This document shows, one piece after another, positions 1 to 8,357 of a stretch of 8,357 nucleotides of DNA. The stretch is from the NCBI GenBank assembly GCA_002422785.1, contig DITK01000058.1, positions 1 to 8,357 of the forward strand. The letters are read 5' to 3'. Under the pieces are notes generated by a model. The model did no database searches. It worked only from the letters and a program-made list of their open reading frames with translations, and was not told the DNA's origin. Numbering within the stretch: position 1 is the stretch's first letter; every line of letters starts with the position of its first letter. Origin of the DNA: Francisellaceae bacterium UBA6186 (GTDB taxonomy: Bacteria > Pseudomonadota > Gammaproteobacteria > UBA6186 > Azoamicaceae). Position numbers and translations under genes: made by a program.

Positions 1-2
1 GG

Positions 3-89
3 GAACAAACCTACTCCCACTCAATAAACACCGATTTACTAGAACAAGCATATATGCGGCTCTTAGAGCATTTAAAAAGTAGTGTGTAA
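3..89 (+). CDS. Partial CDS (3' end only, start lies outside the window); possibly the C-terminus of a tyrosine recombinase
   Basis: Frame 3 is open from the window edge to TAA at 87-89 and reads EQTYSHSINTDLLEQAYMRLLEHLKSSV*. The T-Y-S-H-S stretch resembles the catalytic-Tyr region KDTYYHTT of the 425-aa integrase in this window. Frame 2 is also open to 82, so the frame choice rests only on this motif resemblance. Confidence 0.3.
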   Translation, partial: EQTYSHSINTDLLEQAYMRLLEHLKSSV

Positions 90-218
90 CTTTTGTGCAT
101 ATCAACGTAACCTATTAACTTTTAATGAAAGTGAAAATAACGTTTAAAAACAAACACTGAATATCAATTTGGTTACACGCTGTGCAAGATAGTAAGTCTT
201 TATTAGAGTTCAATGTTG

Positions 219-3005
219 CTAAGCTTTAACTTTTCTCTTTTTAACTGGTGCGGAAGGAAGCAAACTTGTTAGTTCTTCATAACGCTTGAACAAGAATGCA
301 ACTCTGCTAGCATCGTCATCAGTACCTTTGTATCCAAATATCTTATCAACCACTTTGTTATTCGCAGTGTGTGCTTTAGCAAGTTCTACAGGCATTGTTA
401 AAGGATCATATAAATCAGCCAAACTAAATGCTGGGTATTTTTCTCTTGCATTTAAAATATCTTGTGCAGTTTTATTTACAGCTGCATCAGCTTCTTCACT
501 TACAGATTTAGGATAAGGAAAATTGTTATAAACGATTGTATTTGAGTAACTATAATCACTTTTCATTCTTCCGCACACTGCCCTCATCCAAGCCATATGC
601 ATAGAACTATTTAAAATAGCAAAACTACTAAGAGTGGCATTAGAAACAAAAAATATTTTATCGCCACAAATAGTAGAGTTGTTTAAATATGCAATAGGTA
701 TGTAAGCTCTGCGTTCACTACTTACTTTTGGTATCGCCAAGTACGTAGAAGAATTAGATATTCTAATTTCACCAAATCGTGTTGGGCTATTAGCTAGTGC
801 AACTGTGATTTCTTTTTTAGATGCAAGTCTCATTTTTCTTACAGCTTCAACACGCTCTAATACAAGTGGCATTTTCTTAAGCTCTGATGCAGAAATATTT
901 TCTAACCATAAACACCAACGATCAATTCCATTAATAAATTCATCACCCATTAAGTAACGCTTTATCCATTTTTCTGCACTAGGTTCTTTAATTAATAAAT
1001 CATTTTTTTCATCATCACTCAATAATAAATTTCCACCATCAACAGGGGAACTTCCCCTAGTCATTGTGGGCATACTTAAAATTAGTGGTGATTTTCTTTT
1101 TTCTAATAAAACGTTAGCAGCATCAACTAAGTAAGCATTGATTTGCTTTACTTTAACTTCAACAGGCTCTAATGCAATATCTGCATATGTATATATACGC
1201 TTAATATTTCTATCAAATTTTGCAAATCCAATAACAACACAATGAACAGCAGCAATTCCTTTGCCTTCATTACTCCATTTAAATGTTTTGTGCGCAAAGT
1301 TAATTTTTATTCCCTTAGCACTTAAACTACGCCAAAGTACTGCGGGCTGTTCACCCTGTGTAATACTGTTAGTTGAAACAAAAGCACATTCGATTAATTC
1401 ATTATTCTGTATGTAATTTGCAGCTTTTACGTACCAACCACAAACATAATCGAGAACACCTGCACCATGTAATTTACCAAATACAACTTCTAAATCTTCT
1501 TTCTGCTCTTTACTTTGTACGCTGTAACCAATAAATGGTGGATTTCCCAACACATAACTACATTTAAGTGCTGATAAAACATCATCCCAGTCAATACGTA
1601 AGGCATTATTAACTGTAATTTGAGGTGTGGCAGTTAAAGGAATAGTTGCACGTGTCGTACCAAAATACTTTGCTGCCTGCTCATTTTGTTGATGATCTGT
1701 TATGTATAGAGCAACACGAGCGATATGTGCAGCAGCTTCATCTATTTCAATACCATAAAACTGTGTAAGATTGACACGGCATAGAGTTGAAACATCAAGT
1801 AACCCTCGCCTCTTATTTAATTCAAATAATTCAGCAATTACATCATTTTCTAATTTTCTTAGTTCTCTGTATGCAATAACAAGAAAATTACCACAACCAC
1901 AAGCTGGGTCAAAAAATGTAAGGGTTGGCAATTTATCGTAAAGAGTTTTAAGCTTTGTTTTATTATTCTTTGCCGTTTCAAATTCAGCTCTTAGTGTTTC
2001 TAAAAACAACGGATTAATAACACGAAGAATATTACGTTCGCTAGTGTAATGTGCACCTAACTCTCTTCTTGTAGCTTGACGTGTTTCGTGCGTTGCATGT
2101 TCCTCAAGTACACCTTGAAACATTGCACCAAATATTGCAGGACTAATTGCACTCCAATCAAGCGTTGCACACGTAAGTAATAACTCTCTCAACTCACTAT
2201 TAAAAACTGGTATACGTGTACGTTCTTCAAACAAGCTACCGTTAACATACGGAAATGCTGCAAGAGTGTCATCTAACGTACTTTGCCTATCAGCATCATT
2301 AGTATTTAAGATGTCAAAAAGTTCGTTTAGTTTTTGCCCAGTATCACTACCATCAGCTTTAGCATTTTCAACAAATCTTCTAAAGCGTCCGTTATCACCA
2401 AAAATGTTTGTGTCATCTGCAAACAAGCAAAACAACAAACGAGTTAAGAAAACTTCTAAGTCACGACCTTTAAAATTAATTCGTATTAGTGCTTCATGCA
2501 ATCTACTAATTGCATACGCCGCGTTACGATTGATTGGCGTTTCCTCGACAATTGCTGTCTGCTCATCACCATATAAAAATTTAAACCAACTACCATGTTT
2601 TGGTAATTCAGCTAGCGTTGTTTCATGTGTTTCATTAGCAGCAAGATCATGTAGGACAATACGTGAAAAGTCACTGGTAATTATGTACTTGGGACGCTCC
2701 TCTGGTTTTAGTGCAAGAAAATATTCTTGTGCTTGCTCGTAAGCTATGCCCAAGTCCTTGCCCTTACTCTTATGCTCAACAATCAGCAAGCCTGGTATAA
2801 AGCTATCAATGCGACCTAAGTTGCCATCCAACTTACGTACTTGCTGTTCAAATACAGTCACCTCTGCGGCACTAATACCAAAGCAGTTATAAAAGCTTGC
2901 CCAAAACATCTGTGCTTGCCGTTGCTCGTTCTCAGCTGTTTTGAACTGTTTGGCAAATTTCTGCAAACGTGTTTTTACTTCTGTGCTTGATAGTCGTGCT
3001 GTCAT
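219..3005 (-). CDS. MmeI-family type IIL/IIG bifunctional restriction endonuclease and N6-adenine DNA methyltransferase (single polypeptide, 928 aa from ATG 3005)
   Basis: A long ORF that matches remembered MmeI blocks along its whole length. The N-terminal PD-(D/E)xK motif is D-x9-E-x-K in GRIDSFIPGLLIVEHKSKGKDL (D codon 2805-2807, E 2775-2777, K 2769-2771). Further matching blocks are LLFCLFADDT, AAFPYVNGSLFEE, LDWSAISPAIFGAMFQ and LGAHYTSERNIL. SAM motif I is FFDPACGCGNFL (1881-1916) and catalytic motif IV is NPPF (1533-1544). C-terminal blocks are CAFVSTNSITQGEQ, KINFAHKTFKW, GDEFINGIDRWCLWL, LYDPLTMP and FLFKRYEELTSLLP. I moved the start from GTG 3029 to ATG 3005 because an AAGAGGG Shine-Dalgarno lies 5 nt upstream of the ATG, whereas the GTG falls inside the predicted -10 box. 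Confidence 0.95.
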   Translation of the reverse strand: MTARLSSTEVKTRLQKFAKQFKTAENEQRQAQMFWASFYNCFGISAAEVTVFEQQVRKLDGNLGRIDSFIPGLLIVEHKSKGKDLGIAYEQAQEYFLALKPEERPKYIITSDFSRIVLHDLAANETHETTLAELPKHGSWFKFLYGDEQTAIVEETPINRNAAYAISRLHEALIRINFKGRDLEVFLTRLLFCLFADDTNIFGDNGRFRRFVENAKADGSDTGQKLNELFDILNTNDADRQSTLDDTLAAFPYVNGSLFEERTRIPVFNSELRELLLTCATLDWSAISPAIFGAMFQGVLEEHATHETRQATRRELGAHYTSERNILRVINPLFLETLRAEFETAKNNKTKLKTLYDKLPTLTFFDPACGCGNFLVIAYRELRKLENDVIAELFELNKRRGLLDVSTLCRVNLTQFYGIEIDEAAAHIARVALYITDHQQNEQAAKYFGTTRATIPLTATPQITVNNALRIDWDDVLSALKCSYVLGNPPFIGYSVQSKEQKEDLEVVFGKLHGAGVLDYVCGWYVKAANYIQNNELIECAFVSTNSITQGEQPAVLWRSLSAKGIKINFAHKTFKWSNEGKGIAAVHCVVIGFAKFDRNIKRIYTYADIALEPVEVKVKQINAYLVDAANVLLEKRKSPLILSMPTMTRGSSPVDGGNLLLSDDEKNDLLIKEPSAEKWIKRYLMGDEFINGIDRWCLWLENISASELKKMPLVLERVEAVRKMRLASKKEITVALANSPTRFGEIRISNSSTYLAIPKVSSERRAYIPIAYLNNSTICGDKIFFVSNATLSSFAILNSSMHMAWMRAVCGRMKSDYSYSNTIVYNNFPYPKSVSEEADAAVNKTAQDILNAREKYPAFSLADLYDPLTMPVELAKAHTANNKVVDKIFGYKGTDDDASRVAFLFKRYEELTSLLPSAPVKKRKVKA

Positions 3006-3015
3006 GTTTACCCTC

Positions 3016-3057
3016 TTGTCTCGTATCACTATAGCCGCTATAGTAGTTTTGTGACAA
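3016..3057. promoter_or_regulatory. Dyad-symmetric divergent promoter pair with a perfect 17-bp palindromic operator candidate (3028-3044)
   Basis: The palindrome is ACTATAGC-C-GCTATAGT (3028-3044). Plus-strand promoter: -35 TTGTCT 3016-3021, 17-bp spacer, -10 TATAGT 3039-3044, followed by SD AGGAGA 3073-3078 and ATG 3085. Minus-strand promoter: -35 TTGTCA (complement of 3052-3057), 18-bp spacer, -10 TATAGT (complement of 3028-3033), followed by the SD and ATG 3005. The outer TTGTC and GACAA elements are also inverted repeats. Confidence 0.5.
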
Positions 3058-3084
3058 TTTTTTTATGTATACAGGAGATATGAA

Positions 3085-3384
3085 ATGGCAACGCGTAAAC
3101 CACGTACTTCAAAAACAAGTGATGAACTTAAGAAAGAGCTTGAAGCAGCTAAGAGAAAAATTGCAGATCTCGAAAAACGTGCATATGCAGAAGAACTTAC
3201 AGAGCTAATTAAATCAACTAATATTGTCGCTGATTTTACAAAAATAAAAAGCAAAGTTAAAGACATTAAACCAGTTGCAATTTTACAAGCCATCGCAAGT
3301 GCTGTTGGTTTAAAACGAGTACAGATAGTAGAACCTGAACCTGTCAAGCGTAAGCCACGTTCACCTAAAACAGGCACAAAGTAA
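3085..3384 (+). CDS. Hypothetical small basic protein (99 aa): central coiled-coil-like region with an RKPR motif in each terminal tail
   Basis: A strong SD (AGGAGA) lies 6 nt upstream of ATG 3085. The stop overlaps the next start (TAATG at 3382-3386). Charged heptad-like segment: DELKKELEAAKRKIADLEKRAYAEELTELIK. N-terminal tail TRKPRTSKT and C-terminal tail KRKPRSPKT. The antisense 119-aa ORF has no comparable signals. Confidence 0.75.
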   Translation: MATRKPRTSKTSDELKKELEAAKRKIADLEKRAYAEELTELIKSTNIVADFTKIKSKVKDIKPVAILQAIASAVGLKRVQIVEPEPVKRKPRSPKTGTK

Positions 3385-3740
3385 TGGCGGCGCAACGTAG
3401 GAAACTCACGTTGCGTGAGCAAATATTTAACGAAAAAGTTAAAGCATGGAATTTATATAACAGTATGCAAGTTCAAAAGGTACTTGAACATACAAGCAGA
3501 GATGAACAAGATGAAATCAACTATACCTATAAAAAAATATACAAATACTGGGGGGGCGTTGAATTTGTTAATTGGTTACGTGCTGTATATAAAATATGCA
3601 GAGACAGAAACAAGAATATCGAAAACATCATCATCTTAAATTTACCTAAAAGAACAGATAGTGATGCAGTGAAAATTCATAACTTAAAAGTTATTGCAAA
3701 GCAGATGGGTTTGGATGTAACTATTACTAAAAATTCTTAA
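3384..3740 (+). CDS. Hypothetical protein (118 aa), translationally coupled to the upstream gene
   Basis: ATG 3384 overlaps the upstream TAA by 1 nt. It is on the same strand as its neighbours and fits tightly between them. I recognise no family motif. It contains a G7 homopolymer at 3550-3556. Confidence 0.75.
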   Translation: MAAQRRKLTLREQIFNEKVKAWNLYNSMQVQKVLEHTSRDEQDEINYTYKKIYKYWGGVEFVNWLRAVYKICRDRNKNIENIIILNLPKRTDSDAVKIHNLKVIAKQMGLDVTITKNS

Positions 3741-3766
3741 ATTTAATTCTTAATTTGGTTACCAAC

Positions 3767-4456
3767 ATGCTTGATACAACATCATATGCTGATAAGTTAC
3801 CTCAAACACTTAATGAAACTCTAAAAGAGTTTACTGCTGGTGAATGTGTAATGGTTAGAAAAACAAAAGACAATGACAAGCGTAAAGGTAAATCAGGTAA
3901 TTGTCACATTAATGTACAAAACTGTATAGATATAGAAGGTGGAAACTCAGTAAGTGGTTGGCTACTAAAACGAGATCAAAAACTTATTGATAAAGATATG
4001 TATGCTTGGAATTTTCACAGTGTTTGGGAAAAACCTGACGGGAAATTACTTGATGTAACTGAAGATAAAAATTATATTGGTAGAGATAAAAGTATATTCG
4101 TACCAGATAGCTATAGAAAACCTGATTTAATTAAAGGTTTATCTTTTAACAGCTTTATTATTTTTACTAATCATGCGTTTACAAAGTATTACGGCAATGC
4201 TATTGGTAAAGACTTAATTTCAAACAAAATATATTGGTGTGACAATACACTTACAAATTTAATTGAAAAAGATAAACATAGTGGTGAATATCTTTTACTT
4301 AAAAATTACCCAAATAATTTAAAAAAGATGTGTGATCAATATGAATTTGATTACATAGATGGAAAATTCATTGCTCGTGCAGGAAGCAAATACGAAGGTA
4401 TGGATGGTTTACCAATACAAGCTATATTTGATTACAACTTAAAATTGAGAGCATAG
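3767..4456 (+). CDS. Hypothetical protein (229 aa from ATG 3767; alternative TTG 3755) with a putative transglutaminase-like or papain-like Cys-His-Asp core
   Basis: This is the third gene of the operon, 26 nt after the previous stop. The motifs GKSGNCHINVQNC (Cys codon 3902-3904) and WNFHSVWEKPDGKLLDVTED (His 4016-4018, Asp 4052-4054) give a C-x37-H-x11-D spacing. The local context resembles the G-x-C ... H-x-W-x-E ... D-x-T pattern of transglutaminase-like folds. Neither candidate start has a strong SD. Confidence 0.8.
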   Translation: MLDTTSYADKLPQTLNETLKEFTAGECVMVRKTKDNDKRKGKSGNCHINVQNCIDIEGGNSVSGWLLKRDQKLIDKDMYAWNFHSVWEKPDGKLLDVTEDKNYIGRDKSIFVPDSYRKPDLIKGLSFNSFIIFTNHAFTKYYGNAIGKDLISNKIYWCDNTLTNLIEKDKHSGEYLLLKNYPNNLKKMCDQYEFDYIDGKFIARAGSKYEGMDGLPIQAIFDYNLKLRA

Positions 4457-4472
4457 CTTAATTTTTATTAAA

Positions 4473-5048
4473 TTAAATTAATTCCACTGCACGCCTTTGC
4501 ATAGCCTCGTTAACATCTATATAGACCTGAGTTGTAGAAATATTGGCATGGCGAGCAAGCGACATTAATACGCGAACACCAACGCCCTTCTCAGCTAAGT
4601 TAGTAATAAAAGTACGTCTACCACTATGACTACTTGCGCCATTTATACCTGCTCGTTTGTATAGATAATGAAAATGTTGCGTTAGCGTGTTAGCTGTAAA
4701 TCCTTCACCACCCTTCTTCTGTGTATAAATCAACTTGTCTTGCTTGTTAATACATGGAACTTGTGCAATGTAAGATTGCAATTCTTTACGTAGCTTTTCA
4801 CTAACAAATACTGTTCCAGTCTTGCTACCTTTTGTTTGTTCTGCACTTAAGTAAATTTCACCTTTTACTTTATCCTCATCGTCAAGTACATCGCCATAAC
4901 GCAAACTAGCAACTTCTTTGCTACGTAATCCTGCGTAAAAAGTTAAAAGTAATGCAATACGATTTCTATGCGAATGATTACGTGTTGCAACATAATCCAA
5001 TACCTTTCGTATTTCCTGTGCTGTTAGTGTTTTTGCTTGCTTTGACAT
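4473..5048 (-). CDS. Small tyrosine site-specific recombinase, catalytic domain only (191 aa from ATG 5048; the ORF is open to ATG 5138, giving 221 aa)
   Basis: The catalytic signature is present: R in FYAGLRSKEV, H-x-x-R in SHSGRRTF, H in LARHANIS and Y in TTQVYIDV. Size and N-terminus (MSKQAKTLTAQEIRKVL) resemble FimB/FimE-type recombinases that lack an arm or core-binding domain. I prefer ATG 5048 because AGGAGA lies 6 nt upstream, and the 30-codon extension would have to read that AGG AGA as tandem rare codons. ATG 5138 has a weaker AAGGA. Confidence 0.85.
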   Translation of the reverse strand: MSKQAKTLTAQEIRKVLDYVATRNHSHRNRIALLLTFYAGLRSKEVASLRYGDVLDDEDKVKGEIYLSAEQTKGSKTGTVFVSEKLRKELQSYIAQVPCINKQDKLIYTQKKGGEGFTANTLTQHFHYLYKRAGINGASSHSGRRTFITNLAEKGVGVRVLMSLARHANISTTQVYIDVNEAMQRRAVELI

Positions 5049-5189
5049 TAATGCTCTCCTAAATGTAAGCTTTTGTATGTCTAAAGCATATTTTCTTTGT
5101 TTGTTTTCTGCGACCTTTTTATTGTTATTTTGTATCATTGCAATTTCCTTAATTAATTCAACAACTTAATGCTCCACTTACAATAAAAT

Positions 5190-5213
5190 CAAAGCTTTTG
5201 TGTATTAGCTTTG
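5190..5213. repeat. Inverted repeat CAAAGCT-N10-AGCTTTG in the recombinase upstream region
   Basis: Arms at 5190-5196 and 5207-5213 are perfect reverse complements. It contains AAGCTT. The 10-mer AAGCTTTTGT recurs as a direct repeat at 5067-5076 and 5192-5201. Confidence 0.4.
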
Positions 5214-5249
5214 GTTTTTACTAAATTGATGCATGTTGTCTATCTCCCA

Positions 5250-5358
5250 CAGCTTCAAGCTGGCGCTGTAATACGCTGTGTACGCTATTAGTCCATTTTC
5301 CTGTTATACATACACTCAGTTAGCGTTTATCTACGTTTACAGCGTGTATTGCAGCTTG
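5250..5358. repeat. Composite dyad and iteron cluster (candidate origin or recombinase/Rep binding region)
   Basis: Palindrome CAGCTT-C-AAGCTG at 5250-5262. Three tandem units follow: CGCTGTAATA (5264-5273), CGCTGTGTA (5274-5282) and CGCTATTAG (5283-5291). There is an imperfect inverted repeat of about 29 bp between 5256-5284 and 5333-5358. Its perfect cores are CAAGCTG/CAGCTTG (5256-5262 and 5352-5358) and CGCTGTAA/TTACAGCG (5264-5271 and 5337-5344). A T-rich, C-poor tract follows at about 5360-5455. Confidence 0.45.
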
Positions 5359-5468
5359 TATCAGTGTTGTTGTTTTATATTTACTTGCTGACTTTGTTGT
5401 TAGTATTTTTAACTTGTATTGTTCTGTAAGTATTAGTTAGTTTATTTTATTTAGGCAAAGCTTCGCTA

Positions 5469-5492
5469 ATTAAAGCTTAAACAAGCTTTAAT
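5469..5492. repeat. Perfect 10-bp stem, 4-nt loop hairpin ATTAAAGCTT-AAAC-AAGCTTTAAT, 38 nt downstream of the Rep-like gene stop
   Basis: Arms at 5469-5478 and 5483-5492 are exact reverse complements. It is flanked by the near-palindrome GCAAAGCTTCGC (5456-5467). Neither strand has a U-tract, so it is not a canonical intrinsic terminator. Confidence 0.45.
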
Positions 5493-5529
5493 GCAATCAG
5501 CAAAAGACAAACGTGGTCAGTAATGCTGT

Positions 5530-6057
5530 TTAAGATAGTTGCCATAACACGTTGTCCGTGTCATGCGTTCCAACTTCTTTTGTAATGTATTCCATCCAAC
5601 CGCTATCAGCTAAGTCAACTTTGTACTGTTCGTCAATCTCACAAACATGCATCTTAGCTTCACGTACCAAAGCATCAACTTGGTTTAGTGCTATATGACT
5701 TGGTAAATTACCAATAGCCAAATGTAGGTGTAAATTTTTGCTACTTCGCTGCCCTTCCACCACAACAAAGTAATTTAATTTCTTTCCATACTTTTCAGCT
5801 GCACGTTTACCAAATACTTCTCTATTCAGCTTTTGTGTAAATCGCTTTGCAACCCTATCGCAATCACTTCTTTGTAGCTTTTCAATATAAACACCATTAG
5901 CATTTTTTATACTTGAATGTTGCTTTAAGGTGAGTGTTAAAGCGATTGGGTATTGCTTGTGAAGAGAAGATGCAAATGACCTTACAGCTTGTTTGACTGT
6001 TGGTGTTGCATTTGGTTTATATGCGGTTTTATTGCGAATATCTGCTAGTGTGTACAT
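5530..6057 (-). CDS. Minimal HUH-superfamily Rep-like protein (175 aa; rolling-circle Rep, inovirus Gp2 or YagK/YfjJ-like)
   Basis: All three rolling-circle motifs occur in the canonical order. Motif 1 is IALTLTL (residues 38-44). Motif 2 (HUH) is NLHLHLAIG, with H110 at 5728-5730 and H112 at 5722-5724. Motif 3 is EYITKE, a Y-x-x-K with Y157 at 5587-5589 and K160 at 5578-5580. The pre-HUH context RFTQKLNREVFGKRAAEKYGKKLNYFVVVEG is typical of small Rep proteins. No helicase domain is present. The RBS is weak. Confidence 0.7.
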   Translation of the reverse strand: MYTLADIRNKTAYKPNATPTVKQAVRSFASSLHKQYPIALTLTLKQHSSIKNANGVYIEKLQRSDCDRVAKRFTQKLNREVFGKRAAEKYGKKLNYFVVVEGQRSSKNLHLHLAIGNLPSHIALNQVDALVREAKMHVCEIDEQYKVDLADSGWMEYITKEVGTHDTDNVLWQLS

Positions 6058-6132
6058 GCAGTTATTTATGCGAAACCAAATAAAAGCAGAAATTTTTAAG
6101 AAGGTCGCATTGATCGTAAATTCCTAATATAG

Positions 6133-6165
6133 TTTTAGCTCAATTTACTATTTTTGGAGCTAAAA
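6133..6165 (+). promoter_or_regulatory. 9-bp stem-loop that would sequester the Shine-Dalgarno of the downstream gene (or a DNA operator)
   Basis: TTTTAGCTC (6133-6141) and GAGCTAAAA (6157-6165) are perfect reverse complements separated by a 15-nt loop. The 3' arm covers the GGAG SD (6156-6159) and ends directly before ATG 6166. Confidence 0.4.
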
Positions 6166-6606
6166 ATGAGTGTTTTAAACAAGTTCAAATTGGTTGTCGC
6201 AAATCGTCAAAACAAGCTTAGCCCAACTGCTTTTAGACGTAAAAAGCTATGTGGAAAAATTGCTGAACAGCTTGCTATGGCTAAAGCAAAAAAAGAAGGT
6301 AAAACATTCATTGCTACAAAGCTTAAACGTGTTGTAGATGCGAATACTGGAATAGCAACTGATATTGAAGTTACTAAACGAGTGAAAGAATGGTACTGGT
6401 TTGAGAATAATAAAATTCAATTGCAAATCATGTACGGCACTAAGCCGCTTACATTAAATGCTAAAGGTGCAAATACAGTTGAAATTGCTAGCGGTGACGA
6501 ACTGATTAATACATTAGAAGTATTAATAGAAGCTGTTGCAACGGGTGAACTTGATGATGCAATTGAAAGTGCTAGTAAAACACTACGCGAAAGATTTGAT
6601 AAGTAA
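6166..6606 (+). CDS. Hypothetical protein (146 aa), divergent from the Rep-like gene
   Basis: A GGAG SD lies 6 nt upstream of ATG 6166, and the TTG at 6154 lacks one. It is a clean ORF followed by a hairpin. I recognise no family motif. Confidence 0.8.
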   Translation: MSVLNKFKLVVANRQNKLSPTAFRRKKLCGKIAEQLAMAKAKKEGKTFIATKLKRVVDANTGIATDIEVTKRVKEWYWFENNKIQLQIMYGTKPLTLNAKGANTVEIASGDELINTLEVLIEAVATGELDDAIESASKTLRERFDK

Positions 6607-6614
6607 TTTAAGCT

Positions 6615-6660
6615 GCTGCATTAGTAGCCAAATTACTAATGTAGCAATTTAAAGTTAATT
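6615..6660 (+). terminator. Putative rho-independent terminator after the 146-aa gene
   Basis: A 12-bp stem, GCTGCATTAGTA (6615-6626) paired with TACTAATGTAGC (6634-6645), includes one G-U pair and has a 7-nt loop. It starts 9 nt after the stop. The following tract is A/U-rich but has no clean U-run. Confidence 0.45.
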
Positions 6661-6789
6661 TTATAAATGCTTGGGTTACCAATGCACTATCTACAGTAAG
6701 CACCACTCACGCTTTTTTAATTGCTGAGTATGAATATGGTATTGGCAATGTACTGATGATTGGTACTATGATTATTAATTATTAATGGT

Positions 6790-6984
6790 ATGAAAATAAA
6801 AGAAATTACAACATTACAGTCATCCGCTACAAAAACACCGCAACAACAAAGAATTGCAGGTCTACAGCGACAAAAACAAGTGGCAAGTGATGCACTTAAG
6901 GCTGAACGTAATAGACAAAAAATACAAAAAGCACAAAGTCAAATTGCAAAAGTAAAAGCTACTGCGTCTGCAACTAACTTATAA
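6790..6984 (+). CDS. Possible small Q/K-rich protein (64 aa)
   Basis: This is the only ORF in the 470-bp gap between 6606 and 7080. It has low-complexity, coiled-coil-like composition and a poor RBS. It could be spurious. Confidence 0.35.
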   Translation: MKIKEITTLQSSATKTPQQQRIAGLQRQKQVASDALKAERNRQKIQKAQSQIAKVKATASATNL

Positions 6985-7079
6985 CCGTCTACAAGCTACT
7001 GTTTTATATTCTTTTAACGGAACGGTTTACGAATTTATTTTGCGTTGCTGTAGGGTTATTTTGACATAAAAATTAACTT

Positions 7080-8357
7080 TTAACGTGGCAAAATCAATCC
7101 GTCTTTAATAACGTATTGTGCCAGTGCATTAGTTACCATTCGTTCTTTAGTAGTATGGTAATAAGTATCTTTAATTTGTTTTACGCTTGTTCCACACATT
7201 TCAGCAACTGCACTTAGCGAAAGATTACTATTAATCTTATCTGTAATAAAGTAATGTCTGCAGCTATACGGAACAATATCTCGTGTATTCAAGTTCATTA
7301 TTTCAGCTTTATCTAATAAAACTTTGAAATGATGGTCAATTGCACGAACTGTTATTGGTACATAACCGTTAGTGCTAAAAATTAACGCATCAGTTAGTTT
7401 TTTAGGTTTTTCTTTACTTGCTTCTTGTGCATAAAATTTAGGCTTGAATAACTTTAGTAATCTATCAAAATAATCTAAATCTTTAACCATAAAGACACGA
7501 GTTTTATCAACTTTACTCGTCTCAGCACGTACAGTTATTTTAACTAATTCGTGTTCTTCACCCTCATAAGTGTGTGTCTCATGTCGTATATCTTGCCAAC
7601 GTAATTGTAATTGCTCACCACGTCTTAATCCCGTCATAATTGCAATTGCAATATGAAAACATACTAGCGCTTTTACATAATTTTTATCATCATCTGTATC
7701 TTTCAGTGCTTCTTCTAAATATTCATTTAGTGCTTTCCAGAAGTCATTCATTTCTTCAGTTGTAAAGATACTGCGTCTTAACTTATCGTCTCCCTTATCT
7801 AACTTCTTCAATTTCTTAAATTCAAAACCATCAATGTCAGTTAACTTATTTTTATAAAGCCAACTCATCATTGCATTTATTGTGCTCTGTTCGTTAAGTA
7901 CAGTTGTTTGGCTAACAGCAATGCTTTTTTTTGTTTTAGTACGATTGCTTGAATAGTTAAAGCAATCCATTCGCTCTAACTCTTTCAGCTTTGTATCTTT
8001 CTTAATGAAGTTTAGCCAATGCTCTAAGTGCGTTTTAATTGTAGACAAACGACCTTTTACAATAATGCCGTCATCAACATCAATTTGCCGTTGCTTAACG
8101 TAACGATCAACACCCTCTTTTGTTGTTATTGAAAAGTAAGGTTTGTTGTTAGCTTCTAATACTTTTAATTCGTAATAGTATTTTTCAGCTTTATCTATTG
8201 CTGTTTGTCTATTTCTTACTTTAAGACTGAAACGTGCGTACTTGTGTTCTTTTACAAGCCACATCCTAAAGTGCCAAAACTCGCCGCGTTTATATAAGAG
8301 TACGTTGTCAAACAACGCAATCTCGTCTTCGCTAAATTCTTTTTTCTTAAGTGTCAT
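7080..8357 (-). CDS. Tyrosine integrase (phage-integrase family, 425 aa; the start codon coincides with the window edge)
   Basis: The N-terminus is integrase-like (LLYKRGEFWHFRMWLVKEHKYARFSLK). Box I is TGLRRGEQLQLRWQDI. The box II region is PYSCRHYFITDK ... MCGTSVKQIKDTYYH. The ATG occupies 8355-8357, so upstream signals cannot be seen. Confidence 0.9.
   Translation of the reverse strand: MTLKKKEFSEDEIALFDNVLLYKRGEFWHFRMWLVKEHKYARFSLKVRNRQTAIDKAEKYYYELKVLEANNKPYFSITTKEGVDRYVKQRQIDVDDGIIVKGRLSTIKTHLEHWLNFIKKDTKLKELERMDCFNYSSNRTKTKKSIAVSQTTVLNEQSTINAMMSWLYKNKLTDIDGFEFKKLKKLDKGDDKLRRSIFTTEEMNDFWKALNEYLEEALKDTDDDKNYVKALVCFHIAIAIMTGLRRGEQLQLRWQDIRHETHTYEGEEHELVKITVRAETSKVDKTRVFMVKDLDYFDRLLKLFKPKFYAQEASKEKPKKLTDALIFSTNGYVPITVRAIDHHFKVLLDKAEIMNLNTRDIVPYSCRHYFITDKINSNLSLSAVAEMCGTSVKQIKDTYYHTTKERMVTNALAQYVIKDGLILPR

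Follow-up and report, generated by a model that had tools for sequence, protein, structure and literature searches.

A three-gene operon back-to-back with an MmeI-family restriction gene as a probable part of a small element targeting guaA

The window, which is the whole stretch of DNA analysed here (8,357 nt), carries an MmeI-family type IIG restriction-modification (RM) gene on the reverse strand (219..3005) and, back-to-back with it on the forward strand, three small open reading frames, ORF1 (3085..3384), ORF2 (3384..3740) and ORF3 (3767..4456). The question raised by this locus is whether the trio is one unit wired to the restriction enzyme, as an earlier note on this DNA had proposed from the sequence alone, or whether it belongs to something else. 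In our reading, which we hold to be probable, the trio is part of a mobile element that targets guaA, with ORF1 and ORF2 in the backbone and with ORF3 and MmeI as swappable cargo, and the three proteins are not MmeI partners.

The layout itself was borne out by the coordinates. The three frames have 99, 118 and 229 codons, ORF1 and ORF2 share a TAATG stop–start overlap (3382–3386), and a gap of 26 nt (3741–3766) separates ORF2 from ORF3. The length of ORF3 is counted from its ATG; an alternative upstream TTG start at 3755 would give 233 aa. ORF1 and ORF2 are basic proteins (pI 10.1 and 9.7), and ORF3 is near neutral in charge. Each frame had 40–60 homologous clusters at 90% identity (55 for ORF1, 42 for ORF2 and 59 close ones for ORF3), and dN/dS values of 0.07–0.14 (0.07–0.13 for ORF1, 0.08–0.14 for ORF2) indicated purifying selection on all three. 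The earlier reader could place none of the proteins in a known family, and profile searches agreed, giving no family match in Pfam, NCBIfam, PADLOC or PHROGs. In PADLOC-DB v2 at E ≤ 1 the sole match was MmeI (REase_MTase_IIG, 1146 bits), and neither Pfam nor NCBIfam gave a helix-turn-helix (HTH) family for any of the three at E ≤ 1. Judged by their sequences, the three proteins described here represent conserved orphan families.

The window is almost exactly one AT-rich integrative element of ~8.5 kb that targets guaA at its 3' end, in a freshwater betaproteobacterium not yet in culture; integration at guaA has been documented before (PMC4701971, PMC5704250). The GC content is 34% in the island vs. 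54% in the flank. At the cargo-side end of the island, the att core ACTCCCACTCAAT (13..25) copies the last guaA codons and the stop (..IEWE*). The same 13-mer was found at the guaA stop beside the integrase Int425 in an integrated copy (locus L001, 6617–6629) and, in the relatives L053, L050, L009 and L030, which are circular or in tandem, between the integrase and the cargo. In L001, Int425 lies ~158 nt from the guaA stop and is followed by guaA and guaB; a tyrosine integrase thus borders the guaA 3' end, and a second copy of the core marks the opposite end of the element. The element is able to circularise: contigs L053 and L040 have terminal overlaps and are therefore circular, and L044 holds two 6.6-kb units in tandem. 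The mobile-island setting with a flanking recombinase, an earlier suggestion, was thus confirmed by the Pfam integrases, the guaA junction and the att core. The window had no megablast match among plasmids or phages, the island genes were absent from the 80 genomic guaA loci searched, and an Rfam search gave no match.

The constant backbone consists of Int425, ORF64, DUF6641, Rep175, Rec221, ORF2 and ORF1 together with a bidirectional promoter. Int425, the island integrase, is encoded on the reverse strand (7080..8357; Pfam Phage_integrase, 1.2e-11). ORF64 (6790..6984, forward strand) is a small basic protein kept in L013, L018, L030, L044, L050 and L053. The DUF6641 protein (6166..6606, forward strand) was matched by Pfam (3.3e-9) and by PHROG 31551 (1.6e-18); a literature search on DUF6641 found nothing. 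Rep175 (5530..6057, reverse strand) is a small replication initiator-like protein, with an above-cut-off match to Pfam REP_ORF2-G2P (1.1e-7), and is kept in relatives. The small tyrosine recombinase Rec221 (4473..5138, reverse strand; Pfam Phage_integrase, 1.5e-26) is convergent with the trio; it was the most constant neighbour of ORF1–ORF2 and of ORF3 alike, lying downstream in essentially all related element loci. A conserved non-coding block (82..217), flanked by the att core and the cargo slot, also belongs to the backbone. It has 72–74% identity to L035, L050 and L053, and the homology to L053 holds although the cargo of L053 differs.

Comparison with related loci revealed that the element has two cassette slots, independent of each other and bounded exactly at genes. 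Slot A, left of the promoter, is exactly the MmeI coding sequence and takes its promoter, leader and ribosome-binding site (RBS) from the backbone. Here it encodes a protein of 928 aa with five MmeI Pfam domains (MmeI_N, hel, Mtase, TRD and C; E-values 1e-22 to 1e-91). Slot B extends from the ORF2 stop to the Rec221 stop and is exactly ORF3 in the window. At the DNA level the window and L053 are homologous at 13–217, 3003–3733 and 4472–8357, and the gaps are exactly the MmeI coding sequence and ORF3; positions 218–3002 are precisely exchanged in L053 for an HNH gene, genes for proteins of 153 and 177 aa, and a DUF4268 gene. Against L035 and L050, whose MmeI proteins have 88% and 73% amino acid identity to that of the window, the ORF3 block alone was non-homologous. 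In other elements the contents of slot A include an HNH cluster, RM systems of type I or type III, UmuC and porins, among others. The defence-island context suggested earlier is well founded in this respect, as the variable slot of the element often carries type I, IIG or III RM or the HNH cluster.

The content of slot B changes quickly, even where the backbones are nearly identical. Positions 3734–4471 are exchanged for unrelated genes in L035, L050, L053 and L030, and across the relatives the slot is either empty or filled by unrelated genes encoding 97, 149, 184 or 213 aa. A profile search ruled out that these alternatives are divergent ORF3 homologues. Some of them are very acidic (pI 4.4, net charge −16 to −20), and the slot-B proteins had no match in PHROGs. 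The junctions are 0–26 nt long and repeat-free, with no attC-like repeats found at the slot boundaries; the position of these boundaries at start and stop codons suggests homologous exchange. Separately, we considered Rec221 as a Fim-like invertase that flips the promoter or the trio and rejected this, as no convincing inverted repeats flank the region.

Among known systems, the element resembles small integrative, mobilisable or replicative genomic islands whose cargo hot spots contain defence systems, such as guaA-targeting ICEs and IMEs and the Int + Rep elements of the AICE/pSAM2 type. Shared traits are a tyrosine integrase that targets a conserved gene at its 3' end and regenerates that end, a Rep protein, circular forms, a strongly atypical base composition, and a variable slot filled with RM genes of types I, IIG and III and with nuclease genes. 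The element differs from these islands in its very small size (6.5–8.5 kb), in its second small tyrosine recombinase, in lacking recognised relaxase or transfer genes, in its two gene-exact slots, one of them fed by a backbone promoter, leader and RBS, and in its uncharacterised backbone proteins ORF1, ORF2, DUF6641 and ORF64. The integron Pc/cassette platform shares the provision of backbone expression signals to promoterless, swappable cargo with a tyrosine recombinase nearby; the element here differs in its lack of attC-like repeats, in its boundaries at start and stop codons, and in accepting whole multi-gene systems in a slot. What emerges is a compact element family, so far known only from metagenomes, that spreads three types of RM system across freshwater bacteria and whose predicted backbone promoter would express any inserted cargo.

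This promoter lies in the 79-nt intergenic region between MmeI and ORF1, where a promoter scan (9/12 and 10/12) predicted two divergent, fully overlapping sigma-70-like promoters (3016..3057). The rightward promoter has a −35 box TTGTCT at 3016–3021 and a −10 box TATAGT at 3039–3044, and the leftward one has a −35 box TTGTCA at 3057–3052 and a −10 box TATAGT at 3033–3028. The dyad ACTATAGC-C-GCTATAGT at 3028–3044 is made up of the two −10 hexamers of these interleaved predicted promoters plus a palindromic 5-nt centre, and is the only perfect palindrome in the window with arms of at least 8 nt. Shuffled sequences gave 1.1 ± 1.2 such palindromes, and the presence of the dyad alone is therefore not significant; we count it as real because it is conserved in five related element lineages. 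Specifically, the dyad and both −35 regions are kept in the window, L001, L035, L050, L053 and L030, with a symmetric change (GC.GC to AC.GT) in L030. The earlier claim that the two transcription units share a dyad-symmetric control region was correct and extends to the relatives. With one promoter occupied by RNA polymerase, the other would be blocked, and the cargo would therefore compete for initiation with the operon of ORF1, ORF2 and slot B.

Whether a shared control region also makes functional partners was decided mainly by the gene neighbourhoods. ORF1–ORF2 occurred in nine element lineages, and MmeI was present in three of these, all close relatives (Rec221 at least 90% identical); the cargo of the other lineages comprised the HNH cluster, a 457-aa unknown, and FG-GAP, OMP, porin and Sel1 genes. 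ORF3 was found in at least 12 lineages, with MmeI only in that of the window. It stands beside the small recombinase with type III RM, type I RM, UmuC, AAA ATPase or Sel1 genes upstream, and in the other two MmeI-bearing relatives an unrelated gene of 149 or 97 aa takes its position. The trio was thus not found to travel as one unit with MmeI, and its homologues largely lack conserved linkage to MmeI-like genes, a result that the earlier note itself had named as speaking against its proposal. The argument from co-regulation to a functional link did not hold either, since the same promoter, leader and RBS serve the HNH cluster in L053. The cargo leader GAGACAAGAGGG(C/T)TAACATG and the RBS are kept before MmeI as before that cluster, and the dyad and promoter also stand beside a gene of no known family in L030.

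It is accordingly very unlikely that ORF1–ORF2, or the whole trio, is a dedicated accessory or controller of MmeI that, like a C protein, times restriction after the island enters a cell. The divergent layout with a palindromic promoter region in common would suit such a controller, MmeI is carried by three of the four closest relatives and always together with ORF1–ORF2, and the N-terminal part of MmeI, the promoter and ORF1 all fall within one recombination patch between the window and L001. Against this stand the diverse cargo beside the same promoter and gene pair, the MmeI elements without ORF3, and the lack of a detected HTH in Pfam or NCBIfam. Moreover, MmeI-family genes were present in 327 plasmid records and an ORF1 or ORF2 homologue in no plasmid record at all, and MmeI is biochemically self-sufficient (PMC2582602, PMC2731913). 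RM controller proteins are also small, encoded beside a restriction gene, and associated with a palindrome in the promoter region; they are, however, usually co-transcribed with the R gene and have a small Xre-type HTH, whereas ORF1–ORF2 is divergent from MmeI, serves non-RM cargo as well, and is absent beside MmeI-family genes elsewhere. From the occurrence of MmeI in three of the four closest relatives and the L001 patch, a looser functional relationship between MmeI and ORF1–ORF2 is possible within the closest sub-clade. Back-to-back genes with a shared dyad need not, then, be functional partners, and the link here is that of a cargo slot to an element backbone.

The most likely role of ORF1 and ORF2, as backbone proteins, would be to bind the DNA of the element and help to regulate or maintain it, possibly at the palindromic promoter, rather than to serve as dedicated MmeI partners. 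We infer the DNA-binding role because both proteins are small and basic and have tails rich in Lys, Arg and Pro. ORF1 has a predicted coiled-coil-like helix region and a basic Pro/Lys/Arg C-terminal tail, and the basic tails reported earlier are conserved at both of its ends (alignment A4; N-terminal MATRKPR.., C-terminal ..KRKP..). ORF2 is predicted to be a four-helix protein (AF2 pLDDT 75) with the invariant motifs WGGVE..WL and IAKQMGLDVTIT (alignment A2), and many of its homologues have an added basic C-terminal tail. ORF1 had no PDB match, ORF2 had neither a fold nor a sequence match in PDB, and no DNA-binding fold was detected for either in Pfam or in PDB sequence and fold searches. The dyad was confined to lineages that also have ORF1–ORF2, which fits binding by these proteins and shared ancestry equally well.

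A type II toxin–antitoxin-like addiction pair, with ORF2 as the toxin and ORF1 as a DNA-binding antitoxin that controls its own expression through the palindrome, would account for two small genes with a one-base stop–start overlap, an upstream palindrome overlapping the −10 box, and the place of the pair in a mobile-element backbone. ORF1 was paired with ORF2 in eight of the nine lineages and stood without it in L015, as an orphan antitoxin would. We nevertheless regard this as unlikely, given that Pfam, NCBIfam and PADLOC matched neither protein to a toxin–antitoxin family, that both are strongly basic, that ORF2 matched no toxin-like fold, and that several lineages have the pair downstream of the cargo, without the palindrome.

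Several other ideas on the pair were tried. A 128-aa protein in L044 proved to be a distant ORF2 (profile search, E 1.4e-4). ORF1 and ORF2 as paralogues through a common C-terminal motif were rejected (hhalign probability 1.5%). The idea of H-NS had come from an ‘h..h...GL’ motif with a basic tail after it, and from the setting of an AT-rich island in a GC-rich host. ORF1 and an analogous small basic protein, c9, were rejected as H-NS-like or truncated H-NS proteins, with no match to Pfam Histone_HNS or in PDB; for ORF1 (A4) against an unverified copy of the E. coli H-NS sequence, hhalign gave a probability of 0.1%.

ORF3 would be a separately acquired accessory enzyme with a putative Cys/His/Asp centre. 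Residues C46, H47, N49, H84, D96 and H171 are invariant; among these, C46, H84 and D96 are so in the 29 close homologues (alignment A1), and in 76 distant homologues (A3) the Cys and His are invariant and the Asp at least 90% conserved. In a confident AF2 model (pLDDT 90), C46 starts a helix (46–57), H84 lies in a strand (78–88) and D96 in another (94–96). The Cys–His–Asp enzyme core proposed earlier is supported by this conserved order of helix N-terminus, strand and strand, which is also that of papain-like, NlpC/P60 and transglutaminase-like hydrolases, with Cys at a helix N-terminus and then His and Asp on consecutive beta-strands. ORF3 differs from these in having no PDB fold match despite the quality of the model (Foldseek, nothing at E ≤ 1e-3; best E 0.26, TM ≤ 0.2), and a papain-like fold was not confirmed. 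The residues could instead be metal ligands. A NosL- or MerB-like metal protein was rejected, with a marginal profile match only (E 0.011, 40 residues) and no fold match.

The conserved putative triad, and the sharing of elements with RM systems of three types, might suggest that ORF3 is a defence or abortive-infection effector, a Cys–His–Asp hydrolase toxin complementing the RM cargo. We consider this highly improbable: PADLOC gave no match, ORF3 is a single gene with neither sensor nor partner, and it also accompanies the non-defence cargo UmuC and Sel1. ORF3 would rather serve the mobile element, in host manipulation or counter-defence, and not MmeI. The more specific proposal, that ORF3 and slot B generally are anti-defence cargo (e.g., anti-restriction) that aids establishment in RM-armed hosts, is a possibility that we put forward with some doubt. 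It would suit the rapid turnover of slot B and the acidity of some slot-B alternatives, as in DNA mimics. In addition, conjugative Acinetobacter plasmids have ORF3-domain relatives placed among series of small hypothetical genes, and such relatives match phage proteins weakly by fold. It is weakened by the lack of homology to known anti-defence proteins, by the near-neutral charge of ORF3, by the absence of PHROGs matches for the slot-B proteins, and by distant ORF3 paralogues in ordinary chromosomal context. Broader still, and improbable in our judgement, is that the 6.5–8.5 kb guaA elements form a family that ferries defence genes in plug-and-play fashion in freshwater Betaproteobacteria. 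The backbone would lend its interleaved bidirectional promoter and leader to any toxic cargo (type I, IIG or III RM, or an HNH system), ORF1–ORF2 would be a generic controller, distinct from C proteins, that sits on the palindrome and sets the timing of cargo expression during establishment, and slot B, with ORF3 as an enzyme of apparently new fold, would supply the matching counter-defence.

The ORF3 family gave nothing in GTDB genomes or IMG/VR. Its superfamily is large and unannotated, with 867 representatives at 50% identity (E ≤ 1e-3), and homologues of the domain also occur on plasmids of Acinetobacter (clinical, conjugative) and Xanthomonas. The ~870 clusters, the plasmid occurrence, the invariant Cys/His/Asp residues and the confident model, with no Pfam or PDB sequence match, make the domain well worth screening for its structure and for anti-defence activity.

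The three small genes described in the earlier note beside an MmeI-family restriction-modification (RM) gene were confirmed in coordinates and layout. ORF1 (3085-3384, plus strand, 99 aa) and ORF2 (3384-3740, plus strand, 118 aa) share a TAATG stop-start overlap, and ORF3 (3767-4456, plus strand, 229 aa) follows after a spacing of 26 nt. The divergent MmeI-family gene starts at 3005 on the minus strand and encodes a 928-aa protein that contained all five MmeI-specific Pfam domains and matched the PADLOC type IIG model across its full length. The trio could not be assigned to any family, in line with the earlier inspection by eye, with no match at meaningful thresholds in Pfam, NCBIfam, PADLOC or PHROGs. 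Each of the three proteins had 40-60 homologous clusters at 90% identity and pairwise dN/dS was 0.07-0.14, so these are real genes. An antisense 119-aa ORF overlapping ORF1 (3063-3422, minus strand) showed no conservation as a family and has most likely arisen by chance in AT-rich sequence.

The earlier note proposed that the trio forms an accessory module of MmeI, which is itself a self-sufficient single-polypeptide RM system (PMC2582602, PMC2731913). Fifty-odd related loci, all from freshwater or Baltic metagenomes, were recovered via the ORF1, ORF2 and ORF3 proteins, and linkage to MmeI was not conserved among their varied cargo. In essentially every element locus, ORF3 homologues adjoined a small recombinase gene in convergent orientation, and the genes upstream included type III RM (Mod and Res), type I RM (HsdM and HsdS), a UmuC-like polymerase, a MORN-AAA ATPase, Sel1 proteins and unknowns; MmeI was found there only in the window's own lineage. 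ORF1 and ORF2 nearly always occurred together, also adjoining the small recombinase. Their cargo neighbor was MmeI in three closely related lineages (the window, L035 and L050), and elsewhere a cluster of HNH, 153-aa, 177-aa and DUF4268 genes (L053), a 457-aa unknown (L030), FG-GAP (L040), OMP (L043), porin (L044) or Sel1 (L015) genes. In the plasmid database, MmeI-family proteins were present in 327 records and detectable homologues of ORF1 or ORF2 in none. With ORF1-ORF2 accompanying many cargos and ORF3 accompanying MmeI in a single lineage, the evidence does not support a module accessory to MmeI.

Nucleotide comparisons placed the variable positions at gene resolution. The window and L053 aligned over 13-217, 3003-3733 and 4472-8357, and the gaps corresponded exactly to the MmeI coding sequence (slot A) and ORF3 (slot B). 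The MmeI-bearing L035 and L050 aligned with the window everywhere but 3734-4471, where ORF3 was replaced by an unrelated 149-aa or 97-aa gene, respectively. Slot-B genes started 2-26 nt past the ORF2 stop and ended 0-16 nt before the recombinase stop, and no flanking repeats were seen at the slot boundaries examined.

A 12.8-kb contig recovered by exact-protein look-up (L001) was 98% identical to window 1900-8357 and ran on beyond the integrase Int425 into guaA and guaB. The last guaA codons (..IEWE, stop) make a 13-nt core, ACTCCCACTCAAT, which was repeated at window 13-25, just past the MmeI 3' end, and was also present between integrase and cargo in relatives. Given this repeat and the adjacency of Int425 to guaA, the window corresponds almost exactly to a single island bounded by the att core and the integrase. 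Non-coding blocks at 82-99 and 168-192, between att core and cargo slot, were exact in L035, L050 and L053 or L054 whatever the cargo, and might serve as integrase arm sites, as an origin or as a transfer signal. The G+C content was 34% in the island (window 1-8357) vs. 54% in the adjacent guaA-guaB chromosome (L001 6615-12555), a difference in composition that is unusually large for an integrated element. In the scanned GTDB representative genomes, no protein exceeded 84% identity to that of guaA, with best matches in Burkholderiales-type betaproteobacterial MAGs, and a survey of 80 genomic guaA loci found no copy of the island. L053 (8148 nt) and L040 (6560 nt) had terminal direct overlaps (30 nt and 84 nt), indicating circular assemblies, and L044 (12145 nt) held two 6.6-kb units in tandem; the family thus also occurs as circles or tandem arrays besides integrated copies. 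The backbone comprises Int425, ORF64, DUF6641, a small Rep (Pfam REP_ORF2-G2P) and a second tyrosine recombinase, Rec221 (window 4473-5138). At 190-221 aa, Rec221 roughly matches a catalytic domain in length; it showed weak similarity to Fim-type invertases (NCBIfam) and was the most constant neighbor of both slots. It may, for example, resolve multimers of the circular form. These features bear out the mobile-island setting that had been proposed. Integrative elements that carry defence genes at cargo hot spots are already known; the present one is a small, previously undescribed variant that has gene-exact slots, an expression platform supplied by the backbone and three orphan families.

The MmeI-ORF1 intergenic region is 79 nt long and contains a perfect dyad, ACTATAGC-C-GCTATAGT, at 3028-3044. 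This was the sole palindrome of such quality in the window; since shuffled sequence yields about one, its significance rests on conservation. A consensus scan predicted two sigma-70-like promoters on opposite strands, rightward (plus strand; -35 TTGTCT at 3016-3021, -10 TATAGT at 3039-3044) and leftward (minus strand; -35 TTGTCA at 3057-3052, -10 TATAGT at 3033-3028). The dyad arms are the two predicted -10 boxes. Each box falls between the -35 and -10 elements of the opposing promoter, which makes the pair fully interleaved, a geometry in which RNA polymerase occupancy would be mutually exclusive. Conservation before MmeI (the window, L001, L035 and L050) and before the HNH gene of L053 extended over the motif ACTATA-N5-TATAGT, the two -35 regions and the leftward leader, including its RBS, as far as the cargo ATG. 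In L030, the motif and promoter elements recurred, the leftward cargo gene started ~100 nt off, and the dyad center carried a symmetric change, GC.GC to AC.GT, a single event that hints at a protein bound to the palindrome. In the lineages compared, the motif was absent where the cargo is co-directional with ORF1-ORF2 and precedes them. Given its conservation in front of MmeI, the HNH gene and in L030, the control region belongs to the backbone and serves any cargo. The earlier note read the shared dyad region as a functional link; the region is indeed shared and conserved, but it serves the HNH gene and other cargo too, and of the readings considered, a controller dedicated to MmeI ranks lowest in likelihood. 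The architecture is that of a backbone with two slots, with a backbone promoter feeding the cargo.

The window and L001 were 100% identical over 1900-2590 and 3400-8357, and all 129 differences fell in one ~800-bp patch (2590-3399) spanning the first ~138 MmeI codons (nuclease domain), the promoter region and ORF1 (dS ~1.0) and ending at the ORF1/ORF2 junction. The patch is a recent recombination tract centered on the promoter. In L138, a 2-kb contig from the same ENA sample as L001, ORF1 was identical to that of the window and ORF3 only 85% identical, which further indicates that, within a single community, divergence or exchange of slot B is independent of ORF1.

The N-terminus of ORF1 (pI 10.1) is basic and conserved (MATRKPR..KTS). 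It is followed by a long helical, coiled-coil-like mid-part with weak coiled-coil-type profile matches only, and by a tail rich in Pro, Lys and Arg, in agreement with the DNA-binding-like basic tails noted earlier in one trio protein. ORF2 (pI 9.7) was modelled as four helices (pLDDT 75), with invariant motifs WGGVE..WL and IAKQMGLDVTIT and an added basic tail in many homologues. Neither protein matched the PDB by sequence, nor did the ORF2 model by fold. A relationship between ORF1 and ORF2 was tested and rejected, as was an H-NS-like identity for ORF1. We infer that these small basic proteins probably act on element DNA, through regulation of the bidirectional promoter or through maintenance; that the two constitute a TA-like addiction pair seems unlikely. 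In lineages without ORF1-ORF2 (L006-L010, L014, L019, L021-L022), the leftward cargo operon began with c6, another small basic protein of 112-151 aa with a Lys-rich tail (e.g., c6-Mod-Res), and the c6/ORF3 intergenic region had a palindrome of its own, TTACACT-ct-AGTGTAA. A further small basic coiled-coil protein, c9, preceded ORF3 in L013, L016, L023 and L024. Both c6 and c9 may be ORF1 analogues.

The ORF3 model was confident (pLDDT 90), with C46 at a helix start and H84 and D96 on consecutive strands. All three residues were invariant among close homologues, upholding the Cys-His-Asp core put forward earlier; in distant homologues, Cys and His were invariant and Asp was at least 90% conserved. 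A profile search of 1.84 billion representatives yielded 867 relatives with the core motif CHxNV..GW..FHSVW..DVT, and none of 76 distant members scanned had a Pfam family covering the core. ORF3 had no PDB match by sequence or fold, and weak fold matches were to uncharacterised phage proteins. Residues 60-100 (GW..LYV..SVW.KPD.G.L.D.T) gave a marginal profile match to the copper chaperone NosL (E 0.011) that the fold search did not corroborate. In principle, the role of the invariant Cys and His could be metal binding instead of catalysis. The core was 31.6% identical to part of a 160-aa hypothetical protein of large conjugative Acinetobacter plasmids (e.g., pA297-3), whose gene sits among runs of small hypothetical genes, and distant paralogues also occurred in plain chromosomal context. 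In L028 (9902-12025) and L029, a 180-aa unknown gene lay between two divergent paralogues (35% and 29% identity) downstream of AsmA and MutY, a normal chromosomal neighborhood with no recombinase or RM gene. ORF3 would be an accessory enzyme acquired independently; a defence effector is very improbable. Some slot-B alternatives (L035 4652-5101; L011 986-1492; L031 3059-3700) were strongly acidic (pI 4.4, net charge -12 to -20) with no detectable homology to anything. In charge they are reminiscent of DNA-mimic anti-restriction proteins, and an anti-defence role for slot B, though doubtful, is the less remote of these two alternatives.

What the first reader, a model, noticed from the sequence alone, without database searches (positions are those of the whole stretch)
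3767..4456. 229-aa orphan protein with a transglutaminase-like Cys-His-Asp signature
The sequence GKSGNCHINVQNC ... (37 residues) ... WNFHSVWEKPDGKLLDVTED places Cys, His and Asp in the order, spacing and local context seen in transglutaminase-like and papain-like thiol enzymes. That pattern is G-x-C, then H-x-W-x-E, then a hydrophobic pair followed by D-x-T. A thiol peptidase or protein-modifying enzyme encoded beside an RM gene would be an unusual effector or regulator. The C-terminal 120 residues have no recognisable feature.
Basis: inference. Interest (0 to 1): 0.6.

Follow-up and report, generated by a model that had tools for sequence, protein, structure and literature searches.

The report
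Unnamed Cys-His-Asp protein of mobile island
The 229-residue protein is a fixed backbone gene of a family of small mobile DNA islands, not an orphan; it carries a strictly conserved Cys-His-Asp set that looks like a thiol-enzyme active site, but no test linked it to transglutaminases or to any solved fold.

Summary
The ORF (3767-4456, +, ATG start) and the motif are real.

"Orphan" is wrong. There are 59 close homologues and 192 cluster representatives. The core domain matches phrog_37148, a phage family of unknown function. No Pfam or NCBIfam model covers it.

C46, H84 and D96 are almost invariant across relatives that share only about 20% identity. Two relatives have Ser in place of Cys. Two AlphaFold models place Cys at a helix N-terminus, with His and Asp on the next two hairpin strands. 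That is the papain/transglutaminase core order.

Membership of the transglutaminase family was tested and failed:
- Pfam gave no hit.
- HMM-HMM against five papain-like families gave probability of 0.1% or less, while positive controls reached 81-95%.
- Foldseek against PDB found nothing for either model.

The restriction gene nearby is exchangeable cargo. The constant partner is a catalytic-domain-only tyrosine recombinase, found tail-to-tail in 25 of 26 related loci.

Best reading: a cytoplasmic thiol hydrolase or transferase of a new family that serves the island. The substrate is unknown.

The scan has noted this guaA-island family in other genomes, but not this protein.

The parts
3767..4456 (+). 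CDS of the 229-aa protein ('T229'), ATG start, stop included
   Evidence: Homologues align from residue 1. AlphaFold2 model has mean pLDDT 90.5 and pTM 0.85.
3842..4126 (+). Conserved core domain (about residues 26-120): strand, Cys-helix, then four strands. This is the only part shared with distant relatives and with phrog_37148.
   Evidence: Secondary structure.
3902..3904 (+). Cys46 codon (TGT), the proposed nucleophile, at the N-terminus of helix 46-57
   Evidence: Invariant in alignment A1. Cys in 196 of 198 core sequences and Ser in the other 2. Helix position.
4016..4018 (+). His84 codon (CAC), in the middle of strand 78-88
   Evidence: Invariant in every alignment made.
4052..4054 (+). 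Asp96 codon (GAT), on strand 94-96, which forms a hairpin with the His strand
   Evidence: Asp in 192 of 198 sequences, otherwise Asn 4, His 1, Glu 1. Invariant in A1 and A3.
4127..4453 (+). C-terminal domain (residues 121-229), specific to the island subfamily, with its own invariant residues and no family match
   Evidence: The weak phrog_12792 hit is seen in 1 of 34 members only.
3085..3384 (+). Upstream 99-aa coiled-coil protein with a basic tail, first gene of the same transcription unit. Homologues lie upstream of T229 in some relatives.
   Evidence: Promoter-like site at 3016-3044 and no terminator-like site before T229.
3384..3740 (+). 118-aa ORF between the 99-aa gene and T229, with no homologue in the related loci compared
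4473..5138 (-). 221-aa tyrosine recombinase with the catalytic domain only. It is convergent with T229 (16 bases lie between the two stop codons) and is T229's constant partner.
   Evidence: PF00589 1.5e-26. Present downstream on the opposite strand in 25 of 26 evaluable related loci.
5530..6057 (-). 175-aa Rep-like protein (backbone gene)
   Evidence: PF23343 REP_ORF2-G2P 1.1e-7. Conserved in related loci.
6154..6606 (+). DUF6641 protein (backbone gene)
7080..8357 (-). 425-aa integrase at the end of the element (backbone gene)
   Evidence: It lies next to the 3' end of guaA in L001.
219..3029 (-). MmeI-family type IIG restriction-modification enzyme. This is exchangeable cargo and not a partner of T229.
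   Evidence: Other cargo occupies the same position.

Best explanation
T229 is a backbone gene of a family of small integrative islands. The backbone is integrase, DUF6641 protein, small Rep, catalytic-domain-only tyrosine recombinase and T229, with exchangeable cargo beside it.

Its N-terminal core (about residues 26-120) belongs to a widespread, unannotated domain family. That family is also found as stand-alone proteins in plasmids, chromosomal islets and phage-derived clusters (phrog_37148).

The most likely biochemistry is a cytoplasmic thiol enzyme. Cys46, at the N-terminus of a helix, would be the nucleophile. His84 would be the general base. Asp96, on the neighbouring strand, would orient the His. 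This is a papain-like catalytic logic that hydrolyses or transfers an acyl (peptide, isopeptide or amide) group.

Shown: the gene is real and conserved, the three residues are conserved, the order of secondary-structure elements holds, the protein is linked to the island backbone, and it is independent of the RM cargo.

Inferred: that the three residues form a triad, that the protein is an enzyme, and that it acts for the mobile element (establishment in a new host, or the recombinase/Rep module). The substrate is unknown.
For: - Real family: 59 homologues at 44-85% identity and 192 cluster representatives.
- Core conservation: C46, H84, D96, plus G58/G59/G64/W65/W87/T98/F111, are conserved down to about 20% identity.
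- Nucleophile-type substitutions: Cys is replaced only by Ser, in 2 sequences. Asp is replaced only by Asn, Glu or His. That fits a nucleophile and a triad third member better than metal ligands.
- No other Cys or His is conserved across the family. H47 becomes Tyr or Phe in 25 of 198 sequences, and N49 is lost in the SEC-C subgroup.
- Structure: the model is confident (pLDDT 90.5). Cys starts helix 46-57, His lies in strand 78-88 and Asp in strand 94-96. A second model of a 20%-identical relative has the same layout.
- Cytoplasmic: no signal peptide, and pI 8.1.
- Backbone status: tblastn finds T229 together with the small recombinase, Rep, DUF6641 and integrase in related loci, while the cargo differs.
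Against: - No sequence or fold link to any known thiol enzyme. Pfam, NCBIfam and PADLOC gave no hit for T229. PDB sequence searches were empty. hhalign gave probability <=0.1% against five papain-like families. Foldseek against PDB gave nothing with E below 0.09 for two models.
- The distance between the three side chains could not be measured, because no coordinates were available.
- A few relatives have lost the Cys helix altogether (P0220, P0221), so not all members can be enzymes.
- There are no expression or biochemical data.
Confidence: 0.5

Rival explanations
1. T229 is a true but very divergent member of the transglutaminase-like/papain-like superfamily (homologous, with the same fold).
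For: - The same order of elements as the transglutaminase core: G-x-C at the start of a helix, a Gly turn, a strand ending in G-aromatic, a strand with H-x-x-W, and a strand with hydrophobic-D-x-T.
- With hhalign forced to give a full path, the G-x-C and D-x-T motifs line up collinearly with Transglut_core.
- NlpC/P60 is not detected by the other papain-like families in the same test either, so very distant membership can escape this method.
Against: - Pfam gave no hit at E<=1.
- hhalign probability was <=0.1% (P>=0.3) against Transglut_core, Transglut_core3, Peptidase_C93, NAT and NlpC/P60. In the same set-up Transglut_core versus C93 gave 95% and versus core3 81%.
- In the forced alignment the His is out of register.
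- Foldseek against PDB, which holds many such folds, returned no transglutaminase or papain-like hit for a pLDDT-90 model or for a second model. The only thiol-protease-like entry scored E 0.2 with probability 0.15.
Confidence: 0.15
2. T229 is not a hydrolase. It is an accessory factor of the neighbouring half-size tyrosine recombinase or of the Rep, for example a relaxosome or recombination-directionality component. The conserved Cys, His and Asp would bind a metal or serve a structural role.
For: - The small recombinase lies downstream on the opposite strand in 25 of 26 evaluable loci, and directly tail-to-tail in about 18.
- Catalytic-domain-only tyrosine recombinases are known to act as atypical relaxases that need a second small protein: MpsA with MpsB (PMC6414798) and MobK (PMC8152469).
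Against: - Distant T229-like proteins occur without any recombinase: in Acinetobacter conjugative plasmids, in a chromosomal islet between yggX and DUF1800, and next to unrelated genes.
- Homologues of the small recombinase on plasmids have no T229 partner.
- The pI is near neutral, so the protein does not look like a DNA binder.
- Replacement of Cys by Ser does not suit a metal ligand.
Confidence: 0.2
3. T229 is a counter-defence or host-takeover enzyme of mobile elements. It would cleave or modify a host protein when the element enters a new cell. This is a biological-role version of the best explanation.
For: - The core domain turns up on phage-derived clusters (phrog_37148: 34/34 close and 73/88 distant members).
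- It is found in conjugative plasmids among runs of small unknown genes, in islands, and only sporadically in genomes (2 of 400).
- Some relatives carry a C-terminal SEC-C tail, as CBASS E2-only proteins do.
Against: - This is purely contextual.
- No match was found in the GenBank phage collection (tblastn) or in IMG/VR (pattern scan confirmed by tblastn) for the T229 subfamily.
- No PADLOC or known anti-defence family matches.
- No phenotype is known.
Confidence: 0.15

Closest known systems
Transglutaminase-like cysteine peptidase core (Pfam PF01841 Transglut_core; relatives PF13471 and PF06035/BTLCP)
   Same: - A conserved Cys-His-Asp set in that order.
- Cys at the start of a helix, with His and Asp on consecutive strands.
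- Similar local motif grammar: G-x-C, H-x-x-W and hydrophobic-D-x-T.
   Different: - No HMM or HMM-HMM similarity.
- Shorter spacing: Cys-to-His is 38 and His-to-Asp is 12, against 44 and 16 in the Transglut_core examples fetched.
- No Foldseek match to solved structures.
phrog_37148 (PHROGs v4, unknown function)
   Same: It covers the same core, residues 44-99 of T229. All 34 close homologues and 73 of 88 distant relatives match it, with best E 7e-41.
   Different: - The family has no described function.
- T229 itself matches weakly (E 0.0016).
- T229 has an extra C-terminal domain of about 110 residues.
SGI1 MpsA/MpsB and pIGRK MobK (tyrosine-recombinase-type relaxases with a helper; PMC6414798, PMC8152469)
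   Same: The genetic setting is alike: a small mobile element with a stripped-down tyrosine recombinase next to a non-coding origin-like tract and, in pIGRK, a rolling-circle Rep. A second protein is needed in SGI1.
   Different: - MpsB is a 98-aa helical domain like the N-terminal domain of integrases, not a Cys-His-Asp protein.
- T229 is convergent with the recombinase, not in its operon.
- Nothing here shows that the recombinase is a relaxase.
CBASS E2-only proteins (PADLOC 'E2' models)
   Same: Distant relatives of T229 share the architecture of a catalytic-Cys domain, a helical linker and a C-terminal SEC-C zinc motif.
   Different: - The matches are confined to the SEC-C tail.
- The same model hits short C-terminal stretches inside ~900-aa open frames, most likely SecA, in most of 85 of 300 genomes.
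- In E2 proteins the Cys follows a beta-meander, whereas here it precedes the sheet.
- T229 has no SEC-C tail.

Membership tests
Transglut_core (PF01841) / transglutaminase-like superfamily | Match to the family HMM at or above the curated cut-off | tested here: not met
   No Pfam family at E<=1 for T229. None of 88 distant relatives hits a papain-clan family.
Transglut_core (PF01841) / transglutaminase-like superfamily | Profile-profile similarity to bona fide members with Cys, His and Asp in register | tested here: not met
   hhalign probability <=0.2%. Positive controls: Transglut_core versus Peptidase_C93 95%, and versus Transglut_core3 81%.
Transglut_core (PF01841) / transglutaminase-like superfamily | Cys at the N-terminus of a helix, then His and Asp on two successive antiparallel strands | tested here: met
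   DSSP on two AlphaFold2 models. T229: H46-57, E78-88, E94-96. Relative P0199: H46-57, E75-85, E91-93.
Transglut_core (PF01841) / transglutaminase-like superfamily | Three-dimensional superposition on solved transglutaminase or papain-like cores | tested here: not met
   Foldseek against PDB gave best E 0.25 and 0.095, with no such fold among the top hits. Foldseek can miss cores of about 70 residues, so this weakens the claim but does not exclude it.
Transglut_core (PF01841) / transglutaminase-like superfamily | Cys, His and Asp side chains within hydrogen-bonding distance | not testable with these tools
   Model coordinates are not returned. Only pLDDT and secondary structure are given.
Other papain-like families (NAT PF00797, NlpC/P60 PF00877, Peptidase_C93 PF06035, Transglut_core3 PF13471) | Profile-profile similarity | tested here: not met
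   hhalign probability <=0.1% for all four.
phrog_37148 | HMM match over the core domain | tested here: met
   T229 E 0.0016 over residues 44-99. 34/34 close homologues (best 2.6e-8) and 73/88 distant relatives (best 7e-41) match.
CBASS E2 (PADLOC E2 models) | Match over the E2 catalytic domain | tested here: not met
   T229 has no PADLOC hit. In relatives, hits cover only the SEC-C tail, at profile positions about 140-200.
Anti-phage defence proteins (PADLOC-DB 2.0) | Match to any defence-system model | tested here: not met
   No family at E<=0.1 for T229.

The most novel reading that the evidence does not exclude
T229 and its relatives form a previously undescribed superfamily of thiol (Cys-His-Asp) enzymes. 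Its fold is not represented among solved structures. It is carried by islands, plasmids and phages and is used to modify or cleave a host or element protein. In the guaA-type islands it would be a fixed functional partner of the half-size tyrosine recombinase and Rep module.
Probability: 0.3. Interest if true: 0.7.

Novelty: new variant of a known kind. Interest (0 to 1): 0.42.

Why it matters
If the triad is catalytic, this is a new family of cysteine enzymes that current domain databases do not describe. A confident structure model finds no relative among solved structures.

The family rides on mobile DNA of several kinds. It is also one of only about five fixed genes of a family of small islands that ferry restriction and other defence cargo between freshwater and other bacteria.

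Knowing what it does would explain part of how these minimal islands work. It could also add a new enzyme activity to the repertoire of mobile-element/host conflict.

If the residues turn out to be structural, the finding reduces to an ordinary conserved hypothetical backbone gene.

Tried and rejected
1. Pfam, NCBIfam and PADLOC scans of T229 gave nothing.
2. PDB sequence searches used two profiles. Only a NosL match at E 0.012 appeared. It lacks the His and vanished with the broader profile, so it was rejected as chance.
3. Foldseek against PDB with two models returned only noise.
4. Foldseek against BFVD gave uncharacterised phage proteins and one 'GIY-YIG_COG3680' protein. No GIY-YIG signal exists in T229, and the aligned regions are not shown, so this was not used.
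5. hhalign against five papain-like families built from genome hits was negative, with working positive controls.
6. The PADLOC 'E2' hits of distant relatives looked exciting but are only the SEC-C tail.
7. A link to the RM gene was rejected because the cargo differs between relatives.
8. A toxin-antitoxin-like pairing with the upstream ORF was rejected. orf118 is not conserved, and the conserved upstream genes are coiled-coil proteins with basic tails.
9. The contig was tested for circularity, and no terminal overlap was found.
10. The neighbours of plasmid homologues of the small recombinase were checked for hidden T229 relatives, and they are unrelated.
11. A pattern scan of reference genomes (confirmed by tblastn) found none.
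12. A pattern scan of IMG/VR (confirmed by tblastn) and a tblastn of the GenBank phage collection found none.

Full report
**What is in the sequence**

An open frame runs 3755-4456 on the + strand. The ATG at 3767 gives 229 residues. All close homologues begin with the same MLDTTSY, so 3767 is the start. The quoted peptides and the 37-residue spacer are correct.

**It is not an orphan**

A search of 5.8 billion proteins gave 59 homologues of 134-249 residues at 44-85% identity, nearly all full length. All come from metagenomes or draft genomes, and all are unnamed. An exhaustive HMMER search of 50%-identity cluster representatives found 192 proteins at E<=1e-3, of which 24 were at E<=1e-30.

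The distant hits share only residues about 40-120 of T229. They are 90-460 residues long, with varied C-terminal parts.

No Pfam, NCBIfam or PADLOC model matches T229. The only Pfam domain shared by several of the 88 distant relatives is a C-terminal SEC-C motif, seen in six.

The core does match one PHROG family of unknown function, phrog_37148. T229 matches weakly (E 0.0016, residues 44-99). All 34 close homologues match, and 73 of 88 distant ones do, with best E 7e-41.

**Conservation of the three residues**

| Alignment | Finding |
|---|---|
| 34 close homologues | C46, H47, N49, H84 and D96 invariant |
| T229 plus 87 distant relatives (about 18-32% identity), unfiltered | H84 and G59 invariant; C46, N49, G58, G64, W87, D96, T98 and F111 at least 90% conserved |
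| 198-sequence core alignment | Cys 196, Ser 2; His84 198; Asp96 192 (Asn 4, His 1, Glu 1); H47 is Tyr or Phe in 25 |

The 198 sequences were picked with a pattern that required these residue classes, so those counts are partly circular. N49 is lost in the SEC-C subgroup.

The family therefore keeps exactly one Cys, one His and one acidic or amide residue. The substitutions allowed (Cys to Ser, Asp to Asn or Glu) are those expected of a nucleophile and a triad's third member. They are not those expected of metal ligands. That last step is inference.

Two relatives have lost the Cys helix altogether (P0220 and P0221).

**Structure**

AlphaFold2 with the 34-sequence alignment gave a confident model, with mean pLDDT 90.5 and pTM 0.85. 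The order of elements is:
- helix 13-23
- strand 28-32
- helix 46-57, with Cys46 as its first residue
- strand 60-68
- strand 78-88, carrying His84
- strand 94-96, carrying Asp96
- strand 108-113
- a second, mixed domain

A second model was made of a core-only relative that is 20% identical (P0199, pLDDT 73.8, core blocks 71-94). It has the same layout, with Cys, His and Asp in the same elements.

In a hairpin with strands 78-88 and 94-96, residues 84 and 96 would point to the same face. This is geometric reasoning only.

**Tests of transglutaminase or papain-like membership**

1. Pfam gave nothing at E<=1.
2. Profile searches of PDB sequences gave nothing credible.
3. I built alignments of real members of five families from genome hits and compared them with the 198-sequence core profile by hhalign. 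The families were Transglut_core, Transglut_core3, Peptidase_C93, arylamine N-acetyltransferase and NlpC/P60.
   - Every comparison gave probability <=0.1%.
   - In the same set-up, Transglut_core versus Peptidase_C93 gave 95%, versus Transglut_core3 81%, and versus NAT 6%.
   - Trimming both profiles to the triad region and forcing a full path lines up G-x-C and D-x-T collinearly. The His is then out of register, and the score is not significant (P 0.29).
4. Foldseek against 350,542 PDB chains found no match with E below 0.25 for T229 or below 0.095 for the relative. The single thiol-protease-like entry had probability 0.15.

T229 therefore works like a papain-type thiol enzyme on paper. It cannot be filed as a transglutaminase-family member. 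NlpC/P60 was not detected by the other papain-like families either, so a very remote relationship is not excluded.

**Genomic setting**

The window is a whole 8,357-base contig of a 1.3-Mb draft genome. It carries, in order:
- an MmeI-type IIG restriction-modification gene (219-3029, -)
- two small ORFs and T229 (+)
- a 221-residue tyrosine recombinase with the catalytic domain only (4473-5138, -)
- a 390-base non-coding tract (5139-5529)
- a 175-residue Rep-like gene
- a DUF6641 gene
- a 64-codon ORF
- a 425-residue integrase

A promoter-like site lies at 3016-3044, and no terminator-like site precedes T229. This fits one transcript covering orf99, orf118 and T229.

*Related contigs.* In 29 related contigs with close homologues, the same backbone recurs: T229, the small recombinase, Rep, DUF6641 and the integrase. 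In 26 of these contigs there is enough sequence after T229 to judge. The small recombinase lies downstream on the opposite strand in 25 of those 26. In about 18 it is directly tail-to-tail.

*Cargo.* The genes on the other side of T229 differ between loci:
- MmeI-type RM
- AlwI-type RM with a methylase
- an SNF2-family helicase
- a umuD/cho/dinB-like set
- Sel1-repeat and unknown genes

The RM gene is therefore cargo, and T229 is not its regulator or effector.

*Integration.* One locus shows the integrase end abutting the 3' end of guaA. Another shows two elements in tandem.

*Earlier notes.* Earlier notes of this scan describe the same guaA-integrating, Rep-bearing island family in other genomes and compare it with pIGRK-type plasmids. 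They do not discuss this protein. My data agree with them on the island.

**Relatives outside the islands**

- A 160-residue relative sits among runs of small unknown genes in large Acinetobacter conjugative plasmids such as pA297-3. Others are on Xanthomonas plasmids.
- SEC-C-tailed relatives stand alone in unrelated neighbourhoods.
- A marine chromosome has two T229-like genes and a 180-codon gene inserted after mutY-yggX, with no recombinase.

The family is rare in genomes. It was found in 2 of 400 sampled from the same class and in none in a pattern scan of reference genomes. The T229 subfamily was not found in the GenBank phage collection (tblastn) or in IMG/VR (pattern scan confirmed by tblastn). 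Homologues of the small recombinase on plasmids have no T229-like neighbour.

The domain can therefore work without the recombinase. This weighs against a pure recombinase-accessory role.

**A false lead**

Seven distant relatives hit PADLOC 'E2' (CBASS) models. The hits cover only the C-terminal SEC-C tail. The same model also hits short C-terminal stretches inside ~900-aa open frames, most likely SecA, in most of 85 of 300 genomes. Real E2-only proteins have their Cys after a beta-meander. This is an architectural parallel, not homology.

**Verdict**

A conserved Cys-His-Asp set in papain-like order is real, and a thiol-enzyme mechanism is the best reading (about 0.5). Transglutaminase membership failed every test that could be run, and the RM link is incidental.

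The protein is neutral in charge, has no signal peptide, and is presumably cytoplasmic. Its substrate and its role for the island remain inferred.

Noticed in passing
window 4473-5138 (-): The 221-aa tyrosine recombinase has only the catalytic domain (PF00589), with no N-terminal core-binding domain. It is the size of FimB/FimE invertases and of the MobK/MpsA-type relaxases. It sits next to a 390-bp non-coding tract and a small Rep, as in pIGRK-type plasmids. Homologues are common on Acinetobacter, Piscirickettsia and Legionella plasmids.
   Followed up: partly
L022 5955-6236; L121 5902-6183: A partial copy of the 3' end of the small recombinase gene (residues 147-221, 40% identity) lies directly after the T229 homologue. 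In L022 it is followed by three cargo genes and then the full recombinase gene; the L121 contig ends shortly after the remnant. This may be a footprint of cargo insertion at that junction.
   Followed up: no
window 3085-3384; L021 3946-4251; L022 4896-5225; L001 7768-7989; L003 7742-7987: Two unrelated families of small proteins precede T229 in different islands. Both have an N-terminal coiled coil and a Lys/Arg-rich tail, which resembles small nucleoid-associated (H-NS-type) regulators. The resemblance is my impression and was not tested.
   Followed up: partly
L115 214-1488 and 11243-12499: Two integrase genes with 85% nucleotide identity flank one complete island. This suggests tandem arrays of related islands at one attachment site.
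   Followed up: partly
L134 7902-10025: A marine chromosomal contig carries two diverged T229-like genes (35% and 29% identity) separated by a 180-codon gene. They are inserted between yggX and DUF1800/DUF1501 genes, with no recombinase nearby.
   Followed up: partly
G000:C10:16146-16319 and many other genomes: PADLOC CBASS 'E2' models (for example PDLC00865) include a SEC-C motif. They therefore give E of about 1e-6 hits to short C-terminal stretches inside ~900-aa open frames, most likely SecA, in most of 85 of 300 genomes. This is a source of false 'E2' calls.
   Followed up: yes
window 3016-3057: Two opposed promoter-like sites (TTGTCT-17-TATAGT on +, TTGTCA-18-TATAGT on -) share the gap between the RM gene and the orf99 operon.
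   Followed up: no
L034 (pA297-3, record 45225-59599): The Acinetobacter plasmid relative lies in a region where blocks of a TetR regulator followed by several genes of about 160 aa with unknown function seem to repeat.
   Followed up: no

What the first reader, a model, noticed from the sequence alone, without database searches (positions are those of the whole stretch)
5049..5529. Non-coding tract of about 480 bp rich in AAGCTT-centred palindromes, CGCTGT iterons and a T-rich stretch: ori-like or recombination site
AGCT occurs 8 times in 5139-5529. A rough estimate at about 35% GC predicts about one occurrence. Four of these are full AAGCTT hexamers and a fifth lies at 5067-5072. They are arranged as dyads: CAAAGCT-N10-AGCTTTG (5190-5213), CAGCTT-C-AAGCTG (5250-5262), GCAAAGCTTCGC (5456-5467) and the perfect 10-bp hairpin at 5469-5492. 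Between them lie three tandem CGCT(G/A)T units (5264-5291), mirrored by TTACAGCG at 5337-5344, which forms an imperfect inverted repeat of about 29 bp. A C-poor, T-rich tract follows at about 5360-5455 and resembles an unwinding element. The tract sits between the HUH Rep-like gene and the small recombinase. It could be the Rep nick or origin region, the recombinase target, or both.
Basis: seen in the sequence. Interest (0 to 1): 0.6.

Follow-up and report, generated by a model that had tools for sequence, protein, structure and literature searches.

The report
Origin-and-control region of a guaA island
The AGCT-rich gap between a small DNA-nicking (Rep) gene and a mini-recombinase gene is a real, conserved two-part control region of an undescribed family of small mobile islands in freshwater bacteria: most likely the Rep protein's origin hairpins, a slot where cargo genes are inserted, and the recombinase's own binding and promoter region.

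Summary
AGCT occurs 8 times in 5139-5529, against 3.3 expected from dinucleotide shuffles (P=0.005). AAGCTT occurs 4 times against 0.47 expected. All the dyads are present. However, 5049-5138 is coding: it is a conserved 30-codon N-terminal extension of the recombinase.

About 90 related loci, mostly Limnohabitans- and Polynucleobacter-like islands beside guaA, share the order int, DUF6641, Rep, gap, mini tyrosine recombinase. The gap has two separable modules:
- **Rep-proximal module (5454-5528).** Two hairpins show repeated compensatory changes. G·T wobbles occur only on the Rep-sense strand. An almost invariant GCTTTAATTRGCGAAGCT follows. This is most likely the HUH Rep's origin or nick region.
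- **Recombinase-proximal module (5185-5349).** It holds conserved inverted repeats and a covarying 12-N10-12 dyad over a weak promoter. This is most likely the recombinase's binding, regulatory or oriT-like site.

The T-rich tract between the modules is hypervariable and holds 0.4-3 kb of cargo in a third of the loci. It is a cargo slot, not a demonstrated unwinding element. There are no iterons.

The closest known system is the repR-oriT-mobK module of plasmid pIGRK. Function is inferred, not shown. Earlier agents of this scan reached similar readings on other genomes. I rate it a new variant of a known kind.

The parts
5530..6057 (-). 175-aa HUH Rep-like gene (context). Motifs are LTLTLKQ, HLHLAIG and EYITKE.
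   Evidence: Pfam PF23343 REP_ORF2-G2P, E=1.1e-7. The motifs are invariant in 30 homologues. The AF2 model has pLDDT 81.7. Its best, weak, PDB matches are parvovirus NS1, AAV Rep and PCV2 Rep nuclease/origin-binding domains.
5498..5528 (-). Hairpin A, starting 1 nt after the Rep stop. Outer stem is CAGCA/TGCTG, inner stem GAC/GTC, with a 7-nt loop and conserved internal-loop bases (TTACT / TTT).
   Evidence: Covariation in 74 sequences: closing pair CG 47 / UA 18 / AU 7; inner pairs CG 37 / AU 33 / GC 4 and CG 67 / UA 7; 99.5-99.7% of cells paired. There are at least 9 and at least 6 independent changes on the Rep tree. The centroid DNA fold gives the same structure.
5469..5492 (-). Hairpin B: ATTAAAGCTT-GTTT-AAGCTTTAAT. 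The stem is conserved. The loop varies in sequence and in length (3-7 nt).
   Evidence: Perfect 10-bp arms (I11). 95.9% of cells are paired, with compensatory variants AAAGACC/GGTCTTT, AAAGT/ACTTT and AAAGAT/ATCTTT. There are 16 G·T and 0 A·C cells on the Rep-sense strand. The A·T<->G·T switch occurred about 10 times on the Rep tree. The 3' arm is more conserved than the 5' arm (1.90 vs 1.68 bits).
5454..5469 (-). Block C: TTAGCGAAGCTTTGCC. The 5' half (TTRGCGAAGCT) is nearly invariant and the 3' half is variable. It is a sequence motif rather than a conserved hairpin.
   Evidence: Information content is 1.76 bits in the 5' half and 1.25 bits in the 3' half. As a helix only 82.9% of cells pair, with many G·U and mismatched cells.
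5350..5453 (.). Hypervariable spacer, A-rich on the Rep-sense strand and T-rich on the + strand. This is the cargo slot.
   Evidence: The spacer cannot be aligned even between close relatives. The 21 loci with a long gap, out of 64 with a measured Rep-to-recombinase distance, hold 0.4-3 kb of extra DNA with ORFs here, for example a GmrSD-type nuclease in L039. Composition is given.
5334..5349 (-). D1: ATACACGCTGTAAACG. The family consensus is AAACA(A/C)GCTACAAACGC. It marks the start of the recombinase-proximal conserved module.
   Evidence: Nearly universal block in 58 sequences. Its GCTAC pairs with GTAGC about 35 nt downstream in the RNAalifold consensus, 89.7% paired. It forms an 8-bp perfect inverted repeat with 5264-5271 in the window.
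5264..5289 (-). D2: AATAGCGTACACAGCGTATTACAGCG. The family consensus is AACAGCGT(G/A)(T/C)AGGGC(T/G)TAT.
   Evidence: Conserved block. An nhmmer profile of D1-D2 finds one copy per island, with two in L085 flanking a cargo ORF. A partial copy follows int in the window's clade.
5240..5263 (-). D tail: CCAGCTTGAAGCTGTGGGAGATAG. It holds a clade-specific palindrome, CAGCTT-G-AAGCTG, plus a Rep-3'-end-like motif, CTGTGGGAGATAG.
   Evidence: The palindrome is seen only in the window's clade, where others have CCAGC-N5-GCTGTGG. In L057 the D tail shares 12 nt with the locus's own Rep 3' end. In L039 the D tail is fused through 17 nt of Rep 3' end to a second A-B-C copy.
5185..5219 (-). Dyad E: AAAAACCAAAGCT-N10-AGCTTTGATTTT. 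Its right arm overlaps a weak -35 (TTGATT, 5187-5192).
   Evidence: The spacer is exactly 10 nt in 58/58 sequences. The arms covary (CG 41 / GC 10 / AU 4; AU 41 / UA 16; CG 37 / GC 5). 9 of 12 pairs show a change on both sides, and 0/500 shuffles reach the observed score.
5136..5168 (-). Putative weak -10 (TAAGTT, 5163-5168), RBS AAGGA (5146-5150) and recombinase start codon (5136-5138).
   Evidence: Invariant TA, TG and RBS columns. ATG, TTG or GTG sits in the same column in nearly all of the 58 sequences. The consensus promoter scan finds nothing at its threshold, so the promoter is an inference.
4473..5138 (-). 221-aa tyrosine recombinase with a catalytic domain only.
   Evidence: Pfam Phage_integrase covers residues 37-211, E=1.5e-26, with no core-binding domain. 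Homologues are 220-221 aa. The extension frame is open in 52/55 and the other frames are closed in 55/55.

Best explanation
The tract 5139-5529 is the cis-acting backbone region of a small genomic island that integrates beside guaA. It is made of two independent modules separated by a cargo slot.

**Module 1 (5454-5528)** lies directly after the Rep stop codon. Its Rep-sense strand folds into two hairpins (A and B). These are followed by the nearly invariant GCTTTAATT(A/G)GCGAAGCT. I infer that this is the origin, that is the recognition and nick region, of the 175-aa HUH Rep. After the island is excised as a circle, the hairpins would extrude from the supercoiled DNA. Rep would then cut the Rep-sense strand in or next to hairpin B and prime rolling-circle copying.

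**Module 2 (5185-5349)** travels with the mini tyrosine recombinase. It consists of conserved inverted repeats (D1/D2) and a 12-N10-12 dyad (E) that overlaps a weak promoter. I infer that it is where the recombinase, or a partner protein, binds. Binding would regulate the recombinase gene and would let the enzyme act on DNA. The enzyme could act either as a MobK/MpsA-type relaxase at an oriT or as a site-specific recombinase.

The T-rich stretch between the modules is a hypervariable spacer into which cargo genes are inserted.

The AGCT excess arises because AAGCT/AGCTT half-sites are reused in these dyads.

**Shown:** conservation, the two-module anatomy, base-pair covariation, the strand asymmetry, and the cargo slot.
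**Inferred:** which protein acts where, nicking, replication and transfer.
For: - Synteny int - DUF6641 - Rep - gap - recombinase holds in about 90 loci, beside guaA where the flank is present.
- The gap is 32-43% GC in hosts of 34-52% GC and is AGCT-rich throughout the family.
- Module 1 is always within a few nt of the Rep stop. It is single-copy per island and has no second copy in the 1.31-Mb genome.
- Helices A and B have 94% of cells paired against 26-50% when the partners are slid. 10 pairs have changes on both sides, and 0/500 shuffles reach the observed values. The changes are repeated independent events on the Rep tree.
- Hairpin B has 16 G·T and 0 A·C cells on the Rep-sense strand, so the structure is read on one strand as ssDNA or RNA.
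- Unpaired bases and the 3' arm of B plus block C are the most conserved positions, at 1.9 bits. That fits protein recognition rather than mere folding.
- Rep is of the replication-initiator class. It matches PF23343, and its best structural matches are the NS1, AAV Rep and PCV2 Rep origin-binding nuclease domains. Those enzymes use a hairpin plus short repeats.
- Module 2 stays with the recombinase when 0.4-3 kb of cargo separates it from Rep.
- Dyad E has an invariant 10-nt spacer and covarying arms.
- The recombinase lacks a core-binding domain, like MobK, MpsA and TcpM. In pIGRK the oriT lies in the 456-bp gap between repR and mobK, the same gene order (PMC8152469). In SGI1 the oriT lies near mpsA (PMC6414798).
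Against:
- The nick site is unknown.
- The single-sequence folding energy is only mildly better than shuffles (z=-1.8, 11/200).
- The one-strand asymmetry fits an RNA (the rep 3' UTR) as well as ssDNA.
- The structural matches of Rep are weak (E>=6e-3, TM 0.33-0.41).
- Rep has no relative on any PLSDB plasmid, and no circular contig was found. Autonomous replication of this family is therefore undocumented.
- No consensus sigma-70 promoter was found.
- MOB_M membership of the recombinase could not be tested.
- Dyad E could simply be a weak bidirectional terminator or the operator of an unidentified repressor.
Confidence: 0.55

Rival explanations
1. Module 1 is an RNA element, not a DNA origin. 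Hairpins A and B would form the structured 3' end of the rep transcript, acting as a stabiliser, a processing site or an atypical terminator. Alternatively they give rise to a small RNA needed for island mobility, as the sgm-sRNA does in SGI1.
For: The element starts 1-5 nt after the rep stop and lies on the rep sense strand. G·U-type wobbles are tolerated only on that strand. SGI1 needs a 3'-derived sRNA encoded between oriT and mpsA (PMC9299015).
Against: No U-tract follows either hairpin, and the terminator scan finds nothing. There is no Rfam match. Unpaired bases and the flanking TTRGCGAAGCT are as conserved as the stems or more so. That is unusual for a terminator or stabiliser. No RNA data were available.
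Confidence: 0.17
2. The whole gap is a pIGRK-type oriT. The mini tyrosine recombinase would be a MOB_M relaxase that nicks here and lets the excised island be mobilised by a co-resident conjugative element. Under this reading the Rep-proximal hairpins would be part of the relaxosome site rather than a Rep origin.
For: The gene order and gap size match repR-oriT1(456 bp)-mobK. The recombinase has a catalytic domain only and carries the R-K-H-R-H-Y residues. There are several inverted repeats. The AGCGA motif that pIGRK oriT carries four times occurs in the invariant block C.
Against: Cargo of up to 3 kb splits the gap in a third of the loci, and module 1 always stays with Rep rather than with the recombinase. 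No similarity to MobK, MpsA or TcpM beyond the general recombinase fold could be tested. AGCGA is a 5-mer, so chance is not excluded.
Confidence: 0.13
3. The conserved blocks are cassette boundaries. A-B-C and the D block would be the ends at which cargo modules are inserted, duplicated or exchanged. The agent would be either the recombinase acting on folded or duplex D sites (integron- or pdif-like) or the HUH protein acting in an IS200/IS605- or IS91-like single-strand reaction.
For: L085 has two D blocks of different lineage types flanking one cargo ORF. L039 has a second complete A-B-C copy joined to a D tail through 17 nt of the Rep 3' end, with different cargo after each copy. D tails in several clades carry Rep-3'-end-like motifs. 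The hairpins are strand-specific.
Against: This rests on only two informative loci. Most cargo insertions show no duplicated boundary site. None of the dyads has the 6-8-bp spacer of a classical recombinase core site. Rep's best structural matches are replication initiators, not IS608-type transposases. Plain illegitimate recombination at microhomology explains L039.
Confidence: 0.12
4. The tract is ordinary intergenic DNA. Under this reading the palindromes and the AGCT excess would be chance or compositional.
For: The single-sequence folding z-score is modest. The dinucleotide-shuffle P for AGCT in this one window is 0.005, not extreme.
Against: About 90 loci with only 56-65% Rep identity keep the blocks, with compensatory changes and invariant spacing. 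The AGCT excess recurs in 39 of 40 related gaps.
Confidence: 0.02

Closest known systems
MOB/replication module of Klebsiella plasmid pIGRK (repR - 456-bp oriT1 - mobK; pHW126-group rolling-circle plasmids; PMC8152469)
   Same: - A rolling-circle-type initiator gene, then a roughly 400-bp AT-rich gap with several inverted and direct repeats, then a catalytic-domain-only tyrosine-recombinase-like gene in the same orientation.
- The gap carries the downstream gene's promoter.
- An AGCGA motif is present.
   Different: - This module is chromosomally integrated, inside an island that has its own large integrase.
- Rep belongs to a different family (PF23343-like, 175 aa) and has no relative on any PLSDB plasmid.
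- The gap is split by a cargo slot.
- No G-rich (G4) element was seen.
- Sequence relatedness to MobK or oriT1 could not be tested, because the pIGRK record is not in the collection.
SGI1 mobilisation module (oriT, sgm-sRNA, mpsA/mpsB; PMC6414798, PMC9299015)
   Same: - An integrative island with a tyrosine-recombinase-like protein that lacks the core-binding domain.
- A repeat-rich cis site lies in the vicinity of that gene.
- A structured RNA may contribute.
   Different: - SGI1's oriT is a 125-bp GC-rich segment, whereas this region is AT-rich.
- No MpsB-like partner was identified here.
- SGI1's replication protein and origin are of another type and lie elsewhere in the island.
Double-strand origins of HUH replication initiators (pMV158/pT181-type plasmids; circovirus, parvovirus and inovirus origins)
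   Same: - A conserved hairpin, or hairpins, lies next to the initiator gene on the strand that is nicked.
- Short repeated half-sites lie nearby.
- The initiator carries motifs I-III with one catalytic Tyr.
   Different: - The nick site is not identified.
- There is no sequence match to known nick consensus sequences.
- The initiator is a bare 175-aa nuclease domain without a helicase.
- The element is integrative.
GIsul2 and other guaA-3'-end islands (PMC9376610)
   Same: Small islands that are integrated beside or in the end of guaA by a tyrosine integrase.
   Different: The backbone is different: no HUH Rep with mini-recombinase pair has been described for GIsul2. I did not test the att site here.

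Membership tests
Rolling-circle double-strand origin of an HUH Rep | Cognate HUH initiator with motifs I-III encoded next to the site | tested here: met
   PF23343 hit. LTLT, HLH and YxxK are invariant in 30 homologues. The site is always within a few nt of the Rep stop.
Rolling-circle double-strand origin of an HUH Rep | Conserved hairpin on the nicked strand able to present the nick site | tested here: met
   Hairpins A and B show compensatory changes and strand-specific G·T. This shows only that the hairpins exist, not that they are nicked.
Rolling-circle double-strand origin of an HUH Rep | Defined nick sequence cleaved by Rep; the fragment supports replication | not testable with these tools
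   This needs in vitro nicking and replication assays.
MOB_M (tyrosine-recombinase-like relaxase) oriT module | Relaxase consisting of the catalytic domain only, without arm- or core-binding domains, and with the catalytic Tyr | tested here: met
   The Pfam domain covers 37-211 of 221 aa. R, K, H-x-x-R, H and Y are read in the sequence.
MOB_M (tyrosine-recombinase-like relaxase) oriT module | Repeat-rich oriT in the gap directly upstream of the relaxase gene | tested here: inconclusive
   The architecture matches: D1/D2 inverted repeats and dyad E lie upstream of the gene. oriT activity is unknown.
MOB_M (tyrosine-recombinase-like relaxase) oriT module | Score above the cut-off of the MOB_M profile, or clear homology to MobK, MpsA or TcpM | not testable with these tools
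   The profile is not on hand and the pIGRK record is not in the collection. NCBIfam gives only generic Xer, integron and invertase hits far below their cut-offs.
Classical tyrosine-recombinase core site (lox/FRT/dif/att type) | Two inverted 9-13-bp arms around a 6-8-bp crossover spacer | tested here: not met
   Dyad E has an invariant 10-nt spacer. The loop of hairpin B varies from 3 to 7 nt. D2 reads GCGTA-N9-TACGC in most clades and is not kept in the window.
Iteron-type (theta) origin | Regularly spaced tandem direct repeats of about 17-22 bp | tested here: not met
   TRF finds nothing. No direct-repeat family has more than 2 copies.
Intrinsic terminator / known RNA family | GC-rich stem followed by a U-tract; or an Rfam model match | tested here: not met
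   0 terminator-like sites. 0 Rfam matches at E<=1.

The most novel reading that the evidence does not exclude
The interval from the Rep stop to the D block may be a serviced cassette slot. Cargo genes would be bounded on the left by the strand-specific hairpins A-B-C and on the right by a D block. They would be copied or moved as single-stranded circles. The HUH protein would do this by acting at an origin-like and a terminator-like site, in an IS91-, Helitron- or IS200/IS605-like reaction. Alternatively the mini recombinase would act on folded DNA, as an integron integrase does. This would make the family a new kind of gene-cassette platform that spreads defence genes among streamlined freshwater bacteria.
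Probability: 0.12. Interest if true: 0.85.

Novelty: new variant of a known kind. Interest (0 to 1): 0.55.

Why it matters
These islands are abundant in freshwater Betaproteobacteria; 362 metagenome stretches encode the Rep. They carry swappable defence cargo, for example an MmeI-type restriction enzyme in this window and a GmrSD-type nuclease in a relative.

The conserved gap is the handle for testing how the islands replicate, move and acquire cargo. It provides defined, short DNA substrates for the 175-aa HUH nuclease: two hairpins and an invariant 18-mer. It also provides a defined substrate for a core-only tyrosine recombinase, an enzyme class whose relaxase-like members (MobK, MpsA, TcpM) are still mechanistically obscure.

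If the module works as inferred, it would link pIGRK-type plasmid modules with integrative islands and explain how genome-streamlined plankton exchange defence genes.

Tried and rejected
- **DNA similarity.** The 2.1-kb core has no DNA-level match in the plasmid or phage collections.
- **Rep against plasmids.** Rep protein has no tblastn match in 72,556 plasmids. The recombinase hits only generic 'site-specific integrase' genes at 50% identity or less.
- **PDB sequence search.** A profile search with Rep gave only spurious hits.
- **Relatives of the genome.** Rep was not found in the 60 relatives searched, so no close comparison came from there.
- **Motif and model scans.** Rfam gave nothing. 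The consensus promoter and terminator scans gave nothing. TRF gave nothing. No credible small ORFs lie in the gap; the six ORFs of 20-37 aa there are low-complexity.
- **Dyad E as a paralogue of hairpin B.** The idea was two Rep sites flanking the slot. Smith-Waterman scores between the two halves are not above shuffles in most loci (z<2). Rejected for lack of support.
- **Duplicated dyads at cargo boundaries.** Not found in the 21 long-gap loci.
- **Circular contigs.** None were found: there are no terminal overlaps in any locus or in contig C31.
- **Block C as a conserved hairpin.** Rejected. Its 3' half varies and only 83% of cells pair.
- **Tools and records not available.** The pIGRK record could not be fetched.
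Full report
**What is in the window.** The window is essentially a whole 8.4-kb contig (C31, 8383 bp) of a 1.31-Mb, 31.6% GC metagenome-assembled genome. Its genes are as follows:
- an MmeI-family restriction-modification enzyme (219-3029, minus strand);
- three small ORFs (3085-4456, plus strand);
- a 221-aa tyrosine recombinase made of the catalytic domain only (4473-5138, minus strand);
- the tract under study;
- a 175-aa HUH Rep-like protein (5530-6057, minus strand; PF23343);
- a DUF6641 protein (6154-6606, plus strand);
- a 425-aa integrase (7080-8357, minus strand).

The integrase ORF is complete, and the contig ends 26 bp upstream of it.

**Check of the observation.**
- AGCT occurs 8 times in 5139-5529. 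The expectation is 1.1 from base composition and 3.3 from dinucleotide-preserving shuffles (P=0.005).
- AAGCTT occurs 4 times against 0.47 expected, reached in 0 of 5000 shuffles.
- No other 391-bp window of the contig has as many AGCT. The genome-wide density is about a quarter of the local one.
- The tract 5350-5453 is 56% T and 8% C.

Two corrections are needed:
1. 5049-5138 is coding. In 58 relatives an RBS and an ATG, TTG or GTG align at the position of 5136-5138. The 30-codon frame down to the internal Met is open in 52 of 55 distinct sequences, while both other frames are closed in all 55. Its length is constant.
2. There are no tandem iterons.

**The family.** The Rep has hundreds of homologues of 173-175 aa. 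The metagenome scan confirmed 362 stretches that encode a relative. I obtained 9 loci from genomes, 80 from metagenomes and one from IMG/VR. The genome loci come from Limnohabitans, Polynucleobacter, Rhodoferax and other Burkholderiales. Almost all loci show the order int, DUF6641 (opposite strand), Rep, gap, mini recombinase. Where the flank is present, GMP synthase (guaA) precedes int. This is therefore the backbone of a small island integrated beside guaA. The literature library holds no description of it. Earlier agents of this scan met the same family on other genomes and read it similarly. I treated those notes as leads and tested the points myself.

**Anatomy of the gap.** The distance from the Rep stop to the recombinase's internal Met is 485-491 bp in most loci. 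Twenty-one loci have a gap of 680-3490 bp because ORF-bearing DNA sits inside it. The conserved sequence falls into two blocks, each of which stays with its neighbouring gene.

*Module 1: the first ~85 nt after the Rep stop (window 5454-5528, read on the minus strand).*
- Hairpin A (5498-5528) has an outer stem NAGCA/TGCTN' and an inner stem GNN/N'N'C.
- Hairpin B (5469-5492) has a stem TTAAAGCT/AGCTTTAA and a loop of variable length and sequence.
- Block C follows (5454-5469).
- In a 74-sequence alignment, 94% of cells in the proposed pairs are paired, against 26-50% when the partners are slid. Ten pairs show changes on both sides, and no shuffle reaches the observed values.
- On a Rep gene tree, the closing pair of A switched among C-G, T-A and A-T at least nine times. 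An inner pair switched at least six times.
- Hairpin B has 16 G·T cells and no A·C cell on the Rep-sense strand. This state arose about ten times. The fold is therefore selected on one strand, as ssDNA or RNA, and not as a duplex palindrome.
- The most conserved positions are the 3' arm of B plus TTRGCGAAGCT, at 1.9 bits. The unpaired bases of A are as conserved as its stems. This points to sequence-specific protein recognition.
- Block C is a conserved motif, not a conserved hairpin.
- A covariance model of A+B finds exactly one copy per island and none elsewhere in this genome.

*The spacer (5350-5453).* It is A-rich on the Rep-sense strand. It cannot be aligned even between close relatives, and it is where cargo lies when present. 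One example is a GmrSD-type nuclease in L039. It is best described as a cargo slot. Nothing shows that it is an unwinding element.

*Module 2 (5185-5349).*
- It begins with D1 (5334-5349) and D2 (5264-5289). Together these form an imperfect inverted repeat conserved across the family.
- Next comes a D tail (5240-5263), whose CAGCTT-G-AAGCTG palindrome is specific to the window's clade.
- Dyad E follows (5185-5219). Its spacer is 10 nt in 58 of 58 sequences, and its arms covary, for example ACCAAAGCT in one group and ATGTAAGG in another.
- E's right arm overlaps a weak -35 (TTGATT). A weak -10 (TAAGTT) lies 18 nt downstream, and the conserved RBS and start follow. The promoter is an inference, because the consensus scan found none.

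**Why AGCT is enriched.** Five of the eight AGCT copies sit in the arms of B (two), the centre of C (one) and the arms of E (two). The other three lie in clade-specific dyads. Related gaps carry 5-17 AGCT, except L091 with 3. The median is 11 against 5.2 expected, and densities are 17-43/kb against 4-12/kb in the flanks. AGCT itself is not obligatory. Some lineages have AAAGC-GCAA-TGCTTT in B or GTAAGG in E. The excess therefore reflects repeated use of AAGCT/AGCTT-type half-sites rather than selection on the tetramer.

**Who acts on what.**
- The Rep's AlphaFold model is confident (pLDDT 81.7). Its best matches, though weak, are the nuclease/origin-binding domains of parvovirus NS1, AAV Rep and circovirus Rep. 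IS608-type transposases and conjugative relaxases do not lead the list. Initiators of that class recognise a hairpin plus short repeats.
- Tight linkage, strand specificity and invariant unpaired bases add to this. Module 1 is therefore most likely the Rep origin.
- The recombinase has all the catalytic residues but no core-binding domain. MobK, MpsA and TcpM show the same architecture. pIGRK has the same order, repR, then a 456-bp gap with oriT and the mobK promoter, then mobK. Its oriT carries inverted repeats and AGCGA motifs (PMC8152469). SGI1's oriT lies near mpsA, and an sRNA is encoded between the two (PMC6414798, PMC9299015).
- Module 2 is thus the natural candidate for the recombinase's binding, regulatory or oriT-like site. 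Whether the enzyme is a relaxase, a resolvase or a cassette recombinase cannot be decided here. None of the dyads has the geometry of a classical recombinase core site.

**Unusual loci.**
- L039 carries a second complete A-B-C copy 3.4 kb downstream. It is joined to a D tail through 17 nt identical to the Rep 3' end, and different cargo follows each copy.
- L085 has two D blocks of different lineage types around a 174-aa cargo ORF.
- D tails of several clades contain Rep-3'-end-like motifs, with 12 nt identical in L057.
- In L079 the conserved sequence stops right after hairpin A.

These cases suggest that A-B-C and D can act as module boundaries. That is the basis of the 'cassette slot' reading. 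They are few, however, and microhomology-mediated rearrangement explains them too.

**Limits.** The pIGRK record was not available. No circular contigs were seen. Rep has no plasmid relatives. Replication, nicking, transfer and recombination are therefore all inferred.

**Verdict.** The tract is a conserved, bipartite cis-acting region, consisting of a Rep origin-like module, a cargo slot and a recombinase control or target module. It belongs to an island family that I did not find described in the library searched, and it is closest in logic to the pIGRK repR-oriT-mobK module. I rate it a new variant of a known kind.

Noticed in passing
L039:6560-6790 (and L039:3290-3400): There is a second full copy of the Rep-proximal hairpin element 3.4 kb downstream of the first. 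It is fused to a D block through 17 nt identical to the Rep 3' end (CTGTGGGATTTAGCGTAA). Different cargo follows each copy.
   Followed up: partly
L085:5903-5990 and 6681-6768: Two D blocks in direct order, of different lineage types, flank a 174-aa minus-strand membrane-like ORF upstream of the recombinase. This suggests that D blocks can bound cargo modules.
   Followed up: partly
window 6978-7003 and 7043-7055: A D2-like motif (AACAGTAGCTTGTAGACGGTTATAAG on the minus strand) and its inverted partner (CCCTACAGC) lie just downstream of the integrase gene. The same pair is clearer in L015, L016 and L087 (AGCCCTACAG...ACAGCGTATAGGGCT). Islands of this clade therefore carry two TAGGGC-type sites in direct order, bracketing DUF6641-Rep-gap.
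   Followed up: partly
window 6133-6165: A perfect 9-bp inverted repeat, TTTTAGCTC-N15-GAGCTAAAA, lies in the rep/DUF6641 divergent gap. Its right arm covers the GGAG ribosome-binding site of DUF6641 (ATG at 6166). It is again AGCT-centred.
   Followed up: no
window 5240-5253 vs 5525-5538: The D tail (GCTGTGGGAGATAG, minus strand) is 79% complementary to the Rep stop region (CTATCTTAAACAGC). D tails in other clades resemble Rep 3' ends (L057: 12 nt identical; L020 clade: TGTGGGA). The meaning is unknown.
   Followed up: partly
contig C31 end (window 8355-8357 plus 26 bp): The integrase start codon is the last codon of the window, and the contig ends 26 bp further on, where guaA would be expected. 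The assembly probably breaks at the island boundary. Rep was not found in the 60 relatives of this genome searched, so the contig is either a recent acquisition or a binning guest (34.3% vs 31.6% GC).
   Followed up: partly
L079:1805-1880: The Rep and hairpin A are intact, but the sequence diverges into GC-rich DNA immediately after hairpin A's 3' arm. Hairpin B and block C are missing. This is a possible rearrangement breakpoint between A and B.
   Followed up: no
window 5049-5138: The recombinase's 30-codon N-terminal extension (basic, with a conserved KQRKY motif) shows almost equal variability at all three codon positions (0.78/0.79/0.86 bits). The catalytic core shows 0.56/0.46/1.18. This suggests relaxed or dual (DNA-level) constraint.
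   Followed up: partly
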